Below are positions 1 to 64,000 of a DNA stretch of 64,000 bases, piece by piece. The stretch is from a virus. The notes beneath the pieces are model-generated. The model had not been told where the DNA came from, did no database searches, and saw only the letters and a program-made list of their open reading frames with translations. A program made the position numbers and the translations under genes. The stretch spans positions 74,863-138,862 of the IMG/VR virus record IMGVR_UViG_3300035703_000021; one strand, 5' to 3'. Numbering within the stretch: the stretch's first letter is position 1; each line of letters begins with the position of its first letter.

Positions 1-1
1 T

Positions 2-1312
2 AGGCCGGAGTGGTGGAAAGTGAGTGAAGGCCACTCCTACAACAACCAGCAGTTGCCTTCGTCGAGCAACGACCCTCTGGACGGATTCGTACGTAATTCA
101 TTTAAGAGCGTTCTGAAGTCAGACGCGCCAGGCGTCGGGCTTTACGGAAACGGAGGCAGCCCAGTCACGTATACCTCGCGCCCGAATATGATCCTGGGCG
201 AGGCTCGGTTTGGTGTTACAGATACGTTAGGGTCCAATTACATCGGTGTTCGGATCGTTCCTAATCTTCTCGGGGAGGGCGGAAAGTTCACTATTAACGC
301 TCTGCCTGTTAATAATGCTACCTTTACCGACTCAACGCTTCTGGGCCAGAATGACCTTGGAGGTGGCTCTAATCACCTTACTTTCGCGGGGGATAAGCTT
401 AATCCTAGGGTGATGCAGGTCTACCTATGGACCAACCCGACCATACCTTCAACTTCTACGTACAATAAGTACTTTCTTCACATCAATCTTACTAACGTAA
501 CGCAGTCAGATAACCCAGTTACTTACGGACTACCACCATTCAGCAGCAATGAGTGGTTGTCTCCTATCACGATCATGGGCACCAGAGTGGCTAGTGATTC
601 GGCATTTACAACGCCGTCGAATTTTGTCTCGCCCCTACCTCTCACGGCGGAGAAGATCACTCTTGGAGCGTACGATCTTCTAGCGTTCTCCGTGAATCTT
701 TCGTCTATCCTCGTCGGTGGTGGAGAGGTGAATCAATTTTCAGGTAAGTACCTTCAGTTTTTCACTGAAGACGACCTTGCGTTCCAGTACTCCAGAGTGG
801 ATACAGGGGAGTCGCTTTCGTTCGCTGACGTTCTAAAGCTAACTTACACGGGCACTGCACCTAACTACGTATTTCAAGGAGCGAGCAGCGAGATCCCCAG
901 ACCACCATCCGACCGCGTTACTCCGTTTGGATTCGATAAATCTCAATTCAGCACCGGACTGTGCTATCCTCCATACAGTATCGGCAATCCGCTGCTCAGT
1001 AGCGTTGCGATAGAGGACACTCCTCTGTACACAACTCCCAGCGGCAATTACGACGTGTTCTGGGGAGATCCTACCAAGTCGGGTCTGGGAGGTAATACCC
1101 TAACACTTACGGAGAAGATCGAGTTTCAGAGCGCCGACGCCACGGGCATCGAAACGCTCAGCTCTCCTCCGACCGTGCTGTACTCCCAGTACACTCACAG
1201 ACTGAAGATAGACTCCCCGCTCCAGGGTTCCTTCGACGAGGACGTGCTGGAGCACATCGGCAACGGTGAGAAGGTTAAGGAGTCCTACTACGCCTACGTT
1301 CAGCTGGCCTAA
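2..1312 (+). CDS. Virion structural protein, C-terminal part (5' truncated by window edge)
   Basis: Frame is open from position 2 (RPEWWKVSE...), so the GTG at 20 is probably not the true start; S/T/G/P-rich composition like the neighbouring virion genes. Confidence 0.6.
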   Translation, partial: RPEWWKVSEGHSYNNQQLPSSSNDPLDGFVRNSFKSVLKSDAPGVGLYGNGGSPVTYTSRPNMILGEARFGVTDTLGSNYIGVRIVPNLLGEGGKFTINALPVNNATFTDSTLLGQNDLGGGSNHLTFAGDKLNPRVMQVYLWTNPTIPSTSTYNKYFLHINLTNVTQSDNPVTYGLPPFSSNEWLSPITIMGTRVASDSAFTTPSNFVSPLPLTAEKITLGAYDLLAFSVNLSSILVGGGEVNQFSGKYLQFFTEDDLAFQYSRVDTGESLSFADVLKLTYTGTAPNYVFQGASSEIPRPPSDRVTPFGFDKSQFSTGLCYPPYSIGNPLLSSVAIEDTPLYTTPSGNYDVFWGDPTKSGLGGNTLTLTEKIEFQSADATGIETLSSPPTVLYSQYTHRLKIDSPLQGSFDEDVLEHIGNGEKVKESYYAYVQLA

Positions 1313-2982
1313 ATGGCCAGCATTTTCGCATCCTTGATTGTCGTACCTTCCATATAGGAGAAGAGAGGCCACAGTTTCAGTTGAGCCGTCAGGCTGTCCA
1401 CTGTCAGGGTCCTGTGGAACACGAATCCACCGGCCCCGGCCGTTGAGGATATATTCTGGATCAGAGTGGAGATCTGCGTATTGAATCCTCTGATTGAGGC
1501 TGTGGTTAACGGCTCACCTGGCTTATAGTAGGATGCACTTACGGAGTACTTGTAGGCTCCGGATTCCGCCAGCGCGGCTCCGGAGATGTTATAAATTGCC
1601 GGACTGAGATACAACCTGCCGTTCTGGCTCATGAACGCCTTGTCGTCGGAACTGAATGCTCTCTGATACTTCTCTCCGGTCCACAGCCAGATTCCTGGCA
1701 CGGCCTGACCGCTAAGAGTGACCTGACCGGGTTGGCTAAGTGAGGCCAGAGCGAAGAAGTCTACGGACGACTGGTCCAGCACTCCGTCCGGGTCCCTGAA
1801 CACCATTCTGTGTTCCGTGGAGATATTTCGTCCTTCGATGATATTGTACTTAGAACCCAAGTTGTTTGTCTTGTCAAATTCCGTCTTCTGCACACGTTTG
1901 TTCTGAATGAAGTACTTGAATCCGTCCCTTAGCGTCTCAGTGGCGCCTGAGAGGTTTCTTAGGCTGCCGCTAATGTCCTCGGCGGACTCGTAACCGTCTT
2001 CGTACGACCAGAAGAAGGACCGACCGTTGAGATTGTAGAGCTGGATCAGGTTATCTGATGAGATCTGGTCCTGTCTCTTGAGTACAAGGGAGGGTGATGG
2101 AGCCGGGTTTATAACCTGCGCGGTGTCGTAGGCCAGGCCAAGATACACGTACTTGGAAGTTTTGTCGTCGAATAGGAAGAACCCATCCCTGTCCGCGAAC
2201 TTCACTCGGTAGGTGTACCTCTCGTTCTTTAGCAAGGCTTTTGTGGACACCTCACCGTTGGCGTAGCTATCATGATACAGGGCGTTACCGGAGTAGTTAA
2301 AGCACTTATCCTCGGCCGGGTCTTCGTAGGATTCGCACGACGGTAGAAGCTCTAGGGCCTCACCGGCTATGTACTTACTACCGCCCGAGACTATATCGAA
2401 GGTGGAGGTGCGGCTTATGGTCCCGTCGGAGTTAACCGTAACAGTCACCACCGCGTCCTTAGATCCAGACTCCCTACCCACTACGCGGGCATTGACTGTT
2501 GCCGGGAGGGTCACAGCCACGCCATTGGCGTCTTTCACGGAGTACTGCTCGCCCGAACCGAGCACACTAACAGCGACGATGGAGCCATTGACTGAGGACT
2601 TAATTGGAGCACCAACGCTTAGCTCAGCACCACTACGTAGATCCAGAGCTACGGGGAATTTATCAAACCAGACTCTGTTCTCGTCGGAGAACGTGTACAG
2701 CGCTTGCACTAGGCTATCGGCCCCGCTTCCCAGCTTTCCCTGCGTGATGAATTTGGTTCTGAGCGACACGACTCCCGCGGAGTCTGCCAGAGGTTCGTTG
2801 ATAAGCCCGTAGATCTGATTGTCGGACTGCGTGCTTGGGGAGTACACAGCGGACTCCAATCTGCTCGCGAACGCGAACAGCAGAAGATCCTGGTGTACCT
2901 GCGGAGCGTATAGCTTCTGGAGCGCGTCCGTGGCATTCAAGCCCGCCTCGGATAGGTTATTTCTGGTATAGAGTCCTGACAT
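1309..2982 (-). CDS. Putative virion/baseplate-associated structural protein (557 aa)
   Basis: Long ORF at end of the structural operon; N-terminal 'NNLSE...ALQKL' resembles the 'NLSE...ALRNI' start of the upstream gene; 'SIVAVSVLGSGEQY' and 'IVSGGSKY' wedge-like repeats. Confidence 0.6.
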   Translation of the reverse strand: MSGLYTRNNLSEAGLNATDALQKLYAPQVHQDLLLFAFASRLESAVYSPSTQSDNQIYGLINEPLADSAGVVSLRTKFITQGKLGSGADSLVQALYTFSDENRVWFDKFPVALDLRSGAELSVGAPIKSSVNGSIVAVSVLGSGEQYSVKDANGVAVTLPATVNARVVGRESGSKDAVVTVTVNSDGTISRTSTFDIVSGGSKYIAGEALELLPSCESYEDPAEDKCFNYSGNALYHDSYANGEVSTKALLKNERYTYRVKFADRDGFFLFDDKTSKYVYLGLAYDTAQVINPAPSPSLVLKRQDQISSDNLIQLYNLNGRSFFWSYEDGYESAEDISGSLRNLSGATETLRDGFKYFIQNKRVQKTEFDKTNNLGSKYNIIEGRNISTEHRMVFRDPDGVLDQSSVDFFALASLSQPGQVTLSGQAVPGIWLWTGEKYQRAFSSDDKAFMSQNGRLYLSPAIYNISGAALAESGAYKYSVSASYYKPGEPLTTASIRGFNTQISTLIQNISSTAGAGGFVFHRTLTVDSLTAQLKLWPLFSYMEGTTIKDAKMLAI

Positions 2983-2991
2983 AGTGATCTT

Positions 2992-5900
2992 TTAGTTGAG
3001 TCTTAGGATCTGGTTGGAAGCGTTTCTCCAGCAGATTCCGCTGATGCCGGATGGGCAGGAGGCGAGGGAGGTTAGGCCCGAGTCCGTGATCGACTGGTTT
3101 CGAGTCGTAACAACCTCGTAAGTTGTTGATACTGTCGTCGGGGATGTAAGTGGGGCCACGTAGGTAAATCCCATATCAAACCTGATGCCGGACAGGTTTC
3201 TGAACTTAGTGCCCAGTGGGCTCTCAGTTACTATCTGTGTTTTGTTCCTCTGTATCTTGTGATAAGCTCCGTTCACGAAGGCTCCTGGAACCTGCCTTGT
3301 TGTCGTACCGGCAGCCACCAGCTTGGTTTCGGAAGCACCGGCTTCATTTGTAACGGTGACCTGATTGAATACGTCAAGTGTCTCCGATCTGAAAAGCGAA
3401 GTAACCACGTCCGGGCCGGGGGCAACTGTGGTGGGAAAGATCTCCTGCTGCGTATAGTTAGAGTACTTGCCAGCCGAAGAGAGCTTGTTTCCCGAGAGTC
3501 TCACTAAGCAGTTAGTGAATCTCCGCAGTTTATCTATATCAACAACCTGGGATATGAGTCTCTGCACCACGGAGACGGGAAGGTTGTTCTCTGACAGATC
3601 CACGGTTATCTTCCTGGAGCCACCAGAGAAGATTTTTGATAGCGTCGAGGAAGAGCAGTCCGTGAGCATATTCCTACCAAAATCCACCGCGGAGTACGAG
3701 TCGTCAGCCACCTTGCCGAATCCGTTTCTGATATCCAGAGTCCCAGAGAGCCTGCAGTTTCTTGCTCTGAACCTCGATACTTCCGAGAACCCTGACTTGA
3801 ACCACCCGGAGATGTCAACAGTATTTCTGGTGAATACGAGAGTGCTGGATAGCGGATCAGGAATATTGCTGCTGATGGTCACGGTTGTATCTGTCACCGA
3901 GAGCACTCTGGCCAGCTCCGGCCCCGTGGCACTGGCCCTCACGGAGTCATTTACCAGCACCTTCTGCCTCATCGCTGAGCCACCGGTCAGTGTGAATACG
4001 GCATCATCCGGATCGGCGCTCGAGGCCGGAATAGCTCTGGAGATGCTCAGGCCACTTACCGACGTGCCCGAATGCGAACCGGATACGCAAGCGTCTCTCA
4101 ACTCCGGTACTCCCCAGTCGCTTCTGTAAACACTCTCAAGGCAGTTATTCACATCCACCACCTGAACTTCCGTAGTTGATGTGCCCTCGAAATCGGGAGG
4201 AAGGGCCCCTCCGTTCTCCGCGTTGCAACTCCAGGCGACTACGGAAACGATATCGCGGGCAAAGTAGAAATTGGACGGGGCGATAGACAGCGTTCTGAGG
4301 TCGTAGAAATCCGACCGGTTAATGTCCACTCCGATCTGCTTTCTGTCCGTCTCGTAAAGTCTCGTGGTTGGGAAGATGGGGAATCTTCCGGTCAGTCTAC
4401 TGGCCACAGATTCAAATGATGTCAGGCTGTACAGATTCTTCAAGTCGTTCTTCCTGAATCTATATGCCGGACCGAAGTACCCTATCGAGAATCCTGTGAG
4501 CTTGTGCTCGGCTCCTAAAGCCCGGTCGGGAGCAAAATTACCGGGAAGAAGGAAGCTTACACCGTTATCCACAATCGCGGACAGACTATTGCATCTCCCA
4601 ATGCTTATAGCGACGAGGTTTCCGGTCTCAGTGGCCGGATTACTACCGAGCGAGGGCATGACCCCCGTGGTGTTAGATTCGTACAGGTAGAGACCCGTTA
4701 GCTTCGGTGCCCTGAGAGCCGAGGACACATTGTCGAACTTAGCGCCGCCGGAGAACGACGCGTCAAGAGACGTAAGAGAACTCCACTGTCCGGACTGAAG
4801 ATTGATTGAGACACCCGTTCTGTTGATATCGATGGAGACGGTGTTCAGCAGCCAAGTGCTCCAGCTGGTGTCCGATGGGTTATTGATGTAACCAACGATA
4901 TTGTGATGCTGCCCGTACCTTCCTCCAACATTAAATGATCTCATCAAGTACCGTGATACGTGATTACTGTTGGTATGGTCGGCTGAAGTTCCGACGTTCG
5001 AGATATTCCCCTCCGCCCCTGAGCCGTAGATGTTGTAATCGATCAGAAAGCCGTTATTTTTGATCCTAGGAAGACTACCGAACAGGTATCTGTAAAGCCG
5101 GTCTGGATCGAAGTTAGACCAGTCAAGAGACCTCAGATTCGGGAACACATCGTCGAATCTAGGGCTTCTGCCATAGAATCGGTCCCCTAGCCTAAGTGAC
5201 TCCATCGCTGAGAACTCCCTGAAGTCGGTTCCAGCGACCCGGCTCTCGTTGCGAATGTACTTTCTGAATATCGGATCCGACCAGTCATTGCCGTCCTCGT
5301 TGAGGAATACGCCTTTCTTAGGAACGGTTAAGTAGCTGATTCCGGTGTACAGCTGGCCAAACCCAGTTGCAACTGCCGAGGAATCTCGTATATCAAACCA
5401 TCCCATCGGCCCGCTTCTCCAGACGTCTCCGGAGTTGCCTAGATCCAGGACTCTCAGCTTATTCTTTAGGGTCTTAAGCCACAGCGGAAGGATCGTTATC
5501 GATCCCTCGGACATTCTAAAGACCTCGAGGTTGTTAAATCCAATGAGTCCTAAGTCCTTGCGATCGGGGAACTCCTTCACGTCTATGCCGGAAAACTCCA
5601 GCCCCTTAACCTTCTCGGGGTTTACGTAGATGTACAGGTACAGATCGTAGAGATTCTGGTATCCGGTTTTTGTGATGTCTAGGTTCAGAGTGTATGTCAG
5701 CGATCCCTCTTGCTGACTTGCCGACGAAACCGGCAGGAACTCCACCGGCGCGGCGTTAGGACGGGCTTGGGCCGGCTGGATCTGGAATCCGTAGAAGTAC
5801 GGAGCGTTAGCGTCGGTAAACGTAAACGTGATAGAGCCTGTGGCCATACGGCAGAATATTCTCAGTGGCGTATTCTTGGTGGCCAAAAGCCTAACGGGTG

Positions 5901-6582
5901 CGCTTGTTCCCGTGTTGCCGTTATCTATGTCAACTCTGAGCGCGTGGGTGGGGGACTCAGCAACATCGGACTTCTTGAGAAAGTTTGTCTTGGGGATGAA
6001 GATTCGATTAACATGCGAGCGTTTACGAACTCTAATGCTCCCCGAGTACTTCGCGCTCTTAAAATACCCAACGTTGGTCGTATCCATCTCGGCGTTGAAC
6101 AGGCTAGCGCGGGATGTGGACATCGCTACGGTTTGCCTTACAGGACTACCGAATAGGCTTTCGCCGATCGTGTTCGCCTTGTAATTAACTCCCTCGCACT
6201 GCAGGGATCCGTTATAAATGATTACGTTGGAGGTTTTCACCTGGGGCGAACCCACCCCACCGAGCGGATACTCGGGGGAGTAAAAGTCCTTATTAACGTA
6301 CAAGCTCGTGGGTATTCTGTCTAAGAATACCTCCGTAAGCTGGTTCAGCGACGGAAGAAGCAACTTTTCCAGGCCAGAAGCCGATCTCAGGTCCTCTGCG
6401 GAATTGAGTTTTGTGTGAAGTCCGTACAGCGAATCGAGAATCTCAGGTTTGATCTGAATGTTTCTCAGAGCGCTTCGCTTATCTGACTCAAAAATCTCCG
6501 ACAGGTTCTGAAAGCTATCGGAGATAAGGCCGATACTCGGTCTAGAAAACTGCCCAAAACCTAGAAAAGATGACTCACTCAT
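2992..6582 (-). CDS. Large leucine-rich-repeat virion-associated protein (1196 aa)
   Basis: Repeated LxxLxLxxN-type units: KLRVLDLGNS, NLRSLDWSN, SLTSLDASFS, KLTGLYLYESN, FRARNCRLSGTL, VDLSENNLP, VRLSGNKLS. Confidence 0.65.
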   Translation of the reverse strand: MSESSFLGFGQFSRPSIGLISDSFQNLSEIFESDKRSALRNIQIKPEILDSLYGLHTKLNSAEDLRSASGLEKLLLPSLNQLTEVFLDRIPTSLYVNKDFYSPEYPLGGVGSPQVKTSNVIIYNGSLQCEGVNYKANTIGESLFGSPVRQTVAMSTSRASLFNAEMDTTNVGYFKSAKYSGSIRVRKRSHVNRIFIPKTNFLKKSDVAESPTHALRVDIDNGNTGTSAPVRLLATKNTPLRIFCRMATGSITFTFTDANAPYFYGFQIQPAQARPNAAPVEFLPVSSASQQEGSLTYTLNLDITKTGYQNLYDLYLYIYVNPEKVKGLEFSGIDVKEFPDRKDLGLIGFNNLEVFRMSEGSITILPLWLKTLKNKLRVLDLGNSGDVWRSGPMGWFDIRDSSAVATGFGQLYTGISYLTVPKKGVFLNEDGNDWSDPIFRKYIRNESRVAGTDFREFSAMESLRLGDRFYGRSPRFDDVFPNLRSLDWSNFDPDRLYRYLFGSLPRIKNNGFLIDYNIYGSGAEGNISNVGTSADHTNSNHVSRYLMRSFNVGGRYGQHHNIVGYINNPSDTSWSTWLLNTVSIDINRTGVSINLQSGQWSSLTSLDASFSGGAKFDNVSSALRAPKLTGLYLYESNTTGVMPSLGSNPATETGNLVAISIGRCNSLSAIVDNGVSFLLPGNFAPDRALGAEHKLTGFSIGYFGPAYRFRKNDLKNLYSLTSFESVASRLTGRFPIFPTTRLYETDRKQIGVDINRSDFYDLRTLSIAPSNFYFARDIVSVVAWSCNAENGGALPPDFEGTSTTEVQVVDVNNCLESVYRSDWGVPELRDACVSGSHSGTSVSGLSISRAIPASSADPDDAVFTLTGGSAMRQKVLVNDSVRASATGPELARVLSVTDTTVTISSNIPDPLSSTLVFTRNTVDISGWFKSGFSEVSRFRARNCRLSGTLDIRNGFGKVADDSYSAVDFGRNMLTDCSSSTLSKIFSGGSRKITVDLSENNLPVSVVQRLISQVVDIDKLRRFTNCLVRLSGNKLSSAGKYSNYTQQEIFPTTVAPGPDVVTSLFRSETLDVFNQVTVTNEAGASETKLVAAGTTTRQVPGAFVNGAYHKIQRNKTQIVTESPLGTKFRNLSGIRFDMGFTYVAPLTSPTTVSTTYEVVTTRNQSITDSGLTSLASCPSGISGICWRNASNQILRLN

Positions 6583-6620
6583 CTGCTTGTATTCCGTTAC
6601 TAGTTAACTTTCAACAAGAC

Positions 6621-9600
6621 TTACTGCTCACTGTAATTCAGCGACATGTAAATCTCGTTATTTGTCTCGTCGTGATTGCCCAGGGCCCTCGCGATGAAGA
6701 AGGTCGCTAGGTTGCCATCATCCTCGTTGACAATGCTTTCGGCCGAAACATTGAACACGGTGTTCAGATCTATCTCAGTTGGGGTGTTGGCGGAGACGTA
6801 GTAAGTGGCAAGAGGAGTACCCTGGTTGCTTGTTAGCCATCTGATGGGGTAGTCGGAAGCTGTGAAGATACCCGCCGAGTTTACGCCTCCAGGTGACAGG
6901 AAGCTTCCGCACTTCTTAGGAGATGTGTGGATGGACTTGTAGGTGTCCAGATTGGCCTCGCTCGCGTTCACCGTGGGCGCTGTGGATTTACCCAGGCTGT
7001 CGATGTGAGTGTAGGAGCTGATCACTTTCACCGGGCCGCCGGCCTGAGGGTTCGATGACCATTCACTGTGGAAATCGGTTTGGTCATCGGAGATGGAGAC
7101 GGTGCTTCTGTGCGGGCTGAATGGCTCGACTTTGACACCATTGGGGGTCTTCTGCCCGATCCATACCCCACCCAGAGATGCCCCCTGTCTGCCCTGGATA
7201 AATACGCGGATGAACGGTACGTTCCCCGGAGCGATCTTGGATACGAGAATCTGACGGACTTCAGACTTCTTGTTCATGGTGGCGATGTAGACGATGTTGT
7301 AAGATACGTCCACAGTGCCTGTAAAGATTCCGCCTGGCAACGAGGTGCCAATGGGCAGAAGGTACTGAGTCACTTCTCCAACGGTCCTGACGATACCGCC
7401 ACTCGTTACGCTATTGACCGAAACCCCACTCTGGACTATAGTAACAGTGAACGTATCAGTTCCCAGGTTAGGCCACGGGCCCGATGGGTCACTGACATAG
7501 TACTGGATGGTTCCCGGCGCTTCCGGGTCTTCCTCGGAGATAATCGTAACGTTCTCCCGGAGTTCTCTTCCAGCTTTACAGTACAGTCCTCTGCACAGTC
7601 CTCCCTCTGTCCCTGGGACGCTCAATCGACTATCGAAGTAGTCGATATCGGTAAAGTAATAGTTCTGGTACTCTCCTACTTCCAAGTTGTAGGTGTCCGT
7701 AGCGACAGTGGGACTCGTCTCCATGTACAGAGTATTGTTCGCGTAGGTGGCGGAGGTGAAATCGTACGGTAGGCCCTCGTAGAAAGTTTGGCCGTCGTAG
7801 GATGCGTTAGCTTGGATTCCCCAGTTAGGACCGGAGTTATCCTCGTGCAGAGGATCCCCAGGAGTCGTGCTTGGCCACACGAACCCTACTCTAAAAGAGG
7901 AGGCGTGGGACCCATCACCTAGCCCGGAGAGCTCGCCTCCGACCCAGTACACGTAGAATTCGCTGCTTAGAACGTCGATAGTACTCAGAAGGATCTGATC
8001 ACGTCTGAAGTAGTCGAACTCGATGTCGTAACCCGTCTCATACGGAGAGACGGGGGCGTACGTGAACGGTAGGTAGACCTTATCCGCTGTTGGGAGCGGT
8101 TTTCTGCTTGACAGGTACTCACTGCTCTGACCATCTCTCTGCAGTTTGAGAGCGACCGTATTGGGAACACTGAAATCCTTCTGGGAGGCGGGGAACAGGC
8201 CGTAGAGGTCATCCCCGATGATCCTGATCGCTTGGTTGCCTATAACCGACCAGTTGGATTGGATGGTAGGGTTTCTGAAGTCTCCTGATGAAGCTTGGCT
8301 GTAGGCCGCGACTGCGGTGTGAGTCGAAGCGTTATCCTCGGAGATACCCAGGGCCGGGAAGTTCAGCTCGTAGTACGGGCTGATCGCGAACTTACCTTTG
8401 AGCCTTCTTTGCTCTGGCAACGGATTCCAGACGTACCCTTCCTGGTGCGAGTAGGCCCACTCGGGACATCCTTTCTGCCTGACGATCTTAACCTCGCAAT
8501 CACGCTGGCTGTGCACAAAAAGGTTCTGAGGAAATATCTCCTTCTTGTTGTAGAGTTCCGTTCCGAACCTATTCACTAGGAGCTGGCGAGGCTTAACGCC
8601 CATCACCGTCGTCCAGTCGATTGCATTGAGTCGAGTTTTGGACTGGGAGAACCCGGGGTTGGGAAGGTTTCTGACCTTGGACTGGGCGTTGAGGCTGTAC
8701 AGAGTACCCTCGTCGTATCCATCAATATAGTATGATGCTCCGAACTTATTAACGTACTGATCAACTCTAATGGCGGAGGAGTCCTGGACTTTGAGTCTGT
8801 ACTTGAAATAAAAGAACGGATCTGCTAAGCAGGGCTGACCGAGTTGGTTCTCGATGACGAGAGTGTGCATCGTCACCCATCTACACTCGTTATTCTCCAC
8901 CGGAACGTACGCGTAGAACCTGGCCCCAATGGCTCCGTACCATCCGAACTCGATCTTGTACATGGTTACGGTGTCCGGATTGAGCAGGTAACCTGTCTCG
9001 CCCTCGCCGCTGAGGGAGTCCCCGTTCATTATCTTCTGCTCGATAACGGTCTCGTACTGAACTTTGCCGTTTCTAACTATCGTTTTTGTATTCTCTGCGT
9101 ACTCAGCCTCGCTGAGAAACTGCGTATCCTCCAGGGGAACGGTGGATCTTCTCACGATGGAGAAGAGGGCGCCATTGGCGAGCCTGAACATGTAGGAGTC
9201 GGTATCGTTTTCCACTCCGAACTCCAGGATGGTTCCGGGTCCAGCTCCGATCTCGCTTACTTTAACACCGTAGGTGAAACCGCTGATCCGACCCGGCTGG
9301 TAACGGAAAGCCCTGATGGACTTCAGAGTTATCTCGGAGTACACTCCTTGGACTCCGCCAATTCTATTACCGTTTGTGGGAAGGTCGATCTGCTCCCCAA
9401 ACGCTTGGGACGGCCACGCGTTTGTAAAGGTGTTGTTATTTCGATCAGCCACAGTGGGTGTGTCTAGCACAAAATAGGGAAGCTTCAGGTCTCTCTCGAG
9501 CTGGGTTACAGTGGACTGGTTCTTGTGAATCGTGAACTCCCAGTCCTTAAGGTCCTGACGGATCTCACTCCACCGGAGTCCGTGATACTTTTCCCAGAGT

Positions 9601-10655
9601 TCCGCGATGGGATTTGTTTTGATTCGGAAGTGCCCGCGATCCTCCGCACGGCCCTCAGGGTAGTATACGCGAGTGGTGCCGAAGAAGAAGCTATCCCATG
9701 TTGCGCTGAGATTACCCGGAAGGTTGATATTAGCTTCTGTGATAAATACGTTTGAGGTCCCCCACAGAGAGGCTACGGATCTCCAGTTCTCTATTTCCGC
9801 GATGTTGAAGTTGTACGCGCGGCCGCTGGGAATGATGGGGTAGTTGGTTGCGGAGCCGAAACGCAACTGCTGGATATCCAGCCAAAGCTTATCCCAGTAC
9901 AGCTCATTGAAGGAGAAAGTTCCGTCTCCGTTGTCGATAGGAGGATACTTGCCGAGAGTCGGCAGAAGGTTGAACTCTCCCCACTGATTAGGCGTGAACT
10001 CATTAACCATGTACCTGAATAGGTACAGCGCGACCACGCTGTTGATATACTGCCCCCAGGTGGTGTATCTTTCCGCTCCGCCAGGATTCACAAGTTGGTC
10101 CTGGATCGAAGGTCTTGGGGGCTCTAGGAACGGTGTAGGATTCGCGGATAAAACAATGGCGGAATTTTTACTATCCTCGTTGTACGCTACGGGGTAGTAA
10201 TTACCGGTGGAACTCGGCCTTCTCGTCCACCACCATCTGAATACGTCGTCAGGGTATCCCGCGGAATCGACTCTCCAGTCCTTTGGATCTAAGCCATAGG
10301 ACGATACGTTTCCAAACAATCCCTGCTGAGACGTCTCCCGGTTAACCCCGAGAAGAGACCTGGAGACTTCGCTCTGCTCCGCAAACTGCTCCACCATTGG
10401 CAAAGCCGCCGGATCCCCTTTGCTGAAAGCATTGGCCACGCTCCGGCCGTCATTCTTGTAGGAGTCGGAGTCGAGCACGACGCTAGGCGCCCTGCTCTGA
10501 CCATACTCGCTCCGTCTGTAGGCGTCCTTCTCGGTGACAAGAGGGGCCCCCTGCTCGGTTGTCAGAGGGAAGCCTCTGATGTCGACCATCTGCTTTACGC
10601 TTCGCGTTTTACGCGGTGGCGTTTTATCCGCTCTTAGACTCTTTTTTCTTGCCAT
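6621..10655 (-). CDS. Large virion structural protein, RYQPGR family (1344 aa)
   Basis: Motifs FRYQPGR, MYKIEFGWYGAIGA, KFGASYYIDG shared with the adjacent paralogue. Confidence 0.65.
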   Translation of the reverse strand: MARKKSLRADKTPPRKTRSVKQMVDIRGFPLTTEQGAPLVTEKDAYRRSEYGQSRAPSVVLDSDSYKNDGRSVANAFSKGDPAALPMVEQFAEQSEVSRSLLGVNRETSQQGLFGNVSSYGLDPKDWRVDSAGYPDDVFRWWWTRRPSSTGNYYPVAYNEDSKNSAIVLSANPTPFLEPPRPSIQDQLVNPGGAERYTTWGQYINSVVALYLFRYMVNEFTPNQWGEFNLLPTLGKYPPIDNGDGTFSFNELYWDKLWLDIQQLRFGSATNYPIIPSGRAYNFNIAEIENWRSVASLWGTSNVFITEANINLPGNLSATWDSFFFGTTRVYYPEGRAEDRGHFRIKTNPIAELWEKYHGLRWSEIRQDLKDWEFTIHKNQSTVTQLERDLKLPYFVLDTPTVADRNNNTFTNAWPSQAFGEQIDLPTNGNRIGGVQGVYSEITLKSIRAFRYQPGRISGFTYGVKVSEIGAGPGTILEFGVENDTDSYMFRLANGALFSIVRRSTVPLEDTQFLSEAEYAENTKTIVRNGKVQYETVIEQKIMNGDSLSGEGETGYLLNPDTVTMYKIEFGWYGAIGARFYAYVPVENNECRWVTMHTLVIENQLGQPCLADPFFYFKYRLKVQDSSAIRVDQYVNKFGASYYIDGYDEGTLYSLNAQSKVRNLPNPGFSQSKTRLNAIDWTTVMGVKPRQLLVNRFGTELYNKKEIFPQNLFVHSQRDCEVKIVRQKGCPEWAYSHQEGYVWNPLPEQRRLKGKFAISPYYELNFPALGISEDNASTHTAVAAYSQASSGDFRNPTIQSNWSVIGNQAIRIIGDDLYGLFPASQKDFSVPNTVALKLQRDGQSSEYLSSRKPLPTADKVYLPFTYAPVSPYETGYDIEFDYFRRDQILLSTIDVLSSEFYVYWVGGELSGLGDGSHASSFRVGFVWPSTTPGDPLHEDNSGPNWGIQANASYDGQTFYEGLPYDFTSATYANNTLYMETSPTVATDTYNLEVGEYQNYYFTDIDYFDSRLSVPGTEGGLCRGLYCKAGRELRENVTIISEEDPEAPGTIQYYVSDPSGPWPNLGTDTFTVTIVQSGVSVNSVTSGGIVRTVGEVTQYLLPIGTSLPGGIFTGTVDVSYNIVYIATMNKKSEVRQILVSKIAPGNVPFIRVFIQGRQGASLGGVWIGQKTPNGVKVEPFSPHRSTVSISDDQTDFHSEWSSNPQAGGPVKVISSYTHIDSLGKSTAPTVNASEANLDTYKSIHTSPKKCGSFLSPGGVNSAGIFTASDYPIRWLTSNQGTPLATYYVSANTPTEIDLNTVFNVSAESIVNEDDGNLATFFIARALGNHDETNNEIYMSLNYSEQ

Positions 10656-10658
10656 AAA

Positions 10659-13600
10659 TCACTGCTCCTCCCAGGTAAGGGAGTTTACAACTGAGAGTTG
10701 GGTTGAAGGTTCCGTACTTGACGAAGTTGACTCCCACATCGCGTAAGCGCAGAGGATATCCACCTCATTAGTAAGAGGATAGGAGATATATTCCTTATTA
10801 TACGCGAAGTAGTCAGCCAGATCAAATTGAGCGCCTCCCTCATTACAGTACAAGGAGAAGATCGTGTTTCCTGTCCCCGCTACTGGCGCCAGTTGGAAGT
10901 CCTGCGAAACGGAAGCTCCGGAGAGCTGGGCGATGGACTCAAAAGTTCCAATGATGTCCGACTCGTTCCACTTCTTCTGATCCTCGTATTTAGAGTGCGT
11001 AAAATCTCCTGAGAACTGCGTGATACTTCCCTGAGTGTTAAAATTGTACATTTTTACAGGAAGAAGTCCGCCAAAAACAGTGAAAGGTTCGTTTTTTGCC
11101 TCGTAATTCTGGATCCAGTAATCGGACCCCTTGCGGAAAAGTCTGACAAGCACGGCGCTCTCAGACACTCCCGGCGAGGCTGGGAATCCGCCAGGGGGAA
11201 TGGATCCCGTCGCGATGCCTCTCATATAGCAGTGAATGTACGCGCCATCGAAGGACAGAAGACTCTGTAGACTTGTAAAGTCGGGAGCAGAGATATTAGC
11301 TCCCGTGCCAGAGGCAAAGATCTTCCTAGGTACAGTTCCTGATCCCAGGTTAAATCCATTTGAGGTATTAGTGCTAGAACTATAAAGTGAGATGGGGTAA
11401 CTCTGGTTTAGCGAGGAGTTATTTAAGTTGTTGGTAATGAGTAGCGGATTTTTGATGAAGTTAATGGTAAGGATATTGCTATCGGATGATGGGTCAGTCA
11501 CCCCGATCCCGTACTTAATCGGATAGAGCTGTATTCTGTTTCTGATGCCAACTCCTGCTCCGTTACTAACCTCGTCCTTAGCTCTTAGAGCAATCATAGC
11601 TCGCTGGCGACGTGGGACGATTAACTCTATGTCAGTACCCACCCCAAAAGCGGTTACGGCTTTATTGAAGTACAGCCTGATTTTATCAGGAGAGTCATTC
11701 TCAACCCAGATAACTCTCATCGTTGTATCCGACTTCAGATACGCCCCTACAAGTTGATCTTTTTGCGCTTGAGGAACAGCCTCTGAGGTATCAACGCTAA
11801 AGTAATTCGAGGTTGAAACTCCGGAGACTTCGGCTCTGATTCCACTATACGCAACGCTCTTGGAGTAATCGGAAGACTTGGAAAGTAGTTTCACGGTTCC
11901 CTTGTCCCCACCATCGATATAGTAGGAAGCGCCGTACTTGACAAGCTTGCTCTTTCCACTGTCTGGTAGGCCATTGCTCAGGCCCGCGTGAGTCATGTAC
12001 GTGATGGGTAGAGTAGCGTTACCCAGTGAGGCCACATCAAGCTGGTTAGAAGCTCTCATATGGTGCACTCTCACCCACCTTGCTTCTCCGTTGCCTACAG
12101 GAACGTAGCAGAGGAACAGAGCACCGACCGCACCATACCAGGAAAACTCGATCTTCCACATGGTTACCTTGGTGAAGTCGATATCGTACACGGAGGTATC
12201 CGTTAAGATGTTGCCAGCAACATCAATAACAACGGGATCACCCGGGCGCTTGATGCCGGTATCCGCGGGGTCCACGTTAGCCGTAGAGACGTCGCTCCAG
12301 CGGACGGTGTTGGTGAGGCCATTGAGTTGGTCGTTGCTGAACATTGCACGGACAGGCCTCCACTCGTACACCACTCTGTACTGAGGAGGAACACAAATCT
12401 TAAACCACTCTTTGAGGGTTAGATTTTTGCGTCCAACGTCGGAGTTGGCAACGTCGTAGGACGAGACTCTATGCGCGGAAGGGAAGGCCGTGGAGTATTC
12501 TCCGTTCTGCACTTGGGTGCTTCCCTGAACCGATACGAGTAGATTCCACACTTTAACAGCACTATCGGTGGCGTTAGGAGCGGTATCGTATCCGAATCTC
12601 GCGTTGGAGGTGTCTACGTTCAGGATGTTCAAACCCTCTTCTGTAGTAGTTGTTCCGATCTGGTCTGTAAATCCAACCCCACCTCCTCTGCTCAGATTGG
12701 TGACAATGTCCTCCCAGCGGCAGTGGGCGTCTAGACGAATATAATTCGTATTAGGCTTCATATAGTCCTGTTTGCTGTAGCCTCTATACTCATCGCTATC
12801 TTTACTAATATCTTTTTGATCAAAGGGAAACTGAAACTTCCTACCGGAGAAGTGCTCCACAAATGCACCAGCGGCGTCGCGATAAGCTAGCCTCACAGCG
12901 TAGCCTTCGTTGTAATTGTAATCTGACAGCGTGTTGGGAGCCGCTTCGATGGCCCTAACGTCCGCCGGAGCGTAGCAAAGACTAGGATCGTGAATCGCCG
13001 CGGCTACGTAGCACAAGCCGTTTCGGTAGATGACCGGATCGACTCCAACGACTCCCCAGTTACCCTCTTTGATATTGGTGCTGCCTGTCGAACCCGTGAT
13101 AGCGTTCCAGCGCTCTGGAGTCGTCTCCACTCCGGTGGGCTGGGTGTAAGTCAGAGCCTGCGTGCGGCGAACGCACCTAAAGTCGTTACTATCTCCACCG
13201 TTTACCATCTCGAAGTAGTAGCCATCGTACTTGTCGAAAATGCCCCACTTCTTGATGGTAGGGGCGCCTTTCATAGTGTTACGAGCCGGGGTGGCGGCCT
13301 CGTAGGTGGACTTGGTGCGGTTCATCTTTACACCCATGGTCGAGGATGACACACGACCAGGTTGGTATCTGAAGAACCTCTTCGAGGTCAGCACGGCGGT
13401 TCTTCCTGTGGAGGCCACTACCTCCGCCCCAGCTTCCTCCGCGAGGTGGTTCACTCCGGTGCCAGTGTCCGGGTCGTTCTCCAGAGGAACCTGAGACCAC
13501 TCGGATGGGTTGACGTCGTACGTGTTAACGTCAGCAAAAATGCCCAAAGCCACTTCGGCTCTAGGGATTCCGAGCAAGCTAAGAGCGACCTCGGACTGAA

Positions 13601-13730
13601 TCTTGTTCTGCTCCTCCACGGGGATAGGAGGCTGGTCCTCAGCGAATACTACTGGGAGGGAGTTAACCGCCTTCTGCTGACCTAGGGGTACCGGGGCGGT
13701 TTTGCCGATGATAGTCTGTTTGTTAGCCAT
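10659..13730 (-). CDS. Large virion structural protein, RYQPGR family (1023 aa)
   Basis: FRYQPGR, MWKIEFSWYGAVGA, KYGASYYIDG motifs; ends LTWEEQ versus LNYSEQ in the paralogue. Confidence 0.65.
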   Translation of the reverse strand: MANKQTIIGKTAPVPLGQQKAVNSLPVVFAEDQPPIPVEEQNKIQSEVALSLLGIPRAEVALGIFADVNTYDVNPSEWSQVPLENDPDTGTGVNHLAEEAGAEVVASTGRTAVLTSKRFFRYQPGRVSSSTMGVKMNRTKSTYEAATPARNTMKGAPTIKKWGIFDKYDGYYFEMVNGGDSNDFRCVRRTQALTYTQPTGVETTPERWNAITGSTGSTNIKEGNWGVVGVDPVIYRNGLCYVAAAIHDPSLCYAPADVRAIEAAPNTLSDYNYNEGYAVRLAYRDAAGAFVEHFSGRKFQFPFDQKDISKDSDEYRGYSKQDYMKPNTNYIRLDAHCRWEDIVTNLSRGGGVGFTDQIGTTTTEEGLNILNVDTSNARFGYDTAPNATDSAVKVWNLLVSVQGSTQVQNGEYSTAFPSAHRVSSYDVANSDVGRKNLTLKEWFKICVPPQYRVVYEWRPVRAMFSNDQLNGLTNTVRWSDVSTANVDPADTGIKRPGDPVVIDVAGNILTDTSVYDIDFTKVTMWKIEFSWYGAVGALFLCYVPVGNGEARWVRVHHMRASNQLDVASLGNATLPITYMTHAGLSNGLPDSGKSKLVKYGASYYIDGGDKGTVKLLSKSSDYSKSVAYSGIRAEVSGVSTSNYFSVDTSEAVPQAQKDQLVGAYLKSDTTMRVIWVENDSPDKIRLYFNKAVTAFGVGTDIELIVPRRQRAMIALRAKDEVSNGAGVGIRNRIQLYPIKYGIGVTDPSSDSNILTINFIKNPLLITNNLNNSSLNQSYPISLYSSSTNTSNGFNLGSGTVPRKIFASGTGANISAPDFTSLQSLLSFDGAYIHCYMRGIATGSIPPGGFPASPGVSESAVLVRLFRKGSDYWIQNYEAKNEPFTVFGGLLPVKMYNFNTQGSITQFSGDFTHSKYEDQKKWNESDIIGTFESIAQLSGASVSQDFQLAPVAGTGNTIFSLYCNEGGAQFDLADYFAYNKEYISYPLTNEVDILCAYAMWESTSSSTEPSTQLSVVNSLTWEEQ

Positions 13731-13739
13731 AGTGGGAGA

Positions 13740-16010
13740 TTAGAATGTGTGAACAAAGAGATTTCCGTCGGCGATGAAGTAGTTCGGACGGAGGATGGAG
13801 AGGCTGCCGCCAAGAAACTCGACGGTGTCTGTCAGTGTAAGGCCAGATATAGTATTTAGAAGGATCGAGTTGGTTCCGACGTCCAGTCCCACAATGGGAT
13901 ACGCGTTGTTCTGATTCCACCCCGCCAGGTTAGTGTTCGAGAACCCACTGATGATGAGTCTATCACTCTGGGAAACGTTGCTCTCACCGTAGATCTGAAA
14001 GCCAAGGATATCGCTGGAATTGCGAAGTCTGATGGCCACATACTGGCTGGTGCCGATGGTGACCTGACGGATAGACAGCGGGCGAAAATCACCGATTAGC
14101 ACGTTCCCTTTAACCTCGTACATGTAACCGTTTGGATTGTCCAGATTACCAGTGGCCAGCACGATCTTGCCACCCACGCTCAGATTGGCTGTTCCTCCGG
14201 GTAGAGTAAGGGAGAAGATACCAGCTTCCAGCTGATCAGCTGTCTGCAGCACTCTGAAAGAACCTGCCGCTGTTCCGGTTTTCACGCCCTCGGCGTTAAG
14301 CCCGTATATGAAGGCTTCTACGCTATCTTTAGAGATACCAACTGACTCCCCGCCGTAGGTCACGGTCATGTAGATGGGGTCTAAGGAGTATCCCTTTCTG
14401 ACCTCGATGGTCGCCCTACTGTACTCGTTGTTGTACGTATCGATCGAGCGGATGATGGAGTCATTGTCGCTGTACGCCAGGTTGCCCTGTGCGTTCCACT
14501 GGCTCGAGGTCTCCAGCACAAGCCCGCGATCACCACAACCTCGGATAATGTTGCTGTTGATAGTGCTGTACTCCGTGCTGATGATCTGAGGCCCTGTAGT
14601 AGCAAACTCCATCAGGTTGCCCTGGGCGATGACGCTCTCGCTGGTATCTACCAGAAGCGGAGACACCGCCTGCTCGTAGGATCTGCCCGTTCTAACAATC
14701 TTATTATTGAGAAGGCTTATGCCCTTGGAGTTGTAGATCGCGACTCCACCTCCACCATTATCGACTACCGTGCAGTCTGACACAACCACGTCATCGGCAT
14801 TGCGAACCAGAAGAGTTACCTCCGAAGTCACAGGGGAAGTCAGAGAGAACGACTCGTTGCGATTGCCATCGAGTGCAACCGATCTGATTCTCAGGCCAGA
14901 GATTCTGGGCGTCACCGATTGGCCCGTGAAGTTGATGAGTCCTGAGGCCGAAGGGTTCGCCAGAGTGGACGGAAGTCTGCGAAGTACGGACCCTCCACCG
15001 ACTCCTCTAATGGAGATGTTGGAGTAGTCGATCTCTGCAGTGTTACTAAAGGAACTGTCCCTCATATTATACACGCCAGCGGGCAAGAACACCTCCTTGA
15101 TCTGGCTTGCTGAAGCTAGGTTGATGGCCTGACGGATATACTTGGTGTCGTCGATGGTAAATCTCACGGTGTTCCCGATCGCCATCGAGCTGCTGGGTGA
15201 GAGGTTTTTGCACTGAATATACGCTTGCTGTGTCCCCTCGGCGATCGGAAGGATCTCCAAAGTCTCCTTCGACGTCATCTTCTTCACCAGAGCTACCTCT
15301 CCGGCTCCTGTAGCGAACAGGTCGGACATGTACGAGGGAACTTGCGCTTCCAGCTCCCACGCCGGAATCTCAGTGGGGCCCAAGTCCCTGAATATGAGCG
15401 CTCCTGCTCCGGGGTAACCGATCTTGTTGTTTCCGATCACGCCGAGAAACTCCACCCTGTTGCCCCAGACCCTGTAGATGATCGGAAGCACGTACTGAGA
15501 AGTCCTGGAAAAGCTCAGTTGGACGTACTGCTCCGTGTTCCAGAGATCCGGATTGAGAATCTTCGACCCTACGTTGGCGTTTGGTCTGACAATGTAGGAG
15601 TTGCGGTAGCTTGGAATCACACCTTTGCTCGCGTTGTACCCGAACACGTAGTACGTCAGAGGAGCGAGATTGGCATTGGTAACGGTGGAGGTGGAGAAGT
15701 CAACATTTCCAGCTACCACGTGGCCTGTCACGGTAAGATTTGCCGTTTCAGGCAGAACGTTAGTGCTGTAGCTAAATGCCTGGATCTCTACTCCCCCTTT
15801 GAGGATATCTAGGTACTGAAACAAGGTACCTCCAGAGCCGTCCGTTATGTTGCTGATAGTGACCGTATCCCCACTTATGTTGGATACGGTACCAGTAAAC
15901 TCGAGTTCTCCACGCCCAGACGCTCCGATATTTCTCGCGTTGATATACGCGTTTCTATCCTCCGGGACTTGTACAATGACCTCTGAGGTCAGTTGTGGAA
16001 TGTAGCGCAT
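13740..16010 (-). CDS. Tailspike-like protein with right-handed beta-helix (pectate-lyase-like) domain
   Basis: 'DDTKYIRQAINLA...EVFLPAGVY...ISIRGVG' beta-helix cap, followed by N-rich coils (LLNNKI, AQGNL, INSNII). Confidence 0.75.
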   Translation of the reverse strand: MRYIPQLTSEVIVQVPEDRNAYINARNIGASGRGELEFTGTVSNISGDTVTISNITDGSGGTLFQYLDILKGGVEIQAFSYSTNVLPETANLTVTGHVVAGNVDFSTSTVTNANLAPLTYYVFGYNASKGVIPSYRNSYIVRPNANVGSKILNPDLWNTEQYVQLSFSRTSQYVLPIIYRVWGNRVEFLGVIGNNKIGYPGAGALIFRDLGPTEIPAWELEAQVPSYMSDLFATGAGEVALVKKMTSKETLEILPIAEGTQQAYIQCKNLSPSSSMAIGNTVRFTIDDTKYIRQAINLASASQIKEVFLPAGVYNMRDSSFSNTAEIDYSNISIRGVGGGSVLRRLPSTLANPSASGLINFTGQSVTPRISGLRIRSVALDGNRNESFSLTSPVTSEVTLLVRNADDVVVSDCTVVDNGGGGVAIYNSKGISLLNNKIVRTGRSYEQAVSPLLVDTSESVIAQGNLMEFATTGPQIISTEYSTINSNIIRGCGDRGLVLETSSQWNAQGNLAYSDNDSIIRSIDTYNNEYSRATIEVRKGYSLDPIYMTVTYGGESVGISKDSVEAFIYGLNAEGVKTGTAAGSFRVLQTADQLEAGIFSLTLPGGTANLSVGGKIVLATGNLDNPNGYMYEVKGNVLIGDFRPLSIRQVTIGTSQYVAIRLRNSSDILGFQIYGESNVSQSDRLIISGFSNTNLAGWNQNNAYPIVGLDVGTNSILLNTISGLTLTDTVEFLGGSLSILRPNYFIADGNLFVHTF

Positions 16011-16027
16011 TTGTTTTAACCTCTTTT

Positions 16028-16210
16028 CTAGCTTTCAACAAAAAATCTTCCGAGGAGCGGGTGGGAGTCAAGTCCCGACTCGCGGATCTCTTCCAGAGAT
16101 TTTTTGTACTCAGCCTCTAGACCCTCGGAGTTTTTAAGAGCGTTGAGTTTATCCTCGATCTGGTGGGGATCCGGGTACTTGCCGTCGATCCTGTATATAT
16201 CAGATATCAT
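16028..16210 (-). CDS. Hypothetical protein (60 aa)
   Basis: Overlaps the upstream stop; operon-packed. Confidence 0.5.
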   Translation of the reverse strand: MISDIYRIDGKYPDPHQIEDKLNALKNSEGLEAEYKKSLEEIRESGLDSHPLLGRFFVES

Positions 16211-16595
16211 AAGTGGTCAACGGGGTGTGCAGAGTGTACGAGAGTAGAGCGTCAAGGGAGTTGACGGCGGAGCTATCGTGCCAGACGTAGAGTTTATCAC
16301 CCTCCTTAAGAGTGATCTTGTTCCCGCTGATAATATCATAGGAGATATTAGGAGGAAGATTAAGACCGTTGAGGATGTAAGCGGTGGTGGAACCGTTGGT
16401 TACTTTTGCGAAAACACCGATATTAGAGGCCGTTTTATTGCAGACCAGAAGTGAAGTCACCAGAGCGAATCGCTTCTGGTAGTCGTATTGCACACCGGCT
16501 GTAACAGGCACATCGATCATAAGCCCGGCGGTAGCTCCCTCAACGTTTGTAGGGGAGGCTAGTTTGTTTGTGGAAACGTTAGAGGGGAGAAACAT
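16200..16595 (-). CDS. Small beta-sandwich virion protein (putative fibre adaptor, paralogue 1)
   Basis: ATG at 16595 (MFLPSNV) follows the upstream stop; SLLVCNKT and KITLKEGDKLYV motifs shared with 27515-27847. Confidence 0.6.
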   Translation of the reverse strand: MFLPSNVSTNKLASPTNVEGATAGLMIDVPVTAGVQYDYQKRFALVTSLLVCNKTASNIGVFAKVTNGSTTAYILNGLNLPPNISYDIISGNKITLKEGDKLYVWHDSSAVNSLDALLSYTLHTPLTTYDI

Positions 16596-16602
16596 AGCTC
16601 GA

Positions 16603-16911
16603 TTAGCTCCAAAGGATAGAGTTAATAAATTGTGAGGCGTGAAGGCCAATAATGTCAGCCCGGCGAATTACCGAGTAGGCTGTGATGGGTTCGGATTCGA
16701 CCTCCACAGCGTTACGCCCGAGAACGAGAGGTACCTCGGTGCCAAATCCGTCCTGGATACGCCCCTGGTTTCTAAGAGTTAGATTACCCGTGCGCCGAGC
16801 AGGAATGAAGGAGATAGCTACACCATCAGTATCCGGCGAACCGGTTACGTTAGTGAGAATAACGTTGTTAAACGTTTTTGATATTTCAAAATCTTTGATG
16901 TTGAGCGCCAT
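16603..16911 (-). CDS. Small virion protein with hydrophobic C-terminus
   Basis: ATG start, preceded by GTTTAAAG motif; ends FINSILWS. Confidence 0.6.
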   Translation of the reverse strand: MALNIKDFEISKTFNNVILTNVTGSPDTDGVAISFIPARRTGNLTLRNQGRIQDGFGTEVPLVLGRNAVEVESEPITAYSVIRRADIIGLHASQFINSILWS

Positions 16912-16983
16912 CAGGTAATAAACCTCAGATTTCTAGTTTATAGGTCTTAGTAACTTTAAACAAATCCTCAGGAGATGTAAACA

Positions 16984-17145
16984 ATGGGTAAGAAAGAACT
17001 AGCGACTTTAGTCGATGCCTACGCTGACGCTAAAGCGTCCGGAAATAAGCACCTTATCCAGAGCATGATCGCCCAGCTCGAGGCCGCTCTGGACGAGATC
17101 TTCGGTAAGGAGCCTGATGTCGAAGCCGAGACCGACGAGGATTGA
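16984..17145 (+). CDS. Small hypothetical protein (53 aa, MGKKELATLVDAYADAKASGN...)
   Basis: Not in ORF track; AGGAG upstream, ATG 16984, TGA 17143-17145; amphipathic helix plus acidic tail. Confidence 0.65.
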   Translation: MGKKELATLVDAYADAKASGNKHLIQSMIAQLEAALDEIFGKEPDVEAETDED

Positions 17146-17166
17146 AGCTAACGGAATCCTCCACAG

Positions 17167-17526
17167 ATGAAGATCACAAGGCTTAGAGGCGGTAACTCCC
17201 AGTTCCCCGACGAGAAGGAGATCGGAGACGTAGTGCTGTTCGCGCTGGGAGATGTATTCTGCTGGGATGGCGGGATGTGGCAGCTCGTGGGAGGAAGATT
17301 TGTCCCAGTGGCGATGAGAGAGAGTTTTATCTCCTACGTTTCCAATGGGTGGCCGAGTGCTAATGACGCACGTTTCGACCTACCGACTCTGCTTGATCTG
17401 TCCGTGTTCACGGACTACGGTCCCTACGACGTTGTCCCTGCGGACAAAAAGATGATCGAGAAGTTCGTCAAGAGAGTCGTAGAGGTCGCTGAGAGGTGCG
17501 AGAGAAATCTCCAAGCTCAGAACTAA
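17167..17526 (+). CDS. Hypothetical protein (119 aa)
   Basis: ATG ORF co-oriented with 16984; followed by a terminator. Confidence 0.6.
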   Translation: MKITRLRGGNSQFPDEKEIGDVVLFALGDVFCWDGGMWQLVGGRFVPVAMRESFISYVSNGWPSANDARFDLPTLLDLSVFTDYGPYDVVPADKKMIEKFVKRVVEVAERCERNLQAQN

Positions 17527-17539
17527 ACGTACTAAAAGA

Positions 17540-17586
17540 GCGACGCTCCATCCGAACAGAGGATGGAAACATCGCCTTTTTTTTTT
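17540..17586 (+). terminator. Intrinsic terminator between convergent genes
   Basis: CCATCC-gaacaga-GGATGG stem with outer GCGA/TCGC pairs, followed by a 10-T run. Confidence 0.65.
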
Positions 17587-17606
17587 GCCGACTTTAGGAA
17601 CAGAGC

Positions 17607-17948
17607 CTACCAGGGAGTACCGGACGCTCTGGACGGAAAGGCTTGCTCGTCGAGTTGGAGCGTGAGCGCCGCCTCAATCTCAGCCACCTTCTCGATGCCT
17701 CCTAGGGCTTCCTGGGTCCACTGCAGGACGAGTTCTGGGGTGAGTTCGTTGTAGGGTACGAAATCCTCAGACTCCGGATCACCCGCGGGTAAGCCAATAG
17801 AGCCGTAGGTGGAGGAGGTTAGAACCGCGCCGCCATCTCCTTCACGCGTAGCGGTAACGATCCAGTGGACGGAGTAGACCTCGCCCGAGGGAAGATTACG
17901 ATCTAGCGAGGCAATACCCCAAGTAAAAGTGTCTTGAGCCGCTGTCAT
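17607..17948 (-). CDS. Conserved phage fibre-associated small protein
   Basis: TFTWGIASLDR...VHW...DFVPYNELTPELVLQW...GTPW pattern typical of small genes beside cyanophage tail fibres. Confidence 0.65.
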   Translation of the reverse strand: MTAAQDTFTWGIASLDRNLPSGEVYSVHWIVTATREGDGGAVLTSSTYGSIGLPAGDPESEDFVPYNELTPELVLQWTQEALGGIEKVAEIEAALTLQLDEQAFPSRASGTPW

Positions 17949-17954
17949 GGTGGA

Positions 17955-18164
17955 TTAAGCGGTAGCTTCGGCGGTCTCAGCGGCCTCGGCACTGAAATCC
18001 CCAGCATCATCTTCGGGGAGTTGAAGGGCCATAGCCTCCACCGCGCCCTGAAGCTTGAGCACGAGGGTCTCGCGTTGAGCCAGAGCCTGGCGAAGTTGAG
18101 CGAGTTCACCCTGGGCTTTTTCCAGCTGGGCGGTGAAATTTTCTTTGAGTTCTTTGGGGTCCAT
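17955..18164 (-). CDS. Small coiled-coil protein
   Basis: Heptad pattern, LKLQGAVEAM; GGAG upstream on minus not evident but TGATATAAT -10 at 18185-18193. Confidence 0.6.
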   Translation of the reverse strand: MDPKELKENFTAQLEKAQGELAQLRQALAQRETLVLKLQGAVEAMALQLPEDDAGDFSAEAAETAEATA

Positions 18165-18222
18165 AGTTTTCTGCGGAGGATACTATTATATCACATAGAT
18201 ACTTAAACCGAGCGAGCAGTTT

Positions 18223-18927
18223 TTAGCGAGAAGCGTCGAAAGCGCAGTGGGACCTGATCCCGTCCGCTAGCACGTAGTGAAAGAACACCTGGTGATAGTA
18301 CGTGGTGGTTGCTTTGTCTCCGAAGTCTCTGGGGTAGGGCATTGGATCCCTCCAGTGGGGTCTCTCGCACCCCTTATACACCATACCATCTCCAGGGGAG
18401 AGAATAACGGACCGATTCTCGCCACGCTTGGCGATAGCGGTCTTCTCCTCGTCCGTGTAGGTGTCGGGTGTTTTGATGTGAATCGGCCACGGATCCTCGA
18501 CATTGGAGCCGATGTGCACCGTCACCGATATCTCGCAGGCGTCACGGTCAGCGTGGCGAGCCAGCGCCTGGCCGGGGAAGTAGAAACGATCGTAGTAGTA
18601 GGTGTTGTAGAGCTTGCGCCCTATCTCCTTCTCGAGTTTTAATCTGATCTCTGAGTGAATGGAGCGGTACTGCGGATGCCAGTAGCAGGCGTGAGATCCC
18701 TCCACTTGCGCCTCGACTTCCGTGTAAGTGTACTGATCGAGTTTCTTCCCCCAGTAGTTGACCTGGCCCCTTCTGTCGGGGACCGGGCGGTGAAGCTCCT
18801 GCGGATCGTATAGATCTTTCAGTACCAGGTAACCGTCGGCATCAAACTGAGGGTTTCGTGTCCAAGACGTCCCCGAGTTCTTTCTCTCCTGCTCGAAGAG
18901 TGCCTCCTCTGTCATGTGCTCTGCCAT
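18223..18927 (-). CDS. 2OG-Fe(II) oxygenase family protein
   Basis: RHADRDACEISVT (HxD), distal His in CERPHWRDP, YHQVFFHYV; start at ATG 18927 coupled to upstream TGA. Confidence 0.8.
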   Translation of the reverse strand: MAEHMTEEALFEQERKNSGTSWTRNPQFDADGYLVLKDLYDPQELHRPVPDRRGQVNYWGKKLDQYTYTEVEAQVEGSHACYWHPQYRSIHSEIRLKLEKEIGRKLYNTYYYDRFYFPGQALARHADRDACEISVTVHIGSNVEDPWPIHIKTPDTYTDEEKTAIAKRGENRSVILSPGDGMVYKGCERPHWRDPMPYPRDFGDKATTTYYHQVFFHYVLADGIRSHCAFDASR

Positions 18928-19547
18928 CACTTCCACCTCGGTCCGACTACCCAACCGACAAGGCTCTTACGTGTCCCTTTTGTGACTTTGACAACGCGAT
19001 GCTGAGTTCGGGAATCGAAGACTACAACTGTTCCGCGCTTTCTGGGAGCGAAGTAGGACTTTCCGTCCTCGGCGAGGAGCTGGAGATTCCCGCCCTCGTA
19101 GTCATCGGGGTCAGAGAGCTGGATGACGAAGGAGAGCTTCCTCACCAACTCCAGTTTCTCGTTGAGGTAGTCCTGCGTTCTGCCCTCGTGGTGGTTACCG
19201 ACGCTTACGGGCTTGTAGTGCCCCGAGATACCGGCGTCATTATGCCAGCCGTAGAACTCACCGACATCGTACTGGGTAAATTGCATGGCCTCCCCATCGA
19301 TGTTCCGTATGTCGTAGAGGAAGTTCTCGCGATTAGCCCTCTCGATGTAGTGCCACGCGAACCCGGCGGTCCAGTGAGTTGTCGGGACCCAGGCGTTCTT
19401 CGAGTTTCTCTTGTCGCGATTCAGAGCGTCTCCCATAAGCTTGGAGTCGCCCATCTGGTCTTGGAAATTCTCCGTGAGGCTTTTTTCGATGCTTTCTACA
19501 ACTTCTTTTGGTATGTCACTAAAATACCAAGTTGACTGATATGCCAT
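18927..19547 (-). CDS. 2OG-Fe(II) oxygenase (PKHD/prolyl-hydroxylase-like)
   Basis: QFTQY..GEFYGWHND, RKLS, YEGG, HRV..VTKGTRKSLVGW. Confidence 0.85.
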   Translation of the reverse strand: MAYQSTWYFSDIPKEVVESIEKSLTENFQDQMGDSKLMGDALNRDKRNSKNAWVPTTHWTAGFAWHYIERANRENFLYDIRNIDGEAMQFTQYDVGEFYGWHNDAGISGHYKPVSVGNHHEGRTQDYLNEKLELVRKLSFVIQLSDPDDYEGGNLQLLAEDGKSYFAPRKRGTVVVFDSRTQHRVVKVTKGTRKSLVGWVVGPRWK

Positions 19548-19574
19548 AGATTCCGCGGTTAGTAGCGTAAACCT

Positions 19575-19583
19575 ATTATACCA
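19575..19583 (-). promoter_or_regulatory. Extended -10 promoter (TGGTATAAT) for the oxygenase pair
   Basis: TGnTATAAT 28 nt upstream of ATG 19547. Confidence 0.55.
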
Positions 19584-19589
19584 TAAGTG

Positions 19590-19988
19590 TTACTGCGCTG
19601 GGGTGGTCATAATCACCCACTCCTGGGAGTCCTCGTTCCACTCGTAGTAGTTTCCGGCGATCCTCTGCTCCTCAGTGAGCTCGGGCTGTGGGGTAGGTGG
19701 ATCCCACTCGAAAGTCTCGGTATTTAGTACCCACGAAGAATAGGGTCGGGGGAATAGAAACACGTCGTGCTCCACGTTATAGACCATTCCTATCCCGGCG
19801 TAGCGATACCTGAAATTGTTGTTATACGACGTCTGGATCCACATCGTCGCGGGGCCATGTACAGATCTAAGGTACTGCACTCCGAGCTCCTCGTTTTCGT
19901 CCCCGTTCTCGTCGAGGATATCCTCGTTTCTCACAACCGAGACACGCATAACAGTGTTGTCGTAGTCGATCTGCGCAAAGTGTGCCAT
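19590..19988 (-). CDS. Conserved phage protein (MAHFA-type), Gly-rich-fibre associated
   Basis: MAHFAQID...WIQTSYN..FR..YAGIG...PRPYSSW..N...W.PP.P motif; GGAGG RBS. Confidence 0.75.
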   Translation of the reverse strand: MAHFAQIDYDNTVMRVSVVRNEDILDENGDENEELGVQYLRSVHGPATMWIQTSYNNNFRYRYAGIGMVYNVEHDVFLFPRPYSSWVLNTETFEWDPPTPQPELTEEQRIAGNYYEWNEDSQEWVIMTTPAQ

Positions 19989-20003
19989 ATAAATTTTACC
20001 TCC

Positions 20004-21857
20004 TTATTCTGGGTATTGGATAATGACAATTCCTGGCCCACCGGTCCCTCCAAATAGCCCCGGAGCACCGCATCCACCTCCTCCTCCGGTGTTTGCCTGT
20101 GCCTGAGTGGGACTCAACGGTCTACCAGCACCACCACCTCCAGCCAATGGTGCAGGGCCTGCGGGCCAACCACCTCCACCACCAGCAAAATATCTTTGCC
20201 CAGCTACAGGCCCGGGCGTTCCGTACGCGGGCGGAGATATAACCGAGTACCATCCAGTACCTCCTACTAATGGACCACCGGGGCTTCCGCCAGCACCTCC
20301 GCCTGCGCCTCCGCTAACAGCTGCCGGGAATCCCACTGGTCCACCATTATTGCCTTGAGTGCCCAAGCTATCCGGCGAAGTCGGTGTTGCAGAACCGTTG
20401 CCACTACCGCCGGGAATGGCAGGCTTAGCGCCTCCGCCGCCTGAACCACCAGATCCGCCGGTGACTACAGTAGCAGTAGGACCTGCATTGGCCCCTCCAC
20501 CACCACCGTAAGCGATAATTTGCGTAGGGCCTGGGGCACCGATAGTTGTTGGAGTGCCCGCAGCAGCCGTTCCTCCGGCAGTTCCACCAGGATTTCCTCC
20601 GGAGCCTATAGAAATTGGATAAGGCCCGGCGCCCACGGGCATCTGCTCTCCAACTCGGACGGAGTACCCGGGGTTCCAAGGATGTGAATTGGTCGGTACG
20701 GCAGTGGTGGTATCAGAAGCTTGAATAGAAGTCACAAATCCACCGCCGCCACCACCACCACCAATTCCAGGTCCTACTCCTCCTCCTCCTGCTCCACCTC
20801 CTCCCACGGCGAGGTAATCAATCCACTGAAGGGTCGGGTCCGTAATCGTGAAAGTTCCTGGCGCGGTGAAGATGTGCCTCCAGACTCCGGGATGGTTGGG
20901 GTCTGTGCTTGGTTCAATGATTCCTCCCGTCGCTCTCTGGTAGGGCGCCACTTTTTTATATCTTATACAGACAATCCCTGAGCCGCCAGTAAACCCAGTG
21001 TTTGATCCACCGTATCCGCTGTTAGCCGGTGACGTTCTAGATGCAGGTGCTGGAGTCGGGAATCCCCATCCACCAGCAGAGTAACCACCGGAAGAGACCA
21101 ACGGATTCCATCCGGGTAGAACGCCTGGGGAAATCGCTTTGCTGACGATGCTTGCCGGGAAGTTGGGATCGATTCTTCCGGGCCCTCCCGCACCTCCCAG
21201 GCCAATTACACCGACCGTGCCAGCTCCACCAGCACCACCACCACCACCACCGGCATACGAGGAGGTTGGTACGAAGGCCGCTCCAGAAGCTCCATCGTAT
21301 CCCTGCCTAGGTATTGTTGGGACCGGCCAGTTACCAAGGCCCCCTCCAAATGCTCCACCACCACCTCCTCCACTACCACCGCCGGTAGCTCCTATACCAG
21401 GTTGTGTTCCTCCTCTACCCCCGCCTGTTGCAGTTATAGAGAAAGCCGAGGAAGGGCTTCCAGAAACTCCCGAACCACCTCCTCCTCCGACAACTATCGG
21501 ATAGGATCCTGGAGAGTTTGATACCACTATGTTCCCGAATAAAAACCCCCCTCCACCTCCTCCACCTCCGGAGGAAGTGTTATATCTGCCTCCACCCCCG
21601 GCAGCGATCATGTAATCGACGCTATCAATCGCAGCCGGAGGCCTGTTGACTAGAAAAGTCCCGTCGCCGGTAAATATATGATAGATATACCCGTCGTTCC
21701 CATCGACAATAGTACCCCCGGTGGCGTAATTGCCCAGACCGGGAGCGTTCTCCGAGGTGTAGAATTCCCGGCTCTTTCCGCTGGCATTGTACCTGGTGGC
21801 GGGGGATCCTGGCGCCCAGTTCTTTGAGCCCGGAGAGTTTACGCTCTTTCCTGCCAT
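20004..21857 (-). CDS. Glycine-rich fibre/receptor-binding protein with two tandem Gly-rich domains
   Basis: Two copies of ATGG..HIFT..GTF...DY...GGGG...GGGGGGG...GG.GIV.I.Y. Confidence 0.75.
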   Translation of the reverse strand: MAGKSVNSPGSKNWAPGSPATRYNASGKSREFYTSENAPGLGNYATGGTIVDGNDGYIYHIFTGDGTFLVNRPPAAIDSVDYMIAAGGGGRYNTSSGGGGGGGGFLFGNIVVSNSPGSYPIVVGGGGGSGVSGSPSSAFSITATGGGRGGTQPGIGATGGGSGGGGGGAFGGGLGNWPVPTIPRQGYDGASGAAFVPTSSYAGGGGGGAGGAGTVGVIGLGGAGGPGRIDPNFPASIVSKAISPGVLPGWNPLVSSGGYSAGGWGFPTPAPASRTSPANSGYGGSNTGFTGGSGIVCIRYKKVAPYQRATGGIIEPSTDPNHPGVWRHIFTAPGTFTITDPTLQWIDYLAVGGGGAGGGGVGPGIGGGGGGGGFVTSIQASDTTTAVPTNSHPWNPGYSVRVGEQMPVGAGPYPISIGSGGNPGGTAGGTAAAGTPTTIGAPGPTQIIAYGGGGGANAGPTATVVTGGSGGSGGGGAKPAIPGGSGNGSATPTSPDSLGTQGNNGGPVGFPAAVSGGAGGGAGGSPGGPLVGGTGWYSVISPPAYGTPGPVAGQRYFAGGGGGWPAGPAPLAGGGGAGRPLSPTQAQANTGGGGGCGAPGLFGGTGGPGIVIIQYPE

Positions 21858-21862
21858 GTCTC

Positions 21863-22234
21863 TTACGCCTCCTTGTCCCCGAGTACCAGGACTGTTAGGT
21901 CGTCGGCGGTGTCACCGGACCCCGCGTTGTTCTTGACAAATATAGCGTCGTTCGTGGCGGATATCACTATGGGAAATGGCAGTTCGAAGAAGTAGGTGTC
22001 CAGTGGCTGGAGGGAGAGCTTCGCGACTCTATTGGATGCGGTGACCGTGCCGAGGGACCCAGCGCTATTCTGGACGACGTGTATATCCACCACGACCGAG
22101 TTCACCGTGGCCTGCGAGTGAACAAGGATGCCGCGAATGTACGACTTTGTATTACTAGCGACTGAGTACACGGCAGTGGTGGTATTATTCTCCACCACTA
22201 CTGGGAAACCCAGTCCAACTTTCTGTAGTGCCAT
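21863..22234 (-). CDS. Small beta-sandwich virion protein (putative fibre adaptor, paralogue 2)
   Basis: VYSVASNTKSYIRGILVHS...FPIVISATNDAIFV pattern similar to 27515-27847. Confidence 0.6.
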   Translation of the reverse strand: MALQKVGLGFPVVVENNTTTAVYSVASNTKSYIRGILVHSQATVNSVVVDIHVVQNSAGSLGTVTASNRVAKLSLQPLDTYFFELPFPIVISATNDAIFVKNNAGSGDTADDLTVLVLGDKEA

Positions 22235-22282
22235 AGTTTAAGTCTGGTCGTGTGTCAATACTTTTTATACCCTTAAACCCAT

Positions 22283-25200
22283 TTAGCCGAATAGCATCAC
22301 TTCGATAGCGTCGACTCCGCCGCCGCCGCCAGCCGCTGCCCAGGACAACACTCCGGATCCGTTTGTGACTAGCGCTTGGCCGTTAGTCCCGTCCGCGCTA
22401 GGCAGAGTCCACACCGTATTAGCCGTTAGAGACGTTGGAGCTTTGAACCCGACGTAATTCGTTCCGTTATTAACATCCTCAAGAATCCTGATCTCTCCGG
22501 AGTTTGTTATTCTGAGCCTCTCCCCCGCGCCTCCGTAGCCGGTGACTATGAAATCATTTGAGGAGATGGTGAAGTTGTTGTTTGGCGCGCCCGCAACCTG
22601 CATCAGCATACCTGATCCGCCAGGACCAAGGCTGAAGTTCCCGCTGTTTAAGTACAGTGAGTTGGTGCTCTTCACCCATATAGATTCAGTGTACGTCCAT
22701 CCGCCTGTTACCTCGAGCCTCCCGGACGGACTTGTGGTACCAATGCCAACATTTTGAGAAGTATCGATCCTTAATGCTTCTGTGGATAAAGTTCCAAGAA
22801 CTAGAGGCGATCCGCCATTAGTATAAATAACTCCAATCGCGGTATTTTGAAATGCAAGAGTTCCTGCATCGGCATAGGGAATAGAACCGAAGAGAGTTCC
22901 AGCAGTACTAGTTCCGTACTTTAGAATTCCGGTACCCTTATACGATGGTGTTGAAAAATAATCCTGGTCTGCCGCCCAAACCGATGATGGGCTAGTATTT
23001 CCAACATTTCTTGCCTGAATTATCGCGCCGCCGTAGTTTACATCTAAACCAGAATTCGCAGTTCCACTGAATGGGTTAGTAGTGCCAACGCCAACATTGC
23101 CGCTAAAAAAGCCATTTCTTACGTCAATATCCCCTACCGTCCCGGAGTACACCTCACCGGACTGACTGGACTGCGGGATGAACGTAAATCTCCCAGTGGA
23201 CTGATCAAGACCAAAGAAGCCACTCTTAGACTTTACGGTGGTCCCCAGCGTTGTCGTGTACGTTCCGGCCGTCACGGTCGAAGTGACCACAAAGGTGAAC
23301 GTTGTTCCCGTAGGCACCGACGCAATAGCCCACGTACCGTTGAGCTTGGTCTGCTCCGTTCCTGTCGCTCCGGAGATAGTGATGATATCTCCGACGGCGT
23401 AACCCGACGTAGAGGCCACCGTGCCAGTCACAGTTGTCGTTCCGTTGCCGATGTAGTTTGTTATTGTGAGCGCGGTGCCATTCCACTTGAACTCCACGCC
23501 CCTGTCCTTGGTCACCTCGGCGACGGAGGTATCGCCTCCGAGGGTGATGATAGGATCATCGATTGTCAGAGTCGTGGAATTAACCGTGGTTGTAGTGCCG
23601 TTGACGGTCAGGTTTCCGGTAATGGATACGTTGTTTCTGATCGTCGTGGTCCCTGACGTGGCCCCTAGAGTTAGGGCGGTAGAGGCCCCAAAAGCATTAA
23701 TTGTGGTAGCTGTGGTGTTAAATACGTTAAACGAGGCGCTGCCAGTAGTAACAGAGGTGGTAAAAGACGGGGATGTGCCGAATACTAGCACTCCGGATCC
23801 CGTCTCATCGGAGATAACGCCAGCGAGTTGCGCTGACGTTGTCGCCGCGAATTGCGCGAGGGTTCCACTTGTCAGTCCCAGGCCCGTTGTGGGGTGTACG
23901 TGGTCCTGGCGGGAGTAGCGTAGGCTCGTTCCAACAGCCGCGGTCCCTAGAGCCAGAGGGTTGGTAGCGCTGGCCTGCCCCACGACAAACTCCGTGGTGG
24001 CGATCTGAGTCGTGTTGGTGTCCACCGCCGCTGTGGTGGAGATAGGAGTCCCTGTCAGAGTGGGTGACGCCGACATCACGACATTGCCGCTTCCCGTGAT
24101 GGCGTTACTGACTAGGTTGTCGTTAGCGTCAGTGAATACGGCCTGGGAGGCGGTAAGCCCTGTAATACGAACCGATCCACCAAAGAGCGAGACACCCGTA
24201 TTAACGTAAAGCGAGTAGGCATTCGTGAGAGTGACGTTGGTACCGGCGGTCGGAGCTCCGTCGATGTAAACAGTGGAGGCGTTAGTGTACGTAACCGAGG
24301 TATTAGTCGCCGCGATGGAGGGATTATCGAAGGCTACAATAGCGCCGTGGGTGGCGGTGCCCGACGCCGCTGTTGTTGAGTCGGTGTAGGTACCCGTTCC
24401 GGTGTACAGTTTGGCGGGAGCGGTTACTGTGAGCGCTGAGCCACTCGCCGCTTGGCTACCAAACGTACTCAGCCCATTGGAGGCAACGCTAACACGCTGT
24501 ACACCGTTAGTATTAACAGCTACCTCATTAGCCCCAGTCGCAGTTAGGTTAAGAGCCCCCGAGGTGGCGGTCAGTGTCACGGCTCCCGTGCCGGTAATGT
24601 TCCCCACGGACGTTAGCGATCCGGTGACGTTTGCCGAGCCGTTGAAGTTCTGGCCCCACAGAGTCCGGGTCGTGGAGAGAGTAGCAGCGCTGCCGTCAAT
24701 GCTCGTGATGCCGGTCAGTGCTAAGGAACCGCTGGCTCTGTTGATCGCCACCGCTGTGGTGCCGATGTGCATCGTCTGGTTATTAACGGCCAGAGTACCC
24801 GATGTGGGTAGAGTTACGTCCGTCAGCCCTGTCGTTGTGAGAGTCAGGCCAAAATTACCGCTCGTTGTGAAGCTATTCGCCAGGCTTATATTCCCGCTCA
24901 ACGTGATGCTTCTATTTGCGTCGTTTACATCTACGCTGAGAGTTCTAGAAGCGGTCAGATCGTCGGAGTTCGTTATCTCCAGGTAGTGAGAGGTGTTAGC
25001 GTCGTCTTTGAGATATATATTGCCAAAGTAACCGGATTGCTCCGAAGAGGTACTTGCCGACAGAAAGTCGCCACTAGTCCCAGATCCTGAGATCCTGCTC
25101 ACCCAGGATAAGGTGCCATTGCCGTCAGTACCTAGAACCTGATCGGGATCCCCGTCGTTTGGAGGCAGGATTAGAGTTACGTCAGCCGCCAGACTCGATG

Positions 25201-25468
25201 GGGCCTTTATAGCGATGTAGTTAGTACCGTTGGCGGAAGCTTCGTAGTATCTTGTTGCCGACTGATTCTGTAGCGAGATATCGCTGGTGAACGTTGTCGT
25301 GGAGGAAGACGCTCCGATCTCCACGATCGAGATCGTTCCACCGGCGTCCTTCTTCGTAAAAAGCCGGCCGTCGTAGGTATTAACAGCGAGCTCCCCAAGC
25401 TGCAGGTCCCCAACCGCTGGGACCTTTCCCTGCACAGCGGACCTCTTGATTTTGAACGTATTTGCCAT
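22283..25468 (-). CDS. Long tail fibre protein (1061 aa)
   Basis: MANTFKIKRS..GELAVNTYDG N-terminal module; T/G/S-rich; GNLTVNGTTTTVNST, GNVGVGTTNP, NVGIGTTSP, SDETGSG fibre repeats. Confidence 0.85.
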   Translation of the reverse strand: MANTFKIKRSAVQGKVPAVGDLQLGELAVNTYDGRLFTKKDAGGTISIVEIGASSSTTTFTSDISLQNQSATRYYEASANGTNYIAIKAPSSLAADVTLILPPNDGDPDQVLGTDGNGTLSWVSRISGSGTSGDFLSASTSSEQSGYFGNIYLKDDANTSHYLEITNSDDLTASRTLSVDVNDANRSITLSGNISLANSFTTSGNFGLTLTTTGLTDVTLPTSGTLAVNNQTMHIGTTAVAINRASGSLALTGITSIDGSAATLSTTRTLWGQNFNGSANVTGSLTSVGNITGTGAVTLTATSGALNLTATGANEVAVNTNGVQRVSVASNGLSTFGSQAASGSALTVTAPAKLYTGTGTYTDSTTAASGTATHGAIVAFDNPSIAATNTSVTYTNASTVYIDGAPTAGTNVTLTNAYSLYVNTGVSLFGGSVRITGLTASQAVFTDANDNLVSNAITGSGNVVMSASPTLTGTPISTTAAVDTNTTQIATTEFVVGQASATNPLALGTAAVGTSLRYSRQDHVHPTTGLGLTSGTLAQFAATTSAQLAGVISDETGSGVLVFGTSPSFTTSVTTGSASFNVFNTTATTINAFGASTALTLGATSGTTTIRNNVSITGNLTVNGTTTTVNSTTLTIDDPIITLGGDTSVAEVTKDRGVEFKWNGTALTITNYIGNGTTTVTGTVASTSGYAVGDIITISGATGTEQTKLNGTWAIASVPTGTTFTFVVTSTVTAGTYTTTLGTTVKSKSGFFGLDQSTGRFTFIPQSSQSGEVYSGTVGDIDVRNGFFSGNVGVGTTNPFSGTANSGLDVNYGGAIIQARNVGNTSPSSVWAADQDYFSTPSYKGTGILKYGTSTAGTLFGSIPYADAGTLAFQNTAIGVIYTNGGSPLVLGTLSTEALRIDTSQNVGIGTTSPSGRLEVTGGWTYTESIWVKSTNSLYLNSGNFSLGPGGSGMLMQVAGAPNNNFTISSNDFIVTGYGGAGERLRITNSGEIRILEDVNNGTNYVGFKAPTSLTANTVWTLPSADGTNGQALVTNGSGVLSWAAAGGGGGVDAIEVMLFG

Positions 25469-25503
25469 CTGGCGCCCTAGTAGATGCTATTTAGCAGGAG
25501 ATT

Positions 25504-25521
25504 GACCCTTATATAAGGGTC
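25504..25521. repeat. Perfect 18-bp palindrome GACCCTTATATAAGGGTC in the fibre-gene leader
   Basis: Read directly from sequence. Confidence 0.85.
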
Positions 25522-25562
25522 TCATGTACCTACTTTAAACTGAACGCCTCCGCTCAATAGGG

Positions 25563-27137
25563 TCAGAATGTTCCGCCGTCAAAGGTGATATTATCGATGG
25601 TGCCGCCAGTGATGTTAACGTTGCTGGCGTCCTGAGTTGAAATCGTTCCCAGTCCCAGTGTAGTTCTACCAGCAGCCGCGTCGGCGTCGTCGATCAGAGA
25701 GCGGCCGAATGCGGTGAGAGTCGTAAGTGAAGCGGCGCTAGCACCGGTGTAGTAAGCCAGTCTGTCAGCAGCCGGAGTTAGACCACCAACGGTCGATAGT
25801 GCGGCCGTCAGAGCGATCGTGGGATTACCAGCGACACCATCGCCATTAGTTACAGAGCCGCCATTACCGCTGAAAGTAATCGTCCGGGCCGCTACTGTGC
25901 CCGCTCCAGTACGAGTGATAAGTCCATTAGTGGCCAGGTTGTGAAGCGCCAGCGCTTGGCCTGTTAGAGAGACGTCGTCGGCGTTCGAAGCGATACCTGT
26001 ACCAGCTCCGACGTTTAGAGTGTTGCCGGATTTAGTAAGACCACTTCCTGCGGTGATCTGACCTGCTCCGGAGAATTGGGCAAAGGCCAGAGAACTGGGG
26101 CTTGTTGCTCCGCCGATCGTGATGGGATTATTGGTAGTCAGTACCCAGCCGGAGTCAGCGTTGGTAGTACCCTCTTCCACGAAGGTGAATGCACCCGCTG
26201 TTACTTCAGCGTCTGAGTCGAAATCCGTAGCTCTATCCCAGACACCGTTTGCGCCGGTGCCCAAAGTCGTTACCACCCAGATACCGTTCTGGACATCCGT
26301 GGCCCCGGACTGATCCTTGAGCAGGATTCTGTCGCCGGCTGCCAGGTTCACTCCGTCCAGGACGTTAGGAGCGGCAGTGATCTGGCCTCTGGCGGATGTT
26401 CCTCCAGTTGCGTTGTATGTAACGGTTATGTTCCCAGCAGACGCCACTCGAACCGACTGCTTAACGTCAAGCCCGGATCTAGCCGCGTCAACGTAAGCCT
26501 TATTTGCCGCGTCGGTATCTGCTGTTGGAGTAGCCAGGTTTGTGATCTTCTGGCTGTTCAGCGACACCGCGGCGGTGGGGGCCGCCATCTGATCCAGACG
26601 ACTTGTTCTTACCTGCGTATCGAAGTCACTAATCTTAGCGGCTGTGAGGGTCGGGATATCGCTCGCGGCCAGGGTGGTGCCCGATGTAACCAGGCCTTTG
26701 CTATTGATCGTTACCTTGGTGAACGTACCGGCGGTCGCAACGTCACTCTTAAGAGTTACCGTGATCGCGGTCGTACCCGAACCGGTGGCGTCACCGCTCA
26801 GGGTGATCGTCTGGTTCCCAGTCAAGTAATTCTGGTTCTTTACGAAGGCGGTCGAAGCTGCCTTTGTGCTGTTATCCGAAGTCGCCTGGGTGGGAACGAC
26901 AATGTCACCCGAAAAAGTCTTGTTACCGGATATGGTCTGGGCGGTGCTTAGAGTCGCGAACGCTCCGGGACCTCCGATAGTCAGTATGGATCCAGCAGTG
27001 CCTCCAGCACCTCCAGTACCTTTACCATAGTAAAGTACGTCATCTACTTCGTTAAAGGCCAATTCCGCATTGGCCAGTGAGCTAGGCGCGCCAGTAGCCC
27101 CGGAGGTTCTGCGTTTAATTCTGATGGTATTGGCCAT
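25563..27137 (-). CDS. Tail fibre protein (524 aa)
   Basis: MANTIRIKR..ELAFN; KITNLATPTADTDAANKAYVD; GLDVKQSVRVA..DRILLKDQ..NGIW..W.RATD domain; ends DGGTF. Confidence 0.8.
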   Translation of the reverse strand: MANTIRIKRRTSGATGAPSSLANAELAFNEVDDVLYYGKGTGGAGGTAGSILTIGGPGAFATLSTAQTISGNKTFSGDIVVPTQATSDNSTKAASTAFVKNQNYLTGNQTITLSGDATGSGTTAITVTLKSDVATAGTFTKVTINSKGLVTSGTTLAASDIPTLTAAKISDFDTQVRTSRLDQMAAPTAAVSLNSQKITNLATPTADTDAANKAYVDAARSGLDVKQSVRVASAGNITVTYNATGGTSARGQITAAPNVLDGVNLAAGDRILLKDQSGATDVQNGIWVVTTLGTGANGVWDRATDFDSDAEVTAGAFTFVEEGTTNADSGWVLTTNNPITIGGATSPSSLAFAQFSGAGQITAGSGLTKSGNTLNVGAGTGIASNADDVSLTGQALALHNLATNGLITRTGAGTVAARTITFSGNGGSVTNGDGVAGNPTIALTAALSTVGGLTPAADRLAYYTGASAASLTTLTAFGRSLIDDADAAAGRTTLGLGTISTQDASNVNITGGTIDNITFDGGTF

Positions 27138-27192
27138 TTACTTAGTAATTGGGGGTGAAATGGATCTTCGAATCTTCAAATCTTTCAACTAC

Positions 27193-27498
27193 TCAGAAAT
27201 TGCCACCATCCGTGATAGTGATCACAGTGTTTACATCATTTATAACGTACTTGTTCTGCGTCTGATTAAATACCACAACGCTCTTATCCACTCTAGCGCT
27301 GTCGTCCACATTGGCCAGGCTTCCAAAATCCGGTTTGTTGCCCACATGCCAGACTTCGTTTGAATTGACCTTTAGAGACTCAGCGTTAATATCACCTTTG
27401 ACCTCGACATCACCCACGACCTCGGCGACTTGGGTGTCATTGGTATACCCGGGAATACCAACATTAAGGTTTTTAACTCTTCCAGATAAGTAGTCCAT
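27193..27498 (-). CDS. Small fibre-associated protein
   Basis: YLSGRVKNLNVGI start; ends ITDGGNF. Confidence 0.6.
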   Translation of the reverse strand: MDYLSGRVKNLNVGIPGYTNDTQVAEVVGDVEVKGDINAESLKVNSNEVWHVGNKPDFGSLANVDDSARVDKSVVVFNQTQNKYVINDVNTVITITDGGNF

Positions 27499-27514
27499 CT
27501 ACTGCGTCCTCACA

Positions 27515-27847
27515 TTAATCCAGGGTCTCCAGGATGGAGACGATGAACTTTAGATTCGACCCGTTACTGCCGGATAGGTACAGTTTGTCACCCGACTGCA
27601 GCACCAGCTTCCCGGCCAGTAGATTAACGGTATCTTTGAACGGTACCGGGAAGGTCTTGCAGATCTCCGTATTCACTGCACCTCTATTATGCACCAGAGT
27701 CACATCGTATGATACGCTGGAGCTGATATTTGTTACCTGGGCGAGTAGTATCACAGCTACGTACCCTACGGGAGCGGTGTAGACCAGAGTTGACGAGGTA
27801 GAAACTACCTGGGTGATCGTCTTAAACGAGTTAGTTTTTAATGCCAT
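27515..27847 (-). CDS. Small beta-sandwich virion protein (putative fibre adaptor, paralogue 3)
   Basis: VYTAPVGYVAVILLAQVTN...GKLVLQSGDKL, typical of cyanomyovirus small virion proteins. Confidence 0.7.
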   Translation of the reverse strand: MALKTNSFKTITQVVSTSSTLVYTAPVGYVAVILLAQVTNISSSVSYDVTLVHNRGAVNTEICKTFPVPFKDTVNLLAGKLVLQSGDKLYLSGSNGSNLKFIVSILETLD

Positions 27848-27851
27848 CGGT

Positions 27852-29732
27852 TTACGCTCCTAACGCGAGGATGAATGGTGTTACTGCGGAGAACAGACTT
27901 CTGGAGTACGCGCTTCCGGAGATAAGTCCCAGGGCCTGGTCGATAACCACACCGTCTCCTATCCTGAAGTTACCGGAGTGGTCCGTGCTGGTGTATATCA
28001 CGCTTCCACCGTTTCCCATAGTAATCTCGTTCTCCTGAATCGGCTGCCCACCGTTTCTCGGTAGAGCGGTGTCTATATTCGTTCCCGATCCGACGTACTC
28101 GAAGGAATGACTGGAGGCCAGCAGCCTGGTCTGCTTGTGCAGGTATACGGTGTCGGATACGGAGAGGGCAAACGGAATCTCGTCTCTAAGGGTGATAACG
28201 TAATTACCCTCAGAAACCTCTCTGGATTCTCCGACTAGGAAGTAGGTCGGTGACACCTGCGCAGTGGCTTGCGCTCCGGTACCCGTCGCTGGAGGGTCTA
28301 TAGTGACGGATGGCGGGGATGATGAGTAACCCCTGCCTGAGGAGATAATCTCCACCGCGGTGACCGTTCCGTCCGAGATTTCAGCGATGGCCGTCGCGGT
28401 AATCCCCCAAGACTGCGAGGGAGAGCCCACTGTGACGCTTGGGGCTGAGGTATACCCGCTGCCTCCATTGTCGATGATTATTCTCTCGACCTGATAGTAG
28501 ACGTTGTTGATGTAGATCGCCTGGCCATCGAACGGCCTTGTGCTTTTGACTTTGACTTTACCTCCGGACTGGTAGGTATGGTCGATACTAGACGTACCCA
28601 CCTGCACGATGAACTGCGTGGCGGAGACGGTAGAGCTCACTCTGAACACGTGTCCGTACTGACCGGATGGGAAGATCTGCGAGGAAACCGAGCCTCCTGA
28701 CGAGCAGCTGAAAGTGAGATTACGAAGCTCCGCATCCATCCCAGCCTGTAATCCATGGGCGGTGGAAGTCGTAACAGTTAGCAGTCCTGTGTTCTTATTG
28801 TAAACCGCGGCGGTTACGTCCTTCTCCACGGGTGCAATATTAACAGTCACTGTATTACTGCCCTCGGGCTCAGCGCTCGTAACACTTCCGGTGTACTTTA
28901 AAGCACTAACACCGTCCGCCACGAGACCGTAGTTCCCCATGGAGGAGTTGGAGTTTGTCAGATCGCAGCCTCCGCCACTCAGGCATTCCACAGCCTTATC
29001 GCAGCAGATCGTGAACATCGATACCAGCTGAGCGTATCCCTCATTGAGAATCTGAGCCCCGATTCCTCCCTGATTGTACTGAGTGTAGGAGTCGACAACC
29101 ATGCTCTTTAGCTGGCCAAGGCAGTGAGCTCCGTCAACTCTGAGTCCCGTGGAATTCTTGATAAAGTTGGTGCAGTTCTGGATGTACGGGGACTGATCTA
29201 TGTATGGGGGGTCAAAAGGATTGAACGCGAATATCGCCCCGGGATTGGGGACCGAGGCCACGAACGACATATTCGATATGTAAGAGCCATTGCTTACGTA
29301 GAATAAGTCGGCCTCATTCTGAGGAGATACGCTAACCTCTCTCAGCGAGTCACCGATTATGCTCACCTGCTCGGGTACGCTTAGCGGGTTATTCTCCGAG
29401 TAACTACCGGCTGATACTTTTATCAGAGTACCAGGTGTGGCTATGGCCAAGGCTGATTTGATAGTGGCTTTAGCATTCTGCAGGCTAACGCCGGAATTGG
29501 AGTCATTTCCGTCCTTGGTGACAAAAAGAACGTTTGTTACAGCGGCGTACTTCCACCTCGTTCCGACTCCGGTTGATGATAGGAACTGCCCTGGATTACC
29601 AAAGTTATTTAACCCGTCTCTCAGCCCCTCCGGGACTGAGATATTCCCCTCTTCGTCAAGTATATCTCTGAGATTATCACCAGCGCCGGTGGATAGTCCA
29701 TGGGGCACATTAAATTTCTTTATATTTGCCAT
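27852..29732 (-). CDS. Virion structural protein (cyanomyovirus type)
   Basis: LFVTKDGNDSNSG..AKATIK, SIIGDSLRE, QSPYIQNCT, SMVVDSYTQYNQGG, SHSFEYVGSG, TSTDHSGNFRIG; ends PFILALGA. Confidence 0.75.
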   Translation of the reverse strand: MANIKKFNVPHGLSTGAGDNLRDILDEEGNISVPEGLRDGLNNFGNPGQFLSSTGVGTRWKYAAVTNVLFVTKDGNDSNSGVSLQNAKATIKSALAIATPGTLIKVSAGSYSENNPLSVPEQVSIIGDSLREVSVSPQNEADLFYVSNGSYISNMSFVASVPNPGAIFAFNPFDPPYIDQSPYIQNCTNFIKNSTGLRVDGAHCLGQLKSMVVDSYTQYNQGGIGAQILNEGYAQLVSMFTICCDKAVECLSGGGCDLTNSNSSMGNYGLVADGVSALKYTGSVTSAEPEGSNTVTVNIAPVEKDVTAAVYNKNTGLLTVTTSTAHGLQAGMDAELRNLTFSCSSGGSVSSQIFPSGQYGHVFRVSSTVSATQFIVQVGTSSIDHTYQSGGKVKVKSTRPFDGQAIYINNVYYQVERIIIDNGGSGYTSAPSVTVGSPSQSWGITATAIAEISDGTVTAVEIISSGRGYSSSPPSVTIDPPATGTGAQATAQVSPTYFLVGESREVSEGNYVITLRDEIPFALSVSDTVYLHKQTRLLASSHSFEYVGSGTNIDTALPRNGGQPIQENEITMGNGGSVIYTSTDHSGNFRIGDGVVIDQALGLISGSAYSRSLFSAVTPFILALGA

Positions 29733-29770
29733 GGAGATCGGTAGCTAACTTGGTTCCTCGATATGAACCT

Positions 29771-30688
29771 TTAAACCAAGAGAGACGTCCTGAGAACCTT
29801 GATTTTCAAGGGAAATGAGATGGAAGAGTCTTTTTCAAAAGTCAGAACGACTTCCTGTGATACGTTATTTATAGTCAGATCAAGCTCTCCCAAGTACTGA
29901 CTCGCGGTGTCTAGCACTCCGTACTCAGTCAGAAAAGCACCGGTGCCGTCGTGAATAGCTAGAACCTCTCTTACTTGGTAAGTCTTAGGAGATGGTTTGT
30001 TCACCTCGATCTGAACGGTATACTTAGCGGAGCGGTAGCTCAACGGGAAGCTTTCGATAGCGACTGGGACGAAAGACGCTGCTGATATCTCGGTTGTTTT
30101 GATGGATATCTGGGATACCGACGCCGAATTACCATCAGTCTTAAATACGTAGGATCCGCTTAGCTCAACGCTTGTCGCAAAGTTGTTTCCGGCATTTATG
30201 AACAGTTTATTTCCACTCGCTGTGGATTGCCCGGCTAACGCTACTTTATTATTTATCTTTAGATTAATGCCTTCCGTGTGGATAAAATTGTCCCCATCAG
30301 CCCAGTCCCTAAACTGATCTAGACTTTGATCTTTGGAAGCGGAAGTTTGGGAGGATATCTCCAGCCACTCAGATGAATCACCGTCCCAGACTTTGAATGA
30401 GTAATTACTTTCGCCCAGCGAGGTGTCTATCCAGCACTCGCCGTCCGACAGTACTGAGTAGTACCCGGACTCGGAGGCATCATTGTTTGGTGGAAGAGGC
30501 CCGTAGTGTATCGGTCCTATCTTCCTGATTCTTCGCGTACCGTCGCTGGAGATGTCTTTGAAGTACAGTCCGGGATCGCCAGCGTTGTAGTTGAGGGCTA
30601 ATTCACCGTTGTCTATGTCAAGTAGCTCGGGACGCTTTGAAAGCTCCTGTGACCTGCGGAGGTAGATTCTGTCTCTAAGTTCTGCCAT
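29771..30688 (-). CDS. Fibre-like virion protein with GELALN N-terminal module
   Basis: IYLRRS..GELALNY..PGLYFKD; C-terminal YRSAKY.VQI..HDGT....EYG domain. Confidence 0.65.
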   Translation of the reverse strand: MAELRDRIYLRRSQELSKRPELLDIDNGELALNYNAGDPGLYFKDISSDGTRRIRKIGPIHYGPLPPNNDASESGYYSVLSDGECWIDTSLGESNYSFKVWDGDSSEWLEISSQTSASKDQSLDQFRDWADGDNFIHTEGINLKINNKVALAGQSTASGNKLFINAGNNFATSVELSGSYVFKTDGNSASVSQISIKTTEISAASFVPVAIESFPLSYRSAKYTVQIEVNKPSPKTYQVREVLAIHDGTGAFLTEYGVLDTASQYLGELDLTINNVSQEVVLTFEKDSSISFPLKIKVLRTSLLV

Positions 30689-30699
30689 GGTAGTGTTAG

Positions 30700-31539
30700 T
30701 TAGTAGACTAAAGCGTCGATTACGTAGTTCTCGTCATCTCCCTGGACGATATTGTCTATGACCTCAGTTATATAGTCCTCCATGTACTTCTTATTCACAG
30801 CGTCGAGTAGGTGAGTGGGATCAGCCACTCCACTGATACGTCTGAGATTGACGTCAAGAGCGGGCCTCCAGCTCTCGATATTCTGCCCAATCACCATGTG
30901 GCCGTAGAATTCCACCCGGCCCGAGGTCCTCACTCTACCAACCGAGTTGGACTGATTATCCACCCAGTGCTGGATAGTGGTGATGTCGGAGTCGGTGGAG
31001 GCGATGAGGGTGAGAGGCACGGCCTCGCTAGCGCCTGGTGAGATAGTATTATCAGCAGTGGTGATAGGTTGTTTGAGGATGAATCCGTCACCCACTTCCA
31101 CAGCCGCGATAAGAGTATCTACCTCGCCCTTGGTGTATGTCTGGGACCTATTATAGTAGTTTTGAGCAAGGTAGGAGAGGACACTGTCATATGAGTCCGA
31201 GACCTTCTCATTGACTTCAGATTCCGTGATAAACTGCACGAGGGATGTACCAATCTCCGATTCCAGATCCGCGAGCCTAGCATCCACCTCGGCTTTAGTA
31301 TACACCGAGGAGATATCAGCCTTGGTCCTGAGAAAGCGCTGGACCTCTGACTTGGTATAGAAATCCTGAAGGTTAGCTTCGCCTGTAGCCGAACGCGTCT
31401 TCGAGTAAACGTTGGGAGTTGATGAGAAGGACTGGGTCTGCGTGGGGTTAAGTGCCTCCTGGGATGTAGGAAGTACCCTACTAATACCATTATCACCGCA
31501 GGATGGGTTGCTTCCTCCTCCGCCGAATACTTTTGCCAT
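30700..31539 (-). CDS. Fibre/collar-like virion protein
   Basis: YTK(S/A/G)EV repeats x3; RISGVADPT...DAVNKKY; ends VIDALVY. Confidence 0.65.
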   Translation of the reverse strand: MAKVFGGGGSNPSCGDNGISRVLPTSQEALNPTQTQSFSSTPNVYSKTRSATGEANLQDFYTKSEVQRFLRTKADISSVYTKAEVDARLADLESEIGTSLVQFITESEVNEKVSDSYDSVLSYLAQNYYNRSQTYTKGEVDTLIAAVEVGDGFILKQPITTADNTISPGASEAVPLTLIASTDSDITTIQHWVDNQSNSVGRVRTSGRVEFYGHMVIGQNIESWRPALDVNLRRISGVADPTHLLDAVNKKYMEDYITEVIDNIVQGDDENYVIDALVY

Positions 31540-31543
31540 CTAC

Positions 31544-32614
31544 TTAATCCTCCTCCTGTGGTTGGTTAAGAGCGTTTATTTCCGCCTGTGTAAGAACTCT
31601 CGGAGGCGGTACTATTTCCACCTTCTCGTCAAGAGTACGCGTTCTAGGTGCCAGGCGATAAGGCACTGGAACCTCAACAAAGTGGCCCTTAGATCCGATC
31701 TCCACCACGTCGTAGCCAAGCGCGGGCTCCTTCTTCCTTTGGTACTCGAGACACCTGTTTCGGCCCGTGGGCACGCAGTAGATCTTCTGCCAGAGCGGAC
31801 TACGTGGGTTAAATACTGCCTGAGCAGTAAGAGCTTCCTCGGTGGCGGGGATATCCTGCCTAGCGATATAAACGCAGATCGTGTCCTCACATTCTCCACC
31901 TACCAGGACGATATCACCCGCTCTGTAAAAGAAGTCTCTACGAACTCTGGCGCCATCCCACTCGTCCGAAGATCTACCATCCAAGCAGTTCTGCAGATCG
32001 CTTAAGGTCAGGCCCTGCTGCACGCAGGACTGAAGGCTCTGAGTCTTGAGCGCCTCGTCCCAACTCCTGTTGTATTTACCCCACTCGGTGTCAAAAAGCT
32101 TCAGCTCGTAAAAATCGTAACGTTCCAGCAGTTCCTTGACGGAAGGCAAACCGGCCGGCACCGTTGTCTCCACCTGGCAGATCCTATCCCACTTAGAGTA
32201 GTCAAATGCTCCCGTAATGGCGAGGATATTTTGCTTGGCTTTGTACAATCCCACTCTGTACCCGTCGTCCTCGATAAGTAGAACCAACGAGTTCTGCTGG
32301 TAGGCAACTATGGACCTGTACTGAGCTATGTCCCACTTATTATTCGAGTTGGATAGCAGAAGATTAGGCGTTAAGTTGCTAATCTGCCAGGGAAATTCTA
32401 TATCTCCCCACGATTTGTATAGTCCTTTTTGCGGATTGTAGATGCTATACATGTCAAAGAGCTGCTCGATGCTCATTCCGCAAGTGTTAACACTCGCCCT
32501 GGAGCAGCTCTTATCAACCACCTCAGCTATCCCACCAGCCTCCTCGATGGCGTCTTTCTGATCGTCAGAGGGTTGCTCAAAGCACCCTCTAAAGTAGAGG
32601 TTGGAGAGCGTCAT
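31544..32614 (-). CDS. Hypothetical (probable virion) protein, Cys-rich
   Basis: Long ORF; two 'Y.A.Q.I.A...F....W..IC' repeats. Confidence 0.55.
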   Translation of the reverse strand: MTLSNLYFRGCFEQPSDDQKDAIEEAGGIAEVVDKSCSRASVNTCGMSIEQLFDMYSIYNPQKGLYKSWGDIEFPWQISNLTPNLLLSNSNNKWDIAQYRSIVAYQQNSLVLLIEDDGYRVGLYKAKQNILAITGAFDYSKWDRICQVETTVPAGLPSVKELLERYDFYELKLFDTEWGKYNRSWDEALKTQSLQSCVQQGLTLSDLQNCLDGRSSDEWDGARVRRDFFYRAGDIVLVGGECEDTICVYIARQDIPATEEALTAQAVFNPRSPLWQKIYCVPTGRNRCLEYQRKKEPALGYDVVEIGSKGHFVEVPVPYRLAPRTRTLDEKVEIVPPPRVLTQAEINALNQPQEED

Positions 32615-32637
32615 ACTTCAACCTCACTGCGCTAGGA

Positions 32638-33066
32638 TCAGTTGTATGTGAAAGTATCCATCACGAACGTTAGTTCGAGAGTGGAGACGTTGGATGAGGT
32701 GCGATCGGCGGTTCCGAAGTTCAGACTTGTCATCTGCGCGTCGGGGATTGTGATGGTGCGCTGGCCGACAGGCTGAGGATCCTCTCCGCAGGAGACGGGA
32801 GTGATGGTCAGGGTGACAAACTCGCAGCCGTAGGATTTCCAGAAGTCGACGATGTCAGCGTGCTTTTCAGGGTCGAAGGGCACGGTCATTGTTACCTCGG
32901 AGAGGGTGCGAGGGCCGCGAAGGTTGAAGATACGTCCGCGTACACCATCGGCGTACTGGGATGTACCAGCGGTGTCGCGGATTCCGCTGAAGTTGGTGAA
33001 GTAGTGCTGGAAAGGGGACGCTTGGATCCAGAACTGTGACTGCGTTACCGGCTTGTAAGAGAGCAT
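32638..33066 (-). CDS. Tail tube protein (probable)
   Basis: 142 aa; F.NFSGI...GPRTLSEVTM...IVDFW...DRTSSNVSTLELTF pattern of myovirus tube proteins. Confidence 0.65.
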   Translation of the reverse strand: MLSYKPVTQSQFWIQASPFQHYFTNFSGIRDTAGTSQYADGVRGRIFNLRGPRTLSEVTMTVPFDPEKHADIVDFWKSYGCEFVTLTITPVSCGEDPQPVGQRTITIPDAQMTSLNFGTADRTSSNVSTLELTFVMDTFTYN

Positions 33067-33123
33067 GGCAGGATAGCTATACTGATATCTAACCAGTATT
33101 TAAACTAAGCCCACCTGGCCAAA

Positions 33124-35070
33124 TTACATGAAGTACGGAGCGAACCACTTCCAGTACCCAACCTTCCTGCAGTCGATGACCACGCACTCCTTGTGCACCA
33201 CGGAGCGATTGAGCCTGTAGATGCGCTCGTAGAGATCAAGAAGCCTGGATGTGTCGCACGCCTTGAGGTCATCGACGCGGATCATATTCTCGAAGGTGTG
33301 AAGCTCTCCGTCCAGGTCGCTGAGACTCATTGACTGCTCCGGATTGAGATGCACCACCTTCTTAACTTCCTCGATGAGACGGCGGGAGCCGTGGGAGATA
33401 TCGCCTGGGGAGGTGTACTCGTTGACGTGGATGCGAGACGCTGAGGCTTCGGAGTCGCCGTTGTCGGAGACGATACGCTGGAACCCGACGTCGTCGAGTG
33501 TGCCATCGAACTTGGACGCGATGATCTTCGCGATCTTATCCTTCCGGGTCTTGTCGGACTCGTCACCGACCTCGTCGTAGTCGCTCTCGGCGAAGTCGAA
33601 CAAGCTGAGAAGGTCGCTCTGGTCGGCTCCGAAGGCTCCCTGGGCACCGTCAGCGGCCTTGTCCGGGCCGCTCAGGTCCTTGGGTTCGGCCATAGGAGCC
33701 GCGCCTCCGGGCGCTCCAGGGGCTCCTGGGGCTCCTCCCATCATGGCGTTCATGTCCACCTTGCCAAGAGAAGGAATCTCGAGCTTGTCCCTCACCCAGT
33801 CAAGGTCCTTGACCTCGTAGCCGATGGCCTGGAGCTGGGTAAGCATCTGCACAATCTTCACGGGATCGTCGCGTTGCTCTAGATCATCAAAGTTTCTACG
33901 AAGTCGAGGAATAGCTGAGCCCGGATAGTTAAGCTCAACAATCCAGCGTACAAGAGTAGCGTTAATCGTCTCGTCAAGTTCCTCCGAGAACGCTTTAGCT
34001 TTACGCATGCGAACCGAATCGGAGATCTGGTCGCGAGCGTAGGATCCGACGTTTCCCGTCTCCTGGCCGACGGTATTTTCTCCGTTGAGGACGAAGCTGA
34101 TCTGCTGGTCAACATACTCGATGAGTTTCTCGTAGACTTCGGAGCGGCCTTGGCTCTCCAGCCAACTGATATCCATCTCGTCGGGGATAACGATGGCGGT
34201 CTCCTGACCCAGGCGCTGAAGCGCTGTGAAGAGCGACTGAACCTCCTCGTCGGGGGTACCGAGCGAGAACTTACCCACCGCGGTGGGGGTCGTGTGCTTG
34301 TCGGCGTACTGGAGCCAGAAGGACATCAGCGTCCGTCTGAACTCCACAAGACTGTAGAGCTGGCGCCCCAGACCCGTACCGTAGGGATCCATGAAATTGC
34401 TGTAGGCCCAGTGTCTGTGGATGACCATCGAGCGCAGGGGGAGTGGAATGCCCTCGATGGGGGAGTCCACTGTCATCAGTCTCGGAGAGATGGTCCCGTC
34501 CTCGTTCAGGACGAACTGGAATCTGCGCGGGTCACGGATCTTGATCTCCGATGGCACGATGTAGTTCCCCTGGCGCATCCAGCAGATCTCGCCGATCGCT
34601 ATGCCAAGGATAATAGCCTCGCACATTCCGCGGATGAACGTATCGAACGCGGAGTTAGACGTGACGAGCATCTCCTTGCCGTAGGCCTGGCGAGTATTCG
34701 TGCCCATGCGCTTCAGCACCTGGCGGACAAACTCCGCCACCTCCTCGTCTTTGTCGGAGGGGCTTGCCGGATCCACTTCCCACTTGCGCTGTACGATCTC
34801 CCCCGTAATCTTCTCCCACGCTGAAATGATGTGACTGTCATTGAACAGCCGCATGTACTTCTCGATGGCTCTGGGGCCTCCGCCACCCTCCTCGATGAGG
34901 ATATCGTCGCGGCGAGGGAGAATCGTGCCGGAGTTGAGGTAGGGAGTTGCCGTGAAAGCGTATGGGTCAGCTTTGTAGCCGGCCAGGCTACCCTGGGACA
35001 CTCCTAGGCTGAAGTACCTATCGAAGTAGCCTACTTTTACTTGTTTTGCTACAGCGCGGTCCTCGGCCAT
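33124..35070 (-). CDS. Portal protein, DUF935 / Mu gp29-like, with acidic C-terminal extension
   Basis: DSHIISAWEK...W.V.PAS, EICW, RDPRRF, PYGTGL, W..YADKH..P..VGKF, YVDQQIS..LNG, GSYA, ATLVRWIVELN. Confidence 0.8.
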   Translation of the reverse strand: MAEDRAVAKQVKVGYFDRYFSLGVSQGSLAGYKADPYAFTATPYLNSGTILPRRDDILIEEGGGGPRAIEKYMRLFNDSHIISAWEKITGEIVQRKWEVDPASPSDKDEEVAEFVRQVLKRMGTNTRQAYGKEMLVTSNSAFDTFIRGMCEAIILGIAIGEICWMRQGNYIVPSEIKIRDPRRFQFVLNEDGTISPRLMTVDSPIEGIPLPLRSMVIHRHWAYSNFMDPYGTGLGRQLYSLVEFRRTLMSFWLQYADKHTTPTAVGKFSLGTPDEEVQSLFTALQRLGQETAIVIPDEMDISWLESQGRSEVYEKLIEYVDQQISFVLNGENTVGQETGNVGSYARDQISDSVRMRKAKAFSEELDETINATLVRWIVELNYPGSAIPRLRRNFDDLEQRDDPVKIVQMLTQLQAIGYEVKDLDWVRDKLEIPSLGKVDMNAMMGGAPGAPGAPGGAAPMAEPKDLSGPDKAADGAQGAFGADQSDLLSLFDFAESDYDEVGDESDKTRKDKIAKIIASKFDGTLDDVGFQRIVSDNGDSEASASRIHVNEYTSPGDISHGSRRLIEEVKKVVHLNPEQSMSLSDLDGELHTFENMIRVDDLKACDTSRLLDLYERIYRLNRSVVHKECVVIDCRKVGYWKWFAPYFM

Positions 35071-35075
35071 GCGTT

Positions 35076-35279
35076 TTACTCTTCGGAGCTGTTGATGTCT
35101 TTTGATTCTTTAAACTCGAAAGAGTTAGACCGATCGACGTAAACGACATCCGCGTCCAGTATCAGATCGTACAGTTCCTGGGCGCTGATCTCACCCTTAT
35201 TGTATCTTTCGATGGCCTCGTCAGCCCCATCGACGATCACCGGCTGGGAGTTGGTGACTATATTCACTCCTCTTTCCAT
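35076..35279 (-). CDS. Hypothetical protein (67 aa)
   Basis: ATG 35279 with GGAGG RBS; the upstream extension in the ORF track overlaps the next gene. Confidence 0.55.
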   Translation of the reverse strand: MERGVNIVTNSQPVIVDGADEAIERYNKGEISAQELYDLILDADVVYVDRSNSFEFKESKDINSSEE

Positions 35280-36232
35280 TTCTTCTGATCCTCCTTCGAG
35301 GACTGCAAAATCACTTCCAGTTGTGCTTTCCATTTTGGTTCGTAAGATGAGAGGTAGATATGCCACTTCTTGGGCCACTCCTTCTCTGAGAACTTGTGCT
35401 CGAGTTCGGAGGGACATGTGGTCGTGAAGGCTTTGCGCAACGCCCCGATTCCCGCGGCGACAAAATTGTATCTGTTTTTAACGTAGTAGCGCTCCAGAGT
35501 GTCGAGAGGAACGTGGGGGAAGTTCTTCTCGAACTCGGAGAAGAGCGGAGAGTTCTTCACATCTACTTTGGACTCCTCCTCTGCTTTGTGAGACACGTAG
35601 AGGTAAGCCTCGTCGAGAATATCGGCGATGAGACTCGAGTTGAACGGGCACTGCTCGTAGTCATTGATCTCCTTCCAGAACACCTTCAGAGACTCGTACG
35701 CGGCGGTGATGCTGTGCTTCGAGAACTTGGAGAACCGATCCTTCAGGTCCTTCTTGAGTGTCTCTACGAGGTGGATGTCACTAGCCTCAGGCCATTTAGC
35801 GACTCGGTGGCCGCATCCACTCGCCCACAGAAACGCGAGAAGCAAGGTCTTTATGCGCCCCTCCTTGAGGTCCTTGACAGGGACGACGTTGTTGTCCTGA
35901 ATGTGAGCGTACCACTGCTCGAAGAGCTTAGTGGAGCGTTCGTTGGCTCCTTCCCAGACCTTTGTTTTGGATACCAAGCCGATGTGCTTATCACCGCAGG
36001 CCCCGTAGGAGCTTAGCTCGTTGAACTTGCGGTCGTCGTCGGTTACGCCATCCTGCGCAGCTTCGACGAGTTTCGCAGATCCCCCACCCCGTCTCGAAGC
36101 TATTCTCAGCTCCTCAAGCTTGAGCTCGTGGGAGAATGTGGCCTCCAGTTTCCACCGGTCGTGCTGGAGCAGCCGCTCCAGCAGCGACTCACTTAGTTGC
36201 GGGGCTAGAGCTATCAGCTGGTCCAGTTCCAA
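35264..36232 (-). CDS. Hypothetical protein (322 aa)
   Basis: Long ORF with genome-typical codon use; start uncertain (TTG). Confidence 0.6.
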   Translation of the reverse strand: MELDQLIALAPQLSESLLERLLQHDRWKLEATFSHELKLEELRIASRRGGGSAKLVEAAQDGVTDDDRKFNELSSYGACGDKHIGLVSKTKVWEGANERSTKLFEQWYAHIQDNNVVPVKDLKEGRIKTLLLAFLWASGCGHRVAKWPEASDIHLVETLKKDLKDRFSKFSKHSITAAYESLKVFWKEINDYEQCPFNSSLIADILDEAYLYVSHKAEEESKVDVKNSPLFSEFEKNFPHVPLDTLERYYVKNRYNFVAAGIGALRKAFTTTCPSELEHKFSEKEWPKKWHIYLSSYEPKWKAQLEVILQSSKEDQKKWKEE

Positions 36233-36659
36233 GGCGACGAAGGCTTACATCTATAGTACTAATTATATCCTTATAAGTCCAGGTGTCAATGATTTTGTTA
36301 AAAATCTTGGGACTTACCCGGCCGATATCCATGCCGTCCCGGAGGATGTAGTTGAGTCTCTCCCACGGCGACTGGCCGGGCTCCTCATAGATAAATATCG
36401 TGGGCCCTTCGGCGCCTTCCATTCCCTCCACGACCGCGCAGGCCTTAAAGAACTCGGACAGGGACTGAGTATCGTACCCGCAGAAGATCACGAAGTCGGT
36501 GGATTTTACGGAGGCCTCCGTAACGCTCTGCCTCACTTTCAGATCCACTCCGTCCTTTTCCGTCAGCACCTGCTCCAGGTGCACTGCCATCTTATTGAGA
36601 TCGGAGGAGTTATCCACGGCTTTACTCTTAAGCAGAATCACCGAGATTTTAGATTGCAT
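36189..36659 (-). CDS. Hypothetical protein, possibly a degenerate LOG/SLOG-like fold
   Basis: DFVIFCGYDTQSLSEFF...PTIFIY...W..L..IL..G...G.VS spacing mirrors the LOG C-terminal half, but the PGGxGTxxE motif is absent. Confidence 0.4.
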   Translation of the reverse strand: MQSKISVILLKSKAVDNSSDLNKMAVHLEQVLTEKDGVDLKVRQSVTEASVKSTDFVIFCGYDTQSLSEFFKACAVVEGMEGAEGPTIFIYEEPGQSPWERLNYILRDGMDIGRVSPKIFNKIIDTWTYKDIISTIDVSLRRLGTGPADSSSPATK

Positions 36660-36724
36660 AACCTACCTTACGTTCCAATAGCTTTAAACTTAAAGTTTAA
36701 GGTTTATCTAGATACGTCGCGTCC

Positions 36725-39700
36725 ATGACTCCGCAGTTTTTTGAAGAGATTCGTATCAATTTGCAGAGACTCGTTCTGAGAAGCGTGTCCCTCTACGAGG
36801 AGAAATTCGGCAAATTCAAGATCGATGCCTCCAAGCAAAGCTTCCTAAACAGTGGAATTGAGATCCTCAGCCTCGTTCTCGATAGGGTCGAGAGAGATGA
36901 GGAGGTCTCCGTGCTTCCCTTTAAGCAGATCCTGCTGGAGATTCTTTTTGAGCTGGAGTTCGATACGGACGTTATAAAGAACCTACTGCCCTATCTCAAG
37001 TCAGGTCTTGAGGAGTCTATAAGGTCAAAGCCAAATTACGACGCCAACCTCACGCGTATCATAGACAGCTACTTCATCCTGTTCTCGGAGAACATCAGTA
37101 GCTACTCGTTCTACGCGTCCAGTTCAGCGCTCGATATCCTTCAGGAGCAGCCGGAGTACCAGTACTCCGAAAAGCTTTACGCTCTTGTGCCTCTGGAGAT
37201 CGACGAGAGTGCCGGCAGAGTATACACTCTCTTCCCGAGAAGCAGGTACTGGGAGGAGTATCAGTTGCTTAGCGAGGAATCCTCCTACTCCCCTCTCAGC
37301 TACAATAGAACGGCTTCCAAGCTCGGACTGGCTAAATACGCCATTCCTATCACCTACCAGAGTCTTGTCGTGTACGACGGGGACCTGTACAAACTGAGTC
37401 CTGACGTTGCTGCTCCCACCCGTGTATATTTTGATCAGACCCAGTGGACAAAATACTCACCTAAAAAATTCGATTCCTCAAAATCATTCAGAACTGTCTA
37501 CGAATCGAAGATCCGCTCCGCCTTCTCCAAAGTAACCGAGGAGGGATTCGATGTCAATTCGATCGTATCCGATTCGAACGTATCAAGATACTCCAGAGAC
37601 GTAGCGGTGGATGAGTCACTGCTCCCATCAACCTTCGGCGGAATAGGAAAGCAGATCCTAGACTCTATCAAAAACCTTAGGAAGATCTCCGAGGCTTTCG
37701 GAGGGTACCAGGGTTCTCCCGTCGGCGGTGTGGAGTACATCACAAATTTCTCCGAGTCGCTTCTAGCTGCCACGTTAGGACGGTACCTTCCTGAGGCTTA
37801 CGATACCTACGAGGGGAAATCGACTTTTGGCCGATTCGACATACTCTTCAAGTCCTCGATCACAACGAATAGGATCCCAGGATTGAAGTTTCTTGACAAA
37901 TTCGGAAGCCTTAAATCATTTGTCCAGGGCCAAAAACTACCCACCGGGACCACGATCGCGCGCGAAAAGGTCGTTTACAACCCGGTCTACTCGCAGTTTT
38001 TCAACGGGATACAGGACAGGTACAACGTTCTACTCGCTACGACAACCTACGCGGAGAAGGCAAGAGTCGATCTTCTTCTGTTCGCGATAGAGAGCCTTTA
38101 CAGAAGGTCGCTAATTGTCGGTGATACAGTAGCTGCTATATCCAATACACTTGACTCCACGGGCAAGGTGCCAGGCTACGAGGGGCTTGGATCAGTAAAA
38201 ACGCAGATAGACGAGCTCCAGAGAGTCTTTCCGCCCACGATGTACGTGCTTGATCAGGGTGGCATCGCGGGATTCACAGGCGCTATTAAGTACCTTCTCA
38301 ACAGCTACTCTAGGTTCTCAAAGGCGGTGATAGATCCGTTGCTTCCGGGTCAGTCTCTGGAGTTTTTTGGTCCTTGGGTGGAGAGAATCGCCAACAAACT
38401 CGAGGAGGTTAATCTACTCCTGAAGAATCTTGGGATAACAACCTCGGCGTTCATCCCGAACCTCTCATTCGAGTCATTCGAGGCAAACAATCAAAGAACG
38501 ATCTCCTATCTGAGTTCGCTTGGCTTCAGGGACTACGAGATAAATAAGCTTCTAGAAGCTGAGGATTTCGCCCAGCTGGTCTCCAATTTCGCGCCGCTTT
38601 CAGACTCTAACGATCTGAAGTCCTTTTTCAAAGCCTATGAGCTGAGCCAGCTAATATACGAGTTTGGCGGACAGAGCGGCGTTGACGCCTACCTATCCTT
38701 CCTGTACTCTCAGAACTCACTTAGCTCCCTGCTCAACATCCTGAATCTGTCGCAAAAAGACAAGTCTAAAGCAACGTACGTTAACATAGACAAGTACCCA
38801 ACGCTAATCGGCCTTCTCATCGGGCTCACGTACGCGGTAGACGCTTCGCAGCTCGTGAAGTTCACGGAGATTCTGGGGGAGAATAATCTGACCCTTTTGC
38901 AATCTATCTCCTACCTCTATCAGAACGGACAGAGCACAATCATCAAGAACAGGGAGGACGTGGACTTCCTAGAGCCACTTGTTGAGCAAATGATCACTGG
39001 GGTATACAAAGATGATCCGTTCTCGTCTCCGACGCTAAACTACGATCAAGTTAACTCTCTGGCACCTATCGCCCTTAAGCAGTGGACGGAGATCATAGGA
39101 GATAACCTGGGCCGTATGGATTCCAAGAGTCTCGTAAAAAATCTGTACGATAGGGCGCAGGGACTGACTCCGAAAGAGCTTGTCGCGATCCTGAACATGC
39201 CGGACTCGCCCAATAACTTCGGGGCTCTTGTGGATGGGTTTAGTGGCGGATCATTTACCAGCTTCTTGAGATACGCCAGTCTATCCGGAATCGCGCTTAA
39301 GCTCGGATTCTACAAGAACTCGTACCAGACGGACAACTTTAAGATCGCAGATGGTCAGGAGTTTTACGCTATACCGAAATTAGTCGAAGCGATAGATGGC
39401 CTTATCGACTCAATATCGATTATCAGAACCATATTCAGCTCAAAATTGAACTACACCGTAACCACGGACAAGGATTTTGCCGATAGCCTCCAGCCTCTGA
39501 TCTACTCCCAGAACAAAGAGTTCGAAGCCATTCCCCAGCTCATCTCGCTGAGAGCCCAGGGTGGTAGTCTGCCAGGACAGACTTCTCTCGCCTCCTCGTC
39601 GGTCATCGCTGAGAGCCCAGGCATCGGAAACTCGAGAGTGCCAAACAGAGTCCCAGTGGCCAACTCGGTCACTCCTGAGCAGGCCAGAGTGATCTTTGAG

Positions 39701-40588
39701 GCGACTAGTGAGGCACGGGAGCTGGGAGCCGTAGTCGGAGCGCGTAGTAGCCTTATAAGTAAGTACGTGAAGTTCTCGGACGAAAACATCCTGGCAAATG
39801 AAATCGCTCTCACAGACGAAACCTCCGGACTGTCGGAGGCTAGATTACAAAAATCCTCCTTCGCGCCCGCGACAAGATTCGAACTCGATGACGGCCAGGC
39901 CGCTTCCAAAGCCAAACCCTACACCGTCCTGGGTATGTACGAAGAGCTGGAAGGGGGCCCATCTCTTAAAAACTCCACTCTAGGAGCCAATTACATCTCC
40001 GCAGAGGAGGACAACGGTGTTGAGACTGCTTTTAATCCTGTCGAGTCGTGTAAAAGGTTCGGAGGGGCGAACTGCGAGTCGCTGTACTCCGACTCCCAGG
40101 CCCGGTGCGTCAAAGGCTTTAGCAAGGCTCTCTTCCCGGAGACCTACTCGGAAGTTCCTGGGCTCTCAACATCCTCGGTAGCTGTGGACAGGCCTCTAGG
40201 AACTTTCGCGGAGTACAAACCCTCTAAGCTCCTCGTGCCTACAACTTCCTACGCCGTCCCGCACGCCTACATGTCTCTCCTTCCCGACACCACGCTCATC
40301 GGCGAGAAGGGAGAGCCTATCCTGATGACCGTGTTCGCTGACCCTCTAGTCTACGAGTCTGGAGGATCGGAGCTGAGCGAGTACGGAAATACCGAGTTTG
40401 GCATCGTTGAGTTCATAAGGGCAAAGCTGGAGAGGAACACCGAGTTCAGCTGCGCTACTTTCGAATCCCCCTTCTACTACCAGATCTGCATGAATATCAT
40501 GAAGTGCAAGAGGTTCTCCCCACCGCTAGATGGCCAGTACTCTCTCGATTTCTGTCCTCGGACCCTCTCAGGAGGTAGACTCAAGTGA
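36725..40588 (+). CDS. Large hypothetical protein (1287 aa), probably virion-associated
   Basis: Long ORF preceded by GTTTAAGG motif; helical centre, Cys-containing C-terminus. Confidence 0.6.
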   Translation: MTPQFFEEIRINLQRLVLRSVSLYEEKFGKFKIDASKQSFLNSGIEILSLVLDRVERDEEVSVLPFKQILLEILFELEFDTDVIKNLLPYLKSGLEESIRSKPNYDANLTRIIDSYFILFSENISSYSFYASSSALDILQEQPEYQYSEKLYALVPLEIDESAGRVYTLFPRSRYWEEYQLLSEESSYSPLSYNRTASKLGLAKYAIPITYQSLVVYDGDLYKLSPDVAAPTRVYFDQTQWTKYSPKKFDSSKSFRTVYESKIRSAFSKVTEEGFDVNSIVSDSNVSRYSRDVAVDESLLPSTFGGIGKQILDSIKNLRKISEAFGGYQGSPVGGVEYITNFSESLLAATLGRYLPEAYDTYEGKSTFGRFDILFKSSITTNRIPGLKFLDKFGSLKSFVQGQKLPTGTTIAREKVVYNPVYSQFFNGIQDRYNVLLATTTYAEKARVDLLLFAIESLYRRSLIVGDTVAAISNTLDSTGKVPGYEGLGSVKTQIDELQRVFPPTMYVLDQGGIAGFTGAIKYLLNSYSRFSKAVIDPLLPGQSLEFFGPWVERIANKLEEVNLLLKNLGITTSAFIPNLSFESFEANNQRTISYLSSLGFRDYEINKLLEAEDFAQLVSNFAPLSDSNDLKSFFKAYELSQLIYEFGGQSGVDAYLSFLYSQNSLSSLLNILNLSQKDKSKATYVNIDKYPTLIGLLIGLTYAVDASQLVKFTEILGENNLTLLQSISYLYQNGQSTIIKNREDVDFLEPLVEQMITGVYKDDPFSSPTLNYDQVNSLAPIALKQWTEIIGDNLGRMDSKSLVKNLYDRAQGLTPKELVAILNMPDSPNNFGALVDGFSGGSFTSFLRYASLSGIALKLGFYKNSYQTDNFKIADGQEFYAIPKLVEAIDGLIDSISIIRTIFSSKLNYTVTTDKDFADSLQPLIYSQNKEFEAIPQLISLRAQGGSLPGQTSLASSSVIAESPGIGNSRVPNRVPVANSVTPEQARVIFEATSEARELGAVVGARSSLISKYVKFSDENILANEIALTDETSGLSEARLQKSSFAPATRFELDDGQAASKAKPYTVLGMYEELEGGPSLKNSTLGANYISAEEDNGVETAFNPVESCKRFGGANCESLYSDSQARCVKGFSKALFPETYSEVPGLSTSSVAVDRPLGTFAEYKPSKLLVPTTSYAVPHAYMSLLPDTTLIGEKGEPILMTVFADPLVYESGGSELSEYGNTEFGIVEFIRAKLERNTEFSCATFESPFYYQICMNIMKCKRFSPPLDGQYSLDFCPRTLSGGRLK

Positions 40589-41403
40589 ATTCAAAGATTC
40601 AGACTTTCTTCAAAACAGTTAAGGGAGCTCGGCAGCTCTCTTTCGGCGAGAGAGCTCAGGAGAATTTTAACTACGTCGAGCTGAACACAAATGGTATCCC
40701 ATTCTCGGACAACGTTGTAAGCCTGTTCAAGCAGATGAATGATTCCTACGTTCTGGAGATATCGAGAGACCAAAGAGTTCCTATCATCATCCCAGAGATG
40801 AAACTCTCTAACCAGGAGATACTGACGTGGGAGGATCACTGGGTCTCAGCGGAGAACAACGCGCTCGTGGACCCTTACATTCAGAAGATCAACCTCCAGA
40901 GAAATAGATTAGTCCACGCGAACTTCAACGTGCACAGAGCTGAGCTTAGTCACCTAAGCCTAGAGGCCAACACGAATATGAGGGCCGTAATGATCACCTC
41001 AGCTCCCAAACTCGAGGTTCTAAATGTCTCCAACTGCCCCGGTCTTAACGTTATCAACCTGGGAGACAATAGATCTCTTAAAGCCCTACTTGCAAGGAAT
41101 TGCAACCTGTCCTCCTTGGCTCAGGAACGCCTCCTAAGAGACTTCAGACCTGTAACCACTTCGTCGTCGAATAGGGACTTCGCGATGTTCAGAAAAACGT
41201 ACGAGACTCTGGTCGATCTAAGAGGCACGGATATAGACTGGTCGAACAGGAAAGTAGCATCCAAGATCCGTGTTCTTCTGTGCAATAACTGGCTGGTTCT
41301 GTGGGATAATCCTCCGCCCGTTACAGTGGTTCCGCCTCACATGTACTCGTTTTTCACCAGTAGTCTTGAGAATTCCCTGATTAAAGACTACTATAGTGCT
41401 TAA
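40585..41403 (+). CDS. Leucine-rich-repeat protein (272 aa)
   Basis: LSHLSLEANTNM, LEVLNVSNCPGL, INLGDNRSLKALLARNCNL; GTGA-coupled to upstream gene. Confidence 0.65.
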   Translation: MNSKIQTFFKTVKGARQLSFGERAQENFNYVELNTNGIPFSDNVVSLFKQMNDSYVLEISRDQRVPIIIPEMKLSNQEILTWEDHWVSAENNALVDPYIQKINLQRNRLVHANFNVHRAELSHLSLEANTNMRAVMITSAPKLEVLNVSNCPGLNVINLGDNRSLKALLARNCNLSSLAQERLLRDFRPVTTSSSNRDFAMFRKTYETLVDLRGTDIDWSNRKVASKIRVLLCNNWLVLWDNPPPVTVVPPHMYSFFTSSLENSLIKDYYSA

Positions 41404-41412
41404 CAGAGAATA

Positions 41413-42312
41413 ATGGCTGATCTACGAAGTCGGTTTATCGAGGACTACGCCGGAGGCCTCCTCAACGTTGCTAGGCAGGAGCTCTCCACGGCTGGCGAAG
41501 TTCTCGCGCAGGACGGCTTGACATCCGAAGGCACACTCTTCGTGGAGGATGGCACTGGCACGAAGAGCGGCCTAAAACTCGGAGTTAGTCTGGCCGAAGT
41601 TGTGGATCCTACGACCGAAACCGGCGTTGTTAATGTACGCTACGCCGACCGTACGTACGCGAAGATCAGGGACCTCAAGATATTCTCAACGGCTATTGCC
41701 TCAGCCCAAGCGGCTCTAGCCGAAGCCACATCTACGTCCGTCTCTAACCTGGAGACTACTCTCCAGCTCCTAGAGGACGACATCTCCTCCATAGGAGAGA
41801 ATTTTCAGCAGAATCTGGCCACAGGTCAGGAGCAACTTCAGACTCTTAGCCTGACGCAGAGAGACCTGCTCGAGTCAAAAGCCGTGACGGACGTCAAGAT
41901 CCAGAGCTTAGAGGCCAGAGTGCTGGCCCTAGAGGTCCCTACGAGCTCGCCTCCCGAAGTTGTAACTCTCGCCACCTCTACAAATCAACTGTACTACTCA
42001 GGCACGATCCAGATCGTAGGAGCCAACGTAACCGGAACAGGCACTGCCTTTGACACGCAACTGGATATTGGTGATGTGTTCGTAGCAACGGTTCCCGCGA
42101 TCACAGCCGAAGGAACTACGATTCCAGAGGAGGAAGTGGAGTTCACGGTGACCAGTTTTGACACAACAACCCCGGCCACAAAGATCACCGTCACTCCAAC
42201 AAGTAAGACTATATCCTCGAACGTAAGGTTCAGAAGAAGCCGGGACCTTGACCTGAGAAAGAAGATCAACGAGATCATCGGAGCCCTGAAAACTCTAGAT
42301 CTCGTTGTATAG
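41413..42312 (+). CDS. Putative virion fibre protein with coiled coil
   Basis: VEDGTGTKSGLKLG; central heptads; VTGTGTAFDTQL..GD motif. Confidence 0.6.
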   Translation: MADLRSRFIEDYAGGLLNVARQELSTAGEVLAQDGLTSEGTLFVEDGTGTKSGLKLGVSLAEVVDPTTETGVVNVRYADRTYAKIRDLKIFSTAIASAQAALAEATSTSVSNLETTLQLLEDDISSIGENFQQNLATGQEQLQTLSLTQRDLLESKAVTDVKIQSLEARVLALEVPTSSPPEVVTLATSTNQLYYSGTIQIVGANVTGTGTAFDTQLDIGDVFVATVPAITAEGTTIPEEEVEFTVTSFDTTTPATKITVTPTSKTISSNVRFRRSRDLDLRKKINEIIGALKTLDLVV

Positions 42313-42657
42313 TTCGTTTATTATCTCGTCGATAGTCTCTATATCTACGCGGACCGAGTAAAGCGGGCCAACTTTACGAAGTATAAAAAACACGAGCCCA
42401 ACTGACCTCTCCTCCTCTGTGCGAAAGAGCGAGTCGAAGATCTTGTCGTACTTGTCCTCTCCACCGATCATCTGATACACCGTATCCGGATCGAAGATCC
42501 ACATGCAGTCTGTTTTATCCGCTGTTGCAACGTAAAGTGCGAAAGGGGTCCTGTGCATAAGGACCTGCTCCAAGCACTCCAGCGTGTCCTGAAGATTCTC
42601 AGTGTTTCTCAGCGACTCCCTCAAGGACTTCTTCTCGTGCTCGGAGTTCAGGCTCAT
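42295..42657 (-). CDS. Hypothetical protein (120 aa)
   Basis: Likely start ATG 42657 (MSLNSEHE), ATGA-coupled to the dCMP deaminase stop. Confidence 0.6.
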   Translation of the reverse strand: MSLNSEHEKKSLRESLRNTENLQDTLECLEQVLMHRTPFALYVATADKTDCMWIFDPDTVYQMIGGEDKYDKIFDSLFRTEEERSVGLVFFILRKVGPLYSVRVDIETIDEIINELYNEI

Positions 42658-43064
42658 TGAACTTTCTCCACGTCGACCCCTAGCTCTTGAAGAACATCCA
42701 GGCCCTCGGTGATCCTGTACTCGTGTCTGTAGTATACCTTTCTGACCCCGCTCTGGGCCAGTAGCTTGGAACACTCTGGGCAGGGAGAGTGAGTGCAGAA
42801 GAGCTCGGCTCCCTCTATAGACTCTGTCGATTTGGCCATCTTGACAAGAGCGTTCTGCTCCGCGTGAAGCACGAATGGCGATGTTGTTCCGTCTTCCTTC
42901 TCGCAAACGTTCGTCCTGAACCCGCTCGGAGTCCCGTTCCATCCGTGAGCTAAAATAGAACCATTTTTCACCACGATAGCTCCAACTTTTAATCTTCTAC
43001 ATTCGGAAACTTGAGCAAATCGCTCAGCGATATCCATGTACGCTTTAACTAGCTCAGGCTTCAT
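42654..43064 (-). CDS. dCMP deaminase
   Basis: S.C.RLKVGA, GWNGTPSG, HAEQNA, THSPCPEC zinc motifs; TGATATAAT at 43086-43094. Confidence 0.92.
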   Translation of the reverse strand: MKPELVKAYMDIAERFAQVSECRRLKVGAIVVKNGSILAHGWNGTPSGFRTNVCEKEDGTTSPFVLHAEQNALVKMAKSTESIEGAELFCTHSPCPECSKLLAQSGVRKVYYRHEYRITEGLDVLQELGVDVEKVQ

Positions 43065-43091
43065 ACAATCCTAGATCCTAGTGTAATTATA

Positions 43092-43346
43092 TCACACCTT
43101 GAAGGATCGGTTTCCGCCTAGGCCGAGCTTATTTACAATGTGTCTATTGAACTTTCTGAGCAGCCTTTTATCCTCCTCTCCAAGGAAGACTTTGTCGCTC
43201 GGTGGAGCGTCAGGGACGTCCTCCGGTGGTGCAGGAGGCACGATCTCCTCTACGGTCTGCTCCTCTGGCTCTGCCCGAAGTACCTCCTCTTCCACCAGTT
43301 CCGGGGAGTCAGAGGATGATGATGCTCGGCGTCTCGATGTTGTCAT
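43092..43346 (-). CDS. Small acidic/proline-rich hypothetical protein
   Basis: ATG 43346 (MTTSRRR), ATGA-coupled to upstream ORF. Confidence 0.55.
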   Translation of the reverse strand: MTTSRRRASSSSDSPELVEEEVLRAEPEEQTVEEIVPPAPPEDVPDAPPSDKVFLGEEDKRLLRKFNRHIVNKLGLGGNRSFKV

Positions 43347-43549
43347 GGTCTTCGTACTCTGCGGCAGGAGCTGCAGGATTGGTAAGGTGATCTTGTTAGT
43401 GGAGATGGAATCTGCTCCCACCCGCTCTGAGTAAGGCCGGTCGCGAGATCGCTAGAAGGATTCTGCTTAGGCTTGGACGGAGCTCTCTCCGCCCACTTCC
43501 TCCAGCTCGAGAGCTCCGAGGCCGATACGGAGTCGGGTAGATTGTTCAT
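43343..43549 (-). CDS. Small hypothetical protein
   Basis: ATG 43549 (MNNLPD), 20 nt downstream of GTTTAAAG; C-terminal CSSC. Confidence 0.55.
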   Translation of the reverse strand: MNNLPDSVSASELSSWRKWAERAPSKPKQNPSSDLATGLTQSGWEQIPSPLTRSPYQSCSSCRRVRRP

Positions 43550-43600
43550 GATTCCTAACTCTACATGGTCTTTAAACCTCAATCCTGGTACAATAGGACC

Positions 43601-43831
43601 ATGAAATTATTCCGCTTTCACTACGTGTGGGACTTTGGCCACGAATGGTACGCCTCGTTTCTCTGCCGAGACAGGTGGTCGGTTCTTCACGTGAATGTCA
43701 ATCTCGACGACTACTTCATCTGGGACGCGTCGGTGTATCTTGCCGTGAATAAAGGATGCCCACTGCAGTTCAAGCTCAGCGTCTGTAGCTTTACACTCTA
43801 CCTAAAATTGTTCTCCGAGTTCTACTACTAA
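43601..43831 (+). CDS. Small aromatic-rich hypothetical protein, possibly near-leaderless
   Basis: TGGTACAAT at 43586-43594, 6 nt before ATG 43601 (MKLFRFHY). Confidence 0.55.
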   Translation: MKLFRFHYVWDFGHEWYASFLCRDRWSVLHVNVNLDDYFIWDASVYLAVNKGCPLQFKLSVCSFTLYLKLFSEFYY

Positions 43832-43835
43832 GCCT

Positions 43836-44207
43836 TTAGGTAGAGGCTCCGCCCACTTTATCGATAGGATCGTAGGTCTTTCCAGGCACTTCCGCATCCT
43901 TATTTGCTTCCAGTAGATTCTCCGCCACGGCAGGCTCCTGAAGCCCTGAAGGATCCATTTGAGTCCACTGCTGCCATCCCCACATATCCTCCGAGCCAAG
44001 CGGGTGCGGGATTTGGGGCTTGGAGCCAGCGGCCCGGGCTCTCGAGTTCCTGAGAGGGCCAGGGTTAACCCGGTTGGATGTTCTGAGATAGTCCGGCTGC
44101 GAGAGTTGCTGGCGTACGAGCGACGTTATCTGGGTATCTGTGGACCTGTAATCCGAAGAAGCCTTAAGCTCTTCCCACTTCTCGTAGGGGTTGTTATTTA
44201 CAGCCAC
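43836..44207 (-). CDS. Hypothetical protein (123 aa)
   Basis: GTG ORF downstream of GTTTAAAT motif. Confidence 0.5.
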   Translation of the reverse strand: MAVNNNPYEKWEELKASSDYRSTDTQITSLVRQQLSQPDYLRTSNRVNPGPLRNSRARAAGSKPQIPHPLGSEDMWGWQQWTQMDPSGLQEPAVAENLLEANKDAEVPGKTYDPIDKVGGAST

Positions 44208-44273
44208 GGCATCCGTCTCTCTAAGATAAATTTAAACAAAGGGGTTTAAAGAAAGGAACACATCATAAACACC

Positions 44274-44651
44274 ATGGCGGTAAGCAAAATGAGTCGGGAG
44301 GCGTCAGTGGTGGCGACTCACGCTGATGAAGAAGACGATCTCTTCGACTTCGGAGAGCCGGAAGTTATTCCAGTTGAGATCTCTCCGGGTAAGTTCCTGA
44401 CGCTGAAGGAACCTACTGCTAACGATCTTATCGAGATCAGCAAGATCTCCAATAATAAGAACATCGACGAGATCGAAGCAACTCTGCAGACCATCTGCAT
44501 CCTCTACGTTCCCGATCCAGGGAAAAGACGACTGTCGTTAAAAGAAGCTAAAAGGCTCCGTCCCAAGCAGCTGAAAAAGCTGGGAGCGGCCATCAACGAG
44601 CTGCTTGGAATGGACGAGGAACCCGCAGCCGATGAAGAAGGAGAGCAGTGA
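44274..44651 (+). CDS. Tail assembly chaperone-like protein
   Basis: LTLKEPTANDL...L..ICIL...LSLKEAKRL.PKQLKKL..AINELLG, typical of Mu gp41/P2 gpE-like chaperones; upstream of the sheath gene. Confidence 0.55.
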   Translation: MAVSKMSREASVVATHADEEDDLFDFGEPEVIPVEISPGKFLTLKEPTANDLIEISKISNNKNIDEIEATLQTICILYVPDPGKRRLSLKEAKRLRPKQLKKLGAAINELLGMDEEPAADEEGEQ

Positions 44652-45081
44652 TCTTGACGTTGTGAGAAATCACGACTACACGGTAACTATCACGGACGCG
44701 AAAGGTCGAAAATTAAACTTCAGGGACATCACAGGAAGCGACCTGGAATACCTTGACAGGATCATAGGAAGCTTCGAAGAGAAAAGCGAGAAACACCTCT
44801 CATTTGACGATGTTATCTCTGTGTTAACAACACTCAGCACCAGGGATTTCGACTTTAAGAGGCTAACGCAGAGAACTCTCTCTCAGCTCTTCGAGGCTGT
44901 TCAGGAGCACATCCTCTGCAACTATATGGCAAAGTACGTGTGGTTGGGCCAGTGCTACAGCATCCAAAACGGATCGTTCTCTGGACTTAGCGCAATGGAA
45001 GAGGTACCGATGACAAAATTTATCGCGATGATCCAGATTCACAAGGAGGCGATAGAGTCAATTAACAAACCCACTGAATGA
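44632..45081 (+). CDS. Tail/baseplate assembly chaperone-like protein
   Basis: LNFRDITGSDLEYL resembles the upstream chaperone; ATG at 44632. Confidence 0.5.
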   Translation: MKKESSDLDVVRNHDYTVTITDAKGRKLNFRDITGSDLEYLDRIIGSFEEKSEKHLSFDDVISVLTTLSTRDFDFKRLTQRTLSQLFEAVQEHILCNYMAKYVWLGQCYSIQNGSFSGLSAMEEVPMTKFIAMIQIHKEAIESINKPTE

Positions 45082-45320
45082 CAGACTCCGAAAGACTGAA
45101 ACTCATCCTGATACTGTGCTCGATCTGCCTTAAGCAGGATATCTCGGAGCTCAAAGCGTTTATCAGCGTAAGCGCTAGGTACGTAGACACAAACGACTTC
45201 AATAAGATACTTAGAAAATCGATCAGAGTCCTAGAGACTAGGAGGTGCGGAGCTATATCGTGCCCCGACTGGCTCATGGGGGAACTTTTCCAGCTTTACA
45301 AGATCGACGTGATCGACTAA
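45078..45320 (+). CDS. Hypothetical protein (80 aa)
   Basis: ATGA-coupled ORF. Confidence 0.55.
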   Translation: MTDSERLKLILILCSICLKQDISELKAFISVSARYVDTNDFNKILRKSIRVLETRRCGAISCPDWLMGELFQLYKIDVID

Positions 45321-45383
45321 ACACGCATAAAATAGCCGTTTGTTTAAGGGTAGTAATGAAAGATATAGTGTCTTCAATCCCCT

Positions 45384-48038
45384 ATGGCCAATCCAATCAG
45401 AATCAATGCTGCCACATTGAATCGGCCGGGAGTCTTCGTTACCCAAACTTCGACTGGCTCTCTTCCACAGCCCATCGCCACCCACGCGGTAGGATATATC
45501 TTCGGTACGACTCCTTCCGAGGATTATTACAAAGAAGATGCTATTAACGCCTACACCGATCTGCAACCTTATGTTCCCACTCAGATCGGGTCCGTTGATG
45601 ATTTTACCAGCAGGATCGGCGGCAAGCCTCCTGTGGGTAATAAGGGAGCTTTAGCTACCTATGATAGCGTCAAAGCTTTTTTCGACAACGTTGGTGTTAA
45701 CGGCATTCTTTACTTCACCAGAGTCACTCCGACTCCTGAGACTGTTGTTGACATCGGTACTTCCACAGCTGGCACAGGATATAACGCCTTTGCTATCAAA
45801 GTAAACGGAAGGTATTTTGGTACCCCGATTGGTATCAGCGATCCTGACGGGACCGAGATCCGCGTGATCACCACAACTGCTCTTGACAAGATCGATAACG
45901 CGAGAGACGTTTTCACCTACCTTTCCGGTAACGGTGACAACTTTGCCGACTACTATCGTATCGAGCAGGATGCGACTGAGGCTCTTGCAGGTAAGTTCAG
46001 AATTTTCTCCAAGAACAGCACGGATCTTCCCGAGGTTGGCAGATTCTACGCCTATCAGTTCTCCAATAGTGAGTACGCTCAGCAGATTGACCTACTCTCC
46101 CAGAGCGATGTTGTTTCACTGTACACCTCGATCAAGGACATCAACTTCAGATGCGTTTCCAGAGACCAAACAACTCGCGAAACGATCCTGCACATCTCGG
46201 GCGGCCAACTTAGCTCCTACAACGCTCAGCTCGCCACTCCTCTTACTCTGTCCACAGCAACCACGGCACAGAAGTCAACTCTTCTCAAGGACTTCCTTGT
46301 TAACCAGGGGGTCTACTCCGCGGTAGCAGACATCCCGGATGACAAGTACGTTGCTATCTCCACGGATACGAGCACGAACACCTCCAAGTGGCCTATCGCT
46401 GACTCCGCGTACTGGCAGTACGATCTGGTAACCACGGCTTTTGCAAAGCTTGTGGATGGATCTAGCGCTGCTATCGTACCAAGCGGTAACCCAGTAGCCA
46501 GAACTGGCTACCTGCCCGACTCCGTTCAGGTTTTCTACGTGAATGTGGCGGGTGAGAACAGAGCGATCATCGTGGATGGCGCGAATCCCGAAGAGCTCGC
46601 CAATGGGCTCAAGACTTCGATCGAGGCTATCCTCGCGGAGAAAGATCTTGATTCCTACTACATTGTCGAGTCGGCTACTCTGGATTCCGATACCACAAGC
46701 GGTAAGATCAGCACCACCAAGTACGTTCCTAACAACGGTCTGGATTCTAACGGCGAACTAGTCTCCGCGGCTGGTGTTCCTTACATCCGTCCCGAGCTAC
46801 TCGAGCTTCCTTCAGGAGCCACAGCTTCTGACAAAGCCGGTGCCAACGGATTCTACTCTCACGACTACGTGCTGAAGATCAGAATCACCTCCAAGAACGG
46901 TGTAAGCTCACCTGTCTATGCCGGTGTTAACAGATCCGGGGCCATCGACCAGAACGTGGTCAAACTACCTTCCACAGAGCAGAACGCAAACTACGAGTCC
47001 TATAAGCTCACCGCAGGCGCTAAAGCTAACGACTTCGTCTACGCGATTGAGCAGGGCATGGAATCCAAGAGCCTAGCTCCTGGTTTCCTGTTCGCTCCCG
47101 AAGCGTACACAGTGCTCTCCTACGAAGCCGGTGTTGGCGACCTTGCTAGCCAGAACGAAGCTCGTCAGGAGCGTCTCAAGATCACCCAAACGCTGGTTAA
47201 AGCCGCTGAAGGTAAGATCGGAACCACAGAAGGACTGACAGGAACTCAGCATATCGCTCTTATCGATTGCGGAGCCGACGAGATCTCCCTCGTAAGAGTG
47301 CAGGACGAGCTCAATCTGATCAGAAGCACTGTAGGTGTGCCTTTCGGCCACGCCGCTTACTACGCTCCTTACATCAAGAATGTCGAGGATCGTTTCGTTG
47401 CTCCTTCCGGCTTCATCGCTGGAATCGCTTGCTCGAGATACATCAACGAGGGCTTCCAGCAGCCCCCTGCCGGTGCTCGCTACCCGCTACGTGGTGCGAT
47501 CGGACTCAAGTTCGATATCTCAGCTCAGCAGCAGGAAGTGACCTACGCACTTGGCCTCAACCCTATTCGTTCCCTGCCGAACAGAGGAATCGTGGCCTGG
47601 GGCGCCAGAACACTCTCCCCCAACCCGCTCTTCAAGTTCGTAAACACACGTGCCATTCTGAACGTCCTCATCGACGTTATGAGCCGCAGCTTCGACGACA
47701 TGCTCTTCGAGCAGATCGACTCCGCCGGTACCGTGTACGCCAGAGTGAAGTCTATCGCCTCTCAGATCCTCGGCCAGTTCTTCCGTCAGGGAGCGCTGTT
47801 CGGTGCGAGACCCGAGCAAGCCTACCTCGCGGTGTGCTCATCGGCGAACAATGACGCAGCGAGCCTAGAGAACGGAACAGTTCGTCTTGACGTGTATGTG
47901 GCCACAAGCCCGACTCTCGAGCGTCTCCTGGTCACCATCGTGAGAACTCCTGCGGGTCAGGTTGCCCAGTTAAGCGACTCTTTCTCCAGAAATGAGGAGA
48001 GATTCAACTACCTTCTCAATACCACAAACGTCTTCTGA
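45384..48038 (+). CDS. Contractile tail sheath protein (884 aa)
   Basis: RPGVFV start; AAYYAPYI, APSGFIAG, QPPAG, GLNPIR, GIVAWGARTLS, FVNTRA, LFE, QGALFG..PEQAY, N....LENG, PTLER. Confidence 0.9.
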   Translation: MANPIRINAATLNRPGVFVTQTSTGSLPQPIATHAVGYIFGTTPSEDYYKEDAINAYTDLQPYVPTQIGSVDDFTSRIGGKPPVGNKGALATYDSVKAFFDNVGVNGILYFTRVTPTPETVVDIGTSTAGTGYNAFAIKVNGRYFGTPIGISDPDGTEIRVITTTALDKIDNARDVFTYLSGNGDNFADYYRIEQDATEALAGKFRIFSKNSTDLPEVGRFYAYQFSNSEYAQQIDLLSQSDVVSLYTSIKDINFRCVSRDQTTRETILHISGGQLSSYNAQLATPLTLSTATTAQKSTLLKDFLVNQGVYSAVADIPDDKYVAISTDTSTNTSKWPIADSAYWQYDLVTTAFAKLVDGSSAAIVPSGNPVARTGYLPDSVQVFYVNVAGENRAIIVDGANPEELANGLKTSIEAILAEKDLDSYYIVESATLDSDTTSGKISTTKYVPNNGLDSNGELVSAAGVPYIRPELLELPSGATASDKAGANGFYSHDYVLKIRITSKNGVSSPVYAGVNRSGAIDQNVVKLPSTEQNANYESYKLTAGAKANDFVYAIEQGMESKSLAPGFLFAPEAYTVLSYEAGVGDLASQNEARQERLKITQTLVKAAEGKIGTTEGLTGTQHIALIDCGADEISLVRVQDELNLIRSTVGVPFGHAAYYAPYIKNVEDRFVAPSGFIAGIACSRYINEGFQQPPAGARYPLRGAIGLKFDISAQQQEVTYALGLNPIRSLPNRGIVAWGARTLSPNPLFKFVNTRAILNVLIDVMSRSFDDMLFEQIDSAGTVYARVKSIASQILGQFFRQGALFGARPEQAYLAVCSSANNDAASLENGTVRLDVYVATSPTLERLLVTIVRTPAGQVAQLSDSFSRNEERFNYLLNTTNVF

Positions 48039-48041
48039 TAA

Positions 48042-49988
48042 ATGAAAGAGCAAGTACTCAATCACAAGCAACCTCTCTCGGATCAGCAATCTAAAAAGGT
48101 TGTCTACGTCGAGATGTTCAGAGCCGGCCCGCAGATCTCATCTACGGGTCAGAAGCTGGTATTTGATGAGAGCGACTTGGATCAGGTGGTGGGGTCTTAC
48201 GATCCCATCCACCACGAGGCACCCCTGATCATCGGACACGATCAACAGGACGATACGCCAGCGCTCGGTTGGGTACGTAAAGTGTGGAGAAAAGGCAAAG
48301 AACTTTGGGGTAAGGTCGAACTTACCCCTAAGGCCGAACAGCTCATCAAAGATGGGGTGTTCAAAAAAGTAAGTAGTTCATTCTACCTGCCCGAGGCTGA
48401 AACGAATCCTACACCTGGGAAATTATCCCTACGTCATCTCGGTTTGGTTTCTATTCCGGCAGTTAAAGGACTCACTGCTTTTTCGGAGGAATCCGAACAG
48501 CAAACGATCACAATTACCCCCTCCGAAGGGGAGTCTTCTATTTCGTTTAAAGAACACTTAGGAAAAAATCAAACTATGGCTAGGAAGAAAACCAAACCAG
48601 AAACTCCCGCTTCGGTTTCCTCGGTTATCGAGCATACCGAGGGTGGTGGGATGACTGTCAATATCAACATTGGCGGGGGCGATAAGCCTAAGAGCAATGT
48701 GTATGACGACAGCGGAAACCAGATCTCCGAAACAGGAGCTCCTGCCGAGTACGACATGGACTACGGTATGGAGTCTGATATGGAAGCGGACCCGGCCATG
48801 AGCATGGCTGATGACTCCGATTCCTCGGATGACCTCGGTCTTGAGGATGATAGCGCTGACGGAGACGTTTCCGCTGAAGGTGACGACATGGGCACCGATG
48901 TTGCTGGCGACGAAGGAGACGACATGGCTCCTGACGCCGGTATGGATGGAGGAGCGGACGACTCCGCCACTGAGCCTTCCGAAGGGGGCGATGGGGCACC
49001 TGATGATGGCACCGAGGATATCTCTGGTGACATGGAGGGAGATGATCAAAAGATCGCCCAACTCGCCTCGGAATACGAAATCGACGAGCTAATCAAGGCT
49101 CTAGCTCTTAAAACAGATGCCGCTTCCATGATGGAAGGACAGGGAATGTCTTACGGTGAGATGCCCGAGGGCCTTAAGAAGGCCATGGAGGCTAAGAAAA
49201 AGGGAGAAGGTGAGAGTAAAGACGAAGAGGAGAAGGAAGAGGATTCGGAAGACATGGGCGAGAAGTGCACCGACGCTGGCGAGCCCAGCGGAGCTGGTGA
49301 GCCTCCCTCGGAAGAGGTGAAGGGCGCTGACGAGCCCAAGGGAGAGCAGGTTTACGCCGAGGAGGAAGCTACCGAGGAAGACGAGGAAGTTTCCGAGCAT
49401 GGTGAAGGCTGCAAGGACTACGAAGAGGATGAAGACGAGAAGAAAAAGAAAATGATGAAGAGCGACATGTCAGAAGAGACCACTCCTGAAGAGGCTACAG
49501 GAACTCTGGATCATAGCGAGTCCGCTATGGGAGTTCAGGGACAGAATGACCTTCAAGCCCGGGTAGCCGAACTGGAAGAGGAACTTGCCAGACAGAAAAA
49601 GCTCATGAGAGAGAAGGAAATCTCCGATTTCTGCGAGACTCTCTACGGCGAGGGTAAACTGACTCAGCAGATCGTCTCTAAGACCGATCTCGTTAGATTC
49701 ATGGAGACTCTCAATAACAAGAACTCGGTGAACTTCTCCGAGACAGGCAAAGCCTCCCAATTTGATTTCTTCAAAGGTGTTCTGGAGAAACTACCCTCCA
49801 TGGTCAGCTTCGAAGAATTTGCCACCCCTGCTTCCGCTCCCAAGAGCAGAAAGCAACCCTCTCCTTCGGCCGACGGTTACGTCTACGACCCCGCCACTGC
49901 GGACCTCCACGCTCAAGCGCTGGACTACGCAGAGGAAAAGGGCGTTGAGTACACCATCGCTCTGAAGGCTGTTCTATCCAACTCATAA
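48042..49988 (+). CDS. Mu gpI-like prohead protease fused to a long acidic scaffold
   Basis: YDP..HEAPLIIGH...PALGWV, FKKVSSSFY, LRHLGLV..PAVKGL; D/E-rich middle; C-terminal LHAQALDY....VEY..AL. Confidence 0.85.
   Translation: MKEQVLNHKQPLSDQQSKKVVYVEMFRAGPQISSTGQKLVFDESDLDQVVGSYDPIHHEAPLIIGHDQQDDTPALGWVRKVWRKGKELWGKVELTPKAEQLIKDGVFKKVSSSFYLPEAETNPTPGKLSLRHLGLVSIPAVKGLTAFSEESEQQTITITPSEGESSISFKEHLGKNQTMARKKTKPETPASVSSVIEHTEGGGMTVNINIGGGDKPKSNVYDDSGNQISETGAPAEYDMDYGMESDMEADPAMSMADDSDSSDDLGLEDDSADGDVSAEGDDMGTDVAGDEGDDMAPDAGMDGGADDSATEPSEGGDGAPDDGTEDISGDMEGDDQKIAQLASEYEIDELIKALALKTDAASMMEGQGMSYGEMPEGLKKAMEAKKKGEGESKDEEEKEEDSEDMGEKCTDAGEPSGAGEPPSEEVKGADEPKGEQVYAEEEATEEDEEVSEHGEGCKDYEEDEDEKKKKMMKSDMSEETTPEEATGTLDHSESAMGVQGQNDLQARVAELEEELARQKKLMREKEISDFCETLYGEGKLTQQIVSKTDLVRFMETLNNKNSVNFSETGKASQFDFFKGVLEKLPSMVSFEEFATPASAPKSRKQPSPSADGYVYDPATADLHAQALDYAEEKGVEYTIALKAVLSNS
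48576..49988 (+). CDS. Internally initiated scaffolding protein (Mu gpZ-like), in frame with the protease
   Basis: In-frame ATG (MARKKTK) with AGGA upstream and a GTTTAAAG motif at 48545-48552. Confidence 0.6.
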   Translation: MARKKTKPETPASVSSVIEHTEGGGMTVNINIGGGDKPKSNVYDDSGNQISETGAPAEYDMDYGMESDMEADPAMSMADDSDSSDDLGLEDDSADGDVSAEGDDMGTDVAGDEGDDMAPDAGMDGGADDSATEPSEGGDGAPDDGTEDISGDMEGDDQKIAQLASEYEIDELIKALALKTDAASMMEGQGMSYGEMPEGLKKAMEAKKKGEGESKDEEEKEEDSEDMGEKCTDAGEPSGAGEPPSEEVKGADEPKGEQVYAEEEATEEDEEVSEHGEGCKDYEEDEDEKKKKMMKSDMSEETTPEEATGTLDHSESAMGVQGQNDLQARVAELEEELARQKKLMREKEISDFCETLYGEGKLTQQIVSKTDLVRFMETLNNKNSVNFSETGKASQFDFFKGVLEKLPSMVSFEEFATPASAPKSRKQPSPSADGYVYDPATADLHAQALDYAEEKGVEYTIALKAVLSNS

Positions 49989-50000
49989 GGAGATTAACAA

Positions 50001-50525
50001 ATGGCTAAGGACCCACGTTACATGTCCTTTGACCACCAGTATGTTGAGACTGTGACCGTCACCGACGCCACAGCTCTCACCAACGGTGTCGAGGCTCATC
50101 GCTTTGTTAAGCGCGACGGCGCTTACCCCTCCGCCAACGGCTACGCCGCTGGTGTGAATGTCTACCGCATCTACGGCCAAGGCGAGCTGAACGCCAACGG
50201 CTACCAAGTCGATGACGGTTCGACCCTGGTGTACGAAGGTCAGCTGAATCCTTCTACCACACCTTACAAGCCCGGCGTATTCCCCTATCAGGGCCTGGCT
50301 TCCATCGTGACCACTGGTATCGTAATTGTTCAAGTGGCCGCTTCTCAGACCATCGTAGTCGATTCCCCGATCTTCGCTAACGCTTCTGGCCAAGCCGTAA
50401 CCGGCGCTGCTGGAACTGGCAAGATTGTTCTAGGTCGTGCCCTCGATGCCGTGACCACTGGCCAGGGAGAAACCTCCTACGTTCGTGTGAAGCTCGGTAA
50501 CGAAGCTGGCGCCGCTCTAGCTTGA
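50001..50525 (+). CDS. Capsid cement/decoration protein (DUF2190-like)
   Basis: Between scaffold and capsid; HRFV...G, SIVTTGIVIV, ANASGQAV, LGRALDA; AAGGAG RBS. Confidence 0.75.
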   Translation: MAKDPRYMSFDHQYVETVTVTDATALTNGVEAHRFVKRDGAYPSANGYAAGVNVYRIYGQGELNANGYQVDDGSTLVYEGQLNPSTTPYKPGVFPYQGLASIVTTGIVIVQVAASQTIVVDSPIFANASGQAVTGAAGTGKIVLGRALDAVTTGQGETSYVRVKLGNEAGAALA

Positions 50526-50554
50526 TAATAGATACCTAAAGGAGATTAACAATC

Positions 50555-51538
50555 ATGATGAATCTTGATCAGGTCCGCGTAATTGACCCTATTCTTACGC
50601 AACTCGCTCAAGGGTACAAGAACGCTGAAGGCGTAGCAACCTTCTTCGCTCCTGCAGTATCTATGAATACTCGCGCTGGACGTACCCTGGTTTTCGGTAA
50701 GGAAGCTTTCGCAGCTCAGTCCTTCCTCCGCGCTCCTGGAACTAACATCCAGAAGATCCAGAACCAATTCGGAACCCGTTCGTTCGCTCTCCGTCAGGAA
50801 GCGATCAGCTGGGAAATCGCCGAAGAGGTGGCCGCTGAGGCTAAGAACGGAGCAGCTCAGATCGACCTTCGCCAGTTCGCCGCTAAGGACGCCGCAAATC
50901 GTCTGATGCAGTCCTGGGAAGTTCAGGTTGCCACTGCCGTGACCGACACCACTCAGTACGAGACCAACAACGTGCTGAACCTGGCCACCTACAATGGTGG
51001 CGCTGACCAGTTCAACAGCCCAACCGCCGACGTGGAAGTGCTGATGGACGATGCCAAGGAGCAGGTCCGCAGCCAGATCGGTGTGTATCCTAACAAGATG
51101 GTGATCTCACCAGACGCTTTCAACGCTCTTAAGCGTAACAAGCGTATCCGCGACTTCATGCAGCGCGGTGTGCTGGTCGACGAGAAGACTCTTGCTCAGA
51201 TCTTTGGTCTGGACGAGATCCGCGTGGCCCGCAGACTGAAGCTGAATGAGTCCACCGGTGCTCTGGAGAACATCTACAACAACACCGCGATCCTCTTCTA
51301 CCATCCTTCCGCCTCCACCGACGGCTTCATGCCCGCCCTGGACGCCAACTATGGTAACCCCGCTTTCGCTTACACCTACACTCTGAGTGGTTATCCTATC
51401 TCCACTCCTGAGCGCTTCAACATCGAGCGCAGAGTGTTCACCGGTGACATCCTTGTCGAGCGCTCCTTCGAGCTCGTAGGCATGGGTGAGAACGGAAAGT
51501 GTGGCGCTGGTTTCATCTTCCAGAACCCTGTTGCTTGA
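50555..51538 (+). CDS. Major capsid protein
   Basis: RVIDPILTQLAQGY.N, FGKEAF, RAPG, IGVYPNKMVI, PAFAYTYTL, GAGFIFQN; strong RBS and biased codons. Confidence 0.88.
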   Translation: MMNLDQVRVIDPILTQLAQGYKNAEGVATFFAPAVSMNTRAGRTLVFGKEAFAAQSFLRAPGTNIQKIQNQFGTRSFALRQEAISWEIAEEVAAEAKNGAAQIDLRQFAAKDAANRLMQSWEVQVATAVTDTTQYETNNVLNLATYNGGADQFNSPTADVEVLMDDAKEQVRSQIGVYPNKMVISPDAFNALKRNKRIRDFMQRGVLVDEKTLAQIFGLDEIRVARRLKLNESTGALENIYNNTAILFYHPSASTDGFMPALDANYGNPAFAYTYTLSGYPISTPERFNIERRVFTGDILVERSFELVGMGENGKCGAGFIFQNPVA

Positions 51539-51562
51539 GCTTAACCTCAAGAAGCTAAAATC

Positions 51563-51587
51563 GAGGCCTTCGGGCCTCTTTTTTTTT
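51563..51587 (+). terminator. Intrinsic terminator after capsid gene
   Basis: GAGGCC-TTCG-GGCCTC followed by T9. Confidence 0.92.
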
Positions 51588-51903
51588 ATGCGGTTTTTAA
51601 CAGTAAAGAGTCTATTTTTTCTTTGAGTTGCTGGAGTCTACTTAAGTTTTGCTGATAGATTCTATCGTTAAAGTCCTTGTTGCCAAAAAGCTGGTCCAGA
51701 GTCACCGTTATATGAATATCCAGCCCCAGGTAAGAGTCCAAAATCCCCTTCAGCCTTTCTATGACTACTGCGTCTCCTTCATGTATATCACTTACAACCT
51801 TCTCCAAATAACTAACCGTCCTCTTGATAACAAAAGTATCTGTACGTATATCCCTCTTTAAAGCTAGGTCCAATGACTTTAGGTACGCTTCATATAAACT
51901 CAT
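51586..51903 (-). CDS. AT-rich hypothetical protein inserted antisense in the head operon
   Basis: ATG 51903 (MSLYEAYL); TGGTATAAT at 51927-51935. Confidence 0.55.
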   Translation of the reverse strand: MSLYEAYLKSLDLALKRDIRTDTFVIKRTVSYLEKVVSDIHEGDAVVIERLKGILDSYLGLDIHITVTLDQLFGNKDFNDRIYQQNLSRLQQLKEKIDSLLLKTA

Positions 51904-51968
51904 AGCACGGTACCCCGTATCCACGAATTATACCATAGTTTAAAGTCATAGATAGATGGTCGATTATT

Positions 51969-52763
51969 ATGCCCAATTCTCCACTTCCTGATGAGTTCGG
52001 AATCGCGGATAATTGCACACCGGCTACAGTCGATTACTTCGTCGAGGTGTTCGGCTACCAGGAGGCCGTAGAGCTCTCGAATATAGACAACCCGACAGGC
52101 AACCAGATAAATGTCGATAAGATCCAGATCGCTCTGAATGACGCTGCGGCTCTGATCAATAACTACATTGTCACCGCTCCGCCTCAGGGTAAGATCCTCA
52201 TCGCCGGCTCGTACAGGCGCACCCAGGCCATCCTCGCAAGGTGGTACCTGGACATCCTTCGCCCGAGGCAGCAGGTGGTTGAAGCCGCGGACAAAGCACT
52301 CGAGCAACTGGAGCTCTGGGCGGCCAAGGCCTCCCCCTCCACAGGCCTGAAGTGGCAGGAAGCGTACCGCTACTGGGGAAGCGGATGCACGATGACGAAA
52401 AGCTCCTACAGAAGGGGCAGAAGCTTCACCGAGCCTTCCACAAGTCGCTGGGTCCTCCGCGAAGGGGGCAACAACCGCTGGTGGCAGTTCCCACGCAAGG
52501 AGGCTCTGTCGGTATCCAGGGATAGCTCGGAGAGAATCTCCGACGCGGCCATGGGCGTCACTGGCTCGATGCCCGAGTCAGCCCTCGAAGTCAACGAGCT
52601 CTTCGACGCTCTGGAGACTACGAGGGGACTCTCCTCGTTCACAAACACCCAAGACGCCGTGGATCCACAAGATGGCGATACGATTGTCGCCACTAACACG
52701 ACACCCAGCGCCGACGGAAACTTCGATAACTACAACGGCCTTCAAGAAGGCAACACGTTCTGA
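51969..52763 (+). CDS. Mu gp36-like (DUF1320) head-tail adaptor with C-terminal extension
   Basis: FG.QEAVELS...IN..KIQ.AL.DA.A.IN.Y....LARWYL.......A...LE pattern. Confidence 0.7.
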   Translation: MPNSPLPDEFGIADNCTPATVDYFVEVFGYQEAVELSNIDNPTGNQINVDKIQIALNDAAALINNYIVTAPPQGKILIAGSYRRTQAILARWYLDILRPRQQVVEAADKALEQLELWAAKASPSTGLKWQEAYRYWGSGCTMTKSSYRRGRSFTEPSTSRWVLREGGNNRWWQFPRKEALSVSRDSSERISDAAMGVTGSMPESALEVNELFDALETTRGLSSFTNTQDAVDPQDGDTIVATNTTPSADGNFDNYNGLQEGNTF

Positions 52764-52765
52764 TC

Positions 52766-53107
52766 ATGAGTAACCAACCCTACGGATACGATCCATTTAA
52801 CGCCGGGCCGGCCGATGGCCAAGCCTTCCTGCTCTCTGACGGCGGAGCGCCAACCAACTGCTACTACGGCCCGAGTTACGGCCTGTCGCTAAGCGGCAGG
52901 GTCGGTGTGTTTCCGGATGGAGCACCGTACAAGCAATCGGCCGCGGAGCTGAGGCAGTACATTGTCGCCCTGGAGTCTACGAGAAAGCTCCAGGATCTCG
53001 CCGACGTGAACTTCACCAGGAACGTTAAGCCTGGCGACGCGCTTCTCTACAATTACACAACGGGTTACTGGGAGCTACAGGATTTTATTAGTGGCGGAGG
53101 GTGGTGA
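52766..53107 (+). CDS. Hypothetical virion protein
   Basis: LQDLADV....GDALLYN...G.W motif; ends ISGGGW. Confidence 0.55.
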   Translation: MSNQPYGYDPFNAGPADGQAFLLSDGGAPTNCYYGPSYGLSLSGRVGVFPDGAPYKQSAAELRQYIVALESTRKLQDLADVNFTRNVKPGDALLYNYTTGYWELQDFISGGGW

Positions 53108-53110
53108 TCC

Positions 53111-54040
53111 GTGCTTCTAGAGATCGAAAACCAGCTCCATAAGAGAGTGCATAGTGCCTTGGGGCAGAGTGCCGTAGTGCTCCGCCTTGCCGAGGAGCTC
53201 GATGAGTCGGGACGCGTATCCGAGCAGACTATGATCATAGTCAGCTACGCCAACGAGAGCTCCTCCAACTCCAATAAGGGGGCGTACATTCCTACTGTCA
53301 GGACCAGGGCCCTCAGCTACTCGATCACAATAGTGCAGAAGCAGGTTCAGAGGGAGGGGCATAGTTTCGCCCTGCCGCTCATGGACTTGATATATGATGC
53401 GGTAACGGGCTGGGTGCCGGAGGTGCCGGGCCTCGAATTCCAGACGGGCTTCGAGCCCGGGCCCGGGCGCTTTGTACAGGTCACCGAAGCGTCCCAATTC
53501 ATCTACGAGATGACATTCACTGTGGAAGTGAATCTCGCTGACGGTAGGTTCTACTCCCAGCCCTGCGCCGCCTTCGACCCGGTATCCATCTCCGACTTCC
53601 TGCCTCAGCGCAGCTGCCTTCTCACACCCGAGGGCAAGAATACAGGCATCGCAATATGGAGAAGGAAGACAGGAGTCGATTCGGTTGAGGAGTATCTTGT
53701 GGAGGATTCGCAGTGCAAGCGGGAGCTCTCGGATAACTTAGAGGTGACCTGCGACCCAGCTTTTGACGGAACAGCAACGTACAGATTCGTACCTAGAATC
53801 GCGTTGACATTCAACTCCCAGGGGCAGAGAGTGATTGACGAGAGCAAAGTCCTTGCGGGAGAGCTGCAAAAGGTCTGGAAATGCTACAAAAATAACACCG
53901 AACCCTACCCGCCTTGGTTTAAGTTAAATATAGACTCCTCACTGTGGAAAAACGCCGCTGGAACGGTGCCGAACACCAAGCCTGGAACATCGGCTAGACA
54001 GGATCTGTACCTGAAAACTAATCCAGCCTACGACAAGTAA
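53111..54040 (+). CDS. Gp37-like tail completion/terminator protein
   Basis: Position after adaptor; IE..L..R, AL.L.D.I..A.TGW.P pattern. Confidence 0.55.
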   Translation: MLLEIENQLHKRVHSALGQSAVVLRLAEELDESGRVSEQTMIIVSYANESSSNSNKGAYIPTVRTRALSYSITIVQKQVQREGHSFALPLMDLIYDAVTGWVPEVPGLEFQTGFEPGPGRFVQVTEASQFIYEMTFTVEVNLADGRFYSQPCAAFDPVSISDFLPQRSCLLTPEGKNTGIAIWRRKTGVDSVEEYLVEDSQCKRELSDNLEVTCDPAFDGTATYRFVPRIALTFNSQGQRVIDESKVLAGELQKVWKCYKNNTEPYPPWFKLNIDSSLWKNAAGTVPNTKPGTSARQDLYLKTNPAYDK

Positions 54041-54042
54041 AC

Positions 54043-54453
54043 ATGAACTCACTATTCTACTCGGTTTTTACCTCCCACATGGCGTTCAAGGGCGCTGCTC
54101 AACTAGCACATTGGAACGTCGTCGGAAAGGACTTCTATCAGCTCCACCTGCTCTTCGGCAAGGTGTACGAAACCCTGGACTCCCAGACTGATACTTTTGC
54201 CGAGCAAGCCAGAGGTCTGGGTGTTGAAATCCCCGCCGGAGTATTCAATCAAGTGCCCGATATCGAATGGAGCGTGAATATCGAGCTGGTCGAGTGGTTG
54301 ATGCTACTGTGCATGAGATACAAATCTGATCTAGAGCTTTTTAGGGACGTACTGGAGCAGGAGAAGCAGCACGGGTTTGTCAATGTCATCGAGGGATTTC
54401 TCACAGATAGCAACACCCTCTGCTACCTTCTCAAGTCCACTCTAGAAGCCTAA
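54043..54453 (+). CDS. dps: Dps / ferritin-like protein
   Basis: AHWNVVGKDFYQLHLLFGKVYE...DTFAEQARGLG ferroxidase signature. Confidence 0.85.
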   Translation: MNSLFYSVFTSHMAFKGAAQLAHWNVVGKDFYQLHLLFGKVYETLDSQTDTFAEQARGLGVEIPAGVFNQVPDIEWSVNIELVEWLMLLCMRYKSDLELFRDVLEQEKQHGFVNVIEGFLTDSNTLCYLLKSTLEA

Positions 54454-54458
54454 GTACT

Positions 54459-54486
54459 AAAAAAGCCCCAGCGCTAGGTTGGGGCT
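54459..54486 (-). terminator. Intrinsic terminator for rlpA (possibly bidirectional)
   Basis: A6 followed by GCCCCAGC/GTTGGGGC inverted repeat between convergent genes. Confidence 0.7.
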
Positions 54487-54513
54487 CTCCTCGTATTCAG
54501 TTGTCCAGGTGCC

Positions 54514-54867
54514 TTAGCTCCAGGAGACGCAGACGTTATGCACTCCTCGTGAGATAGGACCTAGGGCGCTAAAAGACTTCGCCGATAAGTCGATGATCCT
54601 TCCGCCGGCGTAAGGCCCGCGGTCGGTGATCACTGCTCTCGTGCTACGGCCATTAGCAGTCACTGTGACAACTGTCCCAAAGGGTAGCCACTTATGCGCT
54701 GCTTGATTCGACCATGTGTCGAACCTCCGACCTGATGCAGTAATTCCACCTTGGTATCCGTCCCCTAAGCCGTAGAAGCTTGCCTCCCCGCATTGTTTTC
54801 CGGCGTGTGCAGACAGCGGAAGCGAGGAGAGAATGGCGAGGCCGAGGGTAACAATAGTTTTTTTCAT
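54514..54867 (-). CDS. rlpA: RlpA-like double-psi beta-barrel lytic transglycosylase with signal peptide
   Basis: MKKTIVTLGLAIL..SAHA signal; GEASFYG, TASG..F, AAHKWLPFGT, ITDRGPY..GRIIDLS. Confidence 0.88.
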   Translation of the reverse strand: MKKTIVTLGLAILSSLPLSAHAGKQCGEASFYGLGDGYQGGITASGRRFDTWSNQAAHKWLPFGTVVTVTANGRSTRAVITDRGPYAGGRIIDLSAKSFSALGPISRGVHNVCVSWS

Positions 54868-55018
54868 GAGCTCCAATGTAAGGAACACAGCATTCCAGGG
54901 TCATCTTTGCAATCTGCAATTGTTTATAGATGAGTTAGAGATGCTATGACAGTCGCCCGGTAAGAACTTAGTAAAGTCTTAACAAACGGCTGAATTTAAC
55001 TTTAAACCGAAATTGTTG

Positions 55019-55330
55019 TCACAGTTTCTGGAACAACTGCTTGCCCTCTTTGATGTTCGAGAGCAGAGTGGAAAGCGAGATCGGTCTATGCCCACCGTTC
55101 TTAATTATACCACGGCATTTGGGGTACTTGGTCGGAGGGTAGCCAGTTCGGCGAAGTAGCACAACGTCGGGAGCGTCTGCTCCGACCCATCGAGTGGGTT
55201 TTTTGGCTTTGCTCATGAGAGTGGGCTCCTCCCTGAGGAATAGGGAGAAGCCATGAGTCGATCTGAAATAATCGTTTAAATCCTCGAATGTTTGTAATGG
55301 CATAGGTGCACAGGTGCTTTTGTTACTCAT
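55019..55330 (-). CDS. Hypothetical basic protein
   Basis: ORF overlapping the upstream stop in the pol operon. Confidence 0.5.
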   Translation of the reverse strand: MSNKSTCAPMPLQTFEDLNDYFRSTHGFSLFLREEPTLMSKAKKPTRWVGADAPDVVLLRRTGYPPTKYPKCRGIIKNGGHRPISLSTLLSNIKEGKQLFQKL

Positions 55331-55589
55331 CCGCTACTTCCGTCTCTAGGAGTAGCATCCAGGGCTCCGTGGGAATAAAATCCAACTCAAACAACTGATT
55401 GTTGCAGTTGCAGTATATCAGTTTAGACTCCTGGCCTTCCGGATAGAACCATAGCAGTTGGTTTTTAAGATCCCTCTTGCTGGGGTCGGGTGCGGTTTTG
55501 CCCCTCTTCAGTCTGAAAAGGGACCTGTGATGACCGGCCTCTATAATTAATCCTTTGGCTCCGTCAAATCCCGCGTAACATGGCTTCAT
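55323..55589 (-). CDS. Hypothetical protein (88 aa)
   Basis: ATG 55589 (MKPCYAG) just after the pol stop. Confidence 0.5.
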   Translation of the reverse strand: MKPCYAGFDGAKGLIIEAGHHRSLFRLKRGKTAPDPSKRDLKNQLLWFYPEGQESKLIYCNCNNQLFELDFIPTEPWMLLLETEVADE

Positions 55590-55596
55590 GATAAGT

Positions 55597-58284
55597 TCAG
55601 AACATGGAATTGAATACGGGGATGAGGTCCTGGACAGAGACCGATCGACCATCCCCCTCGTCCTTCTGCTGCGAGACAGTCTTGGTGCTGGAGTCAGCGG
55701 ACTTTCGGAAGATCTTGTCGATCTCAATAGAGGAGAGCCAGGCGTTGGCCACCGGGAGCTCGTAGATACCGTAATTATACCGCATCCAGGCCCAGCACCA
55801 GGCGTGAGCGACCTGGAAGAGTGCGGCGACTTTCTCGGCCTGGGGCTCTGGGCAGAGGTACAAGATGCTGTCATGGACAGACATGCAGAACTCCGCTTCC
55901 AGCTCGTACTTATCAATCAACCACTCCATAGCGGTCATGAAGGCGTGGAGCATGGCGCTCCCGGTTGATTGAATGCACCAGTTGTTACGCATTGTCCAGA
56001 AGTCAGTTCCGACGCTTGAGGGACGGAAGGCGGTGGACATTTTCGTGCCGCTGAGGGGGTTGATCGGGCAGGGCATGTTGGCGATCCTGGCCATCTCGTT
56101 GTAGGCGTAGGAGTCGGATCCACCGATGAGGGTTTGGGAGAGCCGAGAGGCCTTCTCGCCTTTCTTGATCTTGATGAGTTTCTTGCCCATCTCCATCGCT
56201 TCCTTCATCGGGATGTTCTTGTTACCCTTGCGGATGGTATTGGCCAGGGTCTTGGCGCCGCATCCGTACAACATGCCGTAATTACAGCCCTTAGCAATCG
56301 CCCTGGAGATCCCGATGGCCTTGGCAGTCATCGAGTGCATGTCGCTTCCATCGTCTTTCGATCCCGCGAGGATGGAGTGGGAGAACTGAGTGCTCCCGGC
56401 CACCTTATGGAGTGAGTCGGCGAAGATGGATGCCACGACCGCCTCCTGGGCGTCGAAGTCGGACTCCACGAATACATATCCCTCGGGAGCTTGGACACGA
56501 GTCTTGATCTCACTGCCGATCTTATCGTACTTGGGATCGGGCACGGTCAGCCACAGATTCTCCCCAGCGCGATTGGTTGAGGTGTTGTGGGGAACCGAGG
56601 CGGGAATGATGAGGGCGAATTCCTTGCCATTGGGGGCGAGAACCTGCTCCACGTTCTGCTCCCGGACCCTGGAGCGGACACTCGTCCAGTAGGCGACATT
56701 CACTGCGAGGGAGATGAGCTCTTTCGCCTGCGGGAGGTCAGAGCTGAGAATCCCCGACTCGAAGTCCTCCACGTAATCCTTCGTAAGCACTCCACCGACA
56801 TTGACTCCTTCCCCGTCTTTGTGTGGGATGCGTACGTAATCGCCGCTGTCCTCGTCCTTGAAACACCAGCCCTTATCCGTGAAGAATTTGATAGGCTGGT
56901 CACCCCACTTGAGGCGGAGAAGAAGGTGCGATAGGCGGTTCTTTGTGGAGATACCCTCGATGACGGGTTTGCCATCCACGAGATCCTTGGCGGAGACGCT
57001 TCTCACCCATTTAGGTACTCCGTACCACTTGGAGCTGGGTTTTCCGGCCTTAGTGAGCTTGAAGCTGGCCTCCCAGTCGAGTTGGGAGAGCCACGGATCG
57101 TCCTTGATGTCCTCGTCGGTAAGCTCCCCCTCGTTCCAGGATTGATAGATCTCAGTGGCCATCTTGCCGAGGAGCTCCTCCTGGCGGGCGATGGAATCCT
57201 CCCACTGCTTCTCGCAGTCGGCAAACCACTGATCCCAGTCAGAGACGACGGGGAGCTTGGCAGCGGAGATGCCGAAGTGTCCGGCGAGAGTGGTCAGTGA
57301 CGGGTTGTTTTGAAGGTACTTAAGAACGAGGATCGAGTACAGCTCGAAGGTGATCTTAACGTCATTGAGGGCGTACTTGATCAGATCGTCGCGCTGGGGC
57401 AGAAAGTCCGACATCGACGTGGCATCGACGAAGGTATTCCGGATCTTCTTGTCGTCGGCCTCGAGCGGGATGGCCGGGCGGCAGTGGAAGTTGTAGCAGT
57501 CGATGAGATTATTCATCGAGCCCTTGTCCGCCCAGATCGGGTCGGCCTTGTACATCGACTTCTTCGCCTGTTTCTGAATATACCACCAGCGCTGGCCGGA
57601 GGCGAGGCCGGAAACGTTGATATGCGCCGACATCGTGTCAAACCACGAGTTGGTTTTGCCGAGGACGTACGCTTCGGAGGTTCGGGCTCGGTCGTAGGCA
57701 ACGTTGTGGGCGATGAACACGCCATCCTTAAGCCCCAGATCCACCAGTTTAGGTACGTAGGGAACTCTAGGATTCACAAAACTCTCGTGCATCCAGATGT
57801 AGTAGGCCTTCTCCGTAACAGCGGTGGCCAGGATCGGATGGGCGAAATCGCTTCCTTTGACGAAGGTCTCGCAGTCGAAGACACCGATCTTCTCCTCGAT
57901 ACCATCGACCACTTCGGGAGATCCGTCGAAGGGGTACTTGACCCATCCGGCGTACATGAAGAACTCGGTTTTATCCGGGGCGTCGGGGATCTCGGTGTAG
58001 GCGAAGTCCTTCATCAGGCGGACGCGGGACTCCGTGACCTCCTTCGAGATGGCGTCAAAGTGCTCCTTGATGTTGGAGGCCTGAAGCTCCGGAAGGGAGA
58101 AGTCGTCCAGGAAGAAGTTGTCCGGGTTCTTGACGGGAAAGTTGACTCCGAATCCCTCCATCTCCTCGCGGATATTATCGACTTTCTTGTCAGAAGGGGC
58201 CTTGTAGCCTACGCTATCGCCAAAGACCCTCGAGTTCATGGTGTCCGAGAGGACAACGTAGCCGAGGGAGTTCAGTTTGGACAT
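55597..58284 (-). CDS. Family A DNA polymerase, mitochondrial Pol gamma-like, with 3'-5' exonuclease
   Basis: VFDCET, AHNVAYDRAR, FDTMSAH..SGL, YALNDV, DDPWLSQLDW, IPHKDG..NVG, RAGENLWLT, GSEIK..VQAPEGY.FV.SDFDAQE, ISR..AK..NYG.LYG, RNNWCIQS, SVHD; start ATG 58284. Confidence 0.93.
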   Translation of the reverse strand: MSKLNSLGYVVLSDTMNSRVFGDSVGYKAPSDKKVDNIREEMEGFGVNFPVKNPDNFFLDDFSLPELQASNIKEHFDAISKEVTESRVRLMKDFAYTEIPDAPDKTEFFMYAGWVKYPFDGSPEVVDGIEEKIGVFDCETFVKGSDFAHPILATAVTEKAYYIWMHESFVNPRVPYVPKLVDLGLKDGVFIAHNVAYDRARTSEAYVLGKTNSWFDTMSAHINVSGLASGQRWWYIQKQAKKSMYKADPIWADKGSMNNLIDCYNFHCRPAIPLEADDKKIRNTFVDATSMSDFLPQRDDLIKYALNDVKITFELYSILVLKYLQNNPSLTTLAGHFGISAAKLPVVSDWDQWFADCEKQWEDSIARQEELLGKMATEIYQSWNEGELTDEDIKDDPWLSQLDWEASFKLTKAGKPSSKWYGVPKWVRSVSAKDLVDGKPVIEGISTKNRLSHLLLRLKWGDQPIKFFTDKGWCFKDEDSGDYVRIPHKDGEGVNVGGVLTKDYVEDFESGILSSDLPQAKELISLAVNVAYWTSVRSRVREQNVEQVLAPNGKEFALIIPASVPHNTSTNRAGENLWLTVPDPKYDKIGSEIKTRVQAPEGYVFVESDFDAQEAVVASIFADSLHKVAGSTQFSHSILAGSKDDGSDMHSMTAKAIGISRAIAKGCNYGMLYGCGAKTLANTIRKGNKNIPMKEAMEMGKKLIKIKKGEKASRLSQTLIGGSDSYAYNEMARIANMPCPINPLSGTKMSTAFRPSSVGTDFWTMRNNWCIQSTGSAMLHAFMTAMEWLIDKYELEAEFCMSVHDSILYLCPEPQAEKVAALFQVAHAWCWAWMRYNYGIYELPVANAWLSSIEIDKIFRKSADSSTKTVSQQKDEGDGRSVSVQDLIPVFNSMF

Positions 58285-58307
58285 AGAGAAAGCGTTCGTA
58301 TACAGCA

Positions 58308-58336
58308 ATCATACCACACAGCAAAAGCCCCGTCAA
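58308..58336 (-). promoter_or_regulatory. Sigma70-type promoter of DNA polymerase
   Basis: TTGACG-17 nt-TATGAT with extended TG. Confidence 0.75.
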
Positions 58337-58363
58337 GGGGCGATAGCCGGTTGGCGAGGTGGC

Positions 58364-59011
58364 TTAGTAGTATATGAGGAATTCCTCACGATCCGTGTAG
58401 TACACTCCCACTCCTTCGAAATTGGTGGCGTCGATGATCCTGAGGTTCTTGCGAAAGTACGGGTAGCCGTAATGCCCGAAGAAGTACTCCGCGTCCGGCT
58501 CTATGTGGTCCTCGAGTGGGTCGTTCTTGAACCAGGGGTAACCGATACCGTTGAGGACGTCGTTTCGGTTGGAGTCGGTGTAGTAGGGGTTGTAGTAGGC
58601 GTGGGCGCAGCGATAGGTCCTGCCGTAAGACTCGAATTCCAGGGTAAGAGGGGCCGTGGCTAACCAGTGGAGAAGGTCTAGGCGGTCTTTAAGCCCCATT
58701 TCCTTGAGACACTCGAGCGTGTACTTAACCTCCTTCTGCTTGATATCGCTCTTAGGAAGGACGAGGTTTTTGAGGATGTAGTTCTCGTTGTTGCCGATGA
58801 TAAAGGAGGCTTGACCCTCCTCTGTGAGAGATTTTATCTTGGAAAGCATCCGTGTCGGGGACGAACGTCTCGATCTGCGGAAGAAGGCTTTATGGTGGAT
58901 GGTATCTCCGAGAAAGACGTAGTGGTAGTCAGGTGATCGCTGCAGGATTCTGTCCAGAGTCTCTATACGGCCATGAAGATCACCAATGATGCAGTATTTG
59001 TCAGTACTCAT
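58364..59011 (-). CDS. Calcineurin-like metallophosphoesterase
   Basis: IIGDLHG, VFLGD, GNNE (usually GNHE), CAHA, FFGH. Confidence 0.85.
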   Translation of the reverse strand: MSTDKYCIIGDLHGRIETLDRILQRSPDYHYVFLGDTIHHKAFFRRSRRSSPTRMLSKIKSLTEEGQASFIIGNNENYILKNLVLPKSDIKQKEVKYTLECLKEMGLKDRLDLLHWLATAPLTLEFESYGRTYRCAHAYYNPYYTDSNRNDVLNGIGYPWFKNDPLEDHIEPDAEYFFGHYGYPYFRKNLRIIDATNFEGVGVYYTDREEFLIYY

Positions 59012-59525
59012 CCCGGCCCTCCAGGCAACAGCCAGGTGCCCACCACTTCGGCGACTCGGTTTTCCACACGGCGAATCTCCACTTCATCCAGTTGTAGTAG
59101 TTGCGGTAGGCCTGAACTGCGTCTCCTTCCACCTTGCAGAAGTCGGGCATGGCCTGGGCGGGCTGAGTATATCCGATATCGGGAAACGTCTTGACAACAT
59201 CTTTAATAGAGATGGATTGGAGACTTTTTGCTCCGCTATGTAACTTACCGTAGCGAATGTGAAACTCCTCGCAGAGATGCAGAGTCATTCTCCAGGTCCA
59301 GATAAAATTGGCACTAGACTCCCTCACCCACTTGGTGCATGGGTGGTTTTTGAATGCTCGAACGGAGTAGAAATTACCGTCCTTCTTGCGGGCAGGGTTG
59401 AGACCGTAGTGGGCGAGCGCGACGCTCATCATCTGTAGGTGTTCTATGATCATCTTGTTGACGTGCTTGTCGCAGTGTGCTTCGGCTGCGAGCTTCGGCT
59501 TGTAGTCTAGGACGAAGATGTTCAT
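59001..59525 (-). CDS. Pyrimidine-dimer DNA glycosylase / endonuclease V family-like protein
   Basis: MNIFVLD...AA..HCDKHV.KM..E..QM, NHPCTKW, LCEEF..RYGK.H, QAMPD..K, AYRNYY...K...W...P.W. Confidence 0.75.
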   Translation of the reverse strand: MNIFVLDYKPKLAAEAHCDKHVNKMIIEHLQMMSVALAHYGLNPARKKDGNFYSVRAFKNHPCTKWVRESSANFIWTWRMTLHLCEEFHIRYGKLHSGAKSLQSISIKDVVKTFPDIGYTQPAQAMPDFCKVEGDAVQAYRNYYNWMKWRFAVWKTESPKWWAPGCCLEGRDEY

Positions 59526-59549
59526 ACTAAGAACCCTCTGGATAGTTTG

Positions 59550-59579
59550 ATTCTATCTCAGAGGTGGGGCGGTTGTCAA
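59550..59579 (-). promoter_or_regulatory. Sigma70-type promoter
   Basis: TTGACA-18 nt-TAGAAT upstream of ATG 59525. Confidence 0.7.
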
Positions 59580-59589
59580 GGGCGAGTGG

Positions 59590-59736
59590 TCAGACGTCGT
59601 AGATCAGGCACTCCAACGACTCTGGGTATCTCTTGCAGAAGTCCCACAGTGGAGCTATAGCGCTTTTGGTTTGTGGTTCCGGCTTTACCTCGGTGGCGGT
59701 TGAGGTACGCTCCTGGAGGTTGTCGTCGTGTTCCAT
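59590..59736 (-). CDS. cp12: Truncated CP12-like peptide (48 aa)
   Basis: Not in ORF track; translation ends LWDFCKRYPESLECLIYDV, the CP12 C-terminal C-x3-P-x4-C motif; GTTTAAAG upstream. Confidence 0.75.
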   Translation of the reverse strand: MEHDDNLQERTSTATEVKPEPQTKSAIAPLWDFCKRYPESLECLIYDV

Positions 59737-59767
59737 TGGTGATCTGGCTAGTTTTCTTTAAACCTTA

Positions 59768-59839
59768 TGGGAGATACTGGGATCGAACCAGTGGCCTTTT
59801 CCGTGTAAAGGAACTGCTCTACCGCTGAGCTAATCTCCC
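59768..59839 (-). tRNA. trnV: tRNA-Val(TAC)
   Basis: Cloverleaf; anticodon loop TTTACAC. Confidence 0.9.
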
Positions 59840-59955
59840 TCTTCGAGCTCGTCCTCGTAGCTGCTTGGTTCTTCGAAAAGCTCGCGAAGCTTGAGCCTGT
59901 TGGCCAGCTCCAGTAGCCTGGAAAAATCTTCTTCCTTGGTCAGTTGTTCAGCCAT
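59830..59955 (-). CDS. Small acidic protein (41 aa, MAEQLTKEE...KLRELFEEPSSYEDE..)
   Basis: ATG 59955 just after GTTTAAAG; TAG stop lies at tRNA-Val positions 8-10. Confidence 0.6.
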   Translation of the reverse strand: MAEQLTKEEDFSRLLELANRLKLRELFEEPSSYEDELEEGD

Positions 59956-59977
59956 CGAAGAACTTTAAACTGCTACA

Positions 59978-60059
59978 TGCACGAGAGAGGACTTGAACCT
60001 CCACGTTGTTAAACGGTAGCTTCTAAGGCTACTGTGTCTACCTATTCCACCACTCGTGC
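59978..60059 (-). tRNA. trnL: tRNA-Leu(TAG)
   Basis: Cloverleaf with variable arm; loop CTTAGAA. Confidence 0.9.
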
Positions 60060-60512
60060 TAAGGGAGTTCTGTTAGAGAACGTTGGTGTTTGAGAGTGAC
60101 AATTAGGGCATAATAGCCTTAAATTGTCTACTGTATTATTATAACATTGACCATCGACATGATCAACTTGTAGTTTTAAAAATTTACCATTCCACTCTGA
60201 AGAAATACCACATTCCTGGCAGTTTTCGCCTTTTTCTTGGACCAAAAGTCTAAATATAACGCTCCTTTTGCAGTTTTTACCCTTGTTTTTTGTATACTCA
60301 CTTAATGATAGCCACTTATTATTTCCTCCCAGCTTTCTTATTTTAGCCGTGTAATCAGGCTTATAATCCGGAAGCCATTTGGAAGTTCTGCGTCTAAGTG
60401 TGTCAGGCCTACAGTTTAGTTCTAGGCACAACTCCGTTGGAGTTTTATTGCCAGACAATAGGCTATTTATTATGTAGTCTTTTTTGCTATCAATGTCCTT
60501 TCGTAGTCTCAT
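60042..60512 (-). mobile_element. Free-standing HNH endonuclease in the tRNA array
   Basis: CQECG...WNGK...LQVDHVDG...NN..DNLRLLCPNCHSQT; N-terminal HTH-like segment; visibly AT-richer than flanks. Confidence 0.88.
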
Positions 60513-60557
60513 AATAGTAAACTCTATTAGTCTATAAACTATAAGTCTACCATTAAG

Positions 60558-60630
60558 TGCTCCTTGCGTGGATCGAGCACGCCTCTATCCGATTGTGAGT
60601 CGGGCGCTTTCACCAGATAGCTAAAGGAGC
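60558..60630 (-). tRNA. tRNA with CAC anticodon on an Ile2/Met(CAT)-like body (variant or pseudogene)
   Basis: Loop CTCACAA; T-loop CTCGATC (C54). Confidence 0.7.
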
Positions 60631-60633
60631 TGA

Positions 60634-60726
60634 TAGGGGTGGAGGGACTCGAACCCCCAACCGCGCGGTAATCTGCCGCATACGGAAGGTATAAGCTTCC
60701 CGCTCTGCCAATTGAGCTACACCCCC
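60634..60726 (-). tRNA. trnI: tRNA-Ile(TAT) with long variable arm
   Basis: GGAAG-CTTATAC-CTTCC; V-arm GCGG-CAGATTA-CCGC. Confidence 0.8.
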
Positions 60727-60743
60727 TTATGTGTTACCCGTAT

Positions 60744-60772
60744 ATTATACCAGGTATTAGTAAGTCTGTCTA
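60744..60772 (-). promoter_or_regulatory. Sigma70-type promoter for the distal tRNA/HNH segment
   Basis: TAGACA-17 nt-TATAAT with extended TG. Confidence 0.75.
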
Positions 60773-60918
60773 GAGTCCACGACAAATTCCTCTTTTGTCA
60801 GGAAGTCGTAGACGAGAAAGATGGCGTAGTAGCCTGGAAAGTCCACAAGCACCGATCTCACCCCACCGAGCCTCTCGCACCCGTCTCTGCGAAACCTGAC
60901 GGATCCGAGGAATTTCAC
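60757..60918 (-). CDS. Small hypothetical protein (53 aa)
   Basis: GTGA-coupled to the upstream gene; open to TAA at 60757. Confidence 0.45.
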   Translation of the reverse strand: MKFLGSVRFRRDGCERLGGVRSVLVDFPGYYAIFLVYDFLTKEEFVVDSRQTY

Positions 60919-61367
60919 TGGAATCTCTGCAGTTCCTGGCGAGGCTGATTAACGGAGAACATCTTGCCTAGAACGTCGCTCTCGGCCACGACAAATGTGA
61001 AGAGCATCAACGCCCCGGCTATCAGCCAGCGGTACCTTGAGAGGTCGATGATCTTCTTGTGAGCGTCATCTACGGACTCTTTTACCTCTTTAAGCCCTCC
61101 GTTGAACTTCTCAAGGTCCTGCTTTCTCTGCTCTTTGAGCTCGTCGAGAAGCTTCATGATGGCAGCGTCGGACTGTATGGTTTGATCAAGCCGCTCCTCG
61201 TGGCGAACGAGGATCTTAGCGACGTTCTGATTTGCTTCAGAGATCTTGTCCACTGCCGCCTCGAGTTTGGCTAGCATCTCCTTAGAAAGCTCTTCGTAAA
61301 CATTTAGCTTTTCCTCTAAAACGGCCATCCTTACGTTCGATCCGGAGTCGGGAAGAAAGTTAACCAT
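60915..61367 (-). CDS. Coiled-coil protein with C-terminal transmembrane helix (cyanophage conserved; holin-like architecture)
   Basis: AVLEEKL..YE.LS.EML.KLE.AV.KISE.N..VA.IL.RHEERL; RWLIAGALMLFTFVV TM segment. Confidence 0.7.
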   Translation of the reverse strand: MVNFLPDSGSNVRMAVLEEKLNVYEELSKEMLAKLEAAVDKISEANQNVAKILVRHEERLDQTIQSDAAIMKLLDELKEQRKQDLEKFNGGLKEVKESVDDAHKKIIDLSRYRWLIAGALMLFTFVVAESDVLGKMFSVNQPRQELQRFQ

Positions 61368-61430
61368 TTTTATAAGATGCTATTTAAAATACCAAAAGGT
61401 CTTTCAACACAGATCCCTTCGCGTTTCGCA

Positions 61431-61519
61431 CGGAGAAGGAGGGATTCGAACCCTCGATGGGGGTGAACCCCCATACAGCATTTCCAATGCTGCGCCATCA
61501 ACCACTCGGCCACCTCTCC
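61431..61519 (-). tRNA. trnS: tRNA-Ser(GGA)
   Basis: Long V-arm; loop TTGGAAA; G73. Confidence 0.9.
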
Positions 61520-61522
61520 AGG

Positions 61523-61595
61523 CTGGGGTAGCAGGGCTCGAACCTGCGACAGGACGGTTAACAGCCGTCTGCTCTACCAACTGAGCTATACCCCA
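61523..61595 (-). tRNA. trnN: tRNA-Asn(GTT)
   Basis: Loop CTGTTAA. Confidence 0.92.
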
Positions 61596-61667
61596 AGCCC
61601 CCGACTGGATTTGAACCAGCAATCTTCGCTTTACAAGAGCGCTGCATTACCATTATGCTACAAGGGC
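61596..61667 (-). tRNA. trnT: tRNA-Thr(TGT)
   Basis: Loop CTTGTAA. Confidence 0.9.
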
Positions 61668-61688
61668 ATTATGCCTCATAAGAAGCAA

Positions 61689-61773
61689 CGGAAAGGAGAG
61701 GATTCGAACCTCCGGAGACTTTCATCTCTTTTGTTTTCGAGACAAACGCCTTAAACAACTCGGCCACCTTTCC
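61689..61773 (-). tRNA. trnS: tRNA-Ser(CGA)
   Basis: Loop CTCGAAA; V-arm; D-loop reads TG instead of GG. Confidence 0.85.
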
Positions 61774-61841
61774 AATTTTGATGGAGTAAGTGTGTTATAT
61801 CTTATATATATATATATAACAGGGACTTACCCTCTATCAAT

Positions 61842-61870
61842 AGTATATATGACATTTAATTGAATGTCAA
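61842..61870 (-). promoter_or_regulatory. Sigma70-type promoter overlapped by a palindrome
   Basis: TTGACA-17 nt-TATACT; TGACATT-n6-AATGTCA inverted repeat. Confidence 0.8.
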
Positions 61871-61944
61871 CGTCCTCTGCAGGATTTGAACCTGCGACTT
61901 CTTGGTTCGTAGCCAAGCACTCTATTCCGCTGAGTTAAGAGGAC
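61871..61944 (-). tRNA. trnR: tRNA-Arg(ACG)
   Basis: Loop CTACGAA. Confidence 0.92.
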
Positions 61945-61947
61945 AGG

Positions 61948-62019
61948 CGAAGGGATAGGGACTTGAACCCTAACTAGAACTTTTGGAGAGTTCCGTGCTA
62001 CCAATTACACCATCCCAAC
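61948..62019 (-). tRNA. trnW: tRNA-Trp(CCA)
   Basis: Loop CTCCAAA; two U-U mismatches in acceptor stem. Confidence 0.82.
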
Positions 62020-62021
62020 GG

Positions 62022-62093
62022 GGTGTCGTATGAGAATTGAACTCATCTTTTCTGTTCCACAAACAGATGCCTTAACCACTAGGCTAACGACAC
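62022..62093 (-). tRNA. trnH: tRNA-His(GTG)
   Basis: Loop TTGTGGA; C73. Confidence 0.88.
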
Positions 62094-62094
62094 A

Positions 62095-62166
62095 AGGCAG
62101 TGAGTAGAATCGAACTACCGACATAGAGGGTATGAATCTCTTGTTCTACCACTGAACTACACTGCC
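62095..62166 (-). tRNA. trnM: tRNA-Met(CAT), elongator-type
   Basis: Loop TTCATAC; paired G1-C72. Confidence 0.8.
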
Positions 62167-62168
62167 AA

Positions 62169-62257
62169 CGGAAGTGGTTGGATTTGAACCAACGGTGCCG
62201 ATTACTCGACACGGAATCTTAGCAGGATTCTGCGATAAGCCACTCTGCCACACTTCC
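62169..62257 (-). tRNA. trnS: tRNA-Ser(GCT)
   Basis: Loop CTGCTAA; long V-arm. Confidence 0.9.
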
Positions 62258-62261
62258 TAGG

Positions 62262-62333
62262 TGGAACCGACAAGACTCGAACTTGTGACCGCTCGGTTAT
62301 CAGCCGAGTGCTCTACCACTGAGCTACGGTTCC
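62262..62333 (-). tRNA. trnI: tRNA-Ile(GAT)
   Basis: Loop CTGATAA. Confidence 0.92.
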
Positions 62334-62337
62334 AACG

Positions 62338-62495
62338 TGGGTTGCTGTCTCTTCCCTTTTCCTTTCCCCACTTCGCATCCCCAAGAGATAGGGCAGGGGT
62401 AATTCCGAGTTTGTCACCAAGATTCATAGAGTATGAAGGTTAGCTAGACCTTCCTCTACTTCACTAAAATGTTACTCATATCGGGCAGCAACCCA
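62338..62495 (-). ncRNA. Candidate structured ncRNA A (158 nt)
   Basis: Perfect 10-bp closing stem TGGGTTGCTG/CAGCAACCCA plus internal hairpins; fills the Phe-Ile spacer. Confidence 0.6.
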
Positions 62496-62497
62496 AG

Positions 62498-62571
62498 AGG
62501 GAACAATCGGATTCGAACCGATAACACCACGCTCTTCAGGCGTGTGCTCTACCAGTTGGAGCTATGTTCCC
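62498..62571 (-). tRNA. trnF: tRNA-Phe(GAA)
   Basis: Loop CTGAAGA. Confidence 0.9.
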
Positions 62572-62648
62572 TGGCACCCCGGATTGGACTCTAACCAATG
62601 ACAAACCGCTTAGAAGGCGGATGCTCTATACAACTGAGCTACCGGGGC
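62572..62648 (-). tRNA. trnR: tRNA-Arg(TCT), CCA encoded
   Basis: Loop CTTCTAA; U19/A56 variant. Confidence 0.85.
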
Positions 62649-62650
62649 TT

Positions 62651-62810
62651 GGGGCGCCGAAGCGCCTGGGCGGGGGTATCCACCTACGATGAGCGACCTT
62701 GCAACCCGCTAGGCGGATGAAGAAGCCGGTTTCGCCATTCTACGATGCGGTTTACGGGACCCTTCGTTTAAGCCTCCGTTCCTTGGAGGCCCCGGGCGCT
62801 TATAGCGCCG
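62651..62810 (-). ncRNA. Candidate structured ncRNA B (160 nt)
   Basis: Hairpins GGCGCT/AGCGCC, GCCTCC/GGAGGC, GGCGC-TTCG-GCGCC; CGGGG/CCCCG long-range stem. Confidence 0.55.
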
Positions 62811-62811
62811 A

Positions 62812-62883
62812 TCGGGGTGAGAGGGATCGAACCTCTGTCTTCCTGCTCCCAAAGCAGGCCGTCTACCGCTGACTTACACCCCG
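62812..62883 (-). tRNA. trnP: tRNA-Pro(TGG)
   Basis: Loop TTTGGGA. Confidence 0.92.
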
Positions 62884-62885
62884 TG

Positions 62886-63085
62886 ATGGCCTACGTGTGA
62901 GATCAGGTCTTATGGCTAGGAAGAGGGAGCTACCCTCCACCACCTACCGCCTGCACAGGGACGTAAGCTCTATCTTAGACAATTGTCATCTTAGCGCTAA
63001 GCACCTCGCATATTACGACGCTGTGAGGAGGTCGTCGGAGATTTAACGATAATCTCTTACGTTCTGGGGGATCTAGAACCCAGAA
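62886..63085 (-). ncRNA. Candidate structured ncRNA C (about 200 nt, multibranch plus pseudoknot)
   Basis: ACGTAAG/CTTACGT closing stem, CGACG/CGTCG hairpin whose loop ACCTC matches downstream GAGGT. Confidence 0.55.
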
Positions 63086-63159
63086 AAGCGTAGACGGGGG
63101 TCGAACCCGCAAATTTTGCCTTGAAAGGGCAATGACTTTACCAGTTTGTCTACTACGCC
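63086..63159 (-). tRNA. trnE: tRNA-Glu(TTC)
   Basis: Loop CTTTCAA. Confidence 0.87.
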
Positions 63160-63162
63160 AGG

Positions 63163-63245
63163 CGGAGAGGAAGGGAATCGAACCCCCGAGGCTTTTACAC
63201 CCAACAGTTTTCAAGACTGCGTCCTCGACCAACCGGACCCTCTCC
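63163..63245 (-). tRNA. trnS: tRNA-Ser(TGA), shortened acceptor-D connector
   Basis: Loop CTTGAAA; V-arm; G73. Confidence 0.82.
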
Positions 63246-63247
63246 GT

Positions 63248-63380
63248 ACGCCCATTCGTACTGATGATGGGCGGTAGGTCTACCTTTATCTCGCTCCGGG
63301 ACTAAGTAAACCTACAAATGGCATCCCGGCCCAAGCCTACTCCGACATGCTCAGCTGATAGGCACTGGAATTGCTGAGCA
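63248..63380 (-). ncRNA. Candidate structured ncRNA D (tandem pseudoknots)
   Basis: TGCTCAGC/GCTGAGCA with GCCTA/TAGGC; GTAGGTTTACTT/AGGTAGACCTAC with CCGGGA/TCCCGG; CGCCCAT/ATGGGCG. Confidence 0.6.
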
Positions 63381-63384
63381 CCGA

Positions 63385-63458
63385 CGACCCATAGGGGATT
63401 TGAACCCCTGATCTCCACCGTGACAGGGTGGCGTGATAGACCGCTACACTAATGGGTC
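63385..63458 (-). tRNA. trnD: tRNA-Asp(GTC)
   Basis: Loop CTGTCAC; G73. Confidence 0.92.
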
Positions 63459-63460
63459 AA

Positions 63461-63517
63461 TAGGCGCCGCAAGCAACTACGGCGCGACTCGTTGCTGAGT
63501 TGGCAACACTGTTGCCA
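63461..63517 (-). ncRNA. Candidate kissing-loop RNA element E
   Basis: Adjacent hairpin loops AGCAAC and GTTGCT are exactly complementary. Confidence 0.55.
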
Positions 63518-63590
63518 TGGAGTCTAGGGGACTCGAACCCCTGACAGCCTGCTTGCAAAGCAGGAGCTCTACCAGCTGAGCTAAAACCCC
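63518..63590 (-). tRNA. trnA: tRNA-Ala(TGC)
   Basis: Loop TTTGCAA; G3-U70. Confidence 0.93.
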
Positions 63591-63591
63591 G

Positions 63592-63671
<80 letters not shown>

Positions 63672-63674
63672 GTA

Positions 63675-63738
63675 ATGCCGCGCATTGGCCACGGCAGGTG
63701 CTTTTACTCTAGCACGCCAGAGTTGCCTTTTGGGCAAG
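63675..63738 (-). ncRNA. Candidate H-type pseudoknot element F
   Basis: ACTCT/AGAGT with GTGCT/AGCAC, flanked by two hairpins. Confidence 0.5.
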
Positions 63739-63829
63739 TAGGAGAGGAGGGAATCGAACCCCCGATGGTTCCGATGTAACGGTTTTACAGACCGCAGCCA
63801 CACATATTGCCAACAGTAGCCACTCTCCC
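63739..63829 (-). tRNA. trnY: tRNA-Tyr(GTA) with enlarged D arm
   Basis: Loop CTGTAAA; V region; D arm GCTAC-TGTTGGCAATATGT-GTGGC. Confidence 0.82.
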
Positions 63830-63832
63830 AGA

Positions 63833-63901
63833 TAGGTTATTTTGAGTGACGGCGCTGAGAAGCATCAGATCTCCCCCCAAGAGTCCGTTTCAAATAACCT
63901 A
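63833..63901 (-). ncRNA. Candidate structured element G
   Basis: Perfect 10-bp closing stem TAGGTTATTT/AAATAACCTA and inner ACGG/CCGT. Confidence 0.45.
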
Positions 63902-63902
63902 A

Positions 63903-63974
63903 TGGGTCTGGTGGGGCTCGAACCCACAACTTCCAGGTTAAAAGCCCGTTACTCTGCCATTGAGTTACAGACCC
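63903..63974 (-). tRNA. trnK: tRNA-Lys(TTT)
   Basis: Loop CTTTTAA. Confidence 0.9.
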
Positions 63975-64000
63975 ATAAAAGGTTTAGATTGTCGAGGTTC

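Follow-up and report, generated by a model that had tools for sequence, protein, structure and literature searches.

A structured RNA family with a conserved pseudoknot in cyanophage-like tRNA arrays

A long spacer in a compact tRNA array

In a viral tRNA array where numerous tRNA pairs are separated by only 0–3 nt, what is a 136-nt spacer doing between tRNA-Asp and tRNA-Ser, and does it hold an RNA of its own? The array lies in the last 64 kb (64,000 nt, hereafter the window) of a 138,862-bp IMG/VR virus contig. The window carries a gamma-like family-A DNA polymerase gene (55597–58308, minus strand) whose product shares 71.7% identity with the polymerase of cyanophage S-TIM5, indicating that the virus is a relative of S-TIM5. 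ARAGORN predicted 24 tRNA genes on the minus strand, from 59768 to the contig end, and the ORFs located between them encode one HNH endonuclease and one DUF7201 protein according to Pfam. The spacer itself (63247–63382, minus strand) is preceded by tRNA-Asp (gtc; 63383–63459, minus strand, ARAGORN; 65.7 bits with the Rfam tRNA model) and followed by tRNA-Ser (tga; 63161–63246, minus strand, ARAGORN). It contains no promoter-like or terminator-like site, Tandem Repeats Finder returned 0 rows over 62800–63700, and direct repeats in the spacer are limited to one 14-nt chance pair.

A first-pass annotation of this DNA had described five helices at 63248–63380 on the minus strand, arranged as two tandem pseudoknots plus a hairpin, and a check of the individual pairs found every helix present as described. 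Stem 1 (P0; 63348–63380) is an 8-bp hairpin formed by UGCUCAGC (63380–63373) and GCUGAGCA (63355–63348), read from the sequence and confirmed pair by pair, and closes a 17-nt loop. Within this loop, GCCUA (63363–63359) pairs with UAGGC (63339–63335) to give knot 1 (P1; 63335–63363), which is supported by sequence and covariation. The following two helices, both supported by covariation, are interlocked: knot 2 (core S1; 63296–63329) joins CCGGGA (63329–63324) to UCCCGG (63301–63296), the latter lying within the loop of stem 2 (core S2; 63274–63315), a 12-bp helix with 2 G-U pairs formed by GUAGGUUUACUU (63315–63304) and AGGUAGACCUAC (63285–63274). All S1 and S2 pairs of this copy are standard pairs. 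The conserved loop L1, UGCCAUUU (63323–63316), lies between the 5′ strand of S1 and S2, and the A-rich loop L3, AGCGAGAUAA (63295–63286), shares the stem-2 loop with the 3′ strand of S1. Stem 3 (63249–63273), taken from the minimum free energy (MFE) fold, is a 7-bp hairpin of CGCCCAU (63273–63267) and AUGGGCG (63255–63249) with an 11-nt loop. All of these features are on the minus strand.

The same annotation had judged five helices in 133 nt to be non-random, a claim that fails on the single sequence. The MFE of the spacer is −50.9 kcal/mol versus −41.2 ± 4.0 for shuffled sequences (z = −2.42), a stability equalled by 2 of 200 shuffles. The MFE fold pairs the 5′ third differently from stem 1, and the three nested stems alone give −35.7 kcal/mol. 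Moreover, when G-U pairs are allowed, a helix between a loop and its flank of at least 5 bp arises in 90%, and of at least 6 bp in 42%, of 5000 mononucleotide shuffles. Taken from one sequence alone, the five helices are within chance, and their number in 133 nt is by itself no proof of function.

A family of spacers sharing a conserved knot

Homologues of the spacer were found by several routes. An exact 24-mer search returned one viral contig (L003), with an identical spacer and slightly different flanking tRNAs. We also fetched 40 loci around polymerase relatives and compared them with the spacer by BLAST; nucleotides 42–107 of the spacer were 81–89% conserved in 5 of the 40, in which the conserved segment either follows a tRNA-Asn or has no tRNA called nearby. 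A degenerate pattern derived from the alignment of these five loci matched 13 viral-contig loci, the same 13 being returned by a looser version, as well as 53 loci in metagenome contigs. From 42 copies, no two of them identical, we then made the covariance model R1, whose only helix is S2. Over 100 sources (702,667 bases), R1 gave 61 matches at 58.2–87.8 bits versus 11 matches at no more than 18.1 bits; one true match, at 1160–1234 of L011, had escaped the pattern. The match in the window, which covers the conserved core (63264–63339, minus strand; E = 5.5e-13), is at 58.2 bits the lowest of the 61 true matches and stands 40 bits above the best noise match. It is the single credible R1 match in the window and in the entire 138,862-bp contig; in the window, with the other elements of the first-pass annotation included, the next best score is 9.7 bits. 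The family now amounts to ~47 distinct sequences with a calibrated model. As judged by sequence comparison, the spacer is one copy of an uncatalogued, phage-specific family of structured RNAs.

The shared part of these sequences is a core of ~55 nt that folds as an H-type pseudoknot, with 6–7 bp in S1 and 8–12 bp in S2, three of the S2 pairs being invariant U-A pairs. We examined its pairing in a model-made alignment of 44 rows, 43 of them distinct (S1, columns 10–16/39–46; S2, columns 25–34/57–69). The results show standard pairs in 94.0% of 731 cells versus 79.5 ± 0.8% after column shuffling, a value that none of 500 shuffles reached. Both-sided, compensatory changes are found in 9 of the 17 pairs (97 cells affected versus 28 expected), the covariation score is 0.448 versus 0.164, and sliding the partners by 1–3 columns leaves pairing at only 23–54%. 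In S2, 91.9% of cells are paired and 5 of 10 pairs show both-sided change; in S1 the values are 97% and 4 of 7, and given that S1 is absent from model R1, fitting cannot account for its pairing or its four compensatory pairs. The tally of pair types includes 52 G-U cells, placing the RNA on the strand of the tRNAs. The complementarity that the annotation proposed to look for in homologues is thus kept in S1, S2, stem 1 and knot 1, so that its claim of a non-random structure, which failed on one sequence, holds by covariation over 43 distinct sequences, and four of its five helices covary on the tRNA strand, the exception being stem 3.

The unpaired parts of the core are strongly conserved as well: L1 reads UGCC(A/G)UUU, the junction N-UAG, and the A-rich L3 is typically GUGAUAAAAA, or AGCGAGA(A/U)AAA in the lineage of the window, and ~25 loop nucleotides are invariant. 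Most members were collected by sequence patterns, and some of the invariance at loop positions is therefore partly by construction. As a control, a pattern in which the entire 5′ strand of S2 was left free yielded 14 new loci; the three U-A pairs are kept in 15 of the 15 model matches of these loci, and in one of them (L134) the G-C pair adjoining the U-A pairs is switched to C-G.

H-type pseudoknots with functional loops include the SAM-II and SAM-V riboswitches and the telomerase RNA pseudoknot, all of which resemble the core. The order of its parts, S1, L1, S2, L2, S1′, L3, S2′, is that of classical H-type pseudoknots. The U-rich L1, the A-rich L3 and the invariant U-A pairs of S2 could, by comparison with known riboswitches, suggest a ligand-binding aptamer built on a triple-helical H-type pseudoknot, as in SAM-II/SAM-V or preQ1-II. 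We consider this reading extremely unlikely, since the element matches no Rfam riboswitch at E ≤ 10, is flanked by tRNAs, and has no expression platform, terminator, downstream ORF or ribosome-binding site; unlike SAM-II, SAM-V or telomerase RNA, the core matches no Rfam model and lacks both a gene to regulate and a template. That the core forms a triple helix is itself a conjecture. The version in which UUU of L1 would lie on the U-A pairs of S2 is likewise no more than a conjecture, because L1 enters S2 from the junction side and GCC, not UUU, would then adjoin these pairs.

In contrast to the constant core, the 5′ domain is variable. Five different helix sequences occupy the position of stem 1 in the homologues (the window and L051, L018, the L009 group, L093 and L078), namely UGCUCAGC/GCUGAGCA, CCCUUGC/GCAAGGG, CCCUCGUC/GACGAGGG, GACCG/CGGUC and CCCCCCUUGUU/AACAAGGGGGG. 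Knot 1 covaries at the same positions, from GCCUA:UAGGC to GGUUG:CAACC (L093) and CCUGC:GCAGG (L078). A dedicated pattern revealed no more variants of this knotted type in viral contigs, its matches being the 11 known contigs. Among 48 distinct members that we folded, the knot-1 3′ strand closes in ~30 a plain hairpin that starts right after the tRNA and ranges from 7 bp to branched forms of ~90 nt; the form of the 5′ domain is ambiguous in five d-type members of this set. The family, as deduced from these comparisons, consists of a 5′ helix domain that varies and a knot that is conserved, joined by a short linker, and the window holds a version with a knotted 5′ domain. Stem 3 is found only in the window and in L003, whose spacer is identical, and has no comparative support; L051, the nearest divergent relative, carries another hairpin module at this place. 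As no T-run follows it, stem 3 is not terminator-like. By these sequences it lies outside the family, as an appendix that one lineage carries between the knot and tRNA-Ser.

Several simpler identities of the spacer were considered and rejected. It is not a degenerate or unusual tRNA, since ARAGORN and the Rfam tRNA models are blank in the spacer. A remnant of tRNA-Tyr, which follows tRNA-Asp in S-PM2, was rejected because L003 has a tRNA-Tyr upstream of tRNA-Asp together with an identical spacer, and also because the homologues of the spacer are not tRNA-like. Protein coding was rejected too: the only ORFs are short, on the opposite strand and overlapping tRNA-Ser, without a Pfam hit, and the homologues differ by 1-nt indels and compensatory pair changes, which we counted against coding. 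With Rfam 15, a search of 59000–64000 at E ≤ 10 gave no match within 63257–63371, and a search of 63240–63390 alone (151 nt) at the same threshold gave only plus-strand snoRNA-like matches of 12.9 and 10.8 bits. Eight loci of other members, searched at E ≤ 1, had no significant match on the element; an insignificant CRISPR-DR41 match in L065 (E = 0.43) lies mainly over a tRNA 3′ end. Among the 8,495 candidate RNAs from IMG/VR of PMC10690425, six of our contig identifiers are absent from supplementary files 3–6, and the motif is undescribed in the freely accessible full-text literature that we searched.

Position among tRNA genes and distribution among phages

We then related the element to its neighbors. 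In all 44 aligned copies, every flanking tRNA found is co-oriented with the element. In 35 of the 44, a tRNA ends 12–91 nt before the core, and the 5′ domain therefore fills the upstream gap exactly, beginning 0–3 nt after the tRNA 3′ end and usually behind 1–2 U. The upstream tRNA is mostly tRNA-Asn, and also tRNA-Asp, -Thr, -Ser, -Pro or -Glu. On the other side, the next tRNA starts 3–4 nt past S2 in 7 of the 44 copies. The element occupies a tRNA slot in the array. Nine copies lack a tRNA in the preceding 91 nt (in one, the contig ends there), some are 130–590 nt from any upstream tRNA, and in many the next tRNA is 60–800 nt away. In the window, processing probably sets the 5′ boundary of the element at the 3′ end of tRNA-Asp, 2 nt ahead of stem 1, and its 3′ boundary at the 5′ end of tRNA-Ser, an RNase P site.

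Such a position could mean that the element acts in cis, as a processing or protection device in the tRNA 3′ trailer that steers the cut after the discriminator or blocks exonucleases and has no later life. That 35 of 44 copies begin right at a tRNA 3′ end speaks for this, and so does the precedent of compact pseudoknots as exonuclease road-blocks, for example coremin/xrRNA (PMC6546385). Coremin is described there as two hairpins on either side of a conserved 10-nt spacer, the first of 3–5 bp and capped by a YGAD loop (PMC6546385); by analogy, it and the element are both small knotted or double-hairpin RNAs of viral transcripts, thought to resist degradation. The coremin motif (YGAD loop, 10-nt spacer, second hairpin) is absent from the sequence of the element, yet resistance to exonucleases through a compact knot, as the first-pass annotation had suggested, is plausible as a model. 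A purely cis-acting role is nevertheless unlikely in our view. Most tRNA-tRNA junctions of the same arrays dispense with the element and have spacers of 0–3 nt, arguing that it is not a mere processing aid; at least six different tRNA species precede it, so that it serves no particular tRNA; the ~25 invariant loop nucleotides exceed what a mechanical block needs; and in some copies even the nearest upstream tRNA is 130–590 nt away.

The family is common to S-TIM5-like contigs and to the T4-like Synechococcus phage S-SZBM1 (Kyanoviridae), whose copy (87.9 bits, in OL473597) is unannotated, lies between tRNA-Pro and tRNA-Ala and is single in the genome. No copy occurs in the marine S-TIM5-type loci (~71% polymerase identity), which are poor in tRNAs, and R1 found no related RNA in the S-PM2 array. 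In BLAST searches of cultured phages, the window-type variant gave only flanking tRNAs among the 40 matches listed of 166 records, and the d-type variant gave no homologue. A 39-nt copy of the b-type 5′ hairpin alone, without the knot, occurs in DSL-LC02; a match in S-EIVl was rejected as a family member, its score of 18.1 bits not being credible. In 185,579 prokaryote species genomes, an exact-pattern scan found only 2 chance hits (19 and 10 bits), with no tRNA nearby.

This distribution bears on a possible role in phage-host conflict, in which the element would be an anti-defense decoy, mimicking a type III-like RNA antitoxin of the host or baiting and disarming a host nuclease. Type III antitoxins (ToxI) consist of ~36-nt tandem repeats beside an endoribonuclease toxin gene in bacteria and plasmids. 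ToxI and the element are both small pseudoknot-forming RNAs linked to phage-host conflict, but the element, unlike ToxI, is repeat-free, present in a single copy, placed between two tRNAs and confined to phages. The first-pass annotation's suggestion of a type III antitoxin-like RNA is not supported by the defining features that could be compared: tandem repeats with a unit of ~34–40 nt are absent, the contig of the window and S-SZBM1 each have a single copy, the prokaryote scan gave no counterpart, and no endoribonuclease toxin gene adjoins the element, both neighbors being tRNA genes. In related arrays we did find the Rfam abiF RNA motif above its gathering score (L065, 52.2 bits; L109, 50.6; L021, 39.4), a motif reported in cyanophage S-CREM1 as well (PMC9964418), so that tRNA arrays do host RNAs linked to abortive-infection systems. 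These motifs, together with the sharing of the element by unrelated phages of similar hosts, are what a decoy has in its favor. We regard a decoy as very unlikely, given that neither tandem nor dispersed repeats occur, that the pattern behind the two prokaryote chance hits is satisfied by all phage copies, and that the phage abiF copies, unlike the element, do match a model derived from hosts.

Release, persistence and possible function of the element

RNA libraries give a first view of transcription across the locus. A single metatranscriptome contig covers the core of the element (run X17, 63194–63361, depth 3.8) and bridges the 5′ end of tRNA-Ser, as would be expected either of a precursor that is still unprocessed or of DNA carry-over in the library. 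Runs X18–X20 had no cover over 63247–63382, which is uninformative either way. The neighboring spacer at 62884–63085 is represented by RNA-library contigs in 4 runs from 3 studies. One of these contigs stops precisely at the tRNA-Pro RNase P site, where a 22-nt A-tail follows; together they suggest that spacer RNAs of the array probably accumulate.

On balance we somewhat favor a model in which the element is a small stable RNA that is released by tRNA processing and acts in trans during infection. The array would be a single transcription unit and the element would be transcribed within a long tRNA precursor. A cut of the RNase Z type after the discriminator of the upstream tRNA would then generate the 5′ end, and RNase P, cleaving where the next tRNA begins, the 3′ end, freeing a discrete RNA of ~100–135 nt. 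The 1–2 U that usually follow the discriminator are a favorable context for RNase Z on CCA-less precursors. With its ends tucked into helices and knots, such an RNA could persist, and its invariant unpaired nucleotides could provide a specific surface, whose most probable partner is a protein or other macromolecule of the infected picocyanobacterium. A role in trans during infection is then more probable than that of a mere spacer. The trans-acting role is suggested by the conservation pattern: the ~25 invariant unpaired nucleotides and the transfer between unrelated phages of similar hosts both point to a specific interaction in trans. Exact excision by tRNA enzymes cannot apply to all members, given the nine copies without a close upstream tRNA and the many with 60–800 nt downstream.

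A precedent for the stable-RNA model exists in phage T4, whose rnaC and rnaD are annotated as small stable RNAs next to tRNA-Arg. Like the element, they are small RNAs of ~120–140 nt in a phage tRNA cluster, co-oriented with the tRNAs and adjoining them. They show no detectable relation to the element, since the R1 model, run with filters off, never exceeds 3.7 bits across the T4 tRNA region (L146), and they differ in host, T4 infecting E. coli whereas the family is confined to cyanophage-like contigs. In its general kind, the element belongs with the non-tRNA stable RNAs known inside phage tRNA clusters.

The first-pass annotation had also raised a ribozyme-like RNA, and the locus does recall theta ribozymes, found by the hundred in uncultured gut phages (PMC10879173). 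Like the element, these are pseudoknotted and lie a few nucleotides from phage tRNA 3′ ends; stem 1, which starts 2 nt after tRNA-Asp, is within the ±5 nt of a tRNA 3′ end used as positional criterion in that work (PMC10879173). A self-cleaving ribozyme of a new class, the counterpart of theta ribozymes, might accordingly occupy this niche directly 3′ of phage tRNAs and cut the tRNA precursor, for instance to free the 3′ end of the upstream tRNA; the compact double-pseudoknot fold with its many invariant unpaired nucleotides would suit it. We hold this to be highly unlikely. No known ribozyme family of Rfam 15 matches, even at E ≤ 10 on the 151-nt interval, and none of the HDV-type families does. 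Theta ribozymes have the nested HDV double pseudoknot, in which P1 and P2 interlock around P3/L3 and P1.1, P4 precedes J4/2 and a catalytic C opens J4/2, whereas the element has two separate H-type knots in tandem: only 2–4 nt lie between the 5′ strand of S2 and the 3′ strand of S1, leaving no room for P3/L3, there is no equivalent of P4 or J4/2, and 10–13 nt of unpaired A-rich loop lead from S1 to S2 on the 3′ side. The topology is therefore unlike that of the HDV-like ribozymes adjoining phage tRNAs. In addition, the 5′ domain at the putative cleavage site varies from a 7-bp hairpin to a 90-nt branched form, unlike a conserved active site, and the sole RNA-library contig over the element runs uncut through the core. 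The habitats differ too, the element being found in freshwater and estuarine cyanophages and theta ribozymes in gut phages.

Another arrangement comes to mind for the seven copies in which an RNase P site follows the compact structure within a few nucleotides. In the MALAT1 and MEN-beta RNAs, a triple helix lies just upstream of a tRNA-like RNA that is cut off by RNase P (PMC8457004, PMC6379651), and, in MALAT1 as in these seven copies, a cut at such a site would leave a 3′ end buried in structure. MALAT1 is a nuclear lncRNA of eukaryotes in which an ENE is combined with an A-rich tail, whereas the element consists of an H-type knot within the tRNA precursor of a phage, and the window copy, unlike MALAT1, has a further hairpin between the knot and the tRNA. 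That the conserved knot might be a new catalytic RNA core or, failing that, the first phage arrangement of the MALAT1 type is, as a model, quite unlikely. If it were catalytic, cyanophages would mature part of their tRNA array without host RNases; if it were of the MALAT1 type, the RNase P cut would leave a 3′ end locked in a triple-helical knot.

Returning to the favored stable-RNA model and to the family as a whole, a phage tRNA array is commonly taken as a catalogue of tRNAs, and the present results show that those of cyanophages contain, in addition, a conserved RNA that has an elaborate fold and is not a tRNA. The family is absent from Rfam and, by pattern scan, from prokaryote genomes, and its occurrence indicates that the element is exchanged as a cassette between unrelated lineages, S-TIM5-like and T4-like, of phages of freshwater and estuarine picocyanobacteria. 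As a new family of double pseudoknots, it joins the small set of stable phage RNAs that have stood unexplained since rnaC and rnaD of T4. The cultured pair of S-SZBM1 and its host Synechococcus sp. CB0101 makes the processing, structure and function of this RNA directly testable.

RNA-library contigs over the tRNA-Glu/tRNA-Pro spacer

The 202-nt spacer that separates tRNA-Glu from tRNA-Pro on the minus strand (window 62884-63085) is represented among RNA-library contigs from four runs belonging to three studies, which cover positions 62884-63116, 62884-63068, 62889-63068 and 62916-63047. In one of these contigs the match ends precisely where tRNA-Pro begins (its 5′ end), followed by 22 loose T, corresponding to an A-tail on the RNA strand. 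The spacer looks like the source of a stable RNA of ~185 nt whose 3′ end is generated by RNase P.

Other genes and the abiF RNA motif in the arrays

Embedded in the tRNA array of the window, also on the minus strand, are an HNH endonuclease ORF (60042-60512) and an ORF for a DUF7201 coiled-coil protein (60915-61367). Using ARAGORN, we further found three minus-strand tRNA calls that are longer than usual for their type, namely tRNA-Ile(tat) (93 nt, 60634-60726), tRNA-Met (81 nt, 63591-63671) and tRNA-Arg(gcg) (92 nt, 63738-63829), the last of which scored solely against the tRNA-Sec model, at 28.4 bits and under the threshold of that model. These long calls may reflect insertions or miscalls. 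Separately, an asterisk-marked ARAGORN tmRNA call adjoins tRNA-Asp at positions 772-1070 of L034, a marine S-TIM5-type contig.

The Rfam abiF RNA motif matches above its gathering score inside the tRNA arrays of related phages, on the minus strand in L065 (71-107, 52.2 bits) and L109 (358-394, 50.6 bits) and on the plus strand in L021 (3599-3649, 39.4 bits), where a single array holds both the abiF match and a knot element, the pseudoknotted RNA under study. We found no match to this motif in the window's own contig; an abiF motif is on record for cyanophage S-CREM1 (PMC9964418).

Paired knot elements and 5′ hairpin modules

Some contigs carry, within a single array, two knot-element copies of differing subtypes spaced 440-550 nt apart, as in L011 (606-682 and 1160-1234) and L101 (516-589 and 958-1031). 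In addition, a hairpin module of the form GCCAC...CCGG-AAAGAUAAA-CCGG...GUGGC occurs repeatedly: it constitutes the 5′ domain of the knot elements of L086, L092, L095, L101, L105 and L106, and in L018 (about 6176-6225) and L051 (about 665-710), the divergent relatives nearest to the window, it stands alone immediately 3′ of the knot. This GCCAC...GUGGC hairpin may constitute an independent, mobile RNA module.

The 5′ hairpin of the b-type, a subtype of the knot family, recurs in Synechococcus phage DSL-LC02 (OR032571) as 39 identical nt at 105624-105662, located between two ORFs in a 3-kb stretch that has no tRNA annotation. Given that the knot core was not found anywhere in the whole DSL-LC02 genome, the 5′ hairpin also travels alone.
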